Position numbers and translations under genes: made by a program
Shown here: positions 1-64,000 of the stretch, in pieces
Position numbering within the stretch: the first letter of the stretch is position 1
Layout of the letters: every line of letters begins with the position of its first letter
Notes under the pieces: model-generated
Database searches by the model: none
Told to the model about the DNA's origin: nothing
The model's input: the letters and a program-made list of their open reading frames with translations, nothing else
From: Alphaproteobacteria bacterium
GTDB taxonomy: Bacteria > Pseudomonadota > Alphaproteobacteria > Micropepsales > Micropepsaceae
Direction: 5' to 3'
Assembly: GCA_020852655.1 (NCBI GenBank)
Contig: JADZAI010000100.1
Span: 12,135 to 76,134 of the forward strand
Length of the DNA: 64,000 bases

Positions 1-1487
1 ATGGCGCCGCCGTCGAGCGTGTCGTTTCCGTCGCCGCCGAAGAGGGCATCGGTGACGGCGGCGCGGCCGGTCAGTACGTTGTTCAGCGTGTTGCCGTTGA
101 GCGCGAAGCTGCGCGGGGCGTCGACGATGATGACGCCGTTCTCGACATTCGCGGGGAGGAAATAGGAGCTGAGGCTCGTGCCGGCACTGACGAGGACGGT
201 GTCGATGCCGCCGTCGGCCTGCTCCGTAACGGGATCGAAGACGGGATCGCGGAAGATCGGCGGGAAGATGATCCTGGCCGGCTCGATCACGGGCAGCGGG
301 GCCGGGGCGGTCTCCATGAGGACATAGGTATCGTTGCCGCCGCCACCGAAGAGGAGGTCGTAGCCGGCGCCGCCGATGAGGCGGTTGTCGCCGGAATTGC
401 CCGTGAGCGTGTCGTTGTAGAAGGAGCCTTCGAGATTCTCGACGCCGGAGACGATGTCGGTGCCGTCGCCGTTCGCGAGACTGCCGTTCACGCCGGCGTT
501 GAGGCCGTCGAAGCTGAGCGTGTCGATGCCGTCGCCGCCGACGATGGTGTCGGCGCCGGTGCCGCCGCGGAGCGTATCGTCGCCGCCGACGCCGAAGAGG
601 GCGTCGTCGCCGGGGTTCCCGCCGAGGAGGTTGGCGCCGTCGTCGCCGACGATGACGTCGTCGAACAGCGAGCCTGCCGCGCCTTCGACGGAGACGACCT
701 GGATGAGGCCGTAGCCTTCGGAATCGAAGGTGCCGAGGTCGAGCCGCACGACGACGCCGCCCGGCGCGTCGTCGAAGAAGAGCCGGTCGTTGCCGGCGCC
801 GCCGTCGACGAGATCGGGTGTCGACGTGCTGTTGCCGCCGCTGTCGAGCTGGTCGTCGCCGTCGCCGCCGCTGAGGGTGTCGGCGAAGCCGCTGGCGTTG
901 ATGACGTCGTTGCCGGCTTCGCCGTAGAAGCCCGCCGCGGCGCCGCCGGACGACAGGAAATCCTTGCCGCCGCGGCCGTGCAGCTCGCCGAAGACGGTGC
1001 CGTGGCTGACGAGGCTGTCATCATAGGCGGAGCCGATGACGTTGGCGATGCCGAGGATGGTGTCGACGCCCGCGCTGCCGGTGTTCTGGGGGTTGGGATC
1101 GCTGAGGTCGACCCAGACGAAACCGCCGGCGGAGCTGTAGTCGACCCAGTTCAGCTCGGTGGCGCCGCCCTGGGAATTCCAGTTGCCGTTCATGTAGTCG
1201 TCGCCGAGGCCGCCGACGAAGGTGTTCTTGCTGCCGGGGTCGCCGTAGAGCGTGTCCTTGCCGTCGCCGCCGTCGAGGTACTCGACGGTGTAGCCGCCGC
1301 CGTTGCCGAAGGCGTAGAGGATGTCGTCGCCGCCGTAGCCCTTGAGGATGTCGTTGCCGAGGCCGCCGGTGAGGGTGTCGTTGCCGGTGTCGGTTTCCGG
1401 GCTGCCTTCCGGGCCGCCGAAGATGAAATCCGCACCCGTACCGCCGGTCAGGCTGTCCGCACCGGTCGAGCCATAGAGTATCGCCAA
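1..1487 (-). CDS. RTX/hemolysin-type calcium-binding repeat protein (5' part; 3' end lies outside the window)
   Basis: Not in the ORF track. Manual translation of the - strand from TTG at 1487 (GGAGGAG upstream) gives MAILYGSTGADSLTGGTGADFIFGG...GGLGNDILKGYGGDDIL... The same frame still reads ...GGDGNDTLDGGA at position 3. Many GGxGxDxL-type nonapeptide repeats. Confidence 0.9.
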   Translation of the reverse strand, partial: MAILYGSTGADSLTGGTGADFIFGGPEGSPETDTGNDTLTGGLGNDILKGYGGDDILYAFGNGGGYTVEYLDGGDGKDTLYGDPGSKNTFVGGLGDDYMNGNWNSQGGATELNWVDYSSAGGFVWVDLSDPNPQNTGSAGVDTILGIANVIGSAYDDSLVSHGTVFGELHGRGGKDFLSSGGAAAGFYGEAGNDVINASGFADTLSGGDGDDQLDSGGNSTSTPDLVDGGAGNDRLFFDDAPGGVVVRLDLGTFDSEGYGLIQVVSVEGAAGSLFDDVIVGDDGANLLGGNPGDDALFGVGGDDTLRGGTGADTIVGGDGIDTLSFDGLNAGVNGSLANGDGTDIVSGVENLEGSFYNDTLTGNSGDNRLIGGAGYDLLFGGGGNDTYVLMETAPAPLPVIEPARIIFPPIFRDPVFDPVTEQADGGIDTVLVSAGTSLSSYFLPANVENGVIIVDAPRSFALNGNTLNNVLTGRAAVTDALFGGDGNDTLDGGA

Positions 1488-1565
1488 GGCTGCTCCTCCC
1501 AACGAGCCCCTCGTCCCCGGCCGCCTGATTGCGCCCCCGCCGCCGATCAGGCAAATTTATTCTTG

Positions 1566-1580
1566 TTATTCAACCGATAA
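1566..1580. promoter_or_regulatory. Candidate LysR-type binding site TTAT-N7-ATAA (T-N11-A)
   Basis: TTATTCAACCGATAA immediately upstream of the LysR start, in the divergent intergenic gap; matches the established T-N11-A dyad. Confidence 0.55.
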
Positions 1581-1588
1581 GGCCGATT

Positions 1589-2602
1589 TTGACACGGAGC
1601 CTCAATCTGGACCAGTTGGCCACGCTGACGGCGGTGGCGGAGCTGGGGAGTTTTTCGGCCGCGGCGCGGCGGCTGAACCTGTCGCAGCCGGCGATCAGCC
1701 TGCAGATCCGCGAGCTAGAGACACGCTTCGGCGTGCGCCTGCTGGAGCGCATGGGGAAGACCGCCTACCCGACCGAGCCGGGACGGGCGCTCATCGCCCA
1801 TGCCGCCCAGATCGCAGCGGCCTGCGAGGAAACGACCGCGGCGATGCGCCGCTTCCGCGACGGCTGGCTGGGCCGCGTGCATATCGGCACGACCCTGACG
1901 GCGCTGATGTATTCGCTGCCGGCGCTGCTGCGGCGGCTGCGGGCCGACCACCCGGGGCTCGAACTCGTGGTCACCAATATGGCGACGCGCGACAGCGTGG
2001 ACGGCGTGCTCCAGAACCGCCTCGACCTGGCGCTCGTGACGCTTCCGGTGGACGAGAAGAACCTGATCGCGACCCCTTTGCGGGACGAAAAACTGGTGGC
2101 GCTGCTGCCGGCCGATACGCCCAACCCGCCGGACGTGGTGACGCCGGCCTATGCGGCGTCGATGCCGCTGGTGACGGAGCATCAGCGGGGCGCCGTCTAC
2201 CGGCTCGTGAATGCCTGGATCGCGCCGTATCTGCCGTTGCCGATCAAGCCGATGGAGATCGGAACCATCGAGGCGGCCAAGCGCGGCGTCGCCGGCGGGC
2301 TCGGCATCAGCTTCGTGCCGGATGTCGCAGCCGAGCCAATGGCCGACGTCATCGTCCGGCCCATCGCGCCCGAAGTCCCCTGCACGCTCGGGCTGATCCA
2401 GCACCGCAACAAGCCCGACAGTCCGGCGCTGGCCATCGTGCGGCAGGCCCTCCTGTCGATCCAGACGGCAGGCGCCCGCCGTCTTGCCGCGCGCAAGCGC
2501 CACCCTGCCGCCCCCGAGCCCCTCGACATGGATGAGGCACCAGCCTCTGTCTCAGACGGAGCCAATCATGGACCGGCGGCCGGCGGCGCGCTTTCGTCCT
2601 GA
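1589..2602 (+). CDS. LysR-family transcriptional regulator
   Basis: N-terminal LNLDQLATLTAVAELGSFSAAARRLNLSQPAISLQIRELE helix-turn-helix. The TTG at 1589 is in frame with the track ORF 1529..2602 and better fits the family N-terminus. Confidence 0.95.
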   Translation: MTRSLNLDQLATLTAVAELGSFSAAARRLNLSQPAISLQIRELETRFGVRLLERMGKTAYPTEPGRALIAHAAQIAAACEETTAAMRRFRDGWLGRVHIGTTLTALMYSLPALLRRLRADHPGLELVVTNMATRDSVDGVLQNRLDLALVTLPVDEKNLIATPLRDEKLVALLPADTPNPPDVVTPAYAASMPLVTEHQRGAVYRLVNAWIAPYLPLPIKPMEIGTIEAAKRGVAGGLGISFVPDVAAEPMADVIVRPIAPEVPCTLGLIQHRNKPDSPALAIVRQALLSIQTAGARRLAARKRHPAAPEPLDMDEAPASVSDGANHGPAAGGALSS

Positions 2603-2605
2603 CTT

Positions 2606-4078
2606 TCAGCGCGTACGGCGGCGGGCCGGCTGTGGCTCCACGTTCAGCCAGTCGGTCTGCGCGAGCTTGCGCAACGCCGCTCCGACCGGCGAGGCGGCAG
2701 AAGAACTCGCGCCGTCACCGTTCCTCAGCGAACCGAGAAACAGCTTGGCGTAGCGCTCGGCCGTGGTGGAAAAGACCTTGGCGCGCAGCGCGGCGTGCCG
2801 CTCGCGCCGCTCGTCCAGCTTCATGGTGAGCGCGCGGTGCATGGCATCGGCGATCTGATCGGGGTCGTAGGGATTGACCAGCAGCGCCTCGGTCAACTCT
2901 TCGGCCGCACCGGCGAAATGCGACAGGACCAGGACGCCGGGGTCCTTCGAATCCTGGGCGGCGACGAATTCCTTGGCGACGAGGTTCATGCCGTCATGCA
3001 GCGGCGTAACGACACCCACCCGTGCCATGCGATAGAAGCCGGCAAGCGTGCGCCGCGGCGCGGCACGGGTGATATAGCGCAGCGGCGTCCAGTCGAACTC
3101 GGCGAAGCGGCCGTTCATGTCGCCCGCCAGCCGGTCGAGCTCGCGCGCCAGTTCGCGGTACGCCACCACGTCCTCGCGCGAACGGGCGGCGATCTGGAGG
3201 AAACTCACCTTCTGAAGGTGCTCGGGATATTGGCCGAGCAGCCGCGCATAGGCGTCGAAGCGGTTCGGCAAGCCCTTGGAATAGTCGAGGCGATCGACGC
3301 CAATGGCGAGCGCACGGCCATGAAGGCTTTCGGCGAGGCGCTGCGTGTCGGCGGAGCGCGAAGCCCTTATAGCGTCGCGCTCGAAGGGCTCGGCGTCGAT
3401 GCCGATCGGGTGCGCCTCGGCCCGCGTGACGCGGCCGCCGAAGGCGATCCGGTCGCCGTCGACCCGCGCGGCCAACAGGCGCTCGCAGGAATCGCGGAAG
3501 TCCCGGGCGTGCTCCCGCGTCTGGAAGCCGACCAGATCGTATTGGCAGAGATCGGCCAGAAGTTCGCCGACCGGCGGCAGGGTCTGAAGCACGCTGGGCG
3601 GCGCGAAGGGGATATGCAGGAAGAAGCCGATGCGGTTCTGGATCCCCGCCTCGCGCAGATACCGGGCAAGCGGGATGAGATGGTAGTCGTGCACCCACAC
3701 GATGTCGCCCGGCGTCAGCAGTTTCGCGAGCGCCTCGGCCAGAGTGCGATTGACCTCGCGATAACCGACGTAGTCCTCGCGGCGGAAGCGGACGAGCGAG
3801 GGACGAAAATGGAAGAGCGGCCAAAGGGCGCTGTTCGCGAAGCCGACGTAGAAGCGCTCGTAGTCCGCCTTCGACAGGTCCAGCGTCGCGTAGGTGACGC
3901 CGCGTGCCTCGACCTGCGCCGGCACCGGCGAGGTGTCGGCGGAGATGCGGCCGCTCCAGCCGAACCAAATCGCGCCGGGGGTGAGCACCTCCTTGAGCGC
4001 GACGGCGAGGCCCCCAGCCTGTGCGCCGCGCGTCTTGGGAACAGGAACGCGATTGGAGACGACTACGAGGCGCGCCAA
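2606..4078 (-). CDS. otsA: Trehalose-6-phosphate synthase (GT20)
   Basis: [12 protein letters not shown]...[43 protein letters not shown] motifs. Confidence 0.96.
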
Positions 4079-5859
4079 AGGCCCTCCTCCCAGCTCCGGG
4101 ACAGGCGCATGGCCGACAGGACGAGGCCGACCTGGCTGTAGGTCTGCGGGAAGTTGCCCCAGAGTTCGCCGGTATGCGGGTCGATATCCTCGGCAAGCAG
4201 GCCGACGTGATTGCGGCGCACGAGGACGTTGGCGAAAAGCTCGCGTGCCTCGTCCTTGCGCCCGACCAGCGCCAAGGCGTCGATGTACCAGAAGGTGCAG
4301 AGGAGGAACGCGTTGTCCGGGGTGCCGAAATCGTCCGCCTCGTCGTAGCGCAACAGGAAGCCGTTCTTCATCAGCCTGCGTTCGACGACTTCGAGGGTCT
4401 TGAGAAACGCCGGGTCCTCGGGCTTCACCACGCCCAGCTCGGGCAGAACCAGGCTGGAGGCATCAGCGACGGCCATGTCGAGCGATCCCGAGATCCATCC
4501 TTCTCCCGGAACGACGGCGCGGCGCATCAGTTCCTGGCGGATGATGCCGGCCCGGGCGAACCATTCCTGGGCTTCGGCCGGACGCCCGACCAGCCGCGCG
4601 ATCATGCCGAGCCGATGCAGCGCCGCCCAGGACATCGCGCCGGTATAGGAGAAGGCGCGCGCGCGGCCGCGATATTCCCAGAGCCCCGCGTCCGGCGTGA
4701 AGGCATCGCGCTCCGCCCGTCGCCCGACCGCGCAGAGCAGCTTGTAGAGATGGTCGTCGGCCTGACGGGCGAGCCGCTTGTCGTAGAAGAGCTGCGCGGC
4801 GGCCATCACGATCGAGCCGTAGCCGTCGTTCTGCATCTGCGTCACGGCGCCGTTGCCGATGCGCACGGGGGCATTGCCGCGATACCCGGCCAGCGACTCG
4901 GCGACCCGCTCGGTGACGTCGGACCCCGGCGCAATGGCGAAGAGCGGCGCGATGAAGCCGTCTTCCATATCGCGCTCGGCGGCATCGACGACAAAGCGCA
5001 CGAAGCCTTCCATGGTGCGCGTCGCGTTGAGGCGGTTGAGCGCGTTGACGGTGAAATAGGCATCGCGCAGCCAGCAGAAGCGGTAGTCCCAATTCCGTAC
5101 CGTGCCCTGGGCTTCCGGAATCGAGGTCGTCAGCGCGGCGACGATGGCGCCGGTGTCCTCGTAGGAGCAGAGCTTGAGCGTGATCGCAGCGCGAATGACC
5201 GCTTCCTGCCAGTCGAAGGGGACGTTGAGGCCGCGGGCCCAGTCCTGCCAGTAGAGCGTGGTCTGATCGAGGAAGCTCTGCGCCAGCGTATCGGGATTGT
5301 CGCTGAGCGGCTCGTCGACGCCGAAGAAGAGATTGACGCGGCCCTCCAGGGCGAACTCGCTCTCGCCCATCACATAGTTCACCGGCGCATCCGTGGTGAG
5401 ACGGATCGAGAGGCTCTCGCCCACCCAGCGCAGATGATTGCTTCCCAAGGAGGCGCGTACCTGACGGCTTCCGTAGACGAAGGTCGGGCGCACGCGGATC
5501 GCGATGCGGGGCCGCCCGGCGATGCGCTCGATCCGCCGCACCAGCATAGGCGGGCGGAAATTGCGGCCGTACTGACGAAAGCGCGGCGCGAAATCGCGAA
5601 TCCGGATCGCCCCGCCATGCGCGTCGGTCAATGTCGTTTCGACGATCGCCGTGTTCGTCAGGTAGCGCTGTTCGGACGCGACGACATCGCGCAGGACGAC
5701 ATCCATGAAGCCGGTCTCGGGCGTCTCGCCGTTGACGAGGGCGTTGAACATCGGGTCGCCGTCCAGCCGGGGATAGCAGAACCACAGATGCCGGCCGCTC
5801 CTGTCGATGAGCGAGGCAACCGCGCAGTTGCCGACCGGAGCCAGATCGAGGGTGGGCAT
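4063..5859 (-). CDS. Glycoside hydrolase family 15 (glucoamylase/trehalase-like)
   Basis: GAIVAALTTSIPE, RNWDYRFCWLRD, GLWEYRG, GNFPQTYSQVGL motifs. Probable start MPTLDLAPVGNC at 5859 rather than the track start at 6003, which overlaps otsB. Confidence 0.92.
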   Translation of the reverse strand: MPTLDLAPVGNCAVASLIDRSGRHLWFCYPRLDGDPMFNALVNGETPETGFMDVVLRDVVASEQRYLTNTAIVETTLTDAHGGAIRIRDFAPRFRQYGRNFRPPMLVRRIERIAGRPRIAIRVRPTFVYGSRQVRASLGSNHLRWVGESLSIRLTTDAPVNYVMGESEFALEGRVNLFFGVDEPLSDNPDTLAQSFLDQTTLYWQDWARGLNVPFDWQEAVIRAAITLKLCSYEDTGAIVAALTTSIPEAQGTVRNWDYRFCWLRDAYFTVNALNRLNATRTMEGFVRFVVDAAERDMEDGFIAPLFAIAPGSDVTERVAESLAGYRGNAPVRIGNGAVTQMQNDGYGSIVMAAAQLFYDKRLARQADDHLYKLLCAVGRRAERDAFTPDAGLWEYRGRARAFSYTGAMSWAALHRLGMIARLVGRPAEAQEWFARAGIIRQELMRRAVVPGEGWISGSLDMAVADASSLVLPELGVVKPEDPAFLKTLEVVERRLMKNGFLLRYDEADDFGTPDNAFLLCTFWYIDALALVGRKDEARELFANVLVRRNHVGLLAEDIDPHTGELWGNFPQTYSQVGLVLSAMRLSRSWEEGLWRAS

Positions 5860-5863
5860 GGCC

Positions 5864-6574
5864 TCAGGCTGCCACGCCGCGGGCCAGCCAGTCGCGCACG
5901 TTTTGCGGCTCGCCGCCGAACGCATCGCCGACGCGCAAGCCGAAGCCGCCCAGCTTGTACGCCATGGCGATCCCGTCTTCGTCTGTGAGGTCGTCGCCGA
6001 CATAGACCGGCGTCCGGCCCGCGAAGGGCGCAGCCTCCATGAGGATCGCGACCGCCCGGCCCTTGGACGAGGCGCGCGGCTTCACTTCGTAGGCCATCTT
6101 CGCCGGCATCACGATGAAGCCCTCGCGTTCGAGATCGGGGAGGCTTTCGACCAGGGCCTTCACCTCGGCCTCACGGTCGGGCGCGAGGCGATAATGGACG
6201 CAGACCGAGCGCGGCTTGCGCTCCACCACGATGCCCGGCCAGGTCTCCGCGGCGGTGCGCAGGATCTGAAGCCAGATCCGGGGCATCAACGGGGAGCGGG
6301 TCTTGTCGAGCGAACCGTCGGGCATCCGGACGACAGCGCCGTGTTCGCCCGCCCCCGCTCCCTGGTAGGGACTGAGCAGATCGTCCAGCACGGCCAGTTC
6401 GCGGCCGCTGACCACGGCCACGGCGCCATCCAGATCATGACGAATCCGGCTGAGTTCCAGCGCCAGCCGCTCAGGTACCGCTACGTCATCCGGGCGGTCG
6501 GCGATGTCGAGGAGTGTCCCGTCCAAATCCAGGAAAAGCGCCCAGTCGCGCTGAATTTCCGTGGCGTCCCGCAT
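5864..6574 (-). CDS. otsB: Trehalose-6-phosphate phosphatase (HAD)
   Basis: ALFLDLDGTL, VVSGR, YVGDDLTDEDG HAD motifs; first gene of the otsB-GH15-otsA operon. Start placed at ATG 6574, downstream of the predicted promoter. Confidence 0.94.
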   Translation of the reverse strand: MRDATEIQRDWALFLDLDGTLLDIADRPDDVAVPERLALELSRIRHDLDGAVAVVSGRELAVLDDLLSPYQGAGAGEHGAVVRMPDGSLDKTRSPLMPRIWLQILRTAAETWPGIVVERKPRSVCVHYRLAPDREAEVKALVESLPDLEREGFIVMPAKMAYEVKPRASSKGRAVAILMEAAPFAGRTPVYVGDDLTDEDGIAMAYKLGGFGLRVGDAFGGEPQNVRDWLARGVAA

Positions 6575-6608
6575 GCCCCGCCTTTCCGTTTCTTTGCGCT
6601 GCAACACA

Positions 6609-6634
6609 AACGCCGCCCCGACCGAACGAGTTCC
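6609..6634 (-). promoter_or_regulatory. EcfG/SigT (general stress response) promoter GGAAC-N17-CGTT for otsB-GH15-otsA
   Basis: The - strand reads GGAAC tcgttcggtcggggcgg CGTT, ending 34 nt upstream of the otsB ATG; matches the established alphaproteobacterial GSR sigma consensus GGAAC-N16/17-CGTT. Confidence 0.8.
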
Positions 6635-6643
6635 CGCCGGGCG

Positions 6644-6672
6644 GTGTCATCTAACTGTCATCCAGACGACAT
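6644..6672 (+). promoter_or_regulatory. Pho box (PhoB site) upstream of pstS
   Basis: GTGTCAT (6644) and CTGTCAT (6655) at 11-bp spacing, plus degenerate ACGACAT (6666). Confidence 0.85.
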
Positions 6673-6770
6673 AAACGCTTGACCGTCAGCCCCTACAGGC
6701 GGGGCCGCAGGGGTTTAAGGGCTCGTTAAGGCGACGGCCCAAGCCCCCCAAGCCAAGGGGATTAGCCCAG

Positions 6771-7733
6771 ATGAAGAAACTCAGCGCCGCTCTCGCGCTG
6801 TTCGCCTCGGTGTCGCTCGCGACCCTGGCCTCCGCGAATGAAATGGACAAGCGCTTCCAGCCCTACGCGCCGACCTCGGGCGTTTCGGGCACGCTGAAGT
6901 CGATCGGTTCGGACTCGCTCAACAACCTGATGACGTTGTGGGCCGAGGATTTCCGCAAAGCCTATCCGAGCGTGACGATCGAAATCGAGGGCAAGGGTTC
7001 GTCGACCGCGCCGCCGGCGCTGATCGCCGGCACCGCCCAGCTCGGACCGATGTCGCGCCCGATGCGGGCCGCCGAGTCGGACCAGTTCGAAGCGAAATAC
7101 GGCTACAAGCCGACGGCGGTTCGCGTCGCGGTCGATACGCTGGCGGTGTTCGTGAACAAGGACAATCCGATTGCCTGCCTGTCGCTGACGCAGCTCGATT
7201 CGATCTTCTCGGTCACGCGCAACATGGGCGGCCAGGCGATCGACACGTGGGACCAGGCGGGCGGCACGGGCGACTTCGCCGGCAAGCCGATCTCGCTGTT
7301 CGGCCGCAATGCCGCCTCGGGCACCTATGGCTATTTCAAGGAAGTCGCGCTGGGGAACGGCGACTATCGCAGCACCGTGAAGGAGCAGCCCGGTTCGTCG
7401 GCCGTGGTGCAGGGCGTCGCCGCCGACAAATATGCGATCGGCTATTCGGGCATCGGCTACAAGACCGCCGACGTGCGCGCGATCGCCGTCTCGGGCCGCG
7501 ACGGCCAGTGCTACGAGGCGACGCAGGAGAACGCCTATAAGGGCACCTACCCGATCACGCGCTTCCTCTACATCTACGTGAACAAGAACCCGTCGGCGCC
7601 GCTCGACCCGGTGCTGCGCGAGTTCTTCAAGTTCGTGCTCTCGGCGGACGGCCAGGACGACACGAACAAGGACGGCTACTACCCGATGCCCTACGTCTTC
7701 GCGACCGAAGACGTGGCGAAGATCAGCCAGTAA
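6771..7733 (+). CDS. pstS: Phosphate ABC transporter substrate-binding protein
   Basis: Signal peptide; SIGSDSLNNLMTLWAEDF, GSSTAPPAL, FGRNAASGTYGYFKE, YPITRFLYIYV. Confidence 0.97.
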   Translation: MKKLSAALALFASVSLATLASANEMDKRFQPYAPTSGVSGTLKSIGSDSLNNLMTLWAEDFRKAYPSVTIEIEGKGSSTAPPALIAGTAQLGPMSRPMRAAESDQFEAKYGYKPTAVRVAVDTLAVFVNKDNPIACLSLTQLDSIFSVTRNMGGQAIDTWDQAGGTGDFAGKPISLFGRNAASGTYGYFKEVALGNGDYRSTVKEQPGSSAVVQGVAADKYAIGYSGIGYKTADVRAIAVSGRDGQCYEATQENAYKGTYPITRFLYIYVNKNPSAPLDPVLREFFKFVLSADGQDDTNKDGYYPMPYVFATEDVAKISQ

Positions 7734-7750
7734 CCCCTCCCGAGATCCAG

Positions 7751-7776
7751 CGGCGGACGGTGGGGGCCGTCCGCCG
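7751..7776 (+). other. Intercistronic stem-loop after pstS
   Basis: CGGCGGACGG-tggggg-CCGTCCGCCG, a perfect 10-bp stem between pstS and pstC; no U-tract, so probably an mRNA-stabilising hairpin. Confidence 0.6.
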
Positions 7777-7826
7777 GCGGAGCGTTCCGGCCCCCGCCGA
7801 ATTCCAGCCGCAAGCGGGGACTCCCG

Positions 7827-10460
7827 ATGACCGACGCAATGCTGCCGCCTGGCGAACCCGCGCGGCGATCGGTCGTGTATGAGCGGCCGAAGACGACATC
7901 GCGCGCCGTGCTGTTCATGGACCGGCTGGCCGACCGGGCGATCACCTATGGCGGCCTGTTCGTGATCTTCACCGTGTTCGCGATCATGGCGTTCCTCATC
8001 TGGGTGTGCCTGCCGCTGATCCACGCAGGGGGCCTCGAAAGCCGCGCGCGGTACAGGCTGGAGACGCATGCCGGGGGAAACTACGCCGCGGCGCAGACGG
8101 ACGAGCAGCTCGCGCTCGCCCTCGACCTCGCGCTCGACGGACACATCGAAGCCTTCCACGCGCCGACCGGGCGCAGCCTGCCGGCGCCGGCCTTCGATCT
8201 CGGCGGCCGGGTGGCGACGACCGTCGGCAAGACGCTGGGCGGCGCCGACATCATCTTCGGCTTCGCCGACGGGACGGTGCGGCTGGGCGAGCTGAACCTG
8301 AAGCAGATGGTCGTGCCGGAGACCGTCATCCCGGCCGATCTCCAGACCCTGAACGAGCGCGACGGGCTTTCCGGCGGCGCGATCTTCTCGCGCATTCCCG
8401 GGCAGTACCGGAAGTCCTCGATCGAGACCGCGATCGAGCCGCCGGTGCAGGTGGCGCCGCACGGTGTCGCGATCGTCAAGGTGGACTATCGCGTCTCGGG
8501 CACGGCGGAGCGGCCGCTGAAGACCTTCGTATCGCTCGACGCGGCGGGCACGATCCGGCTGAGCCAGGCGGCCTCGACCGTCAACATGATGACGGGCGAA
8601 ACGAGTTCGGACGTCGTCAGCAGCGAGATTCCGACCGACGTCGCCGCGCCGCAGGTCGTCGCGCTGCTGCTGAACGCCGACGGCAGCCGCGTCATCGTCG
8701 GCCTCCAGGACGGCACGCTGCTGCGCTTCAACACGCGCGACTTCCGGAACCCGCAGCTCGTGGAGCGCACGAGGACGATGCCGGACGGCGTCGCGCTCAC
8801 CGCCCTCGCCTATCTGAACGGCGACAATTCGCTCGTCGTCGGCGGCTCGGACGGCTCGACCTCGGTGTGGTTCGGCGTCGACCGGAAGAGCAAGGATACC
8901 GCGGACGGCATCGTGCTGACCCAGGTCCATGCCGATTTCGAGGCGATGCCGGCCGCGGTGAGCGATATCCGCGTCAGCCAGCGCACGCGCCTGTTCATCA
9001 CCAGCGATGTGGCCGGCGATGTATGGATCCGCCATGCGACGACCGAGCGCACGCTGCTGAAGCTGCCCGATCCGCCGGACACGGCGGGCCTTTCGGCCAC
9101 CATCTTCGCGCCGCGCGACGACGCCGTGCTCGGCATCGGCAAGAACGGCGAGGTGGCGCTGTGGCGGATCGACATTCCGCATCCCGAGACGACGCTCCAG
9201 TCGCTCTTCGGCAAGGTCTGGTACGAGGGCTACAGCGAGCCGCAATATGTGTGGCAGTCGACGGCCTCGCAGGACTCGTTCGAGCCCAAGCTGTCGCTCG
9301 TTCCGCTGATCTTCGGCACCTTCAAGGCGGCGATCTACGCGATGCTGCTGGCGGTGCCGATCGCCCTCTTCGCAGCGATCTACACGAGCGAGTTCCTGCA
9401 CTGGAAAGTGCGGAGCGTGGTGAAGCCGGTGATGGAGCTGATGGCGACGCTGCCGTCGGTGGTGATCGGCTTCATCGCGGCGCTGGTGCTCTCGCCGATC
9501 GTCGAGAACTGGATCGCGGCGATCGTGATCGCCTTCGCGGTCATCCCGATCACGCTGATCGGCGCCGCCTTCCTGTGGCAGATGCTGCCGAAGGACACGG
9601 CGCTGCGGCTCGAAGGCATCCCGAAGCTCGCCTTCTTCTTCGCGGCGGTGTTCGCGGCGGTCTATGCCTGCGTCTGGATCGGGCCGGCCTTCGAGGCGGC
9701 CTTCTTCGGCGGCAACTTCAAGCAGTGGACGGCCGGCGAAGGCTCCGGCACCCCGTTCCTCTTCCTGCTGATGATCCCGTTCGCGGCGATCGTGATGTTC
9801 TCGCTGTGGTCGATGGTCACGGCGGCGCTCGGCTATCGCGACTGGCTGCGGCAGCAGGGCGACGTGACGGCCGGCGGCGTCGAGCTGGTGCGCTGGGCCG
9901 TGCTCATCGCCGCTTCGCTGCTGCTCGCCTGGATCATCGCGGCGGCGCTGAGCGGCGTCGGCATAGACGCGCGCGGCGGCCTGGTCGACACCTATATCCA
10001 GCGCAACACGCTGATCGCCGCCTTCGCGATATCCTTTGCACTGATCCCGATCATCTACACGATCGCGGAAGATGCGATGAACACGGTGCCCGAGCATCTC
10101 AGGGCCGGCAGCCTCGCCTGCGGCGCCTCGAAATGGCAGACGGCGCGCTGGATCATCGTGCCGACCGCGGGCTCGGGGATCTTCTCGGCGATCATGATCG
10201 GCCTCGGCCGGGCGGTCGGCGAGACGATGATCGTGGTGATGGCGACGGGCAACACGCCGGTCACCGATTTCAACCTGTTCAACGGGCTGCGCGCGCTATC
10301 GGCGAACATCAATGTCGAGCTGCCGGAAGCGGTGAAGGATTCGACGCTCTACCGCACGCTGTTCCTGTGCGGCCTCGTGCTCTTCGCCATGACCTTCATC
10401 ATCAACACCGTCGCCGAAATGGTGCGCCAGCGCTTCCGCAAGCGCGCCGCGCAACTCTAG
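7827..10460 (+). CDS. pstC: Phosphate ABC transporter permease PstC, long form with a large extramembrane domain
   Basis: 877 aa. C-terminal PLIFGTFKAA...TLPSVVIG...GSLACGASKWQT...GRAVGETMIV permease core; about 400 aa of WD40-like beta-rich repeats after the first TM. Confidence 0.93.
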   Translation: MTDAMLPPGEPARRSVVYERPKTTSRAVLFMDRLADRAITYGGLFVIFTVFAIMAFLIWVCLPLIHAGGLESRARYRLETHAGGNYAAAQTDEQLALALDLALDGHIEAFHAPTGRSLPAPAFDLGGRVATTVGKTLGGADIIFGFADGTVRLGELNLKQMVVPETVIPADLQTLNERDGLSGGAIFSRIPGQYRKSSIETAIEPPVQVAPHGVAIVKVDYRVSGTAERPLKTFVSLDAAGTIRLSQAASTVNMMTGETSSDVVSSEIPTDVAAPQVVALLLNADGSRVIVGLQDGTLLRFNTRDFRNPQLVERTRTMPDGVALTALAYLNGDNSLVVGGSDGSTSVWFGVDRKSKDTADGIVLTQVHADFEAMPAAVSDIRVSQRTRLFITSDVAGDVWIRHATTERTLLKLPDPPDTAGLSATIFAPRDDAVLGIGKNGEVALWRIDIPHPETTLQSLFGKVWYEGYSEPQYVWQSTASQDSFEPKLSLVPLIFGTFKAAIYAMLLAVPIALFAAIYTSEFLHWKVRSVVKPVMELMATLPSVVIGFIAALVLSPIVENWIAAIVIAFAVIPITLIGAAFLWQMLPKDTALRLEGIPKLAFFFAAVFAAVYACVWIGPAFEAAFFGGNFKQWTAGEGSGTPFLFLLMIPFAAIVMFSLWSMVTAALGYRDWLRQQGDVTAGGVELVRWAVLIAASLLLAWIIAAALSGVGIDARGGLVDTYIQRNTLIAAFAISFALIPIIYTIAEDAMNTVPEHLRAGSLACGASKWQTARWIIVPTAGSGIFSAIMIGLGRAVGETMIVVMATGNTPVTDFNLFNGLRALSANINVELPEAVKDSTLYRTLFLCGLVLFAMTFIINTVAEMVRQRFRKRAAQL

Positions 10461-10476
10461 ACTGGACAGGCCCGAG

Positions 10477-12210
10477 ATGACCGATTTCGCGGTAAAGGAC
10501 GTGTCCATGAAAGCCGCCGAGCGCACGAAGCCCGCGCGCAATTATTCGACCGATCTTGCGGCGCGCGGCGAGCCCATGGTGTTCGCCATGGGCGGCTCGC
10601 TGGCGATCGGCCTCATCATGATCGTCGGCATCCTCGGCCTCATCGCCTGGTTCGGCTTCACGACCTTCTGGCCGCAGCCGGTCTCGGTCGTGCACACGAA
10701 GGACGGCAAGGTGATCGCCGGCGAAGTGTTCCGCTCGGAATCCTTCAAGCCGACCGAGGCGCAGCTCTCAGCCCTGCCGGACGATGAAAGGCAGAGGATC
10801 GCCGAACAGGCCGGGTTTGCCGAGCGCACGCTCTATCGGGTCGGCAACTACGACCTCTACGGCGAAGATTTCCAGTGGCTGAACGCCTACGACGTCGCGT
10901 CGGTCGAACAGCCGCACGGCCTCGTCTACATGGAGCGCCAGGAGTGGGGCCCGTTCGTCGGCCGCGTCGCCGCCATGACGGTCGACGGCACGGCGACCGA
11001 CGCACCGGGAATCGACGCCGTCCAGGTCGCCGTCTCCGCCGGGCAGGATCGCCGCGCGGCGATCATCCGCCTGAAGCAAGAGGACATCGCCGAGAATAGC
11101 CGCGCGATCGAGGCGCTGCGCCTGGACGCCCGCTCGGCGGTGCTCGCCTATGGCGCCAACGACCCGCGGACGGCGGCGATCCAGGCCGACGTGGCCGCGC
11201 AGACGAAGGCGCTGGAGGAAAAGGCGGCGGCCCTGAACACGCGCCTCGCCGAGCTCCAGGCCGAAGACGCCAAATATGCGCTGACCCTGGCCGACATAAG
11301 CGGCCAGACGAAGCAGCAACCGCTCTCGTCGATCGTCCGCATCTACCAGCCGAACGACATCGGCTTCTTCGGCGCGGCCGGTGTCTACCTGGACCGTTGG
11401 GCCGAGTTCATCTTCGGCCAGCCGCGGGAAGCAAACACCGAAGGTGGCGTCTGGCCGGCCATCGTGGGCACGCTCGCGATGACAGTGCTGCTGTCGCTGC
11501 TGGTCGCGCCGTTCGGCGTGATGACGGCGCTTTACTTGCGCGAATACGCCAGGCAGGGCCGTCTCGTGTCGTTCGTCCGCATCTGCGTGAACAATCTCGC
11601 GGGCGTGCCGTCGATCGTCTACGGCGTCTTCGGCCTCGGCTTCTTCTGCTACATCCTGGGCGGCTCGATCGACCAGCTCTTCTTCGCCGAAAAGCTGCCG
11701 ACGCCGACCTTCGGGACGGGCGGCGTGCTCTGGGCGGCGCTGACGCTGGCGCTGCTCACCGTCCCGGTGGTGATCGTGGCGACCGAGGAAGCTCTCGCTG
11801 CCGTGCCGCGCTCGATGCGCGAAGGCAGCCTCGCCTGCGGCGCCTCGAAGTGGCAGACCATCCGCTGGATCGTCCTGCCGCGCGCCCTGCCCGGCATCAT
11901 GACGGGCCTCATCCTCGCGATGGCACGCGGCGCCGGCGAAGTCGCGCCGCTGATGCTGGTCGGTGTCGTGAAGCTGGCGCCCGAACTGCCGCTCGATCTC
12001 TCATGGCCCTTCGTCCACCTCGATCGCAGCTTCATGCATCTCGGCTTCCACATCTTCGACGTGGGCTTCCAGTCGCGCAACGCCGAGGCGGGCCGGCCGA
12101 TGGTGTTCGTCACCACTCTGCTGCTGATCGCCATCATCCTCGTCATGAACGCCGCAGCCATCACCATTCGCAGCCGCCTGAAGCGCCGCTTCGCCGGCAG
12201 CCAGTTCTAG
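10477..12210 (+). CDS. pstA: Phosphate ABC transporter permease PstA, long form
   Basis: REANTEGGVWPAIVGT, NLAGVPSIVYGVFGLGFF, ARGAGEVAPL; predicted coiled-coil insert in the N-terminal half. Confidence 0.94.
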   Translation: MTDFAVKDVSMKAAERTKPARNYSTDLAARGEPMVFAMGGSLAIGLIMIVGILGLIAWFGFTTFWPQPVSVVHTKDGKVIAGEVFRSESFKPTEAQLSALPDDERQRIAEQAGFAERTLYRVGNYDLYGEDFQWLNAYDVASVEQPHGLVYMERQEWGPFVGRVAAMTVDGTATDAPGIDAVQVAVSAGQDRRAAIIRLKQEDIAENSRAIEALRLDARSAVLAYGANDPRTAAIQADVAAQTKALEEKAAALNTRLAELQAEDAKYALTLADISGQTKQQPLSSIVRIYQPNDIGFFGAAGVYLDRWAEFIFGQPREANTEGGVWPAIVGTLAMTVLLSLLVAPFGVMTALYLREYARQGRLVSFVRICVNNLAGVPSIVYGVFGLGFFCYILGGSIDQLFFAEKLPTPTFGTGGVLWAALTLALLTVPVVIVATEEALAAVPRSMREGSLACGASKWQTIRWIVLPRALPGIMTGLILAMARGAGEVAPLMLVGVVKLAPELPLDLSWPFVHLDRSFMHLGFHIFDVGFQSRNAEAGRPMVFVTTLLLIAIILVMNAAAITIRSRLKRRFAGSQF

Positions 12211-12219
12211 GAGCACGCC

Positions 12220-13065
12220 ATGAGCGCCGCCGAACTACTCGACGAAGCCCCGCGCAAGGTTGACGAATACGGCTATGAGCCGACCGCCTATCACATCAAG
12301 GCGGGCGACCACGGCGCCAATCTGAACATCGAGGATTTCAGCCTGTATTACGGGCAGTCCCGCGCGCTGTGGAACATCAACCTGGACGCCCAGAAGGGCA
12401 TGGTGACGGCGCTGATCGGCCCTTCGGGCTGCGGCAAGTCCACCCTGCTCCGTTCGCTCAACCGGATGAACGACCTCGTCGACGGCGTGCGCACGACGGG
12501 CCAGGTCAGCCTCGACGGCATGCCGATCTTCGGCAAGGCGGTGGACGTGATCGCGCTGCGCAAGCGCATGGGCATGGTGTTCCAGAAGCCCAACCCCTTC
12601 CCCATGTCGATCGCCGAGAACGTGACCTATCCGCTGAAGGTCGACGGCGTGAACGACCGGAAGGTGCTGGCCGAGGCGGTGGAGAGCGCGCTGAAGGGCG
12701 CGGCCCTGTGGGACGAGGTGAAGGACCGCCTCGACCAGTCGGCGCTCGGCCTCTCGGGCGGCCAGCAGCAGCGCCTCTGCATCGCGCGCGCCATCGCCGG
12801 CAATCCGGAAGTGCTGCTGATGGACGAGCCCTGCTCGGCGCTCGATCCGATCGCCACGATGAAGATCGAGGACCTGATCGACGAGCTGAAGGGCACTTAC
12901 ACGATCCTGATCGTGACCCACAACATGCAGCAGGCGGCGCGCTGCTCCGACAACACGGCCTTCATGTATCTCGGCCGCCTGATCGAATACGGCGAAACCG
13001 ACACGATCTTCACCAACCCGCAACTGAAGCGGACGGAGGATTATGTGACGGGGCGGTTCGGCTGA
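12220..13065 (+). CDS. pstB: Phosphate ABC transporter ATPase
   Basis: [56 protein letters not shown]. Confidence 0.98.
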
Positions 13066-13068
13066 GAT

Positions 13069-13485
13069 CTACTCGATCGCGGTCAGTCCGATGCTGCGCG
13101 CACCGCCAGCCATTCGCTGATCGAAGGTGAGAATTGGCAGCGACAGGCGCTTGCAGATTGCGAGATGAAGCGCGTCAGGAGCACGCATGCCACCAATCGA
13201 CGCCTTTACGATCCGGGCAGCCTCCATGATGTCGTCATCGACGACCTGAATCATGATTGCGGCTTCGGTGAGTTCGCGGAACTTGTCGTACATTTCGTCG
13301 AGTCCCACATGGTCCACTACGCCGCGGCGGAACAGCCGTGTCGCGGCCGACGTGAATTCCGCCACAACCCAGGTGCTCATCGCGGGTGTGTCGTCCAACG
13401 TGCCGAGTGCGGCCTTCGCTCGCTCATGAAGTGCATCACGATGGGTGGCGGATACGGCGACGCTGGCGTCGAGATAGACGTTCAA
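13069..13485 (-). CDS. vapC: PIN-domain (VapC-type) toxin
   Basis: YLDASV...WVVAEF...DALHLA...ILTFD PIN acidic residues; TTG start overlaps the antitoxin TGA (TTGA). Confidence 0.88.
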   Translation of the reverse strand: MNVYLDASVAVSATHRDALHERAKAALGTLDDTPAMSTWVVAEFTSAATRLFRRGVVDHVGLDEMYDKFRELTEAAIMIQVVDDDIMEAARIVKASIGGMRAPDALHLAICKRLSLPILTFDQRMAGGARSIGLTAIE

Positions 13486-13730
13486 TATCCTTCGTCCCGC
13501 ATCTCGCGAATGAGCGCAACGGCATCGATTGGGCCTTGCAGCGGCTCGACGGGGTTGAGCAGTACACGCCTCAGCGCCTCACGCCACTCTTCCTTGGGCT
13601 TCTCGTCAGGCCCCATCAGCCGTGCCGCCACCTTGCCGTGTCGGGTGATCTCGACGGTCTCACCCCTCTTGGCGCGCTCGATCAGCCTGGCGAGGTTGTT
13701 GCGGGCTTCCGCGACGCTGTAGGTAGCCAT
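13482..13730 (-). CDS. Phd/YefM-family antitoxin
   Basis: MATYSVAEARNNLARLIERAKRGETVEITRHGKVAARL, a classic Phd N-terminus. Confidence 0.92.
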   Translation of the reverse strand: MATYSVAEARNNLARLIERAKRGETVEITRHGKVAARLMGPDEKPKEEWREALRRVLLNPVEPLQGPIDAVALIREMRDEGY

Positions 13731-13737
13731 GCCTCGA

Positions 13738-13760
13738 TTATAGCCATCCGATGGCTATAA
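13738..13760. promoter_or_regulatory. Perfect 23-bp palindrome, probable TA autoregulatory operator
   Basis: TTATAGCCATC-C-GATGGCTATAA, 7 bp upstream of the antitoxin ATG. Confidence 0.75.
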
Positions 13761-13794
13761 TTCAAACACACCTCACCTTGCCGGGCCGCAACGG

Positions 13795-13824
13795 AAAAAG
13801 GCCCGGGGTTGCGCCCCGGGCCTT
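13795..13824 (-). terminator. Intrinsic terminator of the porin gene
   Basis: AAGGCCCGGGG-ttgcg-CCCCGGGCCTT stem; the - strand continues into a T-run (AAAAA on + at 13795-13799). Confidence 0.8.
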
Positions 13825-13847
13825 CCTGAACGAGCAGCGTCGGCCGC

Positions 13848-15455
13848 TTAGAACGCGAACTGCGTGCGGACGGCGAAGGTGTCGTAGGTCTGTCCGATGT
13901 TCGGATAGGCCGAGGATGGGGCAGTCGGGTTGGTGCTCGCCGACAGCGCGGTCGAGGACAGGCGGTCGATGTCGACATTCTGGTACTGGAACATGAGGCG
14001 CATGTTGCGGTTCAGGTACCAGTTGAGCGCGACGGTCACGATGTCCTGCTTGCCGCCGCGGATTTCGCCAAGCGCCGTGTTGGGCGCCGTGCCCTCGGCG
14101 CCGACCTTGTAGTTGAGGTCGAGTTCCGAGTAGCGCGCGGCAATCTCCCAGGCCCCCCAGGTGCCGCCCGTCGAGAACGGGCTGTTGGGACGCGGCGCGC
14201 CGAACTGCATGCGCGAGTTCGAGAAGCCCTGTGCCTCGTAGCGCTTCGTCTCCCCGGTGAGGATGTAGGACGCCATCACGTACCAGCCGCTGAAATCGGG
14301 GTCCTGCGCCGTGAGGTTGCAGCCCGCGCATGCGCGGTCGCGATCGAGGCCGAAGTTGAAGAACTCGCCCGAGAGGTAGAAATTCTTGTAGCGGGCGGCG
14401 GCCTCGAGGCCCCACATCCAGCCGCCGTCGGCGGCGATGTTGCCGGTCGAGACGAGGCGGTCGCCGTTGATGCGCAGCTCGGGGCGGTCGCGGAAGTTGA
14501 CGTTGCGGGCGCCCGGCAGCGTATTCGGCGCCGTCAGGTCGACGCCGCCCATCGACAGGATGGCGGCGGCGTTGGCGCCCAGGTGGACGTCCCAGTCGGC
14601 ATTCTTGAAGACGCGGGCGGCGATGCGGCCGAGCACCTGGTCGCGATCGTCGGCGACCTGGTTGCGGGTGCCGATGGGCGACGTCGTGTAGGCGACGTTG
14701 ACCATCCAGTCCATGTTCTCGCCCTGCTTGAGATAGGTGGCCTCGATGCCCTTGCGGGCGTCGGAGCCGCCGTATTCGCCGATGACGGTGTTCACCACCG
14801 AAGCGCGCTCGAGGAAGGTGATGTCGTTCGATGACGTCGAGTCATCCAGCGTGAAGGTCGGCTGGATCGCGCCGACATTGATGCGGACTTCCGGCGTCGG
14901 GTTGTAGGCGACGCGGAGAATGTTGATCGAACCCGGGTCCTCGTTCTCGGCGCCGCCGAAGTTGAAGCGGAACTCGTAGTCGAAGTCGCGGAACACCTTG
15001 CCCTCGACGCCGAACTGGGCGCGGCGGAAATAGGAGCCCGAGTTCAGATCGCGGACATTCTGGCCGTCGACGGCGAGCGGCACGTCGTTGCCGGGATCCT
15101 GCGCATACAAGCCGGCGTCGAAGTGGAAGCGGCCGCGGACGGCGAGCGAAAAGCGCCCGTCGCCGGTCGCGACGACCGGGCGGCCGTTGTCGAACGACCA
15201 CTGCACCGCGTCGGCGCGGGCCTGGAGGGCGTTGATCTTGGAGCCCTGGCTGATCTCGAGGTCCTGGACGCGCTGTTCCAGCTCGGCGACGTTGCCCTGC
15301 GGCGTGCCGGTATCCTGCACCTGGCGGCGGACCTCGGCGGCGATCATCTGCCGCAACTGGGTCTCGGTGACCTGGTAGACCTTTTCCTTTGCGCTCGCGG
15401 TCGCCGCCAGCGCGATGCCCGCGGCGCCCGCCAGCATCAATGCGCGCAGTTTCAT
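13848..15455 (-). CDS. Phosphate-selective porin, OprO/OprP family
   Basis: Signal peptide, N-terminal coiled coil, YFRRAQFGVEG, TFLERA, RDRPELR, ARYSELDL, C-terminal Phe; Pho boxes upstream. Confidence 0.88.
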   Translation of the reverse strand: MKLRALMLAGAAGIALAATASAKEKVYQVTETQLRQMIAAEVRRQVQDTGTPQGNVAELEQRVQDLEISQGSKINALQARADAVQWSFDNGRPVVATGDGRFSLAVRGRFHFDAGLYAQDPGNDVPLAVDGQNVRDLNSGSYFRRAQFGVEGKVFRDFDYEFRFNFGGAENEDPGSINILRVAYNPTPEVRINVGAIQPTFTLDDSTSSNDITFLERASVVNTVIGEYGGSDARKGIEATYLKQGENMDWMVNVAYTTSPIGTRNQVADDRDQVLGRIAARVFKNADWDVHLGANAAAILSMGGVDLTAPNTLPGARNVNFRDRPELRINGDRLVSTGNIAADGGWMWGLEAAARYKNFYLSGEFFNFGLDRDRACAGCNLTAQDPDFSGWYVMASYILTGETKRYEAQGFSNSRMQFGAPRPNSPFSTGGTWGAWEIAARYSELDLNYKVGAEGTAPNTALGEIRGGKQDIVTVALNWYLNRNMRLMFQYQNVDIDRLSSTALSASTNPTAPSSAYPNIGQTYDTFAVRTQFAF

Positions 15456-15531
15456 GTAAAAACCCCCTGTGTCTGCAACAGCGCAGACTCGTTCCTGCGG
15501 GGGCCTTCTGGCGGGGCAGGATCACGTCCAA

Positions 15532-15560
15532 ATGACACGCGGGTGACAGGGATGTGACAC
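15532..15560 (-). promoter_or_regulatory. Triple Pho box upstream of the porin
   Basis: The - strand reads GTGTCAC-atcc-CTGTCAC-ccgc-GTGTCAT: three heptamers at exact 11-bp spacing. Confidence 0.85.
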
Positions 15561-15900
15561 GCAGCGCCGTGTCCTTCCTGCCACGGCGGGCGCGGACGGT
15601 GCGTGTCCGCGAATCCTGTTCACGCCGCTTCGAGTCCGGCTGCGGCGGGGATTTGCGAGTCCCTGGAATCGGTTAGGGCGAGGTCTTGAGGTAGGGATTC
15701 GGATCGCTGCCGGCCTGGGTGAAGCGGCAGGTGAATCCCGTGGGACACGGCGGTTCTGCGCAGATGGCGCACGGCGCAGCCCGGTCTGGACGGGAATTTA
15801 ATGGCTGACGCTACGAAAGCTTCACCCTGATGCGGAATCGCTGGCCGGTGTGTTCACTCGTCACTTGTTTTTTGTGCACCGCGATAATATCTCGCCCCGC

Positions 15901-15917
15901 TATATCGAACCGAAATA
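15901..15917. promoter_or_regulatory. Candidate PadR autoregulatory operator
   Basis: TATATCG-aac-CGAAATA (one mismatch from a perfect dyad) in the AT-rich stretch 12 bp upstream of the PadR ATG. Confidence 0.35.
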
Positions 15918-15929
15918 TGGGCGGCATTC

Positions 15930-16547
15930 ATGATCGATGTCCGGATGCTCTGCCTCGCCGCCCTGATGGGGCACGAGGCAAGCGGCTATGACATCAAGAA
16001 GGAGCTGGAAAAGGGCGGCTCGACCGGGCTCGTGGATGCGAGCTTCGGCTCGATCTACCCGGCCTTGGCGCGCCTGGCGGAGGACGGCCTGATCACCGCC
16101 CGGACCGAGGGCGGGCGCGGGCGGACCGGCAAGACGATCTACGCCATCACCGCCGAGGGCCGGGCGCATTTCCTGAAGACCCTGTCGGGGCCGATCCCGG
16201 AGGAGAAATACCGTTCGCCCTTCCTCTTCGCGATGCTGTTCGCCGACGAACTGCCGCGGGAGCGCGTGCGGGTCATGATCGACCAGCAGATCGCCCAATG
16301 GGAGGAGAAGATCGCCGCCGTCGAGGCCAGCCGGGCCGCGGGGCCGGGCGGCGCCGGTGCGAGCTTCGTCTTCGGCTTCGGCGAAGCGACGCTGCGGGCC
16401 GGCCTGGAGTTTCTGAAGCGGCACCGCCGGGCCGTCGAGATGGGCGCACGCGATGCCGCCCCGCCGGCCCCAACGCAATATCGGGCGGGTGACCGTCCGG
16501 ACGCCATGACCGAGCCGGCCGCCGCGGCGGCATTGAGGACACCATGA
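15930..16547 (+). CDS. PadR-family transcriptional regulator
   Basis: SGYDIKK...SFGSIYPALARLAEDGLI...KTIYAITAEGRAHF winged HTH plus a C-terminal helical domain. Confidence 0.93.
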   Translation: MIDVRMLCLAALMGHEASGYDIKKELEKGGSTGLVDASFGSIYPALARLAEDGLITARTEGGRGRTGKTIYAITAEGRAHFLKTLSGPIPEEKYRSPFLFAMLFADELPRERVRVMIDQQIAQWEEKIAAVEASRAAGPGGAGASFVFGFGEATLRAGLEFLKRHRRAVEMGARDAAPPAPTQYRAGDRPDAMTEPAAAAALRTP

Positions 16548-17677
16548 AGGCTGTTCTGAAGTTCCTGAAGACGCCGGTCGGCGCCGCCGTCGCGATCCTG
16601 CTGGGGGCGACGATGTGGGTGCTGTCGGGCGTGCTCAGCGGCACGCACGAGGCGCCGGTCGCGCCGCCGATCCAGCATGCGGACGCTGCGGCAGCCGCGA
16701 CCGCGGCGACGCCGGTGCGCGTCCGCACGATGCGGAACGAGATGCACGCGGCCGACCTGGTCCTGCGCGGCCGCACGGAGGCCGAGCACAAGGTCGAACT
16801 GAAGGCCGAGATGGCGGGCCGCGTGGTCAACCTGCCTGCGGCGAAGGGCGCCCGCGTGAAGACCGGGGACGCGATCTGCGAGCTCGACGTCGGCGCCCGC
16901 AAAGCGCGGCTCGACCAAGCCCGGGCGCAGCTCAAGCAGGCGAAGCTGGAATATGACGCATCGGTGGCGCTCCAGAAGAAGGGCCACCGCTCGGAAACCC
17001 AGACCGCCGCCGCCCTCGCCGCCTTCGAGTCGGCCGAGGCGAATATCCGCGCCATGGAGCAGGAGCTGTCGTTCACCGTCATGCGCGCCCCGTTCGACGG
17101 CATGGTGGACACCCGCCTGGTCTCGATCGGCGACTATATGACGCCTGGAACGACCTGCGCCTGGATCGTGGGCTCCGACCCGTTCCTGGTCGTCGGCGCG
17201 GTGGCCGAGAGCCAGATCGCCCAGGTCGCCCCCGGCACGCCCGGCACGGCGAAACTGATCACCGGCCAGACGGTCGAGGGCATGGTGACCTTCCTCGCGA
17301 CGGCGGCCGATCCGGCGACGCGCACCTTCCGCGTCGAGATGACCGTGCCCAACCCGGATTTCCAGCTCCGCGACGGCGTCACCGCCGACATCCGCGTCCG
17401 GTCCGAGGCGGTGCCGGCGATGCGCATGTCGCCCGCCCTCCTGTCGCTGGACGATTCCGGCAAGATCGGCGTCAAGATCGTCGAGAACAGCAGGGCGCGC
17501 TTCATGCCGGTCTCGATGGTCGCCGACGACAAGGAAGGCGTGTGGGTGGCGGGCCTGCCGGACGAGGCGGTCGTCATCACGGCCGGCCAGGAATACGTGA
17601 AGGACGGCGAATTGGTGAACGCGGTGCCGGAGGAATCCGTCACCGCCGGCGACGCGCCGGTCTCGAGCGCGAACTAG
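16544..17677 (+). CDS. RND efflux periplasmic adaptor (MFP) subunit
   Basis: N-terminal TM anchor, VELKAEMAGRV, coiled coil, MRAPFDGMV, ADPATRTFRVE; ATGA overlap with PadR. Confidence 0.93.
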   Translation: MKAVLKFLKTPVGAAVAILLGATMWVLSGVLSGTHEAPVAPPIQHADAAAAATAATPVRVRTMRNEMHAADLVLRGRTEAEHKVELKAEMAGRVVNLPAAKGARVKTGDAICELDVGARKARLDQARAQLKQAKLEYDASVALQKKGHRSETQTAAALAAFESAEANIRAMEQELSFTVMRAPFDGMVDTRLVSIGDYMTPGTTCAWIVGSDPFLVVGAVAESQIAQVAPGTPGTAKLITGQTVEGMVTFLATAADPATRTFRVEMTVPNPDFQLRDGVTADIRVRSEAVPAMRMSPALLSLDDSGKIGVKIVENSRARFMPVSMVADDKEGVWVAGLPDEAVVITAGQEYVKDGELVNAVPEESVTAGDAPVSSAN

Positions 17678-17687
17678 GGCAACCGGC

Positions 17688-20600
17688 ATGGGCATGACCG
17701 GAATAGTCGGCTGGGCCGTCAACAACGCCCGGCTCGTCATCGCGGCGATCATCTCGACACTGGTGATCGGGATGATCGCCTATGCCGCGATCCCGCGCGA
17801 AGCCGATCCCGACATCCAGTTCCCCTTCGTGAACATCACCCTGCTCCACCCGGGCATCAGCCCGGAGGACGGCGAGCGGCTGCTCATCCGTCCGATGGAG
17901 ACGCAGCTCCGGACGATCGAAGGCCTGGAGAAGATCACCTCTACCGCCGTGCTGGGCGTGGCCAATATCGGCCTCCAGTTCGACGTGAACTTCGATTCCG
18001 AAAAGGCCATCCGCGAGGTCAACCAGAAGGTCGACATGGCGAAGGCCGAGCTTCCTTCCGACACCGAGGAGCCGATCGTCCAGGAAGCCTCGACGGCGCT
18101 GAACCCGTCGATCACGGTGGTGCTTTCGGGCGAGGTGCCCGACCGCGTGCTGTTCCGCATCGCCGACGAGCTGGAAGACAAGCTGGAAACCCTGCCGACC
18201 GTGCTGTCGGCCGACATTTCCGGCAAGCGCGACGATCAGCTCGAGATCGTCATCGATCCCGCCAAGCTGCAAAGCTACGGCGTGTCGCTGACCGAATTCT
18301 TCCAGGCGGTCACGCGCAACAACACGCTGATCCCCGCCGGCTCGCTGGATACCGGACAGGGCCGCTTCGCGGTGAAAGTGCCCGGCCTCATCGAGGGCCG
18401 CGAGGACGTGCTCAACCTGCCGATCAAGATGAGCCAGGGCACGGTGGTCACGCTGGGCGACGTCGCCGACATCCGCCGCACCTTCGTCGATGCCGACACC
18501 TATGCCCGCTTCAACGGCCGTCCGGCGGTATCGCTGGACGTGGTCAAGCGGGCCGGCACCAACATCATGGAGACCATCAACGCCGCCAAGGCGACGGTGG
18601 CGGAAGCGCAGAAGAGCTGGCCGCCGGGGATCGTCGTCGACTTCAACGGCGACCAGTCCGACTTCATCACCCGCACGCTGAACAGCCTGACGCAATCGGT
18701 CATCCTCGCGATCATCCTGGTGATGATCGTGGTGGTGGCGGCACTGGGCCTGCGCTCCGGCATGCTGGTGGGCTTCGCCATTCCCACCTCGTTCATCCTC
18801 GGCATCACCTTCCTCTATTTCGAGGGCCTGACCCTCAACCAGATGGTAATGTTCTCGCTGATCCTGTCGGTCGGCATGCTCGTCGACGGGGCGATCATCG
18901 TCGTCGAATTCGCCGACCGGAAGATGGCCGAGGGGCTGCCCCCCAGGCAGGCCTATGCGATGGCCGGCACGCGCATGTTCTGGCCGGTCGTCTCGTCCGC
19001 CGCCGCGACCATCGCCGCCTTCGCGCCGATGCTGCTGTGGCCGGGGATACCGGGCAAGTTCATGAGCTATTTCCCGATCACGCTGATCGCGGTGCTCTCG
19101 GCCTCGACGGTGGTGGCGATGGTGTTCCTGCCGGTTATCGGCGGCTATTTCGGCAAGCACCCGCCCGGCGGCGAAGAGGCCTTGAAGGCGATCGCCGCGT
19201 CCGAGCAGGGCAATATCGATTCCATTCCCGGAATCACCGGGGCCTATGCGCGCTTCATCAGCCGGCGCGTCCGCAAGCCGCGGCGCATCATCCTGGGGGC
19301 GGTCGCGACCCTGATCGCCGTCTATGTCGCGTTCGGCATGTTCAACAGCGGCGTGCTGTTCTTCGTGAACTCCGACCCCGAATTCGCCAACGTCATCGTG
19401 TCGGCGCGCGGCAACCTGTCGGCCACCGAAAAGCGCGACATGACGATGGAAGTCGAGAAGCGGGTGCTCTCGGTCGCCGGCCTCAAAGGCGTCTACACCG
19501 TGACCGGCATCAACGGCGGCGGGCGCCGCCAGATCGCCGAGGACGCAATCGGCGTGATGTTCCTGGAGATGGTGCCCTATGCGCAGCGGCGGCCGGGACG
19601 CGTGATCCTGGACGAGATCCGCCAGCGGACCAGCAACATGCCCGGCCTCAAGGTCGAGGTGCGCGAGCTGGCGCAGGGACCGGTCCAGGGCAAGGACATC
19701 AACATCGAGCTGGGCTCCGATGAGCCGGCGCTGCTGGAAGACGCGGTGACCAAGCTCAAGACCTACATGATGTCGCAGCCGACCTTGCGGGACGTGGAAG
19801 ACACGCGCTCGCTGCCGGGGATCGAGTGGGCGGTGAAGGTGGATCGCGCCAAGGCCGGCCAGTATGGCGTCTCGGTCAGCGACGTGGGCGCCGTGGTGCA
19901 GCTCGTCACGACGGGCGTGAAGGTCGGCGAATACCGGCCGAACGACGTCAACAACGACGTCGACATCCGCGTGCGCTATCCGCTCGAGGCGCGCTCGATC
20001 GAGGCGCTGAGCGAACTGCGCGTGCCCACCGCCAACGGCATGGTGCCGGTGACGAACTTCATGCAGCTCGTGCCGCAGCCGCAGGTCAACAAGATCAGCC
20101 GCATCGACGGCAAGCGCGTGCTGGGGGTGCTCGCCAACGTCAGGGATTCGCTGCCGACGACCGAGGTGAACAAGATCAAGAGCTGGCTCAAGACGGCGCA
20201 TCTCGATCCGCGCATCGACGTGAAATTCCGGGGTGCGGACGAGGAGCAGAACAAGTCGCTGAACTTCCTCGGCCTGGCGGCGATCGGCACGCTCGCGCTG
20301 ATCGGCGCGATCATGCTGCTCCAGTTCAACAGCTATTGGCACGTCATCATCGTGCTCTCGGCGGTGATCTTCTCAACCGCCGGCGTGTTCCTGGGCTACA
20401 TCGTGATGCAGCAGACCTTCTCGGTCATCATGACGGGCACCGGCATCGTCGCGCTCGCCGGCATCATCGTGAACAACAACATCGTCTTCGTGGACACCTA
20501 CCAGCACCTGAAGAAACAGGGCATGGACACCTATGAGGCGGCGATCCGCACGGCGGCCCAGCGCTTCCGGCCGGTGCTGCTGACTAAGGCGACGGCGATC

Positions 20601-20891
20601 GCCGGCATGCTGCCGATGATGCTGGCCTTCGAGGTGGATTTCGGGGCCCGCGAAGTCATCATCGGCGGCCCCGACGCCGAGCAATGGGTGCCGATGGCGA
20701 CCGCCATCGTGTGGGGCCTGCTTTTCGCCAGCCTGCTGACGCTGATGGTCACGCCCTGCATGCTCGCCCTGCCCCAGGCGATGCGCGACAGCGGCGCGAC
20801 GTTCCGCTTCTTCCGCTGGCTCGGCCGCCGCTTCGGCTCCGGCACGCCGGCGCACGAACCGAAGCCCGCGCACCCGGCGCCCGCGGAGTGA
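17688..20891 (+). CDS. RND efflux transporter permease (AcrB/AcrD/AcrF family)
   Basis: 1067 aa; GMLVDGAIIVVE, GIIVNNNIVFVD, RFRPVLLT motifs. Confidence 0.96.
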   Translation: MGMTGIVGWAVNNARLVIAAIISTLVIGMIAYAAIPREADPDIQFPFVNITLLHPGISPEDGERLLIRPMETQLRTIEGLEKITSTAVLGVANIGLQFDVNFDSEKAIREVNQKVDMAKAELPSDTEEPIVQEASTALNPSITVVLSGEVPDRVLFRIADELEDKLETLPTVLSADISGKRDDQLEIVIDPAKLQSYGVSLTEFFQAVTRNNTLIPAGSLDTGQGRFAVKVPGLIEGREDVLNLPIKMSQGTVVTLGDVADIRRTFVDADTYARFNGRPAVSLDVVKRAGTNIMETINAAKATVAEAQKSWPPGIVVDFNGDQSDFITRTLNSLTQSVILAIILVMIVVVAALGLRSGMLVGFAIPTSFILGITFLYFEGLTLNQMVMFSLILSVGMLVDGAIIVVEFADRKMAEGLPPRQAYAMAGTRMFWPVVSSAAATIAAFAPMLLWPGIPGKFMSYFPITLIAVLSASTVVAMVFLPVIGGYFGKHPPGGEEALKAIAASEQGNIDSIPGITGAYARFISRRVRKPRRIILGAVATLIAVYVAFGMFNSGVLFFVNSDPEFANVIVSARGNLSATEKRDMTMEVEKRVLSVAGLKGVYTVTGINGGGRRQIAEDAIGVMFLEMVPYAQRRPGRVILDEIRQRTSNMPGLKVEVRELAQGPVQGKDINIELGSDEPALLEDAVTKLKTYMMSQPTLRDVEDTRSLPGIEWAVKVDRAKAGQYGVSVSDVGAVVQLVTTGVKVGEYRPNDVNNDVDIRVRYPLEARSIEALSELRVPTANGMVPVTNFMQLVPQPQVNKISRIDGKRVLGVLANVRDSLPTTEVNKIKSWLKTAHLDPRIDVKFRGADEEQNKSLNFLGLAAIGTLALIGAIMLLQFNSYWHVIIVLSAVIFSTAGVFLGYIVMQQTFSVIMTGTGIVALAGIIVNNNIVFVDTYQHLKKQGMDTYEAAIRTAAQRFRPVLLTKATAIAGMLPMMLAFEVDFGAREVIIGGPDAEQWVPMATAIVWGLLFASLLTLMVTPCMLALPQAMRDSGATFRFFRWLGRRFGSGTPAHEPKPAHPAPAE

Positions 20892-20898
20892 GGCCGAG

Positions 20899-21306
20899 AT
20901 GGCGGAAAGCGAGCGTCTGACCGGCGTCTGGGACGGCCTCTACCGCTATCCCGCCGGCATCAGGACGCCCGAGAGCACCTTCACCGCCGTGCTGTTCGAC
21001 GGCGGCGGCGCGCTCTCAGGCACGATTCACGAGACCATGAAGCTCGGCGCGCATGACATCCCGGCCAGCGCCTTCCTGGAAGGCCGCGTCGCAGGCCGTA
21101 CCGTCACCTTCCTCAAGACCTATGACGGCAGCGGCGGCCAGAGCCACAGCGTCTCCTATGACGGCACGCTCGGCGACAATGGCGACGAGATCGAAGGCGA
21201 ATGGCGCATCCACGCCGATTTCGGCGTCATGACCGGCCGCTTCGTCATGATCCGCGCGCGCCGCCATGCCAAAGCGAAGCGGACGCGCGTGGCCGAGAAA
21301 GCCTGA
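20899..21306 (+). CDS. Hypothetical beta-rich protein, co-oriented with the RND operon
   Basis: Starts 7 bp after the RND stop; typical codon usage; LTGVWDGLY...SGTIHE...FLKTYDG...YDGTL...IEGEW repeated beta-hairpin pattern. Confidence 0.75.
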   Translation: MAESERLTGVWDGLYRYPAGIRTPESTFTAVLFDGGGALSGTIHETMKLGAHDIPASAFLEGRVAGRTVTFLKTYDGSGGQSHSVSYDGTLGDNGDEIEGEWRIHADFGVMTGRFVMIRARRHAKAKRTRVAEKA

Positions 21307-21323
21307 GGCAGCGGCGGAAGGCT

Positions 21324-21788
21324 TCAATCCTCGACGGCGTCGCCAAAGAGCCGGGCCGCCGACATGGCGAGGCCGGTCGGTTCGGTGACCTTGAAGATCG
21401 CATTGGCGCGCAGGCAAATCTCGCCGTCGCTGGTGGCGATGCCCTGCGCGAAGAAGAGCGATTTGGTCTTGCGGAGCGCATCGGCCGTGCCCTCGACCCA
21501 GCTCCCGATGCGGGCGGGCGCCAGATAATCGCAGGCGAGGCTGATCGTCGGCGCGAAGCCGATGTCGGCCTTGGCCTGGAGGCGCGCGGCGATCGGCACG
21601 AACATATCGGCGAAGGTCGCCAGCATGCCGCCATGCGCCACCTTGCCCGGATTGCAGTGCCGCATCTCGACGCGGAAGCCCATGTGGAGCCGCTCGTTCT
21701 CCCATTTGCCGTAGAGCGGGCCGATATGCTCCAGGAAGCCGATGTTGAAGTTCAGCGGCTTGAAACCCGCCGGGATATCGCTGGCCAT
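21324..21788 (-). CDS. PaaI-family hotdog thioesterase
   Basis: HCNPGKVAHGGMLATFAD, PTISLACDYLAPA; start placed at MASDIPAGF. Confidence 0.92.
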   Translation of the reverse strand: MASDIPAGFKPLNFNIGFLEHIGPLYGKWENERLHMGFRVEMRHCNPGKVAHGGMLATFADMFVPIAARLQAKADIGFAPTISLACDYLAPARIGSWVEGTADALRKTKSLFFAQGIATSDGEICLRANAIFKVTEPTGLAMSAARLFGDAVED

Positions 21789-21878
21789 GCAGTCCTCGAA
21801 ATAGCGTTGCGGCCTGCTGTTACCGGGGACCTCCACAACGCACAACACGGGCCGGGAGTCTGGAGCGGTTGCGCCGCC

Positions 21879-23762
<1,884 letters not shown>

Positions 23763-23811
23763 CCCGTCCTACATAGGACGGCCGGGCGTTTCGTGCAGCC
23801 CCTGCCGGCCG

Positions 23812-25002
23812 TCAGGCCTGCGCGGCGTCGTATTCGTAGAGCCAGTCGAAGAGCCGCGCCGGGCGGGTCGGCGCCAGCATCGAGGCGAGCGAAAGCCCGC
23901 CATAGACGCAGGTGCGCAGCAGGCCGCTGTGCAGGTGGAAGCGCCAGGCGTTGGCCCAGGCCGCGCGCGCCACGTCCTCGGTGCGCTTGCGGCGGTCGTC
24001 GGCATAGGCGCGGAAAGCCTTCGGAACGTCGTCCGGCGTCTGCGCCAGACGGTGCGCCAGCACGACCGCGTCCTCCAGCGCCATGCAGGCGCCTTGCGCG
24101 AGGAACGGCGGCATCGCGTGGCAGGCATCGCCCAGCAGCGCCACCCGCCCGGCGCACCAGACGCTCGGCTGGTGCCGCTCATAGAGTGCCCAGCGATAAG
24201 GCGTGGCGACGCGGCGCAGCAGGATATCGACGGACGGGTGCCAGCCGGCGAAGTCGGCCTGGAACTCGGCCGGCGAACCGGCCTCGCTCCATGACTCGCC
24301 CCGCCAATCGCTGCGCTCCACGACGCCGACGAGATTGATCTGGCGGCCGGCGCTGATGGGGTAGTGCACCAGATGCCGGCCGCGGCCCATCCAGACATGG
24401 GCGCGCGGCACCTCGGCAAGACCGTCGGCCGGCACGACGGCGCGCCACGCGACCATGCCGGTGAAGCGCGGCGCGTCTTCGCCCGCCACGCCTTCGCGAA
24501 CGCCGGAGCGGATGCCGTCGGCGCCGATCACGGCGAGGCCGTCCAGCGCGCTGCCGTCGTCGAGCACGACGCCGACGCCGTCGCCGCTGTGGGTGACCTC
24601 GGTCACCGCACGGCCGAGGGTCACGGCGATCTGCGGATGAGCCTGCGCGGCCTCGAGCAGCACGCGATGCAGGTCGGCGCGATGCAGATGCATGTAGCGC
24701 GCGCCGTAGCGCCCGGCATGGAAGCCGCCGAGCGGCACCCGGCTGACGACGCGGCCCGAGCCCGGCAGGCGCAAATCGACCGATTCCGGGAAGCTGGCGT
24801 GGATCGCCGCCTGATCCTCGACGCCCAGCGCCCGCAGCGCCTTGGTGCCGTTGGCCGAGATCTGGAGCCCGGCGCCCCATTCATGGGGATCGGGCTTCTG
24901 CTCGAACAGGCGGACCTCGAAGCCGGCGCGCGCCAAAGCGAGGGCAGCGGCAAGGCCGCCGATACCGCCACCGGCAACGAGGACGGGCGCCGTCCCGGAC
25001 AT
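23812..25002 (-). CDS. FAD-dependent monooxygenase (salicylate/3-hydroxybenzoate hydroxylase-like)
   Basis: VAGGGIGGL, GAGLQISANG, IGADGIRS, LLGDACHAMPPFLAQGACMALED. Confidence 0.92.
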   Translation of the reverse strand: MSGTAPVLVAGGGIGGLAAALALARAGFEVRLFEQKPDPHEWGAGLQISANGTKALRALGVEDQAAIHASFPESVDLRLPGSGRVVSRVPLGGFHAGRYGARYMHLHRADLHRVLLEAAQAHPQIAVTLGRAVTEVTHSGDGVGVVLDDGSALDGLAVIGADGIRSGVREGVAGEDAPRFTGMVAWRAVVPADGLAEVPRAHVWMGRGRHLVHYPISAGRQINLVGVVERSDWRGESWSEAGSPAEFQADFAGWHPSVDILLRRVATPYRWALYERHQPSVWCAGRVALLGDACHAMPPFLAQGACMALEDAVVLAHRLAQTPDDVPKAFRAYADDRRKRTEDVARAAWANAWRFHLHSGLLRTCVYGGLSLASMLAPTRPARLFDWLYEYDAAQA

Positions 25003-25010
25003 GGGCAGCC

Positions 25011-25916
25011 TCAGCTATATTTGCGCTCGTCCCACCACGGGAAATAGCTCGGCATGTCCTCGGAGACCTTGTTCGGATAGACGGGCGTGCGCTTTTCCAG
25101 GAACGAAACCACGCCTTCCTTCGCATCGGCCTGGCGGCCGCGCGCGAAGACGCCGCGGCTGTCCAGCTTGTGGGCCTCCATCGGATGGTCGGCGCCGAGC
25201 AGCTTCCACAGCATCTGGCGCGTCAGGGCGACCGAGACGGGCGCCGTGTTGTCGGCGATCTCATGCGCCAGCTTGAGGGCCGTCGGCATCAGCTCCTCGG
25301 GCTCGACCAGATGGGTGACGAGGCCGCGTTCCTTGGCTTCCTTCGCGTCGAACACGCGGCCGGTGAAGCACCACTCGGTCGCCGTCGCGATGCCGACGAT
25401 GCGCGGCAGGAAATAGGTCGAGCAGGCCTCGGGCACGATGCCGCGGCGGGCGAAGACGAAGCCGAAGCGCGCCTTGGTGGAGGCGATGCGGATATCCATA
25501 GGGAGCTGCATCGTCACGCCGATGCCGACCGCCGCGCCGTTCACGGCAGCGATGACCGGCTTCAGGCTCTCGAAGATCTTGAGGGTCAGCAGGCCGCCGC
25601 CGTCGCGCACCGACGGGTCGGACCAGTTCACGCTGCCGTCGGCTGCGGTCGCACCCTGGCGATCCGGACGGTCGTCGCGCGCTTCGTAGTCGAAGGTCTT
25701 CGCACCGGCCGAGAGGTCGGCGCCGGCGCAGAAGGCGCGGTCGCCGGCGCCGGTCACGATGACGGCGCGGACGGCATCGTCCTTGTTGATGCGATCGAAG
25801 CAGTCGATCATTTCCGACATCATCGTGCCGGTGAAGGCGTTCATCTTGTCGGGACGGTTCAGCGTCATGATGCCGATGCCGTCCTTCACCTCGAAGGTGA
25901 TCTGCTCGTAGGCCAT
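25011..25916 (-). CDS. Enoyl-CoA hydratase/crotonase family protein
   Basis: TLNRPDKMNAF, RAFCAGADL, KPVIAAVNGAAVGIG, RGIVPEACS; start MAYEQITF. Confidence 0.94.
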   Translation of the reverse strand: MAYEQITFEVKDGIGIMTLNRPDKMNAFTGTMMSEMIDCFDRINKDDAVRAVIVTGAGDRAFCAGADLSAGAKTFDYEARDDRPDRQGATAADGSVNWSDPSVRDGGGLLTLKIFESLKPVIAAVNGAAVGIGVTMQLPMDIRIASTKARFGFVFARRGIVPEACSTYFLPRIVGIATATEWCFTGRVFDAKEAKERGLVTHLVEPEELMPTALKLAHEIADNTAPVSVALTRQMLWKLLGADHPMEAHKLDSRGVFARGRQADAKEGVVSFLEKRTPVYPNKVSEDMPSYFPWWDERKYS

Positions 25917-26124
25917 GGGTTCCTCCTGAATGTCTGGCCGTGCACCATAGCGGATGCAGGCGCGAGGGCGAGAGGGAACGCGACTTGCCGTTCGGGTAGC
26001 CCGGCCGCCCGCCCCGGCACAACACGCCAGCGATTTTGGAGCGGCCTCCAAAGAAGTCGCGCTTTTTGACGCCTTGGGTCCGCTCGGCTAATGCCAAAGG
26101 CGGAAACGCTACCAGGACAAAACC

Positions 26125-27669
26125 ATGCTCCACCCTTTCGCGCACGCGCAGTCGACGCCCGACAAGCCCGCCTACATCATGGCCGGGACGGGCGAGACGG
26201 TCACCTACAAGCAGATGAACGACCGCTCGAACCAGGGCGCGCAACTGTTCCGCTCGCTGGGGCTGAAGACCGGCGATGCCGTCGCGATCTTCATGGAGAA
26301 CAATGTCCACTACTACACCGCGCTGTGGGCGGCGCAGCGGGCGGGGTTGCTGTTCACCTGCATCTCGTCGCGCCTGACGGCCGGCGAGGTCGAGTACATC
26401 ATTAGGGATTGCGGCGCGAAGGCGTTCATCACGTCGAAATACCTCGCCAAGGTGGCGGCGGAGGTGGCGCCGCTGGTCCCCGGCGTGAAGCTCTACATGG
26501 TCGATGGCGCCGAGGAGCCGTATGAGAGCTTCGAAGCAGCGCTCGACAGGCAGCCGGCGACGCCGATCGCCGACGAGGGCGCCGGCAATTCGATGCTCTA
26601 TTCGTCGGGCACCACCGGCCGGCCGAAGGGCGTGAAGCGCTCGGCGCCGCTGGGCGGGCCGCTCGGCGAGCCGAACCCGCTGACCATGCTGTTCCAGGGC
26701 CTCTTCGGCATCTCCAAGGACAGCATCTATCTCTCGCCCGCGCCGCTCTACCACGCCGCCCCGCTCGGCTGGACCATGGCGGTGCATGCGGTCGGCGGCA
26801 CGGTCGTCGTGATGGAGCATTTCGACGCCGAGCAGTTCCTGGCGCTGGTCGAGAAACACAAGATCACCGTGTCGCAGCTCGTGCCGACGATGTTCGTCCG
26901 CATGCTGAAGATGCCGGAAGAGAACCGGACGAAATACGACCTCTCCTCGCTCCAGGTAGCGATCCACGCCGCCGCGCCCTGCCCCATCGACGTCAAGCGC
27001 AAGATGATCGAATGGTGGGGGCCGGTGATCCGCGAATATTACGCCGGCACCGAAGGCAACGGCTTCGTCTATTCGACCAGCGAGGACTGGCTGGCCCATC
27101 CCGGCACCGTCGGCCGCGCGATGCTGGGCACGCTGCATATCGTCGGCGAGGACGGCAACGACGTCCCGACGGGCGAGGAAGGCGTGATCTTCTTCGAAGG
27201 CGGCCCGGCCTTCGAATATCACAACAGCCCCGAGAAGACCGCCGACAGCCGCAACGCCCAGGGCTGGTCGACGCTCGGCGACGTCGGCAAGCTCGACAGC
27301 GAGGGCTATCTCTACCTCACCGACCGCAAGGCCTTCATGATCATCTCCGGCGGTGTGAACATCTATCCGCAGGAGACGGAGGACGTGCTCATCGGTCACC
27401 CCAAGGTGGCGGACGTCGCCGTGGTCGGCGTGCCCAACGAGGATTTCGGCGAAGAGGTGAAGGCGGTCGTGCAGCCCGCGAACTGGGCCGACGCGAACGA
27501 CGCCCTGGCAGCCGAGCTGATGACCTATGCCCGCGAGAAGCTCTCGCCGATCAAGTGCCCGCGCTCGATCGACTTCATGCAGGAGCTGCCGCGCCACCCC
27601 ACGGGCAAGCTCTACAAGCGGCTGATCCGTGACGCCTATTGGGGCAAGCGCGACAGCAAGATCGTCTGA
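26125..27669 (+). CDS. Acyl-CoA synthetase (AMP-binding)
   Basis: YSSGTTGRPKG, EYYAGTEG, GDVGKLD, MIISGGVNIYPQE, TGKLYKR. Confidence 0.95.
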   Translation: MLHPFAHAQSTPDKPAYIMAGTGETVTYKQMNDRSNQGAQLFRSLGLKTGDAVAIFMENNVHYYTALWAAQRAGLLFTCISSRLTAGEVEYIIRDCGAKAFITSKYLAKVAAEVAPLVPGVKLYMVDGAEEPYESFEAALDRQPATPIADEGAGNSMLYSSGTTGRPKGVKRSAPLGGPLGEPNPLTMLFQGLFGISKDSIYLSPAPLYHAAPLGWTMAVHAVGGTVVVMEHFDAEQFLALVEKHKITVSQLVPTMFVRMLKMPEENRTKYDLSSLQVAIHAAAPCPIDVKRKMIEWWGPVIREYYAGTEGNGFVYSTSEDWLAHPGTVGRAMLGTLHIVGEDGNDVPTGEEGVIFFEGGPAFEYHNSPEKTADSRNAQGWSTLGDVGKLDSEGYLYLTDRKAFMIISGGVNIYPQETEDVLIGHPKVADVAVVGVPNEDFGEEVKAVVQPANWADANDALAAELMTYAREKLSPIKCPRSIDFMQELPRHPTGKLYKRLIRDAYWGKRDSKIV

Positions 27670-27681
27670 GCCGAAGACGCC

Positions 27682-28320
27682 TTGGCAGAGCCGGGCAGAC
27701 CCATGCCGCGCGACCTCAATCGCCGGAAGCCCGCAAGGAATGCGCGGACGATGTCCGCCGCGGTGCTGGCCGCGGCGCTTGGCGGCTTTGCGCCCTTGCC
27801 GGCGATGTATGGCGTGCCGCCGGAGGGACAGTATCTGAACGCCCCCGACAAGGTCTGGCGCATCGTCGTGCCGGGCGGCTGGAAATACGGCACCGACGGC
27901 AGCGGCGAGACCTATATCGTGTCGCCCGACTACGAACCCTACCCGGCCGGCGGCGTCATCTGCCAGGCAAGCACGGCAGCTCTGCAAGCGCCCGTCACAC
28001 AGGACTCCGCCAACGCGACGACGCGGGCCGAACTCGCGCGCCGGGCCGCCGAACCGCATCCGGGCATCGGCGCCGATGCCGCGCGCCTGGCATGGCAGAG
28101 TTCTGGGGTGAGCGGCCCGGTCCTGCGTGCCGCCTACGCGACGGCCGAGCGCGACGAGAGCGGCCGGGTGGCCGTGTTCGCCGCGGGGTTCTTCCGGACC
28201 CCGACGGTCAAGGCGGAGATTGCCTGCTCGCTTGTGCTCGCCCGCGATGCGGGCGCGCTGGCGTCCAGCCGCCTGCTCGCGCCGCTCGCGAAGCTCGTGA
28301 AATCGCTCGAACCGCTGTAG
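27682..28320 (+). CDS. Hypothetical, possibly exported protein
   Basis: Fills the gap between convergent genes; hydrophobic AAVLAAALGGFA segment near the N-terminus (true start may be 27703 or later); no family recognised. Confidence 0.6.
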   Translation: MAEPGRPMPRDLNRRKPARNARTMSAAVLAAALGGFAPLPAMYGVPPEGQYLNAPDKVWRIVVPGGWKYGTDGSGETYIVSPDYEPYPAGGVICQASTAALQAPVTQDSANATTRAELARRAAEPHPGIGADAARLAWQSSGVSGPVLRAAYATAERDESGRVAVFAAGFFRTPTVKAEIACSLVLARDAGALASSRLLAPLAKLVKSLEPL

Positions 28321-28324
28321 CGGC

Positions 28325-28813
28325 TCAATCCTCGTCCTTCTCGCGGTAGAGATCGTGGCACGCCTTGCAGGTGCCGCCGACCTTCATCGCCGCCGCCTGG
28401 ATCGCCGCGCTGTCGGGTCCGCCGGCAATGCTCGTCAGCTCCGCCGAGGCGTCGTCGAAGGCCTTGGCCTTGGCGGTGAAGTCGGCCCAGTTCGCCCAGA
28501 TGTCGGCCTTGGCATGGGTCTTCTCGATCCCCGCGCCGCCGGGGCCGGAGCCTTCCGGGAACCAGGTGAGAATGGCCGCCGTCACGTCGTCGATCGCCTT
28601 GGCGCCGGCTTCCGCCTTGGCGCGGTCGCTGCCGTCGTATTTCACGAGGAACTGAAGCGCGCCGCCGGCGGTCTTCATCGTGTCGTGCCGCAGGTCGACC
28701 AGCGCCTGACCGGCCGGCAGATCGGCACCCACCGATGGCGTGATGCCCAGCATCGCCAGCGCGATGCCGACGATCAGACCGACCAACACCCAACCGAACC
28801 GCTCGCGCGTCAT
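28325..28813 (-). CDS. Cytochrome c' (class II cytochrome c)
   Basis: Signal peptide, AKADIWANWADF, C-terminal CKACH heme-binding motif. Confidence 0.9.
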   Translation of the reverse strand: MTRERFGWVLVGLIVGIALAMLGITPSVGADLPAGQALVDLRHDTMKTAGGALQFLVKYDGSDRAKAEAGAKAIDDVTAAILTWFPEGSGPGGAGIEKTHAKADIWANWADFTAKAKAFDDASAELTSIAGGPDSAAIQAAAMKVGGTCKACHDLYREKDED

Positions 28814-28942
28814 GTATCCTCCGTCACGCAGCTGCAACGACTCAAGGCTAACGGAGCCGCAGGCGTTCGTATACTGCCGCCTTGGGCGATGGTATGCGCC
28901 CTTCGGCGCGACAGATTTCTGCGCTTGAAACGAGGTTTGGTG

Positions 28943-29134
28943 ATGTCCTTAGAAAAGAACTCGGCATTGCGCCCGACGCCCTCACCGGCGCCGAAGCGCG
29001 TCACGTCCTCGCCAGTGGAAATGCTGACGCCCTCCGAAATCGCATCGCTCAGGCACGAAGCAATGCAAGATCTCGCTTGGCTAAAGGAGCAGCGGGCGGG
29101 CGAGAAGCGCGTCTCGCCGCACAAGGCGGCCTAA
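28943..29134 (+). CDS. Small hypothetical protein (63 aa)
   Basis: ATG with GAGG 7 nt upstream; MSLEKNSALRP...VEMLTPSEIASLRHEAMQDLAWLKEQR; it is the 3' part of track ORF 28355..29134. Confidence 0.55.
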   Translation: MSLEKNSALRPTPSPAPKRVTSSPVEMLTPSEIASLRHEAMQDLAWLKEQRAGEKRVSPHKAA

Positions 29135-29191
29135 AGTCATCGGGCGGCGACACGCCGCCCGATGATACCTTCGGTCCAACGCGAGTGTGAC

Positions 29192-29746
29192 ATGAACTCC
29201 GTCTGCGTTTTCTGCGCCTCGTCCTTCGGGGCGAGCTCCCTCTACCGCGAGGCCGCCGAAGATCTGGGACGGCGCATCGCCGGCGCCGGCCTGCGCCTGG
29301 TCTATGGCGGCGGCAGCGTCGGGCTGATGGGCGTCGTCGCGCGGGCGGCGAAGCGGGCCGGCGGCGATGTCGTCGGCGTCATCCCTGCCTTCCTGCGCTA
29401 TGCGGAAATCCCCGAGACGGAGATCACCGAGCTGCACATCGTCGATTCCATGCACGCGCGCAAACAGAAGATGTTCGACCTCGCGGACGGCTTCATCTCG
29501 CTGCCGGGCGGGATCGGCACGCTGGACGAGACGATCGAGCTGATGACCTGGGCCCAGCTCGGCCGGCACGGCAAGCCGCTGCTCCTCGTCGACACGCTCG
29601 GCTACTGGTCGGCCTTCCAGGACCTGATGCGGGTGATCCTGGAGCAGGAATTCGCCCGCCCCAGCCTCAGCGATCTCTACCGCGTGGTGGCCGATCCCGA
29701 GCAGGCGGTCAGCGCTCTTCTGGCGACACGATCATCGGCCGCCTGA
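29192..29746 (+). CDS. LOG-family nucleotide phosphoribohydrolase (TIGR00730-like)
   Basis: VCVFCASS, LVYGGGSVGLMG, MHARK, PGGIGTLDE. Confidence 0.94.
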   Translation: MNSVCVFCASSFGASSLYREAAEDLGRRIAGAGLRLVYGGGSVGLMGVVARAAKRAGGDVVGVIPAFLRYAEIPETEITELHIVDSMHARKQKMFDLADGFISLPGGIGTLDETIELMTWAQLGRHGKPLLLVDTLGYWSAFQDLMRVILEQEFARPSLSDLYRVVADPEQAVSALLATRSSAA

Positions 29747-30620
29747 AGGCCTCCAGCGAGACCACCACCAGCGCCGCCCAGATGAAGCCGAAGCTGACGA
29801 GGCGCATCATGTCGAAGGGCTCGTCATAGAGCGCGACGGCGATGACCAGCGAGATGGTCGGCGCGATATATTGCAGGAAGCCCATCGTCGACATCCGCAC
29901 CCCGCGCGCGCCTACCGCGAACATCCAGAGCGGCACGGCGGTGATCGGCCCGGCCAGCATCAGCAGCAGCGACATCGACGGGCCGGTGTGGGCGAAGGCG
30001 AGATCGCCCTCCCCTTCGCGCCACAGCAGATAGCCGAGCGCGATAGGCGCGATCAGCAGCGTCTCGATGAAGAGCCCATCCAGCGCCTCGACGCTGACCA
30101 CTTTGCGGATATAGCCGTAGATGGCAAAGCTGGTTGCCAGCACGAGCGAGATCCACGGCACGAAGCCGAGCGCCCAGGCCTGCATCGCGACACCGACCGC
30201 CGCCAGGACGAGCGAGGCGATGCGCACCGGACTGAGCTTTTCGCCCAGCAGCACGACGCCGATGGCGATCACGATCAGCGGATTGATGTAATAGCCGAGC
30301 GACGTCTCGATGATGCGGCCCTGCTGCACCGCCCAGATGAAGATGCCCCAGTTGCTGCCGATGAACACCGCGCAGGCGGCCAGCGCCAGCAGGGTCCGGC
30401 GCGTGGTCAGCGCCCTGCGGATGGCCGCCCAGCGGCCCAGCGCCAGCACGATCGGCACGAGGAAGACCAGGCACCACACGACCCGGTGCGCGAGCACCTC
30501 CCAGGCCGAAACGGCGCCGACCCATTTCCAGTAGACGACGACAAGCCCCCAGATCACATAGGCGAGCGTGGCAGCGAGAACGCCGTTCAGCGTGTCGGCA
30601 GGCTTGGCAGGGGCTGGCAT
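29709..30620 (-). CDS. rarD: EamA-family transporter RarD
   Basis: EVLAHRVVW, SLGYYINPL, GFLQYIAPT, FGFIWAAL. Confidence 0.93.
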   Translation of the reverse strand: MPAPAKPADTLNGVLAATLAYVIWGLVVVYWKWVGAVSAWEVLAHRVVWCLVFLVPIVLALGRWAAIRRALTTRRTLLALAACAVFIGSNWGIFIWAVQQGRIIETSLGYYINPLIVIAIGVVLLGEKLSPVRIASLVLAAVGVAMQAWALGFVPWISLVLATSFAIYGYIRKVVSVEALDGLFIETLLIAPIALGYLLWREGEGDLAFAHTGPSMSLLLMLAGPITAVPLWMFAVGARGVRMSTMGFLQYIAPTISLVIAVALYDEPFDMMRLVSFGFIWAALVVVSLEAFRRPMIVSPEER

Positions 30621-30623
30621 GGC

Positions 30624-32225
30624 TCAGAGCGGCGTGTGGCCGTCGCGGAGGAGTTTGTAGGTGATCGAGTCGGCGAGCGCCTCGAACGAGGCGTCGACGA
30701 TGTTGGGCGAGACCCCGACGGTGGACCATCGCCGGCCCTCGCCATCCGCACTCTCGATCAGCACGCGCGTCACGGCCTCGGTGCCGGAGGTAAGGATACG
30801 GACCTTGTAGTCGACCAGCCTGAGGTCTTCGAGCACCTTGGAATAACCGCCGAGATCCTTGCGCAGCGCATCGTCCAGCGCATCGACCGGGCCGTTGCCC
30901 TCGCCCACCGAATGGATGGTGCGGCCGTGCACGTTGGTCTTCACCGTCGCTTCCGACACCGTCGTCAGCTCGCCGCGCGCGTTGAAACGGCGCTCGACCA
31001 GCACGCGGTAGCCTTCGACCTTGAAATAGTCGGGCACCTGGCCCAGCGCGCGGCGCGCCAGCAATTCGAACGAGGCGTCGGCGCCCTCATAGGCATAGCC
31101 GAGGAACTCGCGCTCCTTCACGTCATCCAGCAGCCGCTTGATGCGTGCGTCCTTCGGATCGAAGGCGATGCCGAGCTGCTCCAGCCGCGTCAGCACGTTC
31201 GAGCGCCCCGCCTGGTCCGAGACCAGGATCTTGCGCGCGTTGCCGACCGATTCCGGCGGCACGTGCTCATAGGTCTTGGGGTCCTTCAGCACCGCCGAGG
31301 CATGCAGCCCGCCCTTGTGCGCGAAGGCCGAGGCGCCGACATAAGGCTGGTGCCGGTTCGGGGCGCGATTGAGGATTTCATCGAGCAGCCGCGAGACCTC
31401 GACCAGCCGCTTCAGGTTCTCGGCATCGACGCCGATCTCCAGCGTCGAGCGATAGGGTTCCTTCAGCGCCAGCGTCGCGATCAGCGACAAGATGTTGGCG
31501 TTGCCGGTGCGTTCGCCGAGGCCGTTCAGCGTGCCCTGGATCTGGCAGACCCCGGCTTCGACGGCCGCCAGCGTGTTGGCGACGGCGTTCTCGGTGTCGT
31601 TGTGGGTGTGGACGCCCAGACGCTCGCCTGGGAAGCGCCGCGTCACCTCGCGGACAATGCGATAGACCTCCGACGGCAGCGTGCCGCCATTGGTGTCGCA
31701 CAGCACCGCCCAGCGCGCGCCGCCGTCGAACGCGGCTTCGAGGCATTGCAGCGCATAGTCGCTATTCGCCTTGTAGCCGTCGAAGAAATGCTCCGCGTCC
31801 AGCATCGCCTCCTTGCCGCGCGCTGCGACGGCGGCGATCGACTCGCGGATGCAGACGAGATTCTCCTCGCGCGGGATGCCGAGCGCGACGTCGACCTGGT
31901 AGTCGTGGCTCTTGCCGACGAGACAGCCGGCGCCGGCTTTCGCGTTCAGGATGGGCGAGAGCGTGGGATCGTTTTCCGCGCTGACGCCAGCCCGCTTGGT
32001 CATGCCGAATGCGGTGAAGATCGCGTGTTTCAGCGTCGGCGGGGCATCGAAGAAGGCGGTGTCGGTGGGGTTCGCGCCCGGCCAGCCGCCTTCGACATAG
32101 TCCAGCCCCAACGAATCCAGCGCCAGCGCGATCTGCCGCTTGTCCTCGACGGAGAAATCGACGCCGCTGGTCTGCGCGCCGTCGCGCAGCGTCGTGTCGA
32201 AGAGATAGACGCGGGTCTTGCTCAC
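30624..32225 (-). CDS. cimA: Citramalate synthase
   Basis: [66 protein letters not shown] start at 32225 overlaps the cysS TGA (GTGA). Confidence 0.9.
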
Positions 32226-33598
32226 AGCGCTCTCCATGTCGTACCGGCCGCGCTGTCCTCGACGGTCAGGCCGGCGTCGAGCAGCCGGTCGCGCACACGA
32301 TCGGCCTCAGCGAAGTTCTTGCTCTTGCGCGCTTCGGCACGCGCGGCGATGAGCGCCTCGATCTCCTCCGCCGTGATCGGCAGCTTGGCCGGCATCCACG
32401 AGCGATATTGCTCCGCCGTCTGGCCGAAGAAGCCGAGCAGCAGGCCGCCGGCCCGCAGCGCCCGCGCCGCGTCCTTCGATTTGCCCGCCGCGCTGCGCAG
32501 CCTGTGCAGCTCGGCGATGGCTTCCGGCGAGTTCAGATCGTCGCTCACCGCGGCGACCACCGCGCCGGGCGGCGCGACCGGCGCTTCGTCCTCGACCTTC
32601 GCTACCGCTTCGTACCAGCCGCGCATCACGGTGCGCGCCTCGTTCGCGCCGGCTTCGGTCCAGTTGGTCGGCTGGCGGTAGTGCGAGGAGAGCATCTGGA
32701 GGCGCAGATTCTCGCCGCGATACTGGTCGAGCAGCTCGCGGATCGTGAAGAAATTGCCGAGGCTCTTGGACATCTTCTCGCCTTCCACATTCAGGAAGCC
32801 GTTATGCATCCAGATATTCGCCATCACGGGCGTGCCGTGCGCGCAGCGGCTCTGGGCGAGTTCGTTCTCGTGATGCGGGAAGGCGAGGTCGATGCCGCCG
32901 CCGTGGATGTCGAAGACTTCGCCGAGATGCTTCCACGCCATCGCCGAGCACTCGATATGCCAGCCCGGCCGGCCGCGGCCCCAGGGGCTGTCCCAACCCG
33001 GCATGCCTTCGTCCGAAGGCTTCCACAGCACGAAATCCATCGGGTCGCGTTTGTACGGCGCGACGTCGACGCGGGCCCCGGCGATCATGTCGTCGATCGA
33101 GCGGCCCGAGAGCTTGCCGTAGTCCGGCATCGAGGGGACGTGGAAGAGCACATGCCCCTCCGCGACATAGGCATGCCCCTTCTCGATGAGCCGCTGGTTC
33201 AGGAGGATCATCTCGGCCAGATGCTCGGTGGCGCGGGGCGTCACGCTGGGCGGCAGGCAGCCGAGTTCGGTCACGTCGGCGACATACTGGTTCGCCGTCT
33301 TCTCGGTCACCTGGCGGATCGCCGCGTTCAGCTCCATGCCGGGAAAGTCGCGGGCGGCGCGCGCGTTGATCTTGTCGTCCACGTCCGTGATGTTGCGGAC
33401 ATAGGTGACGTGATCGATGCCATAGGTGTGGCGCAGCAGGCGGTAGAGCACGTCGAAGACGATCACTGGCCGCGCATTGCCGATATGGGCGAAGTCATAG
33501 ACCGTGGGGCCGCAGACATACATCCGCACGTTGGCCGGATCGATCGGCGTGAAGTCCTGCTTGGCGCGGGCGGCGGTGTTGTAGAGCTGAATGGTCAT
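32222..33598 (-). CDS. cysS: Cysteine--tRNA ligase
   Basis: [48 protein letters not shown]. Confidence 0.98.
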
Positions 33599-33620
33599 CT
33601 TCGAACGGTCGGATGCGAGG

Positions 33621-33643
33621 AAAACGGGGCTAGCGCGGCCCCG
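33621..33643 (-). terminator. Intrinsic terminator in the cysS leader (candidate attenuator)
   Basis: The - strand reads CGGGGC-cgcgcta-GCCCCG-TTTT, ending 22 nt upstream of the cysS ATG. Confidence 0.65.
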
Positions 33644-33702
33644 CGGTTTCCGTCCGAACGTCAGATGTGTTCAGGCAAAAGCGTCGCGCGACCGCTGAGG
33701 GA

Positions 33703-33750
33703 TCAGCAGCAAATTCGCCAAATGCGACACTGGGCGAGCGCCATGAACAT
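33703..33750 (-). CDS. Cys/Ile-rich leader peptide MFMALAQCRIWRICC (candidate cysS-cimA attenuator peptide)
   Basis: Manual translation: ATG TTC ATG GCG CTC GCC CAG TGT CGC ATT TGG CGA ATT TGC TGC TGA. Three Cys codons with a terminal Cys-Cys, upstream of cysS and of a terminator hairpin. Below the ORF-track length cutoff. Confidence 0.65.
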   Translation of the reverse strand: MFMALAQCRIWRICC

Positions 33751-33794
33751 GAGGTTACTTATGCCCCGCCGCCCGGGGCGGGCGCAAGGGGCCG

Positions 33795-34112
33795 TCAGCG
33801 CGCCCGCCGCGCGGCCCGCCTAAGCGTCTCGTCGATCCGCGTCTGCCAGCCCGGCCCGGTGCTTCGGAAGTGCCGCAACACCTCGGAGGAGAGCCGCAAG
33901 GTGATCAGTTCCTTGGGCGAAATCGCCTTCGGCCGGCCGATCCGCTTGCCGCCCTTGCTCAGCCAGCCGCCCGCAATCTCAGCTTCGGTGAATTCGGGTG
34001 CGTCGTCGTCGGGCGCGGGAACAATGGCATCGATCGCCGCAAGTTCGGCCGCCGTAGGTTGACGAACAATCAGCTTAGAACTTCCTGCCGTAGCGCGCTT
34101 GCTCGCGGTCAT
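33795..34112 (-). CDS. brnA: BrnA antitoxin
   Basis: DDDAPEFT...GRPKAISPKELITLRLSSEVLRHFRSTGPGWQTRIDETLR. Confidence 0.93.
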   Translation of the reverse strand: MTASKRATAGSSKLIVRQPTAAELAAIDAIVPAPDDDAPEFTEAEIAGGWLSKGGKRIGRPKAISPKELITLRLSSEVLRHFRSTGPGWQTRIDETLRRAARRAR

Positions 34113-34347
34113 TGCACTTCCTCAGCGAAATAATCCGGCGTTCGCCGGAGCGTTCTGTCCAGACCACCATCACCATGCGCCCGGCCAGATGACCGATCGA
34201 GATCATCCGTCGCTCACCATAGTCGCGGCGCGTGTCGGGAAAGTCATAAGTCACAGACGCGAACACCGCTGCGGCGAGATCCAGATCTATCCCGTGCTTG
34301 GCGAGGTTGGCCTGCCGTTTTGCAGCGTCATAGCTGATCCGAACCAC
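34075..34347 (-). CDS. brnT: BrnT toxin (ribonuclease)
   Basis: ISYDAAKRQANLAKHGIDL...DYGERR...VVWTER...RIISLRKCN. Confidence 0.94.
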   Translation of the reverse strand: MVRISYDAAKRQANLAKHGIDLDLAAAVFASVTYDFPDTRRDYGERRMISIGHLAGRMVMVVWTERSGERRIISLRKCNDREQARYGRKF

Positions 34348-34352
34348 GACTT

Positions 34353-34381
34353 AACGTAGTTACAGAAACTATAGGCGTCAA
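34353..34381 (-). promoter_or_regulatory. Sigma70-type promoter of brnTA with overlapping operator
   Basis: TTGACG-N17-TACGTT on the - strand; TAGTT-N5-AACTA dyad at 34357-34371. Confidence 0.6.
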
Positions 34382-34388
34382 GTACAGC

Positions 34389-35720
34389 CTACGCCCGCTC
34401 GCCGCGTAGCCGCGCCACAGCCCGGCTTCGGCCGATGAACGGGAGCAGCTTCTTCATCTCGGGGCCGTGGTTGCGGCCGGTCAGGGCCAGGCGGAGGGGC
34501 AGGAAGAGGTCCTTGCCCTTCTTGCCGGTCGCGGCCGAGACGGCTTTCGTCCAGGGCTGCCATGTCGCCTCGGTCGGATCGCCCTCGGGCAGCAGGTCGG
34601 CGGCCTGAGACGTTAGCGCCGCATCGGCGACCACCGGCGTCAGCGGCGCCGTCGCGACGTTCCACCAGTCCATGGCATCGGAGGCGGCCTCCAGATTGTC
34701 GCGCACCGCCAGCCAGAAATCCTCGCCGATACCCGCCGGGGCGAGGATCGCCGCCACCTCGGCCCACGGGCGCATATGCAGCAACTTCACGCTCAGCCGC
34801 TTCAGGTCGTCAGGGTCGAGGCGCGCGGCGGAGTGGCCGATCTTGGCGAAGGCGAATTCGGCGGCGAGTTCGTCCAGGGTGCGGCGCGGCTCGATCGGGT
34901 CGGAGGTGCCGATCTTGGCGAGGAGGGCGTTCACCGCCATCGGATCGATCCCGCCAGCGCGCAAATCTTCCAGCGACAGCGAGCCCAGCCGCTTCGACAG
35001 CTTCTCGCCGTCCTTGCCTGTGATCATCGGGTAATGCGCGAAATGCGGCAGCGCGCCGCCCAGCGCCTGGAAGATCTCGATCTGCACCGCCGTGTTGACC
35101 ACATGGTCCTCGCCCCGGATCACATGGGTGATCGCGAAGTCGATGTCGTCCACCACGCTCGGCAGCGTGTAGAGGAACTGCCCGTCCTCGCGCACCAGCA
35201 CGGGGTCGGAGAGCGTCGCGGTATCGACCTTCACCTCGCCGCGCACGAGGTCGGTCCAGGTTACCGGACGCTGCGCCAGCCCGAAGCGCCAGTGCGGCCG
35301 GCGGCCTTCGCCCTCCAGCCGCGCGCGATCCTCCGCCGTCAGCTTCAGCGCTGCGCGGTCATAGACCGGCGGATGGCCCAGCGCGCGCTGGCGCAGGCGG
35401 CGGCGCTCCAGTTCCTCCGGCGTTTCATAGGCGGGATAGAGCAGCCCCGCCGCCTTCAGCCGCTCCAGTGCCTCGCGATAGCGATCGAAGCGATCCGACT
35501 GCCGCGCGAACACGTCATGGCGCAGCCCGAGCCACGCGAGGTCAGCCAAAATGCCCGCGGCGAATTCCGCCGTCGAACGCTCGGTGTCGGTGTCGTCGAG
35601 GCGCAGCAGGAACGAGCCCTGCTGCTGGCGCGCAAACAGGAAATTCAGAACCGCGGCGCGCGCATTGCCGACGTGCAGCTTGCCGGTAGGCGAGGGCGCG
35701 AAACGGACGCGAACACTCAC
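34389..35720 (-). CDS. gltX: Glutamate--tRNA ligase (probably one of the two alphaproteobacterial paralogues)
   Basis: [45 protein letters not shown]. Confidence 0.96.
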
Positions 35721-37375
35721 GTCGCGTCCCGGTAGCCGTTAGTGATGGGGTAGCGCCGGTCGCGGCCGAAATTCCGTGTGCCGATCTTCACGCCCGGCGG
35801 CGCCTGCCGGCGCTTGTATTCGGCGATGTAGAGCAAATTCTCGATCCGCTTCACCACCGCCGGGTCATGGCCGCGCGCGACGATGTCCTCGAACGGCATC
35901 TCGTTCTCGACGAGGCATTCCAGCATGTCGTCGAGCTTGGGATAGGGCGGGAGCGAATCCTCGTCCTTCTGGTTCTCGCGCAGTTCGGCGGTCGGCGGCT
36001 TGTCGATAACGTTCTGCGGCATCACCAGTCCCGCCGGCCCGAGGCCGCCGCGCGGATGCTCCTGATTGCGCCAGCGGCAGAGCGCGAAGACCTCCATCTT
36101 GTAGATGTCCTTCAGCACATTGTAGCCGCCGCACATGTCGCCATAGAGCGTCGCATAGCCGACACTCATCTCGGACTTGTTGCCGGTGGTCAGCACCATC
36201 GGCCCGAATTTGTTCGAGATCGCCATCAGCAGCACGCCGCGGCTGCGCGACTGGATGTTCTCTTCGGTGATGTCGGGGTTCCGGCCGGTGAAGGCCGGCG
36301 CCAGCGCACCGCCGAACGACTTCACGATGTCTTCGATCGGGATGATCTCATAGGGCACGCCGAGCAGGCGGGCGCATTCCGCCGCATCGCCGAGGCTCTC
36401 TTCGCCGGTGAATTTCGACGGCATCATCACGCAGCGCACCCTGTCGGCGCCCAGCGCGTCCACCGCCACCGCTGCCGACAACGCCGAGTCGATGCCGCCC
36501 GAAAGGCCCAGCACCACACCCGGGAAACGGTTCTTGTTCACGTAGTCGCGCAGGCCCAGCATCATCGCCTGATAGACCGCGGCGTGACCTTCCTCGTTGA
36601 CGACCTTTGTGCCGGGGGCGCAGCGCCAGCCGTCCGCCTCGCGCGTCCAGTGGGTGATCTCCATCGCCTCGACGAAGCTCGGCATTTGGAGTGCGAGCGT
36701 CCGGTCGGCATTCAGCACGAAAGAGCCGCCGTCGAAGACGAGTTCGTCCTGGCCGCCGATCTGGTTCACGTAGAGGAACGGCAGGCCGGTTTCGACGACG
36801 CGGGCGACGCCGAGATCGATGCGGCGATCGAACTTGGTGCGCTCGAAGGGCGAGCCGTTCGGCACGATGATGATCTCGCCGCCGGTCTCGGCGATGCACT
36901 CGACGACATCGGGCGTCCAGACATCCTCGCAGATCGGTATGCCGAGGCGGACGCCGCGGAATTCGATCGGCCCCGGCATCGGCCCCGCGGCGAAGACGCG
37001 CTTCTCGTCGAAGACGCCATAATTCGGCAGGTCGACCTTGAAACGGACATTCTTCACGGTGCCGCCGTCGAGCAGGGCATAGGCGTTGTAGAGCTTGCCG
37101 TCCTCGGCCCACGGCACGCCGATCAGTACCGCAGGTCCGGTCACGGTATCCTTCGCCAGACCTTCCACCGCGGCGCGGCAATCGGCCTGGAAGGCCGGCT
37201 TCAGCACCAGGTCTTCCGGCGGATAACCGCAGGCGAAGAGCTCGGTGAAGACGACCAGGTCCGCGCCTTGCGCCGCCGCCTGCGCACGGTACTCGCGCGC
37301 CTTGGCGATGTTGCCGGCGAGGTCGCCCATCTTGGGGTTGGCCTGGACGAGGGCGATGGTCAGACGGTCGGTCAT
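35717..37375 (-). CDS. nadE: Glutamine-dependent NAD+ synthetase
   Basis: N-terminal nitrilase domain ([19 protein letters not shown]); [28 protein letters not shown]-like C-terminal motif. Confidence 0.97.
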
Positions 37376-38493
37376 ACCGCCTTCAACAGTGCCTCGCTGA
37401 CGCGGTCAATCTGCTCGTCGGTGAGATAGGGGTGAAACGGCAGGCTGAGGACGTGGTCGGCCAGCCAGTCGCAATTGACCAGCGGCTCGGCCGGGGCATG
37501 CGGCGCGAAGGCCTTATGGCGATGCAGCGGCATCGAATAGTAGACCGAGCTGGGAACGCCCTGCTCTTTCAGCTTCGCTTGCACCGCGTCGCGGTTCTCG
37601 ACCATGACCGTGAAGAGCCCCCAGGCGTGCCGGTCATCGACCGCCGGCTCCTGCATCCGGACGCGACCCTTCAGGTTCGCGCGATAGCGCTGGGCGTGGG
37701 CGGCGCGCGCCTGAAGTTCGTCCTCGAAGATCGTCAGCTTCGAGAGCACCACGGCGCATTGCATGGAATCGAGCCGGCCGTTGAGGCCGACGCGGATCGA
37801 TTCCTTCTTCGCCGCATCGGTGCCGTGCCAGCGGATCGACGACCAGCGCTCGAAGCGGTCAGGATCGTCGGTGAACATCGCGCCGCCGTCGCCATAGGCG
37901 CCCAGCGTCTTCGAGGGATAGAAGCTCGTCGCCGTCATCTCGCAGAGCGCGCCGATGCGCTTGTTGCCCTGCCCGCCGCCCAGCGCCTGCGCGGCATCCG
38001 ACAGCACGGCCATCCTGTGCCGCTTGGCGATCGCGCCGATCGCCGGGTAGTTCGCCGGCTGGCCGTAGAGGTCGACGGCGATCACCAGCTTCGGCTTCAG
38101 GGTCCCCTCGGCGACGACGCGCTCGACCGCGTTCTCGAGCTGCCCCGGGTCGATGTTGCAGGTCTCGCGCTCGACATCGACGAAGACCGGCGTCGCGCCG
38201 GTCATCAGCACGGCATTGGCGGTCGCGTTATAGGTGAAGGCCGGCAGGAAGACCGCATCGCCCGGCCCGATCTCCTCGCCCATCAGCGCGATGACCAGCG
38301 CATCGGTGCCGCTCGCCACGGCCAGCGCATGCTTCGCGCCGGTGAAGGCGGCGAGCTGCGCCTCCAGCTCGGTCACCTCCGGGCCGCCGATATAGGCGCC
38401 GTGATCGAGGATGGCGGTCAGGCGCTTCTCGATGTCGGCACGGAGGCGCCTCGCCGGCGTCTTCAGGTCGAAGAAGAGGATCGGATCGCTCAT
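37372..38493 (-). CDS. DegT/DnrJ/EryC1/StrS PLP aminotransferase (GnnB/WbpE-like)
   Basis: SGTDAL, DAAQALG, TSFYPSKTLGAYGDGG, GLNGRLDSMQ, LSLPFHPY. Start MSDPILFF overlaps the upstream stop (ATGA). Confidence 0.92.
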   Translation of the reverse strand: MSDPILFFDLKTPARRLRADIEKRLTAILDHGAYIGGPEVTELEAQLAAFTGAKHALAVASGTDALVIALMGEEIGPGDAVFLPAFTYNATANAVLMTGATPVFVDVERETCNIDPGQLENAVERVVAEGTLKPKLVIAVDLYGQPANYPAIGAIAKRHRMAVLSDAAQALGGGQGNKRIGALCEMTATSFYPSKTLGAYGDGGAMFTDDPDRFERWSSIRWHGTDAAKKESIRVGLNGRLDSMQCAVVLSKLTIFEDELQARAAHAQRYRANLKGRVRMQEPAVDDRHAWGLFTVMVENRDAVQAKLKEQGVPSSVYYSMPLHRHKAFAPHAPAEPLVNCDWLADHVLSLPFHPYLTDEQIDRVSEALLKAV

Positions 38494-39458
38494 GCCGCCA
38501 GCGCCTCGTCGCGCGTCGCCGGGCTCGCCGCGGCGTCGAGGATGGCCAGCGTCGTCGCCAGCGCCCGGCGGCCGTCGCGGCCGGTGACCAGCGGCGTCGC
38601 GCCCTCGCGCACGCAGCGCACGAAGTCGCCGACGGCATAGCCCAGCGGATCGCTCGCAACCGCGCCGGCCGCTTCGCCGAAGATCGAGGTCAGCGGTTCG
38701 GGCGTCGTGTTCTCGATCGTGCGGGCGATGAAATCGATCAAGATCGTGCCGTCCCTGTAGTCGAGTTTCATGTAGCGCCTGCGGGCCTCGGCGATGCGGC
38801 TGGCGAAGAGCCGCGCACGGCAGCCGCCGGCGAGCGCCAGCTCGGCCGAGACCTCGTCTCCATAAGAACCCGGCCGGGCCCGGGTGGTTGCGCCGATGAC
38901 GACGGCCTCGCCCGGGACGATCTGATGGACGAGGTCGATGTCGTGCACCATCAGGTCCAGCGCGACATTCACGTCGGTGCCGCGCCCGCTCCACGGACCG
39001 GCGCGGTGACATTCGATCCGCAGCGGCGGCGTCTTGCGGCCGAGCAGGCCCATATGGGTGAAGACGAAGCGCTCCTGGTGGCCGACCTGGAGAACGCTGC
39101 CCGATGCCTCCGCCGCGGCGATGATGCGGCTGGCCTCGGCAAGGCTCGCGGCGATCGGCTTCTCGACATAGGCATGGACGCCCTCCTCCAGCAGCCGGAC
39201 GACGGCGGCGGCGTGGGCGACGGCGGGCGTCGCGCAGGTGACGATGTCGACCTCGCCGATGAGGCCATAGGTGTCGACATAGGGCTCGCAGCCGAGCTCC
39301 TTGGCGGCGGCCCGCGCGGCGATCTCGGACCGGTCGACGATGCCGACCAGTTCGACGCCGGGCAGCGCCTTGTACTTGGCGGCGTGGAACCTGCCGAAAA
39401 CGCCCGCGCCGATGACGGCGGCGCGCAAGGGCGCAGTCGAGGGGGGCCTGCGAGTCAT
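38490..39458 (-). CDS. Gfo/Idh/MocA oxidoreductase (GnnA/WbpB-like)
   Basis: AVIGAGVFG, YVEKPIA, QVGHQERF, DLMVHDIDL. Confidence 0.92.
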   Translation of the reverse strand: MTRRPPSTAPLRAAVIGAGVFGRFHAAKYKALPGVELVGIVDRSEIAARAAAKELGCEPYVDTYGLIGEVDIVTCATPAVAHAAAVVRLLEEGVHAYVEKPIAASLAEASRIIAAAEASGSVLQVGHQERFVFTHMGLLGRKTPPLRIECHRAGPWSGRGTDVNVALDLMVHDIDLVHQIVPGEAVVIGATTRARPGSYGDEVSAELALAGGCRARLFASRIAEARRRYMKLDYRDGTILIDFIARTIENTTPEPLTSIFGEAAGAVASDPLGYAVGDFVRCVREGATPLVTGRDGRRALATTLAILDAAASPATRDEALAA

Positions 39459-39618
39459 CTTGCGGGGAACATAACCCATTTGCATGACCGGGGAATCGCG
39501 CACCGGCCCCGATCCGGGCAATCCACGATTTATTTCATCGGAGACACGGCGTTGAATTGATTGGGAAAATGCACGAACGGCGCTAGCGTCCGCGGGAAGC
39601 TGAGGGAGGGGTTGGGGC

Positions 39619-40626
39619 ATGCGGCGATGGGCGTTGGCGCGGCGGCCGGACGGGCTGCCGCAGGAGACCGACTTTGAACTGGTGGAGGCGCCGACTCCGT
39701 CGCCCGGCGAGGGCGAGGCGCTGATCGAGTCGCTCTATCTCTCGGTCGACCCGGGCACCCGCCCGCGCCTTTCGGCCGACACCTATGCCGCGGCCTTCCG
39801 GATCGGCGACACGATCGAGAGCGCCGGCGTCGGGCGTGTCGTCGCCAGCCGCTCGCCGCGCCTGCCGGAGGGGGCGCTGGCGATGGGCGGCTTCGGCTGG
39901 ACGAGCCATGTCGTCAGCGACGGCCGCGGCGTGCAGGTGCTCGATCCCGCGCTCTTCACCGGCAAGGTCTCGCCGACCGCTTCGATCGGCATCCTCGGCA
40001 TACCCGGCCTGACCGCCTGGTTCGGCCTCACCGATCTCGGTAGGCCTAACGCCGGCGAGACGCTGCTCGTCTCCTCGGCCGCCGGTGCCGTCGGCGCGAC
40101 GGCGCTCCAGATCGGCAGGCAGTTGGGGCTGACCGTCATCGGCATCGCCGGCGGGGCCGCCAAATGCGACTACGTCACCGGCGAACTCGGCGCCGATGCC
40201 TGCATCGATTACCGCGCCGAGAGCGACCTCGCCGCAGCCATCCGCCGCGTCGCGCCTGACGGCATCGACATCTTCTTCGACAATGTCGGCGGCGCACAGC
40301 TCGACGCGGCCATCCTGAACCTCAAGCTGAACGGGCGTGTCGTCGTCTCGGGCCAGACGTCGGAATATAACAGCACCGGCACGCCGCGCGGCATCCGCTA
40401 CGTGACGCCCTTCATCACCCAGCGCCTGACGATGGCCGGCCTCGTCGTCTACGACTACCGCAAGCGCTTCACCGAAGCGCAGGCGCAGATGGCGGCGTGG
40501 ATCAACGCGGGCAAGCTCAGCTATCGCGAAGAGATCATCGACGGCTTCGAACGCCTGCCCGAAGCCTTCATCGGCTTGTTCAAGGGCGAGACTTTCGGCC
40601 GCCGGCTCGTCAGGGTGGCGCCATGA
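39619..40626 (+). CDS. NADP-dependent oxidoreductase (MDR, prostaglandin reductase/CurA-like)
   Basis: LYLSVDP, LGIPGLTAWFGL, SSAAGAVG, FFDNVGG, VVSGQTSEYN. Confidence 0.93.
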   Translation: MRRWALARRPDGLPQETDFELVEAPTPSPGEGEALIESLYLSVDPGTRPRLSADTYAAAFRIGDTIESAGVGRVVASRSPRLPEGALAMGGFGWTSHVVSDGRGVQVLDPALFTGKVSPTASIGILGIPGLTAWFGLTDLGRPNAGETLLVSSAAGAVGATALQIGRQLGLTVIGIAGGAAKCDYVTGELGADACIDYRAESDLAAAIRRVAPDGIDIFFDNVGGAQLDAAILNLKLNGRVVVSGQTSEYNSTGTPRGIRYVTPFITQRLTMAGLVVYDYRKRFTEAQAQMAAWINAGKLSYREEIIDGFERLPEAFIGLFKGETFGRRLVRVAP

Positions 40627-41111
40627 CGATCGCCGGGCACAAGGTCCACCTCACCGACGAGGAACGCGCACGGCTGGCGAAACTGCGCTCGCTGCGCCGG
40701 TCGCAGCGTATCGACCCCCAGTTGCGGCTGGGCCAGCTCGTAGCCGACGCCGTCGCGGCCGGCATGGGTTCGTGGCGCTTCATCATCATCCAGACCTCGC
40801 TGCTCGTCGGCTGGATCGCCCTGAACGTGGTGGGCTGGGTCGAGGCCTGGGACCCCTACCCCTTCATCCTGCTCAACCTCGCGCTGTCGTTCCAGGCGGC
40901 TTACGCGGCGCCCTTCATCATGATGAGCCAGAACCGGCAGGCCGAAATCGACCGGCAACGCGCCATCGACGATTACGGCATCAACGTGAAGGCCGAGCTG
41001 GAGATCGAGCTGCTACACGAGAAGATGGACCTGCTGCGCGACCAGGAGATCGTGCGCCTGACGCGCATCATCGAGGAGCTGGTCCAGCGCCTGGACACGA
41101 GACGGGATTGA
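40623..41111 (+). CDS. DUF1003 membrane protein
   Basis: GSWRFII...WDPYPFILLNLALSFQAAYAAPFIMMSQNRQ; ATGA overlap with the upstream gene. Confidence 0.9.
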   Translation: MTIAGHKVHLTDEERARLAKLRSLRRSQRIDPQLRLGQLVADAVAAGMGSWRFIIIQTSLLVGWIALNVVGWVEAWDPYPFILLNLALSFQAAYAAPFIMMSQNRQAEIDRQRAIDDYGINVKAELEIELLHEKMDLLRDQEIVRLTRIIEELVQRLDTRRD

Positions 41112-41151
41112 CTTCGTGTAACCTATAGGTATCATGTCACCTATAGGTTAC
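41108..41151 (+). promoter_or_regulatory. Sigma70 promoter with a double palindromic operator
   Basis: TTGACT (41108)-N16-TATCAT (41130); GTAACCTATAGGT-N8-ACCTATAGGTTAC is a perfect 13-bp inverted repeat. Confidence 0.75.
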
Positions 41152-41160
41152 GAGGTCGCC

Positions 41161-41604
41161 ATGACAGACGAGATCGACAGGACCAGCCGCCGCCGGCGCA
41201 TCCTGCTTGCCACCTACGGGACTTTGTTCCTGGCCTTCCAGGAGCTCTATTTCAGCCGGCTGGACGCGCCGTTCGCCGCATGGCGGCCCATCGAATATGT
41301 CTGGGCGACGCTCTATGTCGCCTGGTCGGCGACCCTGATCTACGTCCTCGCGACCGGCGGACTGCCGTTCCGCCGCCGCAGCCCCGAAGCGCACCGGGCC
41401 CTGAACGACGAATTGACCGAGGCGAACCGGCGCTTTGCCTATCGCGCCGGCTACTGGATGCTGCTCGGCTCGATCCTGCTGATCTACGTCCTCAGCCGCT
41501 TCACCGACTGGACCGTCGGCGAAGCCCTCCGCCTCCTTTTCGCCTTCGGCGTCGCGATGCCGGCGGTTGCCTTCGCCGGCAAGGAGCGCAAGCAGGGTGC
41601 CTGA
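41161..41604 (+). CDS. Hypothetical membrane protein (about 4 TM)
   Basis: GAGG RBS; four hydrophobic segments; [19 protein letters not shown] motif typical of membrane proteins paired with XRE regulators. Confidence 0.8.
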
Positions 41605-41803
41605 GCTTGCCACGCGCCTGCGCGAACGGCGGACCGCGGCGGGCCTCACCCAGGCGGAGCTTGCGGAGCGGATCGGCGTGTCGCGCAAGACCGTCAACAC
41701 GGTCGAGAACGGCGTGTTCGTGCCGTCGACCATCCTGGCGCTCAAGCTGGCCCGGGCGCTGAAGACGACAGTGGAAGACCTCTTCTACCTCGACGGCGCT
41801 TAG
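41597..41803 (+). CDS. XRE-family helix-turn-helix regulator
   Basis: [48 protein letters not shown]; GTG start at 41597. Confidence 0.95.
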
Positions 41804-41841
41804 ACCGGCCTATCGCCACAGCAGCGAAAACGGCGCCGCGA

Positions 41842-41903
41842 GCCCTGTCCAATCCGGAATGAGGCCCGTCCAATCCGGAATGGAAGCCCGTCCAATCCGG
41901 AAT
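41842..41903. repeat. Three direct repeats of GTCCAATCCGGAAT with a 21-22 bp period
   Basis: Identical 14-bp cores at 41847, 41868 and 41890, each preceded by GCCC(T). Confidence 0.9.
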
Positions 41904-41919
41904 CGGGAGACCGGGCGCC

Positions 41920-43296
41920 TTACTCCGCCGCTTCGAAGCGGCGGGGGCGCGAGAGGCCTTTGAGGCTGTCGGAGATCAGGAAACCGAGCTCCAGCACCTG
42001 GCTTGCGTTCAGGCGCGGGTCGCAGGCCGTGTCGTAGCGGCTGGCGAGGTCGGCGTCGGTGATCGCGACGGCGCCGCCGATGCATTCGGTCACGTCGCGG
42101 CCGGTCATCTCGAAATGGACGCCGCCGGGATGCGTGCCCTCGGCGCGGTGGGCGCCGAAGAAGGCCTGCACCTCCTTCAGGATACGGTCCACCGGCCGCG
42201 TCTTGTAGCCGGTCGAGGACTTGATCGTGTTGCCGTGCATCGGGTCGCACGACCAGACGACATTCTTGCCCTCGCGCGCCACGGCACGGATCAGCTTCGG
42301 CCAGAGATCGGCGGCGGTGTCGGCGCCGAAGCGGCCGATCAGCGTCAGGCGGCCCGGCACATTGCCCGGGTTCAGCACGTCGATCAGGCGCAGCATCTCG
42401 TCATGCTTCAGCGACGGACCGCATTTCAGGCCGATCGGGTTCTTGATGCCGCGCATGAACTCGACATGGGCGCCGTCCGGCTGGCGGGTGCGGTCGCCGA
42501 TCCACAGCATATGCGCCGAGGTGTCGTACCAGTCGCCGCTGGTGGAATCGATGCGCGTCATCGCCTGCTCATAGCCGAGCAGCAGTGCCTCGTGGCTGGT
42601 GTAGAAGTCGGTCGTGCGCAGTTGCGGCGTCGACTCCGGCGTGATCCCGCAGGCTTCCATGAAGCCCAGCGTCTCGGAGATGCGGTCGGCCAGCGCCTGG
42701 TATTTCTCGCCCGCCGGCGAGCCGGCGATGAAGCCGAGATTCCAGCGATGCACGTTGTGCAGGTCGGCATAGCCGCCCTGCGCGAAGGCGCGCAGCAGGT
42801 TCAGCGTCGAGGCCGACTGGAGATAGGCCTGCACGAGGCGCTCCGGGTCCGGCACGCGCGCTTCCGCCGTGAAGTCCGGTCCATTGACGATGTCGCCGCG
42901 ATAGGACGGCAGCTCGACGCCGTCGACCGTCTCGGTCGGGGCCGAGCGCGGCTTGGCGAACTGGCCGGCGATGCGGCCGACCTTCACCACCGGCATCGAG
43001 CCCGAGAAGGTCAGCACGACCGCCATCTGGAGCAGGACGCGGAAGGTGTCGCGGATATTGTCCGGGTGGAACTCGGCAAAGCTCTCGGCGCAGTCGCCGC
43101 CCTGGAGCAGGAAAGCCTTGCCTTCGGAAACCTCGCCCAAAGCGTGCGTGAGATTGCGCGCCTCGCCCGCAAAGACGAGCGGCGGATAGGTCTTCAGCTT
43201 GGCCTCGACGGCGGCGAGCTTCGCCGCATCGGGATATTCGGGGACCTGCTGGATGGGCTTGGCCCTCCAGGAGGTGGGGCTCCAGGACGCACTCAT
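41920..43296 (-). CDS. Class II DAHP synthase
   Basis: [65 protein letters not shown]. Confidence 0.97.
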
Positions 43297-43401
43297 AGGG
43301 ATCGATCCAATTCCGGGAGGCGGCTTGTACAGGGTGCGCCGCCCCGGCGCCAGCTTGTCCACAGGGGCGTTTCGCGAACGTGAAGCGGCAAGCAACCCCT
43401 T

Positions 43402-43428
43402 AAGATGCTCAGTACAATATAGCATCTT
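43402..43428. promoter_or_regulatory. Perfect dyad AAGATGCT-N11-AGCATCTT, candidate transcription-factor site
   Basis: 8-bp arms with an AT-rich spacer in the divergent DAHP synthase/GT4 intergenic region. Confidence 0.55.
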
Positions 43429-43521
43429 CTAGGTGCAATGCGGGTTCGCCGCCCCACGGCGACTTTCAAGGCGCGCGGCACGCGAATTGAAGGCGGCCCG
43501 CCGAGAGGCTATCGCTCGTCC

Positions 43522-44757
43522 ATGGCGAAGATCCTTTTTGTCCACAACGGCGTCCCGGGGCGCTTCACCTGGCTGGCGCACGCGCTGATGGCCAAGGGCC
43601 ACCAATGCGCCCTGGTGAACGACCGGGACGGGCTCGACATCCCGGGCGTGCCGCGGAAGAACTGGACAGGCGAGGCGCCCAAGCACACCGGCATCTTCAA
43701 GCCGGCCGTCCGGGCCGAGCTCGATCTGCGCCGGGGCTATGCCGCCGCGCAGGAGGCGAAGGCCTTCATCAGCGAAGGCTTCGAGCCGGACCTCATCATC
43801 GGCCATCCCGGCTGGGGCGAGATGATCTTCCTGCGCGAGGTGTGCCCCAAGGCGGCGCAGATCCAGATCGGCGAGTTCTACTACCGGTCCGAGGGCACCG
43901 ACTTCAATTTCGATCCCGAATTCCCGCCGACGACGCAGCACGACCATTACAGCGTCTTCGCCAAGAACACCTCGCTTGCCCTCTCCTATGGCGAGGCCGA
44001 CTGGATCGTCGCGCCGACGCCGTTCCAGGGCAGCACGCTGCCGCGCGCGGTGCAGTCGCGCGTGCGCGTGATCCACGAAGGCATCGACGTGAAGGTAGCG
44101 CGCAAGATTCCGGATGCCTCGGCGAAGCTGGAGCGCGGCGTCGAACTGCGCGCCGGCGATCCGATCATCACCTTCATCAATCGCCGCTTCGAACCGCTGC
44201 GCGGCTTCCACACCTTCATGCGCGCCCTCCCCGGCCTGCTGAAGGAGGTGCCCGAAGCGCGCGTGCTGATCGTCGGCGAGGACGATCCGCGGGTCTATGG
44301 CGCCCGCGCGCCGAACAACAAGAGCTGGAAGCAGTTCATGCTGGACGAGCTGAAGGGCAAGCTCGACCTCGGCCGCGTCCACTTCCTCGGCACGCTCAGC
44401 TACAACAACCTCATCGGCGTGCTGTCGCTGTCGGCGGCGCATGTCTATTACACCTACCCGTTCGTGCTCTCGTGGTCGCTGCTCGACGCGATGGCCTGCG
44501 AGTGCTTGTTGGTCGCGTCCGACACCGCGCCGGTGCGCGACGTGATCCGCGGCGGCGAGAACGGCCTCATGCTCGACTTCTTCGATCCCGAGCAGCTTTC
44601 GCGCACGCTCATCTCCGCCTGCCGCGAGCCGGGCCTCTATGCGCCGATCCGCAAGGCGGCGCGCGAGACGGTGATCAAGGAATACGACCGCGCCACGATC
44701 TGCCAGCCGATGTGGCTCGATCTCGTCGACGAGACGCTCGCGGCCCGGCAGGCATGA
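43522..44757 (+). CDS. Glycosyltransferase, GT4 family
   Basis: ILFVHNGVPGRF, IIGHPGWGE, EPLRGF, YYTYPFVLSWSLLDAMACEC. Confidence 0.9.
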   Translation: MAKILFVHNGVPGRFTWLAHALMAKGHQCALVNDRDGLDIPGVPRKNWTGEAPKHTGIFKPAVRAELDLRRGYAAAQEAKAFISEGFEPDLIIGHPGWGEMIFLREVCPKAAQIQIGEFYYRSEGTDFNFDPEFPPTTQHDHYSVFAKNTSLALSYGEADWIVAPTPFQGSTLPRAVQSRVRVIHEGIDVKVARKIPDASAKLERGVELRAGDPIITFINRRFEPLRGFHTFMRALPGLLKEVPEARVLIVGEDDPRVYGARAPNNKSWKQFMLDELKGKLDLGRVHFLGTLSYNNLIGVLSLSAAHVYYTYPFVLSWSLLDAMACECLLVASDTAPVRDVIRGGENGLMLDFFDPEQLSRTLISACREPGLYAPIRKAARETVIKEYDRATICQPMWLDLVDETLAARQA

Positions 44758-44830
44758 ACCGCGCCCGGTGGCGCGCCTGGCGAAACTGGACCACAATCGA
44801 CAGCGCCGCAGCGCAAGAGGAGAGCTGAAC

Positions 44831-45544
44831 GTGAGACGCCTCGGACTGACAGCCGGCCTGGCTGCATTTCTCCTGCTGGCTCCGGCGCATGCGGCCGATC
44901 CGGCGCCCGCACCCGAACCGGCACCTGCGCCTGCCGCCGGAGACCAGGCCGCGCCGCCGGCGCCGCCCGCCCTGACCGCAGAGGAGAAGGCCGCCGCAGC
45001 GCCCGGCGTGCTCGCGATCAAGTCGTCCGACATCGGCATCGGCGATCCGAACGCGAAGGTGAAGATCGTCGAATATGCATCGTCGGGCTGCCCGCACTGC
45101 GCCCATTTCGCGCTCAACGAACTGCCGCAGCTCAAGACCGCCTATCTCGACACCGGCAAGGCCTATTTCGTGCTGCGCGACTTCCCGCTCGACAATGTCG
45201 CGGCCGGCGCCTCGCTGATCGCGCGCTGCCTGCCGCCGGAGAAATTCTACCCCTTCATGGACACGCTGTTTCAGCAGCAGAATGTCTGGCACAGCCCCGA
45301 GACCAAGGACCCCGAGGCCGAACTGAAGAAGCTCGCCGCGGCCGCCGGCATGGACGAGGCCGCGGTCGATGCCTGCTGGAAGAACGACGCGAACTTCACC
45401 GTCCTCAAGGCCACCATGGACGAAGCGAACCGCGTGCTCGACGTCAACTCGACGCCGACGCTCTTCATCGACGGTGTGAAGGCGGAGGGCGACCATTCCT
45501 TCTTCGCGCTGGCCGAGAAGATCAACGCCGAGCTCGCGAAATAG
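44831..45544 (+). CDS. DsbA-like thiol-disulfide oxidoreductase
   Basis: Signal peptide, Ala/Pro-rich linker, IVEYASSGCPHC, cis-Pro loop NSTPTLFIDG. Confidence 0.92.
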   Translation: MRRLGLTAGLAAFLLLAPAHAADPAPAPEPAPAPAAGDQAAPPAPPALTAEEKAAAAPGVLAIKSSDIGIGDPNAKVKIVEYASSGCPHCAHFALNELPQLKTAYLDTGKAYFVLRDFPLDNVAAGASLIARCLPPEKFYPFMDTLFQQQNVWHSPETKDPEAELKKLAAAAGMDEAAVDACWKNDANFTVLKATMDEANRVLDVNSTPTLFIDGVKAEGDHSFFALAEKINAELAK

Positions 45545-45568
45545 AACGACGGCAAGGGAGGCCGCAGC

Positions 45569-46768
45569 GTGGACATCGACCTGATCAGCCCGGAGCGTTT
45601 CGCGCACGGCCATCCGCACGACCAGTATGACTGGCTGCGGGCCAATGCCCCGGTCTACTGGCATGCGGAAAAGAACGGCCCGGGCTTCTGGGCGGTGACC
45701 TCGTACGAGCATGTCTATGCCGTCGACCGCGACTTCCAGAACTTCTCCTCGAAGCCGACCGTGATGATCACCGACCCGCTGTCGGAGGTGACCTATGGCG
45801 GCTTCGAGATGATGCTGATGACCGACCCGCCCAAGCACACCGTGCTGCGGCGCCTCGTGCGCGAGGAGTTCCTGCCTGCCCCGACGCAGGGCCGCATTCC
45901 GCGCATGCAGCAGCTCGCGCGGCAGATCGTGAACGACGTGATCGAGCGCGGCGCATGCGACTTCGTCACCCAGGTGGCGGGCGAGATGCCGAGCTACGTG
46001 ATCGCGGAACTGATGGGGCTGCCGCTCGACGACGGCCGCGAACTCTACAAGCTGACCGAGATCATCCACACCTCGCCGGAAGCGCAGAAGCCCGGCGAGG
46101 GCGCGGCGGCCGTGCAGAAGATGTTCGAATACGGCATGGGCGTCATCGCCGAGAAGCGCGCCCGGCCGAAGGACGACCTCGCGACCAAGCTGCTCCAGGC
46201 CGAGGTCGACGGCCACAAGCTGCACGACATGGAGTTCCTGCTGTTCTTCCTGCTGCTGGTCGACGCCGGCGGCGACACGACGCGGAACCTGCTGTCGGCC
46301 GGCGTGCTGGCGATGCTCCAGGAGCCCGAGAAGCTCGCCTGGCTGAAGGCCGACCTGCCCGGGCGCCTGCCCGTCGCGCGCGAGGAATTGCTGCGCTGGA
46401 CGACGCCGGTCATCTATATGCGCCGTACCGCGACGCATGACGTCGCGCTCGGCGATGCCCAGGTGAAGGCGGGCGACAAGGTCGTGATGTTCTTCGGCTC
46501 GGCGAACCGGGATGCGGCGAAGTTCGACAGGCCGGCGGCGCTGGATCTCGCACGCACCCCCAACGAGCACATCTCGTTCGGCAACGGCCCGCACAACTGC
46601 CTCGGCCAGCATATCGCCCGCATCGAAATAGACGCGGTGCTGGTCGAAGTGCTGACGCGGATGCAGGACCTCACGGTCGCCGGCGACGTGAGCTGGCTCC
46701 AGTCGAACTTCATCGCCGGGCCGACGCATATGAACGTCACGTTCAAGCCCGGCAACCGGCTGGCCTGA
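45569..46768 (+). CDS. Cytochrome P450
   Basis: TDPPKHTVLR, I-helix AGGDTT, EELLRW, heme motif FGNGPHNCLG. Confidence 0.96.
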   Translation: MDIDLISPERFAHGHPHDQYDWLRANAPVYWHAEKNGPGFWAVTSYEHVYAVDRDFQNFSSKPTVMITDPLSEVTYGGFEMMLMTDPPKHTVLRRLVREEFLPAPTQGRIPRMQQLARQIVNDVIERGACDFVTQVAGEMPSYVIAELMGLPLDDGRELYKLTEIIHTSPEAQKPGEGAAAVQKMFEYGMGVIAEKRARPKDDLATKLLQAEVDGHKLHDMEFLLFFLLLVDAGGDTTRNLLSAGVLAMLQEPEKLAWLKADLPGRLPVAREELLRWTTPVIYMRRTATHDVALGDAQVKAGDKVVMFFGSANRDAAKFDRPAALDLARTPNEHISFGNGPHNCLGQHIARIEIDAVLVEVLTRMQDLTVAGDVSWLQSNFIAGPTHMNVTFKPGNRLA

Positions 46769-46775
46769 CATGCAA

Positions 46776-46804
46776 AGGCGCCGCCGGAGGGACCGGCGGC
46801 GCCT
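46776..46804. terminator. Strong hairpin between convergent P450 and DUF992 genes
   Basis: AGGCGCCGCCGG-aggga-CCGGCGGCGCCT, a 12-bp perfect stem. Confidence 0.65.
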
Positions 46805-46824
46805 GGCAACATGCTCCGCTTCGC

Positions 46825-47322
46825 TTACGCCGGCGGTGCGGCCTTCAGCGTAATCGACGAGATGCCGGCCGCGACGTTCAACCCGCCCGCCGTCCCTTCG
46901 ACGCTCACCGGCTGAAGCGCGATCGAGTCCTTGAAGCCGCCGACCAGCACATTCGCGCCGAGGCCGACGCCAACCGTCGCACCCGCGCTCACGCCGCCAT
47001 ACGAGCCGGCCAGCGCGCCGTCGGCGATATTGTCGGTCGGGGCGAACACGGTCCAGATGATCGTGCTCTTCTCGGTGTATCCGATGTCGACGCCGAATTT
47101 GTCGATCGAGCCGTAATAGTGGTCTTCCATGCCCTTATAGGGCGAATAGGTGCAGGCGAGGTCCTTCGAGGAGCCGAAGATGAAGCCGGCGCCGCCCGCG
47201 ACATTGCAGGTGAGCGTGCCGACCTTCACACCGCCGCCCGCCGGATCGGCCATGGCGGGAACCGACATCGCGGACGCTGAAAGCAGGACGGCCGCAGCCG
47301 CGGCGAGTTTCGAGACAGTCAT
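46825..47322 (-). CDS. DUF992-family exported protein
   Basis: Signal peptide; VGTLTCNV...GFIFGSSKDLACTY...GVDIGYT...GLGANVLVGG...LQPVSVEG; AAGGAG RBS. Confidence 0.88.
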   Translation of the reverse strand: MTVSKLAAAAAVLLSASAMSVPAMADPAGGGVKVGTLTCNVAGGAGFIFGSSKDLACTYSPYKGMEDHYYGSIDKFGVDIGYTEKSTIIWTVFAPTDNIADGALAGSYGGVSAGATVGVGLGANVLVGGFKDSIALQPVSVEGTAGGLNVAAGISSITLKAAPPA

Positions 47323-47363
47323 GGGAATCTCCTTGGGTACGGGTTTCCCCGCGCGCTCAGCCA

Positions 47364-47389
47364 AACGTGCCGGGCCGGGGCGCAGTTCC
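47364..47389 (-). promoter_or_regulatory. EcfG/SigT promoter GGAAC-N17-CGTT for the DUF992 gene
   Basis: The - strand reads GGAAC tgcgccccggcccggca CGTT, ending 41 nt upstream of the ATG. Confidence 0.75.
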
Positions 47390-47418
47390 CGTTCGGGAGG
47401 CTGGGCGCGTAAATCGCC

Positions 47419-48780
47419 CTAGCTGGCGCGCGTGCGCATCAGGACGAACTCCTCCGCCGCGGAGGGATGCAGCGCGATGGCGGCGTCGAAATCCGCCTTG
47501 GTGCATTTCATCTTCACCGGGATCGCCGCCATCTGGATGATCTCGCCGGCGTCGGCGCCGACCATGTGGACGCCGAGCACGCGGTTGTCGGCGCCGTCGA
47601 CGATCAGCTTCATCAGCGTCTGTTCGTCGCGGCCCGAGATGGTGGCGCGCATCGGGCGATATTTGGCGCGGTAGATGTGAATGTCGGCGTGGCGGTGCCG
47701 GGCCTGCTCTTCGGTCAGGCCCACCGAAGCGAACTCGGGCGTCGTGAAGATCGCGGTCGGAATGTCGGCGTGATCGACGGCAATCGGGTTGTTGTTGAAG
47801 ACCGTCTCGGCGAAGGCATGACCTTCGCGGATGGCGACCGGGGTCAGGTTCGCGCGGTCCGTCACGTCGCCGACGGCATAGATATGCGGCACTTGCGTCT
47901 GGCTGAAGCGATCGACCGGAATCGCGCCTTTTGCGTTGCAGTCCAGCCCCGCCGCCTCGAGGCCGAGGCCGCGCGTGTTCGGCCAGCGGCCGGTCGCGAA
48001 CATGATCTCGCCGGCTTGCAGCACCTCGCCTGTGGAGAGGCCGATGTCGCGCATCTGGCCTTCGCGCCGGATGCCGACGACCGTCGCGTCCATGATGAAG
48101 CGGATGCCGCGCTTCGCCAGTTCCTGGTGCAGATGGGCCGCGCCCTCGCGGTCGAAGCCGCGCAGGATTTCCGGCCCGTAATGGACGACTGTCACCTCCG
48201 AGCCATAGCCGCGGAAGATGCAGGCGAACTCCAGCGCGATATAGCCGGCGCCGACGATGACGATATGCGCAGGCCGGTCGCGCAGGTGGAAGACCTCGTT
48301 GGAGGTGATCGCGTGCTCGATACCGGCAACCTCCTGCGGCAGATGCGGCGAGGCGCCGACCGCGATGAGGATGGTCTTCGCCGTCACGATCCTGTCCGCC
48401 GTCTTCAGGCGGATCTCGTGCGGCCCGACCAGCTCGGCCCGGTCGTCGATGATCGTCGCGCCGGCGCCCTCCAGGCCCTTGCGATAAAGGCCTTCCAGCC
48501 GGCCGATCTCCTGGTCCTTGGCGCGGATCAGGGTCGCCCAGTCATGCGTCGTATCGGGGTGGGTCCAGCCGAAGCCTCGCGCGTCCTCGATGTCGAAGCC
48601 GATCCGGCTGCCATAGACCATCAGCTTCTTCGGCACGCAGCCGCGGATCACGCAGGTGCCGCCGGCCCGGTATTCCTCGGCCACCGCGGCCCTGGCGCCG
48701 AAGCCCGCCGCGATGCGGGTCGCCCGCACGCCGCCCGAACCCGCGCCGATGGTAAAGAGGTCGAAATCGTAGGATGTCAT
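47419..48780 (-). CDS. gor: Glutathione reductase
   Basis: IGAGSGG, GGTCVIRGCVPKK, VGAGYIALE, GDVTDRANLTPVAI, HPSAAEEFV. Confidence 0.96.
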   Translation of the reverse strand: MTSYDFDLFTIGAGSGGVRATRIAAGFGARAAVAEEYRAGGTCVIRGCVPKKLMVYGSRIGFDIEDARGFGWTHPDTTHDWATLIRAKDQEIGRLEGLYRKGLEGAGATIIDDRAELVGPHEIRLKTADRIVTAKTILIAVGASPHLPQEVAGIEHAITSNEVFHLRDRPAHIVIVGAGYIALEFACIFRGYGSEVTVVHYGPEILRGFDREGAAHLHQELAKRGIRFIMDATVVGIRREGQMRDIGLSTGEVLQAGEIMFATGRWPNTRGLGLEAAGLDCNAKGAIPVDRFSQTQVPHIYAVGDVTDRANLTPVAIREGHAFAETVFNNNPIAVDHADIPTAIFTTPEFASVGLTEEQARHRHADIHIYRAKYRPMRATISGRDEQTLMKLIVDGADNRVLGVHMVGADAGEIIQMAAIPVKMKCTKADFDAAIALHPSAAEEFVLMRTRAS

Positions 48781-48923
48781 GGCGCCTTCCATGGCCGCGT
48801 TTCGGCCCGCCATCAAGCGACGCCGCACCTGAGGAGAAAGGAACCCGGCCGCCTCCGGTCAAGCCCTTGGAAAGCCCTGCGAAGGCCTATAGGCGTGCGC
48901 GGTCGCCAGCGCCGGAACCCGTC

Positions 48924-49916
48924 TTGAAGTTCGCCGTCCAGATTCGCGCCCACCAGGTCACGGACAAGCTGCTCGACCTGATCGGCCAGCTTCGGGGCAG
49001 CGACCGGTTCGATCTGTTCCTCAGCTACGACGTCAAGGACGGCCCGGTCGAGCTGCCCGGCGCCACCACCCTGCCCTACACGCTCCAGACCTTCCTCGAC
49101 CTCGGCCTGCCGGTGGAGCCGGGCGAGCCGGAGCGGGTCGTCGTCTGGCGCCACTGCGACTACACGCTCTACGCGGCCCGCGCGGCGCTGCCGGACTACG
49201 ACTATTTCATCTCCATCGAGTTCGACGTCGATTTCGTCGCCCGCGGGCCGGGCTTCCTCCACGCCCTGATCGACCGCATCACGGCAGAAGCCGCAGATCC
49301 CATCGACCTCATCGTCGCCCAGCTCGGGCCGGTCGGCGCGGAATTCCCGCTCCACGCCCCGGCCGCGGCGCTCTACCCCAAGGTCTATGCCTGCCTTTGC
49401 CCGCTCGCCGTCTTCTCGCGCCGGGCACTGGACCATCTCTTCGCGCAGAAGCGGATCGAGGCGGCGCGGCCAATGCCGGAGGCGGGGTATGTCCACTGGG
49501 AAACCTTCGTCGCGACAGCGCTGATCGACGCGGGCGGCTTTCGCTGCGCGACCTTCGAGACGCTCTTCCCCGGCTGCGTCACGCGCGAGGCCTGGCGCCC
49601 CGGCCTGCCCATGCTGATGGGCCACCCGCCGCCGCTGCCGCCCTCCGTGCAGATGATCCACCCGGTGCTGGCCGAGCGCGAATGCGCCCTCAGGCACAGC
49701 TATTTCGCGCGGATCGAGAACCGCCTGCCGTCGTTCCTCGACTGGCTCGACAGCGGCGACGGCCGTCTCCTCAGCCCCGCCTTCCGCGAAAGCCTGCGCC
49801 GCGAGGCCGCTGCCGAGCTGGCGCGGCAGAACCCCTCCGCCGGGCGGCGCTTCAAGACCTGGCTGCTGAAGCTCCCCGGCGTCGCGCCCGTCTACCGGGC
49901 GCTGCGCGGGCGTTAG
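48924..49916 (+). CDS. Hypothetical protein, possibly GT-A glycosyltransferase-like
   Basis: Strong coding-type codon usage from TTG 48924; WRHCDYTLY...DYDYFISIEFDVD acidic motif; family not certain. Confidence 0.6.
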   Translation: MKFAVQIRAHQVTDKLLDLIGQLRGSDRFDLFLSYDVKDGPVELPGATTLPYTLQTFLDLGLPVEPGEPERVVVWRHCDYTLYAARAALPDYDYFISIEFDVDFVARGPGFLHALIDRITAEAADPIDLIVAQLGPVGAEFPLHAPAAALYPKVYACLCPLAVFSRRALDHLFAQKRIEAARPMPEAGYVHWETFVATALIDAGGFRCATFETLFPGCVTREAWRPGLPMLMGHPPPLPPSVQMIHPVLAERECALRHSYFARIENRLPSFLDWLDSGDGRLLSPAFRESLRREAAAELARQNPSAGRRFKTWLLKLPGVAPVYRALRGR

Positions 49917-50638
49917 CCCGCGTCGGACGGCCGCATCGCGTCGATCACCTCGACGCCGTCGCCCCGCCCGACGATCAGCGTCGAGCAGATGCCGATGAAG
50001 AGCCCGTGCTCCACGACGCCGGGGATCGCCGAGAGCGCGGTCGCCAGCGCCGTCGGATCGGGGATCATCTCGCAGTCGAGGTCGGCGACGAGATTGCCGT
50101 TGTCGGTGACCGCCGGATGGGCATCGCCGCCGCGCAGCCGCGTGAAATTGCCCTGGCAGCCCGCCTGCACCGCCGCCTCTGCGATGCGCCGCATCGTCGT
50201 CTTGTGCGCGAAGGGCACGATCTCGACCGACAGCGGAAAGCGCCCGAGGACTTCGACCAGCTTCGAATCGTCCATGATCGCGATCATGCGGCGCGAGGCC
50301 GAGGCGACGATCTTCTCGCGCAGATGCGCCGCACCGGCGCCCTTGATCAGCCGGAACTGGCGGTCCGCCTCGTCCGCCCCATCGACCGTCAGGTCGATCT
50401 GCGGCGCCTCATCGACCGTGGTCAGCGGGATGCCCGCATCGACCGCCAGGGCATGCGCCGAAGCGCTGGTGGGGACGCCGGTGATCTGAAGCCCGGCCTT
50501 CACCTTCTTGCCCAGCGCCTGCACGAAATGCGCGGCCGTCGAGCCGGTCCCCAGCCCGACGATCATCCCCGGCCGGACAAACTCCAGCGCCTTCAGGGCT
50601 GCGGCACGCTTACGGTCATCGGCAGTGGGATTGGGCAT
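49913..50638 (-). CDS. rpiA: Ribose-5-phosphate isomerase A
   Basis: VGLGTGSTA, VDGADEAD, LIKGAGAAHLREK, TDNGN, PGVVEHGLF. Confidence 0.97.
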   Translation of the reverse strand: MPNPTADDRKRAAALKALEFVRPGMIVGLGTGSTAAHFVQALGKKVKAGLQITGVPTSASAHALAVDAGIPLTTVDEAPQIDLTVDGADEADRQFRLIKGAGAAHLREKIVASASRRMIAIMDDSKLVEVLGRFPLSVEIVPFAHKTTMRRIAEAAVQAGCQGNFTRLRGGDAHPAVTDNGNLVADLDCEMIPDPTALATALSAIPGVVEHGLFIGICSTLIVGRGDGVEVIDAMRPSDAG

Positions 50639-50751
50639 GGCGACTCTTATACCAGCGCGATCGCAGATGTCTTGTCTCAGACCGCACGATCTCCGGCCCG
50701 GCGCCCCGCGCGAAGCGTGGGGAGAAGTCCGCTTGGCGAGGGCACGCCTGA

Positions 50752-51465
50752 CTATTGCGGTATCTTCTCGCCAAGAACCCAATGATCGTCGATCCAACGC
50801 ACGAATCGTGTCTCATCGCCCAGCGCGTGGGCGATCTCGCGCGACGTAAGGGCCCCGAATTTCCGAAGCAGAAACAGGTGATCCGGTCTCGAACGCCCCT
50901 GGTCCCGCGCCTTCTGGTCAAGTGACCTCAACCAATTGTCTTCGTGCTCCCGAACTTCGTAGGGCAAGCCCAGGCTGGCAACTCCCATGCAGCGATCCAA
51001 TTGCCTGACGAAGGCCTTTTCTGCCTCCGAGGGCATGGAAATGCCGTCTCGCTCAGAAGGCCCCGAAGTATCGTATTCGGTGAGGGCGAATCGAAAGTCG
51101 AATTCCGCCTCGTCATAGACGCTGTCTTCGCCGTCGCCGTGCCCGCGGTTGGGATCTACGCCCCGTTCCAGGAGCATTTTGAGCATCTGGAAATCGTACT
51201 GAAATGCAGGGCCGCCCAATATGCCCTGGCCCTCCGGATTCAAGAGATGCGGGTTGGCGCCCAAATCCAGAAGCGTCGACACGACCTCGTAGCGATTCGG
51301 CACGAATGAGCCAAGCTCATCATCGGACATCCACCAAAGCACTCTGTCGAGAAGGGGCGTTCCGTCGGACTGCCGGTTGATGCTCGCACCGTTCGCCGCC
51401 AATCGGCGTATCGCCGCCAGATCGGCAGCGGTTATCGCCTGCCACAACAGATCATCGAGATCCAC
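50752..51465 (-). CDS. Ankyrin-repeat-like hypothetical protein
   Basis: GTG start with GAGGA RBS; LWQAI...LAANGASIN, TLLDLGANP, MLLERGVDPN ankyrin-like turns; visibly more AT-rich than its neighbours. Confidence 0.7.
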   Translation of the reverse strand: MDLDDLLWQAITAADLAAIRRLAANGASINRQSDGTPLLDRVLWWMSDDELGSFVPNRYEVVSTLLDLGANPHLLNPEGQGILGGPAFQYDFQMLKMLLERGVDPNRGHGDGEDSVYDEAEFDFRFALTEYDTSGPSERDGISMPSEAEKAFVRQLDRCMGVASLGLPYEVREHEDNWLRSLDQKARDQGRSRPDHLFLLRKFGALTSREIAHALGDETRFVRWIDDHWVLGEKIPQ

Positions 51466-51497
51466 AGCGTCCTCGTGTTTCCGGCAGGCCGGGCTAT

Positions 51498-53321
51498 CTA
51501 CTCCACCGTCACGCTCTTCGCGAGGTTGCGCGGCTGGTCGACGTCCGTGCCCTTGGCGACGGCGGTGTAGTAGGCCAGCAGCTGCACCGGCACCGCGGCG
51601 AGGATGGGAGCGAAGATGGGGTCGCATTCGGGGATTTCGATGCGCATCCACACATTGTCGCCGGCGAGCTCGTGGCCCTTCCGGTCGGAGACAAGGATCA
51701 CCTTGCCGCCGCGCGCCATGACCTCCTGCATGTTCGAGATCGTCTTCTCGAACAGCGCGTCGTGCGGCGCGATCACCACGACCGGCACGTTCTCGTCGAT
51801 CAGCGCGATCGGCCCGTGCTTCAGCTCGCCCGCCGCATAGCCTTCGGCGTGGATGTAGCTGATCTCCTTCAGCTTCAGCGCGCCTTCCATGGCAATCGGA
51901 TAGTTCAGCCCGCGGCCGATGAAGAGCACGTCGCGCGCCTTCGAGATCTCCTTGCCGATGGCGGAGATGATCTCCTCCTGCTTCAGCGCCTCGCCGATGA
52001 GGCGCGGCATTTCGAGCAGATGGCGCGTCAGGCGGATCTCGGCGTCGCGGCCGAGCGTGCCGCGCGCCTTGCCGGCGGCGATCGCCAGGCTCGCCAGCAC
52101 GCCGAGCTGGCAGGTGAAGGCCTTGGTCGAGGCGACGCCGATCTCAGGCCCCGCGTGGGTCGGGAATACCGCCTCGCTGTCGCGCGCGATGGAGGAGCCC
52201 GCGACATTCACCACCGACGCCACGCGCTGCCCCGCGGCACGGGCATGCTTCAGCGCCGCCAGCGTGTCGGCCGTCTCGCCCGACTGCGAGACGAAGAGCG
52301 AGACGCCGCCCGGCAGCAGCACGGCGTCGCGATAGCGGAATTCCGAGGCGATGTCGGTGCCCGAGGGCAGCTTCGCCAGCTTCTCGAACCAGTATTGCGC
52401 GACCTGCGTCGCCAGCGACGCCGTGCCGCAGGCAACCATCGTCAGGCGCGAGACACTCGCCCAGTCGATCGGCGACGGCGGCAGCGCCACCGACTCCGTC
52501 ACGGCGTTGATATAGGCGTGCACGGTGTGGCCCAGCACTTCGGGCTGCTCGTAGATCTCCTTCGCCATGAAGTGATGGTGGTTGCCCTTGTCGACCAGCG
52601 CCGCGCCGGCCTGGGTGATCACCACCGGCCGCTCCACGGCCTGGTCGGCGACATTGTAGATCGTCGCGCCCGAGCGCCGCAGCACCGCGAGGTCGCCGTC
52701 CTCGAGATACGTCACCCGGTTCGTGAACGGCGCGAGCGCGAACGCGTCGGAGCCGAAGAACATCTCGCCGTCACCATAGCCGATGGCGAGCGGGCTGAGA
52801 CGCCGGGCACCGATGAGGAGATCCTCCTCGCCGCGGAACATCATGACAAGCGCGAAGGCGCCCTCGAAGCGCTTCACCGCCGCCTGCGCCGCCGCAACCG
52901 GCGTCATGCCCTGACGCAGATATTCGGTGACGAGGTGCACCGTCACCTCGGTGTCGGTCTCGGTCGCGAAGACATGGCCCTTCGCGGTCAGCTCGTCGCG
53001 CAGCGCGCGGAAATTCTCGATGATGCCGTTATGCACGACCGCGACGCTGTCGGAGGCGTGCGGATGGGCGTTCGTCTCGTTCACCGCGCCATGCGTCGCC
53101 CAGCGCGTGTGGCCGATGCCGATGACGCCGGGCAGCGGATTGGCGCCGAGCACGCTCGCCAGGTTGCGCAGCTTGCCCGGGCTGCGGCGGCGGTCGATGC
53201 GGCCATCATGCAGCGTCGCGACGCCGGCCGAGTCGTAGCCGCGATACTCCAGCCGGCGCAGCGCCTCGACGATCAGCGGGGCGGCTTCCTCACTGCCGAT
53301 GATGCCGACGATACCGCACAT
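51498..53321 (-). CDS. glmS: Glutamine--fructose-6-phosphate aminotransferase
   Basis: MCGIVG, LEYRGYDSAG, GHTRWATHG, SQSGETADT, VASTKAF, DQPRNLAKSVTVE. Confidence 0.98.
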   Translation of the reverse strand: MCGIVGIIGSEEAAPLIVEALRRLEYRGYDSAGVATLHDGRIDRRRSPGKLRNLASVLGANPLPGVIGIGHTRWATHGAVNETNAHPHASDSVAVVHNGIIENFRALRDELTAKGHVFATETDTEVTVHLVTEYLRQGMTPVAAAQAAVKRFEGAFALVMMFRGEEDLLIGARRLSPLAIGYGDGEMFFGSDAFALAPFTNRVTYLEDGDLAVLRRSGATIYNVADQAVERPVVITQAGAALVDKGNHHHFMAKEIYEQPEVLGHTVHAYINAVTESVALPPSPIDWASVSRLTMVACGTASLATQVAQYWFEKLAKLPSGTDIASEFRYRDAVLLPGGVSLFVSQSGETADTLAALKHARAAGQRVASVVNVAGSSIARDSEAVFPTHAGPEIGVASTKAFTCQLGVLASLAIAAGKARGTLGRDAEIRLTRHLLEMPRLIGEALKQEEIISAIGKEISKARDVLFIGRGLNYPIAMEGALKLKEISYIHAEGYAAGELKHGPIALIDENVPVVVIAPHDALFEKTISNMQEVMARGGKVILVSDRKGHELAGDNVWMRIEIPECDPIFAPILAAVPVQLLAYYTAVAKGTDVDQPRNLAKSVTVE

Positions 53322-53325
53322 GGTG

Positions 53326-54678
53326 TCAGTCCTTCTTCGCCTTGCGGGCGCGCATCAGGGTGCGGAATTTCGCCGCCCAGCCCGGCTTCTCGACCTGCGG
53401 GCTGCGCTCGATCGCCAGCGCGTCGGCGGCGACATTCCTGGTGATCACCGAGCCCGCGCCGATATTGGCATTGGCGCCGACACTGACCGGGGCGACGAGC
53501 GCGCTGTTCGAGCCGATGAAGGCGCCGGCGCCGATCTCGGTCTGGTATTTGAAGAAGCCGTCGTAATTGCAGGTGATCGTCCCGGCGCCGATATTGGCCT
53601 CGGCGCCGATGGTCACGTCACCCAGATAGGTCAGGTGGTTCGCCTTGGCGCCGCGGTCGATCTTCGCCGCCTTGGTCTCCACGAAATTGCCGATATGGAC
53701 GTCCTCGCCGATCTCGCTGCCGGGGCGCAGCCGGGCGAACGGACCGATGATCGCGCCGCGCGCGATGCGCACGCCTTCGAGATGGCAGAACGGCTTGATC
53801 GTCACGCCGCCCGCGACGCTGACGCCGGGGCCGAACACCACGTTCTGACCGACCGAGGTGCCGGGGCCGATCTCGGTGTCAGCCGCGAAATAGACCGTCG
53901 CCGGATCGGAGAGGGTCACGCCCGCCGCCATATGCGCCGCCCGGGCCCGGCGCTGGAAGGCGGCCTCGGCGACGGCGAGTTCGTCCTGGCTGTTGACGCC
54001 GAGCACCTCTGCCGCCGCCCCTTCGACCGCGGCGCAGCGTAGCTTGTGCGCGACGGCGATCTGGATGACGTCGGTGAGGTAATATTCCTTCTTGGCGTTG
54101 TTCGTACCGACGCGCGGCAGCAGGTCGTCGAACAGCGTCCGCGCATCGGCGGCCAGCACGCCGCTGTTGCAGAAATCGATCTTCCGCTCGGCGCTGGTCG
54201 CGTCCTTGGCCTCGACGATCTTCTGGAGCGAGCCGTCGTGGGCGAGCACGAGCCGGCCATAGGCGGCCGGATCGGCGGGCCGGAAGCCGAGCACCGCGAC
54301 CGAGGCGCCGCCGTCGCGGGCGGCGAGGATGCGGCGAAGCGTCTCCGCCGTCAGCAGCGGCGTGTCGGCATAGAGCACCAGCGCATCGCCGTGGAACCCT
54401 TCCAGCTCCTTGCGGGCCGCCATGACGGCGTGCCCCGTGCCGAGCTGTTCGGCCTGCACGGCGAGGCGGGCCGGGGCTGTGGCCTTGCCGATCGCCTCGG
54501 CATCCGGGCGGGTCACGACGACCACCCGGTCCGGGCTCAGCGCGGCCGCCGCCGCGAGCACATGCGCCAGCATGGTGCGCCCGGCGATCGGGTGCAGCAC
54601 CTTGGGCAGCGGGGATTGCATGCGGGTGCCCTGGCCGGCGGCCAGGACGATGACGGCAAGGGGGCGTGCGGCGGTCAA
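53326..54678 (-). CDS. glmU: Bifunctional UDP-GlcNAc pyrophosphorylase/acetyltransferase
   Basis: VLAAGQGTRMQS.LPKVLH, EQLGTGHAV, hexapeptide repeats, NIGAGTITCNYDG. Confidence 0.97.
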   Translation of the reverse strand: MTAARPLAVIVLAAGQGTRMQSPLPKVLHPIAGRTMLAHVLAAAAALSPDRVVVVTRPDAEAIGKATAPARLAVQAEQLGTGHAVMAARKELEGFHGDALVLYADTPLLTAETLRRILAARDGGASVAVLGFRPADPAAYGRLVLAHDGSLQKIVEAKDATSAERKIDFCNSGVLAADARTLFDDLLPRVGTNNAKKEYYLTDVIQIAVAHKLRCAAVEGAAAEVLGVNSQDELAVAEAAFQRRARAAHMAAGVTLSDPATVYFAADTEIGPGTSVGQNVVFGPGVSVAGGVTIKPFCHLEGVRIARGAIIGPFARLRPGSEIGEDVHIGNFVETKAAKIDRGAKANHLTYLGDVTIGAEANIGAGTITCNYDGFFKYQTEIGAGAFIGSNSALVAPVSVGANANIGAGSVITRNVAADALAIERSPQVEKPGWAAKFRTLMRARKAKKD

Positions 54679-54828
54679 ATCAGGCCTGTTCCGTGTGCAC
54701 CGGGGGATAGCCCATGCAAAGCGCGGGCCCAAACTGACGTTTTGTTTCCCCCGATTACCCCCAACGGGCGGTTAATTGGGCGGCTGCCCGCCTTGCGGAA
54801 ACGCCGGCTCGCCCCCTAAACCGGATTC

Positions 54829-55515
54829 ATGCAGCCTTGGACCCTCGTCTTCGACCTCGACGGCACGCTGGTCGATACGGCCCCCGACCTTTGCGGGGCG
54901 ATGAATGCCGTGCTGGCCCTGCACGACCGGGCGCCGGTGCCGATCGCCGAGGTGCGGCACATGGTCGGGCGCGGTGCCCGCGTGCTGATGGAGCGCGGCT
55001 TCGCCTTCACCGGCGCGCCGGCCGGGGGCGCCCAGCTCGACGGGCTGTTCGAGGCCTTCCTCGCCCACTACGCCGCCCATATCGCCGACGAATCCGTGCC
55101 CTTTCCCGGCGCCCGCGAAACGCTGGCCGCGCTCCGGGCGCAGGGCCACGGGCTCGGCATCTGCACCAACAAGCCCGAGCGGCTGTCCCATGCGCTGCTC
55201 GACGCGCTGGACCTCGGCCCGTTCTTCGGCGCGGTGCTGGGCGCCGACACCCTGCCCGTCCGCAAGCCCGACCCGCGCCACCTGCTGGAAACCATTGCCC
55301 GCCTCGGCGGCGACCCGGAGCGTGCGGTGATGATCGGCGACAGCGAGACCGATGCCGAGACCGCCAGGGCGGCCGGCGTGCCGCTCGTCATCTTCACCTT
55401 CGGCTACACGGCGCTCGATCCGCAGACCTTCGGCGCCGACGCATTGCTCCACGGCTATGACGAATTGCCGGCGGCGCTGGACCGTATCATGGCCTCCCGG
55501 GGGACCGCTCGATGA
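54829..55515 (+). CDS. gph: Phosphoglycolate phosphatase (HAD)
   Basis: VFDLDGTLVDTAPDL, ICTNKPE, KPDPRHL, MIGDSETD. Confidence 0.88.
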   Translation: MQPWTLVFDLDGTLVDTAPDLCGAMNAVLALHDRAPVPIAEVRHMVGRGARVLMERGFAFTGAPAGGAQLDGLFEAFLAHYAAHIADESVPFPGARETLAALRAQGHGLGICTNKPERLSHALLDALDLGPFFGAVLGADTLPVRKPDPRHLLETIARLGGDPERAVMIGDSETDAETARAAGVPLVIFTFGYTALDPQTFGADALLHGYDELPAALDRIMASRGTAR

Positions 55516-56921
55516 AGGATGATTTTCCATTCCGCGGCGCGGTCGAGACCGGCAAGGCCATCGCCCGCGGCAAGCTCAGCTCGCTCGAAGCGACCCGGGC
55601 GATGCTGGAACGCATCCGCCGCGTCGACCCGGTGACGCGCGCCTATGTAATGCTCATGGAGGACAATGCGCTGGCCGAGGCCAAGCGCGCCGACCACGAG
55701 GCGGAGGCCGGCAAGCATCGCGGCCCGCTGCACGGCGTGCCCATCGCGGTGAAGGATCTCTGCGACGCCGTCGGCTATCCCACCACCGGCGGCATCCCCG
55801 CCTTCGCCACGCACAAGGCGGCGACCGATTCGACCGTCGTCGCCCGGCTGCGCGCCGCCGGCGCCGTCATTCTCGGCAAGCTGAAGCTCACCGAAGGCGC
55901 GATGGCGATGCACCACCCGGACGTCGCCCCGCCGGTCAACCCGTGGAATGCCGATCTCTGGACGGGCGTGTCGTCGTCGGGCTCCGGCGTCGCGGTCGCC
56001 GCCGGGCTCTGCTTCGGCGCGCTCGGCAGCGACACCGGCGGCTCGATCCGCTTCCCGAGCCAGGCCAACCGCATCGTCGGACTGAAGCCGACCTGGGGCC
56101 GGGTCAGCCGGGCCGGCGTCTTCCCGCTCGCCGAGACGCTGGACCATGTCGGCCCGATGACCCGCCGCGTCGAGGACGCCGCCGCGATGCTCGGCACGAT
56201 CGCCGGCCATGACGCCCGCGACGCGACCAGTTCGTCCGAGCCGGTGCCGGATTATCTCAAGGCCCTCGGCCGCGGCGTGAAGGGCCTCCGCCTCGGCATC
56301 GACCGCGCCTATTGCAGCGACGGCGCGGCGCCCGAGATCGTCACCGCCGTGAAGCACGCGACCGCCGTGCTGAAGCGCGCCGGGGCGACGGTGCTGGAGG
56401 TGACGATGCCGCCGGTGCAGAACGCGCTCGCCGCCTGGATGCGCATCACGGCGGCGGAGGTCGCGATGGGCCACGCCGCCACCTATCCGGCGCGCAAGGA
56501 GATCTACGGTCCCTATTTCACCGGGCTGCTGGCGATGGGGAACGCGCTCCCCGCCGCCGACTATGCCGCCTGCGCCGTCACGCGCCGGGCGCTGAAGGCG
56601 GGCCTGGACGCGCTGTTCCAGGACGTCGACCTGATGATCATGCCGGTGACGCCGATGCTCAGCCCGACGGTCGCGCAGATCGCCGAGCGGGCCGGGCAGA
56701 ATGATCCGGAGAACCGCTTCCTGCGCTACACCGCGCCGACCGACATCAGCGGCCACCCGACGATCACCCTCCCCGCCGGCGCGGCCGCCGGCGGAGCGGG
56801 TATCGGCTTCCAGCTCGCCGCCCGCCCCTTCGACGAGGCGCTGCTGTTCCGCGCCGGCAAAGTCTGGCAGGACGCCGAGGACTGGTCGGGCCACGTCCCG
56901 CCGCTGGCCGCCGAAGCTTGA
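55512..56921 (+). CDS. Amidase-signature family amidase
   Basis: PLHGVPIAVKD, GVSSSGS, GSDTGGSIRFP. Confidence 0.94.
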   Translation: MKDDFPFRGAVETGKAIARGKLSSLEATRAMLERIRRVDPVTRAYVMLMEDNALAEAKRADHEAEAGKHRGPLHGVPIAVKDLCDAVGYPTTGGIPAFATHKAATDSTVVARLRAAGAVILGKLKLTEGAMAMHHPDVAPPVNPWNADLWTGVSSSGSGVAVAAGLCFGALGSDTGGSIRFPSQANRIVGLKPTWGRVSRAGVFPLAETLDHVGPMTRRVEDAAAMLGTIAGHDARDATSSSEPVPDYLKALGRGVKGLRLGIDRAYCSDGAAPEIVTAVKHATAVLKRAGATVLEVTMPPVQNALAAWMRITAAEVAMGHAATYPARKEIYGPYFTGLLAMGNALPAADYAACAVTRRALKAGLDALFQDVDLMIMPVTPMLSPTVAQIAERAGQNDPENRFLRYTAPTDISGHPTITLPAGAAAGGAGIGFQLAARPFDEALLFRAGKVWQDAEDWSGHVPPLAAEA

Positions 56922-56961
56922 CAGCGCGCGGCGGCAGCGACTATTCCCCGCCCTCCCTTGA

Positions 56962-57036
56962 GGGCGATTAGCTCAGCGGGAGAGCACTCCCTTCACACGG
57001 GAGGGGTCGCTGGTTCAATCCCAGCATCGCCCACCA
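56962..57036 (+). tRNA. tRNA-Val(CAC)
   Basis: GGGCGAT acceptor stem pairs with ATCGCCC-A-CCA; anticodon arm CTCCC-TT-CAC-AC-GGGAG; GGTTCAATCC T-loop; 75 nt. Confidence 0.97.
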
Positions 57037-57144
57037 TCGTTTTCCGACATACATTTCCGCGGCGCCCTGGAGGGCTTGACCTCCGGCGCCGGACTGCGAG
57101 CCTCTGCCCGTTCGCGCGCCCAGCGCACACAGGGAGAAGCAGCC

Positions 57145-59715
57145 ATGCCGTCTGCGCTGGCCGGGGACGGTGACGCGGACAGGGACGCCTACTGGGCGGT
57201 CCCGGTGCCGGAGCTCCTGGCCCGGCTGCGCTCGGCCCCTTCGGGCCTGTCTTCGGGCGACGCAGAGGACAGGCTGGCGGCCGCGGGTCCCAATTCGCTC
57301 GGCCGCCGGCGCGGCCCCTCGGCGCTGGCGACGCTCGCGCGGCAGTTCCGCAATCCGCTGGTCCTGATCCTCGTCTTCGCCGCCGCCGTCTCGGCCTTCG
57401 TGGGCGAGGGCAACGAAGCGGCCATCATCGCCATCGTCGTGCTCGCGAGCTGCGCCCTGTCGTTCAGCCAGGAATACGGTGCGTCCCGGGCGATGGACGC
57501 GCTGGCCGGCCGCATCGCCAGCAAGGCGAATGTGCTGCGCGACGGCGCCGAAACGCCGCTGCCCGTCGACCGCATCGTCCCGGGCGACGTCATCCGCCTG
57601 GCGGCCGGCAATCTCGTGCCGGCCGACGGCATCCTGCTGGAGGCGCGCGACTTCAACGTCAGCGAGGCCGCCCTGACGGGCGAGACCTTCCCGGTGGAGA
57701 AGGAGCCCGGCCTCTCGCCCGCCGCCGCGCCGATCGCCCGGCGCACCAACGCCGTCTTCACCGGCACGTCGGTGCGCAGCGGCACCGCGGCGATGCTCGC
57801 GGTGCGCACCGGCAAGGAGACCGCGTTTGCCTCGATCGCCGCCGCCATCGCGCACAGCGCGCCGGAAACCGAGTTCGCAAGGGGCATCCGCCAGTTCGGC
57901 TATCTGATGACCGAGATCATGCTGGTCATCGTCATCGTGGTGTTCTTCGCCAACCTGCTGCTCGAACGGCCGGTGATCGATTCCCTGCTCTTCTCGCTGG
58001 CCCTCGCGGTCGGGCTGACGCCCGAACTGCTGCCCGCGATCATCAGCGTCACGCTCTCGCGCGGCGCCCGCACGATGGCGGCCGGCGGGGTCATCGTGCG
58101 CCGCCTGGAGGCGATCGAGAATCTGGGCAGCATGGATCTGCTCTGCACCGACAAGACCGGCACGCTGACCGAGGGCGTCGTGCGCCTCGATGCGGCGGTG
58201 GGGCCGGCCGGAGATCCCTCGGCGGATGTGCGCCTCTGGGCGCTCCTCAACGCGACGCTGCAAACCGGCATGGCGAACCCGCTGGACGAAGCCATCGCGG
58301 CGAGCGGTGCCGGTGCGGACGGGCTGACCGCCTACGCCAAGGTCGACGAGATTCCCTACGACTTCAACCGCAAGCGCCTTTCGGTAGTCGTCCGCAGCGG
58401 CGGCGCCGATCTTCTGATCTGCAAGGGTGCGGTCCGCAATGTCGCCGAGGTCTGCGAAGCGTGGTTCGACGGAGCCGCGCAGCGGCCGTTCGACGATGCC
58501 GCGGCCAGGGCCGTCGACGAAAGAGTGCGGAGCTGGAGCCTCCGGGGCTTCCGTGTCCTCGGCGTCGCCGTCCGCCACTTTCCGGCGCGCGACCGCTATG
58601 GCCGCAGCGACGAAACCGCGCTGGTCTTCGCCGGGTTTCTTCTCTTCCTCGATCCGCCCAAGCCGGGGATCGCCGACGCCCTGAAGGCGCTCGCGGCGCG
58701 CGGCATCGCCGTCAAGGTGATCACCGGCGACAACCGCCACGTCGCGGCGCATCTCGCCGAGGCGGTCGGACTGCCCCACGGCAACGTCCTGCTGGGGACG
58801 GACCTCTCGGGCATGACGAAGGAGGCCCTGTTCGCGCGGGCCCCGGCCACCGACATCTTCGCCGAGATCGACCCCAATCAGAAGGAACGCATCATCGCCG
58901 CCCTGCGCCGCCGCGGCCTCGTCGTCGGCTATCTCGGCGACGGCATAAACGACGCGCCGGCGCTGCACGAAGCCGACATCGGCATCTCCGTCGACGGCGC
59001 GGTCGACGTGGCGCGGGAGGCCGCCGACATGATCCTGCTGAAGCGCGACCTCGGCGTCCTGCTGCGCGGCGTCGACGACGGGCGCACGACATTCGCGAAT
59101 ACGATGAAATACATCGCCATCACGACCAGCGCGAATTTCGGCAACATGGTCTCGATGGCCTTCGCCTCGCTCGCACTGCCGTTCCTGCCGCTGCTCGCCT
59201 CGCAGATCCTGCTCAACAATTTCCTCTCCGACCTGCCCTCGCTGGCGATCGCCACCGACAATGTCGACCGCGACCAGGTCGCGCAGCCCCGCCGCTGGGA
59301 CATCGGCTTCGTGCGGCGCTTCATGATCGCCTTCGGCCTGGTGAGTTCGGCCTTCGACGTCGTCACCTTCGCCTTCCTGCTCCTCGCCGCGGGCGCCGTC
59401 GCCGCAACCTTTCAGACCGGCTGGTTCGTGGAATCGCTCGTCACCGAGCTCGCCATCCTGCTCGTCGTGCGCACCCGCCGGCCGTTCTGGCGCAGCCGGC
59501 CCGGCGCCGTTCTCCTGTGGCTGACGGCCGCGGTCGCCGCGCTGGCGCTGGCGATCCCGGTGCTGCCCGGCGCGGCGCTGTTCGGCTTCGTCCCGCTGCC
59601 GCTGCCGGTCATGGCCGGGCTCGTTGCGATCACCGTCGCCTATGTCGCGGCCTCGGAGATCACGAAGCGCTGGTTCTTTGCGCGCGAAGGACGGTCCGCG
59701 TCGGCTCCGCCCTGA
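57145..59715 (+). CDS. mgtA: Magnesium-translocating P-type ATPase (MgtA-like)
   Basis: LTGETFPVEK, GLTPELLP, CTDKTGTLT, ITGDN, GDGINDAPAL, SANFGNM; start at ATG 57145 with GGGAG RBS. Confidence 0.9.
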   Translation: MPSALAGDGDADRDAYWAVPVPELLARLRSAPSGLSSGDAEDRLAAAGPNSLGRRRGPSALATLARQFRNPLVLILVFAAAVSAFVGEGNEAAIIAIVVLASCALSFSQEYGASRAMDALAGRIASKANVLRDGAETPLPVDRIVPGDVIRLAAGNLVPADGILLEARDFNVSEAALTGETFPVEKEPGLSPAAAPIARRTNAVFTGTSVRSGTAAMLAVRTGKETAFASIAAAIAHSAPETEFARGIRQFGYLMTEIMLVIVIVVFFANLLLERPVIDSLLFSLALAVGLTPELLPAIISVTLSRGARTMAAGGVIVRRLEAIENLGSMDLLCTDKTGTLTEGVVRLDAAVGPAGDPSADVRLWALLNATLQTGMANPLDEAIAASGAGADGLTAYAKVDEIPYDFNRKRLSVVVRSGGADLLICKGAVRNVAEVCEAWFDGAAQRPFDDAAARAVDERVRSWSLRGFRVLGVAVRHFPARDRYGRSDETALVFAGFLLFLDPPKPGIADALKALAARGIAVKVITGDNRHVAAHLAEAVGLPHGNVLLGTDLSGMTKEALFARAPATDIFAEIDPNQKERIIAALRRRGLVVGYLGDGINDAPALHEADIGISVDGAVDVAREAADMILLKRDLGVLLRGVDDGRTTFANTMKYIAITTSANFGNMVSMAFASLALPFLPLLASQILLNNFLSDLPSLAIATDNVDRDQVAQPRRWDIGFVRRFMIAFGLVSSAFDVVTFAFLLLAAGAVAATFQTGWFVESLVTELAILLVVRTRRPFWRSRPGAVLLWLTAAVAALALAIPVLPGAALFGFVPLPLPVMAGLVAITVAYVAASEITKRWFFAREGRSASAPP

Positions 59716-59759
59716 GGAGCCTGCGATACTCCGGTCAGGGTCGATGAACCTCCGCCGTT

Positions 59760-59784
59760 GGAACCCGGCGGCCGCTTTGGCGTT
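59760..59784 (+). promoter_or_regulatory. EcfG/SigT promoter GGAAC-N16-CGTT
   Basis: GGAAC ccggcggccgctttgg CGTT, ending 33 nt upstream of a small-ORF ATG. Confidence 0.75.
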
Positions 59785-59817
59785 CCTTGCATCGACATTC
59801 TGTGACGGGAGACAGAC

Positions 59818-59895
59818 ATGAAGAGTGCATTGCTGTGGCTGATCGGGATTCCGATTCCCCTGATCATCATCGCCAACCTCGCCGGCTGGCTTTGA
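59818..59895 (+). CDS. 25-aa hydrophobic membrane peptide MKSALLWLIGIPIPLIIIANLAGWL
   Basis: GGGAG RBS 6 nt upstream; single TM-length hydrophobic stretch; absent from the ORF track; LLWLxGxPIPx pattern recalled from small proteobacterial proteins. Confidence 0.75.
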   Translation: MKSALLWLIGIPIPLIIIANLAGWL

Positions 59896-59913
59896 CCCTG
59901 TAGTGAGGTAACG

Positions 59914-59948
59914 CGAGGCGGTGCAGCGGATTTCCGTGCGCCGCCTCG
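59914..59948 (+). terminator. Hairpin downstream of the 25-aa ORF
   Basis: CGAGGCGG...CCGCCTCG outer stem with an extended inner TGCA/CGGA pairing; only a weak U-tract. Confidence 0.5.
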
Positions 59949-59963
59949 TCATTTGTGATCGCC

Positions 59964-60911
59964 ATGAATCAGGTAGCGCGCATCATCGCCCCTCCGGCTC
60001 CCGCGGAGGCTCCGGTCTTGCCGATGCGGCTGAGGCTCGGCTGCGAGCTTCGCTACACCTTTCCGCAACCGACGCCGCTGATCGCGATGCTGAACGTGCA
60101 TCCTTCACGCTTCGGCGACCTCGAACGGCCGGACCGTCTCGTCACGAACCCGGTGGTCCCGATCGAGAGCTATCGCGACATGTTCGGCAATTGGTGCTGC
60201 CGCCTCACCGCGCCGGCGGGCGGCTTCGCGATGGGCACCGACAGCATCATCCGCGACGACGGCAGGCCCGATGCGTTCGACGCGACGGCAGTCCAGCACG
60301 CAGTCGAAGACCTCCCGGCCGAGGCGTTGCCCTTCCTGCTGCCCAGCCGCTACTGCGAGTCCGACCTGCTTACGGGCGAGGCCGGACGCTTGTTCGGCCA
60401 TACCGCGCCGGACATGAGCCGCGTGCAGGCGATCTGCGACTTCGTGCACCATCACCTGACCTTCGACTACAAGACGGCGCTGCCGACGCGCACCGCGCAT
60501 CTCGCCTATGACGGCAAGATCGGCGTCTGCCGCGACTTCACCCATCTCGCCATCACCTTCTGCCGCGCGATGAACATCCCGGCGATGTACTGCACCGGCT
60601 ATATCAGCGATGTCGGCATGCCGCCGCCGGTGCCGTCGATGGATTTCTGCGCCTGGATGCGCGTCTATCTCGGCGGCCGGTGGCACGATTTCGACCCGCG
60701 CAACAACAAGCCGATGATCGCCCGGGTGCTCTGCGGCGCGGGCCGCGACGCCGCCGACGTGCCCCTCGTCCACCAGTTCGGCTGGGGCGCGCTCAACGTC
60801 TTCAAGGTGTGGATCGACGAAATCGGCGGCGACCCCGCCCTCGTGAACGGCCTCGACGAAACCGTCGCCGGCAACCCGCTCAAGACCTGGACAGCAGGTA
60901 TTGGTCGTTAG
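59964..60911 (+). CDS. Transglutaminase-like family protein
   Basis: FLLPSRYCESD, VQAICDFVH, GVCRDFTHLA, YCTGYISD, DFCAWMRVYLGGRWHDFDP; start could be 60018/60024. Confidence 0.92.
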   Translation: MNQVARIIAPPAPAEAPVLPMRLRLGCELRYTFPQPTPLIAMLNVHPSRFGDLERPDRLVTNPVVPIESYRDMFGNWCCRLTAPAGGFAMGTDSIIRDDGRPDAFDATAVQHAVEDLPAEALPFLLPSRYCESDLLTGEAGRLFGHTAPDMSRVQAICDFVHHHLTFDYKTALPTRTAHLAYDGKIGVCRDFTHLAITFCRAMNIPAMYCTGYISDVGMPPPVPSMDFCAWMRVYLGGRWHDFDPRNNKPMIARVLCGAGRDAADVPLVHQFGWGALNVFKVWIDEIGGDPALVNGLDETVAGNPLKTWTAGIGR

Positions 60912-61474
60912 ATGGGGCGGAAGCCGCATTCACGACGAAGGAATGCCAAGTAGCCGTCGGTGCCTTTCCACTGTCCAAACTGAGCTTTGGTCAACCTCCG
61001 GTACCATCCTCTTGGATTCCAACGCTCACCGTATCCGATATCGTCGAGAAAATCGTACCAATCGCGTTCTCCGACCTCTGCGTCAAAAAATAGGAGCCAC
61101 GGGTAAGGACGCGCGTGAGGGGTCTTTGGCCAAAGAACCTTTGACGCTTCGGAGGCTGCAGCGGGACACTTTGCTTTCACGACGCCGAGCTGGTGAATCC
61201 CTCCGCCATGAACACCGATCCACGGCGCGAAGAGTATCAAGTCTCCAACGCGGGTATCGTGGAAAGCAGGTTCGGCCTTTGGCGGGATTCCCCAGCAATG
61301 AAATTGCCCATCTGGAAATGCTTCCCAGAACGACTTGTCGGATTCGAAGAAACGCCGCTCAGGGGCATCCTTCCCTATTGCAGATAATATCTCGTTAGCG
61401 GAACGGCGCCGAGTCACAGTGAATGGGATATCTACGTGACCGGGATGCCCTACATGCATGAGAAATGCTTGCAT
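60908..61474 (-). CDS. Hypothetical protein, tentatively PUA/EVE-like
   Basis: 188-aa ORF in a visibly AT-richer stretch; HCWGIPP...TRVGDLILF pattern and many Trp residues. Confidence 0.65.
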   Translation of the reverse strand: MQAFLMHVGHPGHVDIPFTVTRRRSANEILSAIGKDAPERRFFESDKSFWEAFPDGQFHCWGIPPKAEPAFHDTRVGDLILFAPWIGVHGGGIHQLGVVKAKCPAAASEASKVLWPKTPHARPYPWLLFFDAEVGERDWYDFLDDIGYGERWNPRGWYRRLTKAQFGQWKGTDGYLAFLRRECGFRPI

Positions 61475-61504
61475 TCCTCATTCCCCTGATTTGTGCCAAG
61501 CCTA

Positions 61505-62095
61505 CTACATCAGCACACTGAGGCGGGTGTCCAGCCCCGCCTTCACGCGCGGCCAATCCTCCGGCGTGATCGAAAACCACACGCTGTGGCGGATGTGGCC
61601 GTCGGGCAGGATCATGTGATTGCGGTGGATGTCCTCCTCCACCGCGCCCAGCTTCTTCATCGCCGCCCATGAGCGCGTATTGCGGCTGTCGAGCTTGAAC
61701 TCGACCCTGTTCCAGCCCAGCGTCTCGATGACATGGCCGATCAGCAGCCGCTTCGCCGCCGGGTTTACATACCCGCCCTGGAAGGGCTTGGCATACCAGG
61801 TCGAGCCGATCTCCAGCCGCCTGTTCTCCGGTGAAATCGCGAGATAGCAGGACGAGCCGGCCACGCTGCCGCTCGCCTTGTCGGTGATGACGAAGGCGCA
61901 TTCGCGCCCCGCCGCGGTCTGCCTGAGATAGTGGTCGAAATAGCGATCGAACGTCGCGCCGTGCTGGTTCAGCCCGTGAAAGCGCCAGAGGTCCGGGTCG
62001 CTGCCGGCGGCGCGCAGCGGCTCGCGGTGGCGCTCCCCGAACGGCTCGAGGCGCAGCTGGTCGTCCTCCAGGACAAGGGGCTCGAAACCGGGCAT
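61505..62095 (-). CDS. GNAT N-acetyltransferase (RimJ/RimL type)
   Basis: RLEIGSTWY, AKRLLIGH, RVEFKLDSRNTRS, KKLGAVEE. Confidence 0.93.
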   Translation of the reverse strand: MPGFEPLVLEDDQLRLEPFGERHREPLRAAGSDPDLWRFHGLNQHGATFDRYFDHYLRQTAAGRECAFVITDKASGSVAGSSCYLAISPENRRLEIGSTWYAKPFQGGYVNPAAKRLLIGHVIETLGWNRVEFKLDSRNTRSWAAMKKLGAVEEDIHRNHMILPDGHIRHSVWFSITPEDWPRVKAGLDTRLSVLM

Positions 62096-62175
62096 GGGGG
62101 GCGCTTATAGAGGAGTGCCCGCCCGGGTAAAATGCCGGGTAAACTTACGTCTCGTTTCCGAAAGCCCGCCCCGCC

Positions 62176-63327
62176 ATGGCCCTCGACACCGAAACCCGCG
62201 AACAGCTCATCTCGTCCGTCGCCCGCTTCGTGCGCGAGCGCCTCGTCCCGATCGAGGACCAGGTCTCGCAGCAGGACAAGGTGCCCGACGAGATCGTCCG
62301 CGAGATGGCCGACCTCGGCCTCTTCGGCCTTTCCGTGCCACAGGAATATGGCGGCCTCGGCCTCTCGATGGAGGAAGAGGTGCTCGTCCTCTTCGAACTC
62401 TGCCAGACCTCGCCGGCCTTCCGTTCGGTGATCGGCACCAATGTCGGCATCGGCAGCCAGGGCCTCGTGATGTTCGGCCGCCAGGCCCAGAAGGAATACT
62501 GGCTGCCCAAGATCGCCAGCGGCGAAATCATCGCCAGCTTCTGCCTCACCGAACCCGGCGCCGGCTCCGACGCCGCTTCGGTGCGCACCACGGCGATCCG
62601 CAAGGGCGACGTCTATGTCGTCAACGGCACCAAGCGCTTCATCACCAACGCCGCCAAGGCCGGCGCCTTCACGCTGATGGCCCGCACCAACCCCGACAAC
62701 AAGGGCGCCGGCGGCATCTCGGCCTTCTTCCTGCCCTCGAACCTCAAGGGCATCACGGTCGGCAAGGGCGAGCGCAAGATGGGCCAGCAGGGCGCCCATA
62801 TCCACGACGTCGTCTTCGACAATTGCGAAGTGCCTGCCGACTGCCTCATCGGCGAGAAGGAAGGCGAAGGCTTCAGGCTCGCCATGCAGGTGCTCGACCG
62901 CGGCCGCATCCACATCTCGGCCGTCTGCACCGGCGTCGCCGACCGTCTCGTGCGCGACAGCGTGCGCTACGCCACCGAACGCCAGCAAGTCGGCCAGCCG
63001 ATCAGCGAATTCCAGATGGTGCAGTCGATGCTGGCCGATTCGAAGACCGAGGCGCTGGCCATGCGCTGCATGGTTCTCGACACCGCGCGGAAGCGCGACG
63101 CCGGCGAGAACATCGCGATGGAAGCCTCGTGCTGCAAGCTGTTCGCCTCTGAAGCCGTCGGCCGGATCGCCGACCGCAACGTCCAGATCCACGGCGGCGC
63201 CGGCTATGTCTCGGACTACGCCGCCGAGCGCTTCTACCGCGACGTCCGCATCTTCCGCCTCTACGAAGGCACCAGCCAAATCCAGCAAATGGTCATCGCC
63301 CGCAACCTCATCCGCCAGGCGGGGTGA
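62176..63327 (+). CDS. Acyl-CoA dehydrogenase
   Basis: FCLTEPGAGSDA, NGTKRFITNA, KMGQQG, QIHGGAGY, RLYEGTSQIQ. Confidence 0.96.
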   Translation: MALDTETREQLISSVARFVRERLVPIEDQVSQQDKVPDEIVREMADLGLFGLSVPQEYGGLGLSMEEEVLVLFELCQTSPAFRSVIGTNVGIGSQGLVMFGRQAQKEYWLPKIASGEIIASFCLTEPGAGSDAASVRTTAIRKGDVYVVNGTKRFITNAAKAGAFTLMARTNPDNKGAGGISAFFLPSNLKGITVGKGERKMGQQGAHIHDVVFDNCEVPADCLIGEKEGEGFRLAMQVLDRGRIHISAVCTGVADRLVRDSVRYATERQQVGQPISEFQMVQSMLADSKTEALAMRCMVLDTARKRDAGENIAMEASCCKLFASEAVGRIADRNVQIHGGAGYVSDYAAERFYRDVRIFRLYEGTSQIQQMVIARNLIRQAG

Positions 63328-63330
63328 GGT

Positions 63331-63762
63331 TCAGCGGCCGTTGCACACGCCATATTGGCCCGGTTCTTCTCCCTCCTCCTTAAGCCGCGCAAGGCGCCGC
63401 GCTTCTATCAGGAACACGATCGTGACGACGCCGCACCCTCCATCGGCGATGACCGGCTCTTGGCCGTCGCGCACCACATACGCGCCAGGGACGGCCGGGA
63501 TGGCGACAGCGCCTTCGCGTAGCGCGGCGTGCCCGTCTCGCAGGACATAGCGTCCCTCTACGATCTCCCGCGCATACCGACCGGATTCCGGAAAGAAGTA
63601 ATAGCGGTCATACTGTTCCAGCGGGTCGGCACCCTTCGGCATGACCATCTGAGATTCAATCAGACGAATCGTCGTTTCGTCCGGATAGCGCGCCGGCTCG
63701 GCGGCGCTGCCGACGGCCGTGCCAAGACAGCCGGCCAACAGCAGCGCGCGCATGCGTGTCAT
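63331..63762 (-). CDS. Hypothetical exported protein with a DGGC...CNG C-terminus
   Basis: Signal-peptide-like MTRMRALLLAGCLGTAVGSAA; two C-terminal Cys; somewhat AT-richer than neighbours. Confidence 0.65.
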   Translation of the reverse strand: MTRMRALLLAGCLGTAVGSAAEPARYPDETTIRLIESQMVMPKGADPLEQYDRYYFFPESGRYAREIVEGRYVLRDGHAALREGAVAIPAVPGAYVVRDGQEPVIADGGCGVVTIVFLIEARRLARLKEEGEEPGQYGVCNGR

Positions 63763-63838
63763 GGTCCAAGGCCTCCCTACCACTGGCGTTCTGCTCGCAT
63801 TTGGGCAGAAATTGGACGGCGGCTTTGTTGGGATAGCC

Positions 63839-64000
63839 ATGGCAACGCTCAACCACCTCCACCTCCATGTCCGCTCGGTCGAGCAGGCGAAGGCGTTCTA
63901 CGAAACGCACTTTGGCCTGCGCGAACATGTCCGGCATGGCGATGTCGTATTCCTGCGCGACGACGGCGGCATGGACCTCGCCCTCGCGCCGTCGCCGCAG
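63839..64000 (+). CDS. VOC/glyoxalase-family protein (5' part)
   Basis: Manual translation MATLNHLHLHVRSVEQAKAFYETHFGL..., running off the right edge. Confidence 0.85.
   Translation, partial: MATLNHLHLHVRSVEQAKAFYETHFGLREHVRHGDVVFLRDDGGMDLALAPSPQ

Follow-up and report, generated by a model that had tools for sequence, protein, structure and literature searches.

The 64,000-nucleotide stretch of alphaproteobacterial DNA analysed here (the window) carries a cysteinyl-tRNA synthetase gene that overlaps a citramalate synthase gene. A sequence-only reading of that DNA had proposed that a short cysteine-containing reading frame and a hairpin upstream of the pair form an attenuator. The locus raises the question of whether this leader regulates the two genes, which amino acids it would sense, and which RNA structures would carry the signal. 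The analysis points to a likely answer: a ribosome-mediated (leader-peptide) attenuator of a cysS-cimA(-rarD) operon.

The cysS-cimA locus

All features described here lie on the minus strand. The first gene of the proposed regulated set is cysS, cysteine--tRNA ligase, at 32222..33598 (NCBIfam TIGR00435, 467 bits). It is followed by cimA, citramalate synthase, at 30624..32237 (NCBIfam TIGR00977, 640 bits) and by rarD, an EamA-family transporter gene, at 29709..30620 (TIGR00688, 222 bits). The GTGA overlap noticed earlier between cysS and cimA is present: the cysS TGA (32224-32222) overlaps a GTG at 32225, and with this GTG as its start cimA would overlap cysS by 4 nt. cimA could alternatively start at the in-frame ATG at 32237, making the overlap with cysS 16 nt. 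rarD, which begins 3 nt past the end of cimA, is probably the third operon member; the cimA-rarD adjacency is present also in S. meliloti. Of 80 alphaproteobacterial loci, 73 have cimA downstream of cysS, and so do 6/6 Rhodobacterales loci. Upstream of the leader are toxin-antitoxin genes. In metatranscriptome contigs with the locus, coverage is confined to conserved stretches of cysS and brnT and does not reach the leader.

A conserved 15-codon leader ORF

The leader ORF, MFMALAQCRIWRICC, consists of 15 codons and a TGA (33703..33750). It runs from an ATG at 33750 to a TGA at 33705-33703, and 104 nt separate its stop from the cysS ATG at 33598. Both this frame and its alternative start at 33744 are there as first described, and the second in-frame ATG is found in only 3 of 15 sequences. 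These 15 sequences are the window and 14 relatives from unclassified Alphaproteobacteria and Micropepsaceae (Micropepsales) MAGs, with CysS proteins 69-93% identical, and the ORF has the same frame and 15 codons in every one of them. The window's leader family comes from a Micropepsales-like lineage of sludge and bioreactor samples, and the organism behind the window is uncultured.

The ATG, UGU8, CGA12, AUU13 and TGA are invariant among the 15 leader ORFs. Codons 2-11 otherwise vary freely, and do so without an indel or an in-frame stop. Each copy encodes at least two cysteines, one copy has four, and the peptide consensus is M-[FL]-x4-[QPI]-C-x3-R-I-[CSF]-[CRY]-stop. Codons 14 and 15 of the window's ORF are UGC UGC; of the 13 distinct window-type peptides, 11 have cysteine at codon 14 and 10 have it at codon 15. 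A second conserved reading frame over the leader was considered and rejected, as it lacks a start codon and does not keep a constant frame with respect to the upstream ORF (uORF).

The codons of the ORF are unusual for this locus. The four neighbouring genes use ATT 3 times and ATC 77 times for isoleucine, bearing out the scarcity of ATT noticed earlier in the flanking genes, and they use TGT once against TGC 10 times for cysteine and CGA for 2 of 131 arginines. The ATT, ATT, TGT and CGA of the leader ORF are therefore all rare codons. Cysteine makes up 3 of its 15 codons, compared with 0.63% in the neighbouring genes. Among the 301 ATG-started short ORFs of 10-25 codons in the 64-kb window, six have at least three cysteines, and two of those six are the leader ORF. 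A pattern scan of metagenomes returned 14 matches: six copies, all in the arrangement gltX-leader-cysS, and eight chance matches in unrelated sequence. The leader ORF is presumably translated, with indirect support from the amino-acid-specific enrichment and the retained stop codon.

A putative promoter and a probable leaderless start

A -35-like hexamer, TTGCGC (33782..33787), is kept in 15/15 family members across three different upstream contexts. A -10-like hexamer, CATAAG in the window (33758..33763) and CATAGT in most relatives, ends 7 nt before the uORF ATG (6 nt in most relatives). The spacer between the hexamers is 18 nt in the window and 16 nt in its closest relative, L095. The two hexamers match the sigma-70 consensus at 7 of 12 positions, and a scan with the E. 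coli consensus called no promoter at the leader. Because the scan finds none, this leader promoter is a putative one. Other alphaproteobacterial cysS leaders show the order CTTGAC-N17-hexamer-N6-7-ATG. A -10-like hexamer 6-7 nt before the ATG implies a uORF without a 5' untranslated region, and the uORF is thus probably leaderless.

Structures in the leader RNA

Segments 1 and 2 of the leader, GCUGCUGA / UCAGCGGU, form hairpin P3 (33691..33710; -10.4 kcal/mol, z -3.4). The codons for Cys14 and Cys15 lie with the stop codon in the 5' arm of P3. Over the 15 sequences, 98% of the P3 cells are paired, and the loop is pyrimidine-rich in every family member. Segments 2 and 3 can form an antiterminator or anti-sequestor hairpin (33635..33695; -27.3 kcal/mol), in which GCGGUC.CGCG pairs with CGCG.GGCCGC. 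The minimum free energy (MFE) register joins leader nt 56-67 with nt 105-116 through a conserved bridging hairpin, UUUUG-CUGAAC / GUUCGG-ACGGA (33680-33650), whose loop has a 16-nt insertion in one relative, L001. This 2:3 pairing is kept in 98.4% of cells, and slid controls for P3 and the antiterminator reach 33-45%.

The earlier proposal had paired 33701-33692 with 33646-33639 as the antiterminator. Such pairing is possible and compatible in 96% of cells among the 15 sequences, against 43-65% in slid controls, but folding prefers nt 56-67 with nt 105-116. All 7 of the variable pairs in the preferred antiterminator change to wobble-compatible bases. The covariation of terminator and antiterminator stems that the sequence-only reading had suggested looking for did not appear in the antiterminator: there were 0 compensatory double changes in the 15 sequences, and the key helices are almost invariant within the family. 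Because within-family compensatory covariation is absent, the conservation of the helices could have another cause. A 5'-end helix P1, UGUUCA:UGAACA, looked attractive in single-sequence folds, and it was kept out of the core model because it is broken in three relatives, which start with ML.

Segments 3 and 4 form the terminator-like hairpin (33621..33643; -13.3 kcal/mol), located as first described 22 nt upstream of the cysS ATG. It is composed of CGGGGC (33643-33638), a 7-nt loop, GCCCCG (33630-33625) and UUUU (33624-33621). A hairpin is found at this position in all relatives, and a U-run of at least three follows it only in the window, L003 and L001 (3/15). The window itself has only four U, its closest relative (93% identical) has UU, and the hairpin went uncalled in a simple terminator scan. 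The same region takes part in a sequestor domain (33596..33667; -31.6 kcal/mol, z -2.9), in which the 30 nt up to and including the cysS AUG are paired with the invariant CAUCUGACGUUCGGACGGA. This duplex is more stable than shuffled sequences in 15/15 cases (z -1.4 to -6.1) even though its 3' strand differs, and the best-conserved part of the leader, nt 54-116, lies outside the ORF. Burial of the cysS AUG is conserved and the U-tract is not; the main conserved output in the window's leader family is therefore probably sequestration of that start codon and not termination. The attenuator idea is sustained in part, in its conserved cysteine ORF and its mutually exclusive structures.

A predicted folding switch

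The effect of ribosome position was modelled by restricting the fold to RNA lying 3' of the ribosome. Its edge was set at the first base of the P-site codon +15, and the transcript ended after the U-tract. This replaced an initial approach in which parts of the uORF were masked inside the whole RNA at equilibrium, which left the start region unopened and allowed helices to span the ribosome. In the window, the predicted probability of the terminator hairpin is 0.96-0.99 with the A site at codons 6-10, 0.48 at codon 11, at most 0.04 at codons 12-15, and 1.00 at the stop codon; the footprint edge behind these values is an assumption, and a 3-nt shift moves the switch window by one codon. The same switch window is seen in all 15 sequences, with a mean terminator probability of 0.00-0.03 at codons 12-15 and 0.74 at the stop. 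A ribosome stalled on Cys14 or Cys15 has its edge at nt 52-55, and the 2:3 hairpin is the MFE structure with the edge at nt 49-55. The proposed sensing window is therefore codons 12-15, CGA AUU UGC UGC (33706..33717).

The full-length RNA of the window behaves differently at equilibrium. The 3:4 hairpin stays whichever part of the uORF is masked, and the cysS start region opens only partly, its unpaired probability rising from 0.32 to 0.51-0.65. Relief of sequestration is thus predicted clearly in truncated transcripts and partly at full-length equilibrium. Because the full-length equilibrium fold keeps the 3:4 hairpin, the switch must be kinetic or held by the ribosome. Taken together, thermodynamics and conservation support a predicted choice between mutually exclusive 2:3 and 3:4 pairings by ribosome position.

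Proposed mechanism

Transcription would start on the A of the uORF AUG or on the base preceding it, and the 15-codon ORF would be read as a leaderless message. The last codons, for Cys14 and Cys15, and the stop would make up segment 1 as the 5' arm of P3. The other arm of P3, together with the bases that follow it, would be segment 2 (nt 53-67), for which segment 3 (nt 105-116) is an alternative partner; segment 3 would otherwise serve as the 5' arm of the GC hairpin, which is followed by UUUU in the window. The invariant bases lying between these two segments would either fold on themselves, completing the 2:3 structure, or pair around the cysS AUG.

In the OFF state, with no ribosome on the uORF or with a ribosome at its stop codon, the 3:4 hairpin would form and the cysS start would be buried. 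In the ON state, a ribosome awaiting Cys-tRNA on codon 14 or 15 would melt P3 and leave segment 2 free, and a wait for Ile-tRNA on AUU13 or slowing on the rare CGA12 may do the same. The 2:3 hairpin would then form, occupying the terminator arm and releasing the cysS start. Low charged tRNA-Cys would in this way lead to more CysRS, and low charged tRNA-Ile to more citramalate synthase, which catalyses the first step of the threonine-independent isoleucine route.

Some observations sit uneasily with this mechanism. The Cys8 codon UGU (33727..33729) is invariant in the 15-sequence alignment and lies outside the modelled productive stalling window, where in the model it would favour the OFF state. 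UGU8, CGA12 and AUU13 show no synonymous variation, which fits constraint at the RNA level as well as selection for rare codons. The antiterminator register proposed earlier is as compatible with the alignment as the one adopted here.

Comparison across Alphaproteobacteria

The suggested look for a conserved short Cys/Ile-rich ORF in relatives gave a positive result well beyond the 15-member family: an equivalent, apparently leaderless ORF was found at 77 of 90 alphaproteobacterial cysS loci (about 85%). The best short-ORF score at these 90 loci, defined as 2xCys+Ile, was 6.4 on the sense strand compared with 1.9 on the antisense strand (Wilcoxon p 2e-14). The 71 unique leader peptides contain 20.8% isoleucine and 11.4% cysteine, compared with 4.6% and 0.63% in the window's genes. 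Isoleucine is present at position -3 from the stop in 13/13 window-type leaders and in 51/54 others (64/67). In 61 of 67 leaders the stop codon lies inside the 5' arm of a hairpin, compared with 32 in a shuffled control. This hairpin covaries with the type of stop codon, as UAG..CUG and UGA..UCA, and the triplet always stays a stop.

Unrelated alphaproteobacterial lineages have an ORF of 13-20 codons at the same place, with quite different sequence and the same isoleucine and cysteine enrichment. The S. meliloti leader, MKTVICIICRNIIR, belongs to this class, as do leaders of Rhodobacter and Bradyrhizobium, and the Rhodobacterales leaders MRPRAIIRICLICR, MTTAATIICCITC, MTQTATITICCIIG and MTTLRNIRICCITR also have isoleucine at -3, a hairpin at the stop codon and cimA downstream. 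None of the other leaders was a significant match to an nhmmer profile of the window's leader family. A scan against Rfam 15 found nothing relevant at the window's leader or at six other alphaproteobacterial cysS loci, Rhodobacterales included, and no Rfam model, T-box included, matched at E up to 10 in 33000-34400; T-boxes and all curated Rfam families are excluded by these scans.

The idea of a dual Cys/Ile sensor gains from this comparison: AUU13 is invariant and inside the modelled sensing window, homologous leaders are 21% isoleucine, and cimA is almost always downstream. It is an evenly balanced call whether the window's element represents, in one lineage, a leaderless dual Cys/Ile leader peptide that occurs throughout Alphaproteobacteria and governs a conserved cysS-cimA operon. 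If it is, cysteine or isoleucine codons would fill the few positions where a stalled ribosome frees the anti-sequestor. No earlier description of the isoleucine/cimA regulatory link or of the cysS-cimA synteny was found in the searchable literature, including the text and supplements of S. meliloti Ribo-seq work.

If correct, the element would give a reason for cysS and cimA travelling together across Alphaproteobacteria, with one short ORF tying cysteinyl-tRNA synthetase supply to control of the citramalate route to isoleucine. It would be a further case of a leaderless mini-ORF acting mainly by uncovering a start codon, not through a terminator. The unannotated 15-codon gene would merit annotation in these genomes, and regulation of the citramalate pathway in Alphaproteobacteria would be directly testable by a few codon swaps.

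Alternative explanations

The same leader could work by transcription attenuation alone, with 33701-33692 pairing with 33646-33639 as antiterminator and intrinsic termination at 33621 as the sole regulated step. The pairing stands well above its slid controls, the pyrimidine-rich P3 loop of every member could pair with GGGG, and in the window UUUU follows a hairpin of -13.3 kcal/mol. However, a ribosome stalled on Cys14 or Cys15 would cover nt 50-59 or have them at its edge, and MFE folding picks nt 56-67 instead. The sparse U-runs of the family, UU in the 93%-identical relative among them, and the hairpin that the terminator scan left uncalled also speak against it, and it leaves the conserved complementarity to the cysS AUG unexplained. 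This explanation seems unlikely. Somewhat less probable still is a structured RNA that is not translated, for instance a riboswitch or an operator bound by a protein or a tRNA (as in CysRS autoregulation), in which the "ORF" would be a by-product of nucleotide conservation. The strongest conservation does fall outside the ORF, at nt 54-116, its three invariant internal codons lack synonymous change, the helices lack covariation as if primary sequence mattered, and no Shine-Dalgarno sequence precedes the uORF. Yet unrelated lineages keep a 13-20 codon ORF with its enrichment and its isoleucine at -3 despite different sequence, changes in the stop-codon hairpin swap one stop codon for another, and Rfam, T-boxes included, gives no match. 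A CysRS operator mimicking tRNA was rejected, since inspection of the 15-sequence alignment found no conserved loop with a tRNA-Cys-like, GCA-containing anticodon sequence.

Finally, the ORF and the hairpin could both be there by chance, with cysS transcribed from a nearer promoter or by read-through from the upstream toxin-antitoxin genes. The 64 kb do hold four other cysteine-rich short ORFs, and neither the promoter nor the terminator scan made a significant call at the leader. Coincidence is nevertheless very hard to credit: the leader is nearly invariant among genomes whose CysS proteins are only 69-80% identical, all six metagenome copies have the gltX-leader-cysS arrangement, and the class-wide statistics are strong. 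The preferred reading is still a leader-peptide attenuator that probably acts on the cysS start codon.

Comparison with known systems

Classical enterobacterial attenuators (trp, pheST with its pheM leader, thr, ilv) follow a four-segment logic of 1:2, 2:3 and 3:4 pairings, with the regulatory codons in segment 1 and a ribosome at the stop codon masking segment 2. pheST is a precedent for a synthetase gene as target, and the thr (Thr+Ile) and ilv leaders are multivalent. Their uORFs are led by Shine-Dalgarno sequences and their terminators are strong and U-rich, whereas the uORF of the window is apparently leaderless, its U-tract is weak or absent in the family, and start-codon sequestration is the conserved output. 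To our knowledge, a Cys+Ile pairing is not among the classical cases; if the present reading is correct, cysteine/isoleucine joins the short list of multivalent leader-peptide attenuators.

The closest description is the uORFC-8-2 motif (Brewer, Greenlee, Higgs et al., RNA Biol 2021, PMC8632094), a Cys-Cys uORF before Rhodobacterales cysS proposed as a candidate attenuator. The sequence-only reading knew of no experimentally characterised cysteine attenuator at alphaproteobacterial cysS; such a uORF had already been proposed in 2021. According to that paper, its tandem Cys codons are "usually at positions 14 and 15", a first stem contains them and is followed by a second stem with a 3' U-run in all cases, and the motif is described only in Rhodobacterales. 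The window's leader resembles it in the conserved AUG-started uORF directly before an alphaproteobacterial cysS, the Cys codons at 14/15 and in a first stem that is followed by a second, and the proposed ribosome-mediated attenuation. It differs in that the window's family is outside Rhodobacterales, mostly lacks the U-run (the window itself has UUUU), and has a distinct, near-invariant 60-nt block burying the cysS AUG. The accessible parts of the paper say nothing of isoleucine codons, of cimA or of leaderless initiation. The motif is without a model in Rfam 15. The isoleucine/cimA link appears unreported, and, if the present reading is correct, a motif reported only for Rhodobacterales extends to other orders, with well-studied genera such as Sinorhizobium and Bradyrhizobium among them.

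Mycobacterial polycysteine leaderless short ORFs were shown experimentally to relieve sequestration of a ribosome-binding site (Canestrari et al. 2020, bioRxiv 10.1101/834739). They too are leaderless short ORFs with Cys codons ahead of cysteine-related genes, leaderless initiation being putative in the window. Unlike the window's leader they are actinobacterial and non-homologous, have longer Cys runs and no isoleucine component, and control cysteine metabolism operons, not cysS-cimA. The mycobacterial ORF region itself pairs with the ribosome-binding site, whereas the window's element is modelled to relay the effect through the 2:3 hairpin. In Deinococcus deserti, differential RNA-seq placed the start of the cysS mRNA at the AUG of a 10-aa ORF with two cysteines, which was proposed as an attenuation leader (de Groot et al. 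2014, PMC4007540). That leader is from another phylum, is shorter, has no described structure model or isoleucine/cimA link, and its function was untested there. The S. meliloti trpL (rnTrpL) attenuator has a leaderless 14-aa leader ORF on an mRNA starting at the AUG (PMC10117765). It senses tryptophan, controls trpE(G) and is unrelated in sequence, and it shares with the window's element the form of an alphaproteobacterial attenuator with a leaderless leader ORF, putatively so in the window.

Locus and leader ORF

The genes concerned all lie on the minus strand: gltX (35720-34389), brnT (BrnT toxin, PF04365; 34347-34075), brnA (BrnA antitoxin, PF14384; 34112-33795), cysS (33598-32222), cimA (32237-30624) and rarD (EamA-family transporter; 30620-29709). 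The cysS/cimA overlap is GTGA, or 12 nt longer if cimA uses an upstream in-frame ATG. Since rarD starts 3 nt past the cimA stop, it is probably co-transcribed with cysS-cimA. Some EamA family members export cysteine or O-acetylserine.

The 196-nt gap between brnA and cysS contains, on the same strand, a 15-codon upstream ORF (uORF), MFMALAQCRIWRICC (ATG at 33750, TGA at 33705-33703), and a hairpin, CGGGGC-N7-GCCCCG-UUUU (33643-33621). The sequence-only reading had reported this ORF, the hairpin, the cysS/cimA overlap and the codon usage; all are present as described, and its observation is confirmed. ATT is indeed rare in the four neighbouring genes (ATT:ATC 3:77), where TGT:TGC is 1:10 and CGA makes up 2 of 131 Arg codons. 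Three Cys codons occur in 6 of 301 comparable short ORFs within the window, and two of these six are the uORF itself. An Rfam scan of the leader region matched no family.

Four close relatives sharing the leader came from a genome scan, six more from a metagenome DNA-pattern scan (all arranged gltX-leader-cysS), and another five from contigs coding the closest CysS proteins. The alignment of these window-type leaders holds 15 sequences after duplicate removal; their CysS proteins share 69-93% identity with that of the window. A 15-codon ORF stands at the same place in all 15, and the 13 distinct peptides match M-[FL]-x4-[QPI]-C-x3-R-I-[CSF]-[CRY]-stop. Examples are MFMALAQCRVWRIFC (L095, the closest relative), MFTRPAQCPFWRICC (L002), MFTRPAQCWFGRICR (L005), MFTRALQCQKARISC (L001) and MLTRRAICCFERICC (L096, with four Cys). 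The ATG, UGU8, CGA12, AUU13 and TGA are invariant; codons 2-11 vary freely but acquire neither indels nor stops, and no copy has fewer than two Cys. Counting from the A of the uORF ATG (nt 1; window coordinate = 33751 - nt), the best-conserved part of the leader is nt 54-116, not the ORF.

One family member, L001 (CAYMIJ010000011.1), was deposited as 'uncultured Flavobacteriaceae', although it has the same leader and its CysS and CimA share 80% and 86% identity with those of the window, which are alphaproteobacterial; the contig was probably misbinned or mislabelled. In another metagenome contig, L102, the leader and cysS are intact beside a cimA called in three fragments (2862-4377; 127, 103 and 212 aa, the last truncated by the locus edge), so that cimA is either disrupted there or affected by assembly errors.

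Putative promoter and leaderless start

All family copies carry TTGCG(C/G), 16-18 nt, CATAGT or CATAAG, 6-7 nt and the ATG. Based on this hexamer-to-ATG geometry, the transcript probably begins at or beside the A of the uORF AUG, i.e. the uORF would be leaderless. No Shine-Dalgarno sequence precedes it, and a scan with the E. coli consensus called no promoter at the leader. Of the locus, assembled RNA contigs span just conserved parts of cysS and brnT. Other alphaproteobacterial cysS leaders have a clearer CTTGAC-N17-hexamer-N6-7-ATG. Leaderless leader ORFs are known from S. meliloti trpL (PMC10117765), from Deinococcus deserti cysS, with two Cys (de Groot et al. 2014, PMC4007540), and from mycobacteria (bioRxiv 10.1101/834739).

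The promoter-like segment is kept in three upstream contexts: it overlaps the gltX end where gltX lies directly upstream of the leader, as in other relatives; it persists with a gltX-end remnant where brnTA is inserted (window and L095); and in L001 it follows another upstream gene. In the window the brnTA pair (33795-34347, minus strand) sits between gltX and the cysS leader, and L095 (93% identical) has BrnA at the same position, preceded by a brnT-sized gap. The roughly 45 nt between brnA and the leader resemble an old gltX 3' end (...LAPAPGGGA-stop) and carry the putative promoter hexamers. These are the same in the window and L095, whereas the spacer differs. The window's spacer (33764-33781, minus strand) forms a GC hairpin, GCCCCG-GGCGG-CGGGGC, right after the brnA stop and without a U-tract, and a small but different hairpin occupies this position in L095. 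The window's spacer hairpin may be a remnant terminator or a stabiliser of brnTA.

RNA structures

Three predicted structures recur in the leader. Hairpin P3 (nt 41-48 with 53-60; -10.4 kcal/mol) has Cys14-Cys15-stop as its 5' arm and is paired in 98% of alignment cells. Nt 56-116 form a long hairpin (-27.3 kcal/mol) in which GCGGUC.CGCG pairs with CGCG.GGCCGC; its halves are connected by UUUUG-CUGAAC / GUUCGG-ACGGA, which closes on a loop of 9 nt, and in L001 16 extra nt are inserted precisely in this loop. The 3' domain (nt 84-155; -31.6 kcal/mol) pairs the invariant CAUCUGACGUUCGGACGGA with a 30-nt stretch whose last bases are the cysS AUG, and the hairpin at 33643-33621 is its tip. Its 3' strand varies, yet complementarity exceeds that of shuffles in 15/15 sequences (z -1.4 to -6.1). 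The long hairpin and the 3' domain are mutually exclusive, which may explain the near-invariance of nt 54-116.

In the long hairpin 98.4% of cells pair, and the seven variable pairs change only to wobble partners, with no compensatory double change among the 15 sequences. Structural support is compatibility of pairings, not covariation: of the features that the sequence-only reading had suggested seeking in relatives, a conserved Cys/Ile ORF and covarying stems, the ORF was found but not, within the family, the covariation.

Predicted ribosome-position switch

In the folding model only RNA 3' of the ribosome was folded, with the edge at the first base of the P-site codon +15 and the transcript ended just past the U-tract. 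For the window, the terminator-hairpin probability was 0.96-0.99 with codons 6-10 in the A site, 0.48 at codon 11, at most 0.04 at codons 12-15 (CGA AUU UGC UGC) and 1.00 at the stop. The same switch window appeared in 15/15 sequences (mean 0.00-0.03 on codons 12-15, 0.74 at the stop), and changing the edge by up to 3 nt moved it by one codon.

As modelled, the switch follows trp-type logic. Segment 1 would carry the regulatory codons and form P3 with segment 2; a stall in segment 1 would free segment 2 to form the antiterminator with segment 3, and a ribosome at the uORF stop would cover the base of segment 2, leaving the 3:4 terminator-like hairpin. The predicted sensing window matches the CGA-AUU-UGC-UGC block, which makes the invariant Ile13 codon, like both Cys codons, a candidate sensor. 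The invariant Cys8 falls outside the model's productive window. The antiterminator first proposed, nt 50-59 with 105-112, is 96% compatible as a pairing, but a ribosome stalled on Cys14/15 would cover most of nt 50-59.

The hairpin had also been taken as a terminator. It is present with its UUUU, but in the alignment only the window, L003 (UUU) and L001 have a U-run after it; L095 has UU, and a terminator scan did not call the window's hairpin site. Because the U-run is not conserved and burial of the cysS AUG is, start-codon sequestration is taken as the conserved output of the modelled switch; in this window some intrinsic termination may occur as well. Folded to equilibrium at full length, the window's leader RNA retains the 3:4 hairpin, and the unpaired probability of the start region rises from 0.32 to no more than 0.51-0.65; 8/15 relatives flip fully. 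Under the model, the switch must therefore act during transcription or be held in place by the stalled ribosome.

Leaders across Alphaproteobacteria and a possible link to cimA

Among 90 alphaproteobacterial cysS loci (Hyphomicrobiales, Rhodobacterales and others), 77 have an apparently leaderless, Cys/Ile-rich ATG-started short ORF about 110-170 nt upstream, of 13-28 codons as scored (most 14-20); 13 lack one, e.g. L034, L059, L063 and L068. The score 2xCys+Ile averaged 6.4 on the sense and 1.9 on the antisense strand (90 loci; Wilcoxon p 2e-14). Examples are MNGFLAICGICREITS (a Bradyrhizobium MAG and related soil MAGs), MTCSIRLCRTICIIG, MTLKPAIAALCGIICS, MRQNVSRSRCIIIAS, MKTVICIICRNIIR (S. 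meliloti) and, in Rhodobacterales, MRPRAIIRICLICR, MTTAATIICCITC, MTQTATITICCIIG and MTTLRNIRICCITR. The 71 unique peptides are 20.8% Ile and 11.4% Cys, with ATT:ATC at 166:75, the opposite of normal usage. The third codon before the stop (-3) encodes Ile in 13/13 leaders of the window type and in 51/54 of the others; at -2, 85% of the former have Cys and 72% of the latter have Ile or Cys. The window's lineage has the Cys-richest and Ile-poorest version.

Of 80 loci, 73 have cimA downstream of cysS, as do 6/6 Rhodobacterales loci. In S. meliloti three GFA-family genes and pip separate the two, and rarD follows cimA as in the window. In L110 (S. meliloti Ak57, CP090106.1; 2304-8997) the cimA homologue (6225-7809) is split over two frames, by a frameshift or a sequencing error, and is absent from the gene table; CP090106.1 is labelled plasmid pSymB but has the size of a chromosome, 3.7 Mb. 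The suggestion of a dual Cys/Ile sensor, weaker from the window alone, is better supported by the class, because of the Ile/Cys enrichment, the Ile at -3 and the cimA synteny.

Downstream leader designs differ among other lineages. The L033 leader (2413-2500) has a GTG-started uORF, MKLCCQTGIRISG, overlapping the gltX stop; its stop lies in the loop of the hairpin GCGGC-UGAAUUU-GCCGC, which is directly followed by U5 (CGUUUUUCG). By its sequence this is a plain intrinsic terminator, and a ribosome close to the end of the uORF would cover it.

In 61/67 leaders a hairpin takes in the stop codon as part of its 5' arm, against 32 in the shuffled control. In this hairpin UAG..CUG and UGA..UCA covary while the triplet always stays a stop codon, and this pattern is the best evidence for translation of the leader ORFs. 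An untranslated structured RNA would account for the invariance at nucleotide level and for the lack of synonymous changes, but leaves the class-wide amino-acid-specific pattern and the retention of the stop codon unaccounted for; we consider it unlikely. A chance meeting of ORF and hairpin is excluded by the conservation of the leader.

Comparison with known systems

We regard the sequence-only reading as right in substance, with its antiterminator register, main regulated step and novelty claim revised. A Cys-Cys leader before cysS is already published (PMC8632094). The non-subscription literature searched yielded no paper tying cimA or Ile codons to a cysS leader and no experiments on these alphaproteobacterial leaders. 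The Cys/Ile-cimA connection appears unreported and is the part worth follow-up.

In mycobacteria, Canestrari et al. (2020) showed by experiment that leaderless poly-Cys short ORFs relieve RBS sequestration on Cys limitation (bioRxiv 10.1101/834739). Brewer et al. (2021; PMC8632094) describe uORFC-8-2, with 145 examples, all upstream of Rhodobacterales cysS: the first stem contains tandem Cys codons, as a rule codons 14 and 15, a terminator stem with a U-run is present, and the authors read it as a ribosome-mediated attenuator. Compared with uORFC-8-2 as described there, the window family comes from Micropepsales-like MAGs of sludge and bioreactors, lacks a conserved U-run, has a large invariant sequestor block, and has a primary-sequence profile that matches no other leader. 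The window's element appears to be a distinct version of a published candidate attenuator class.
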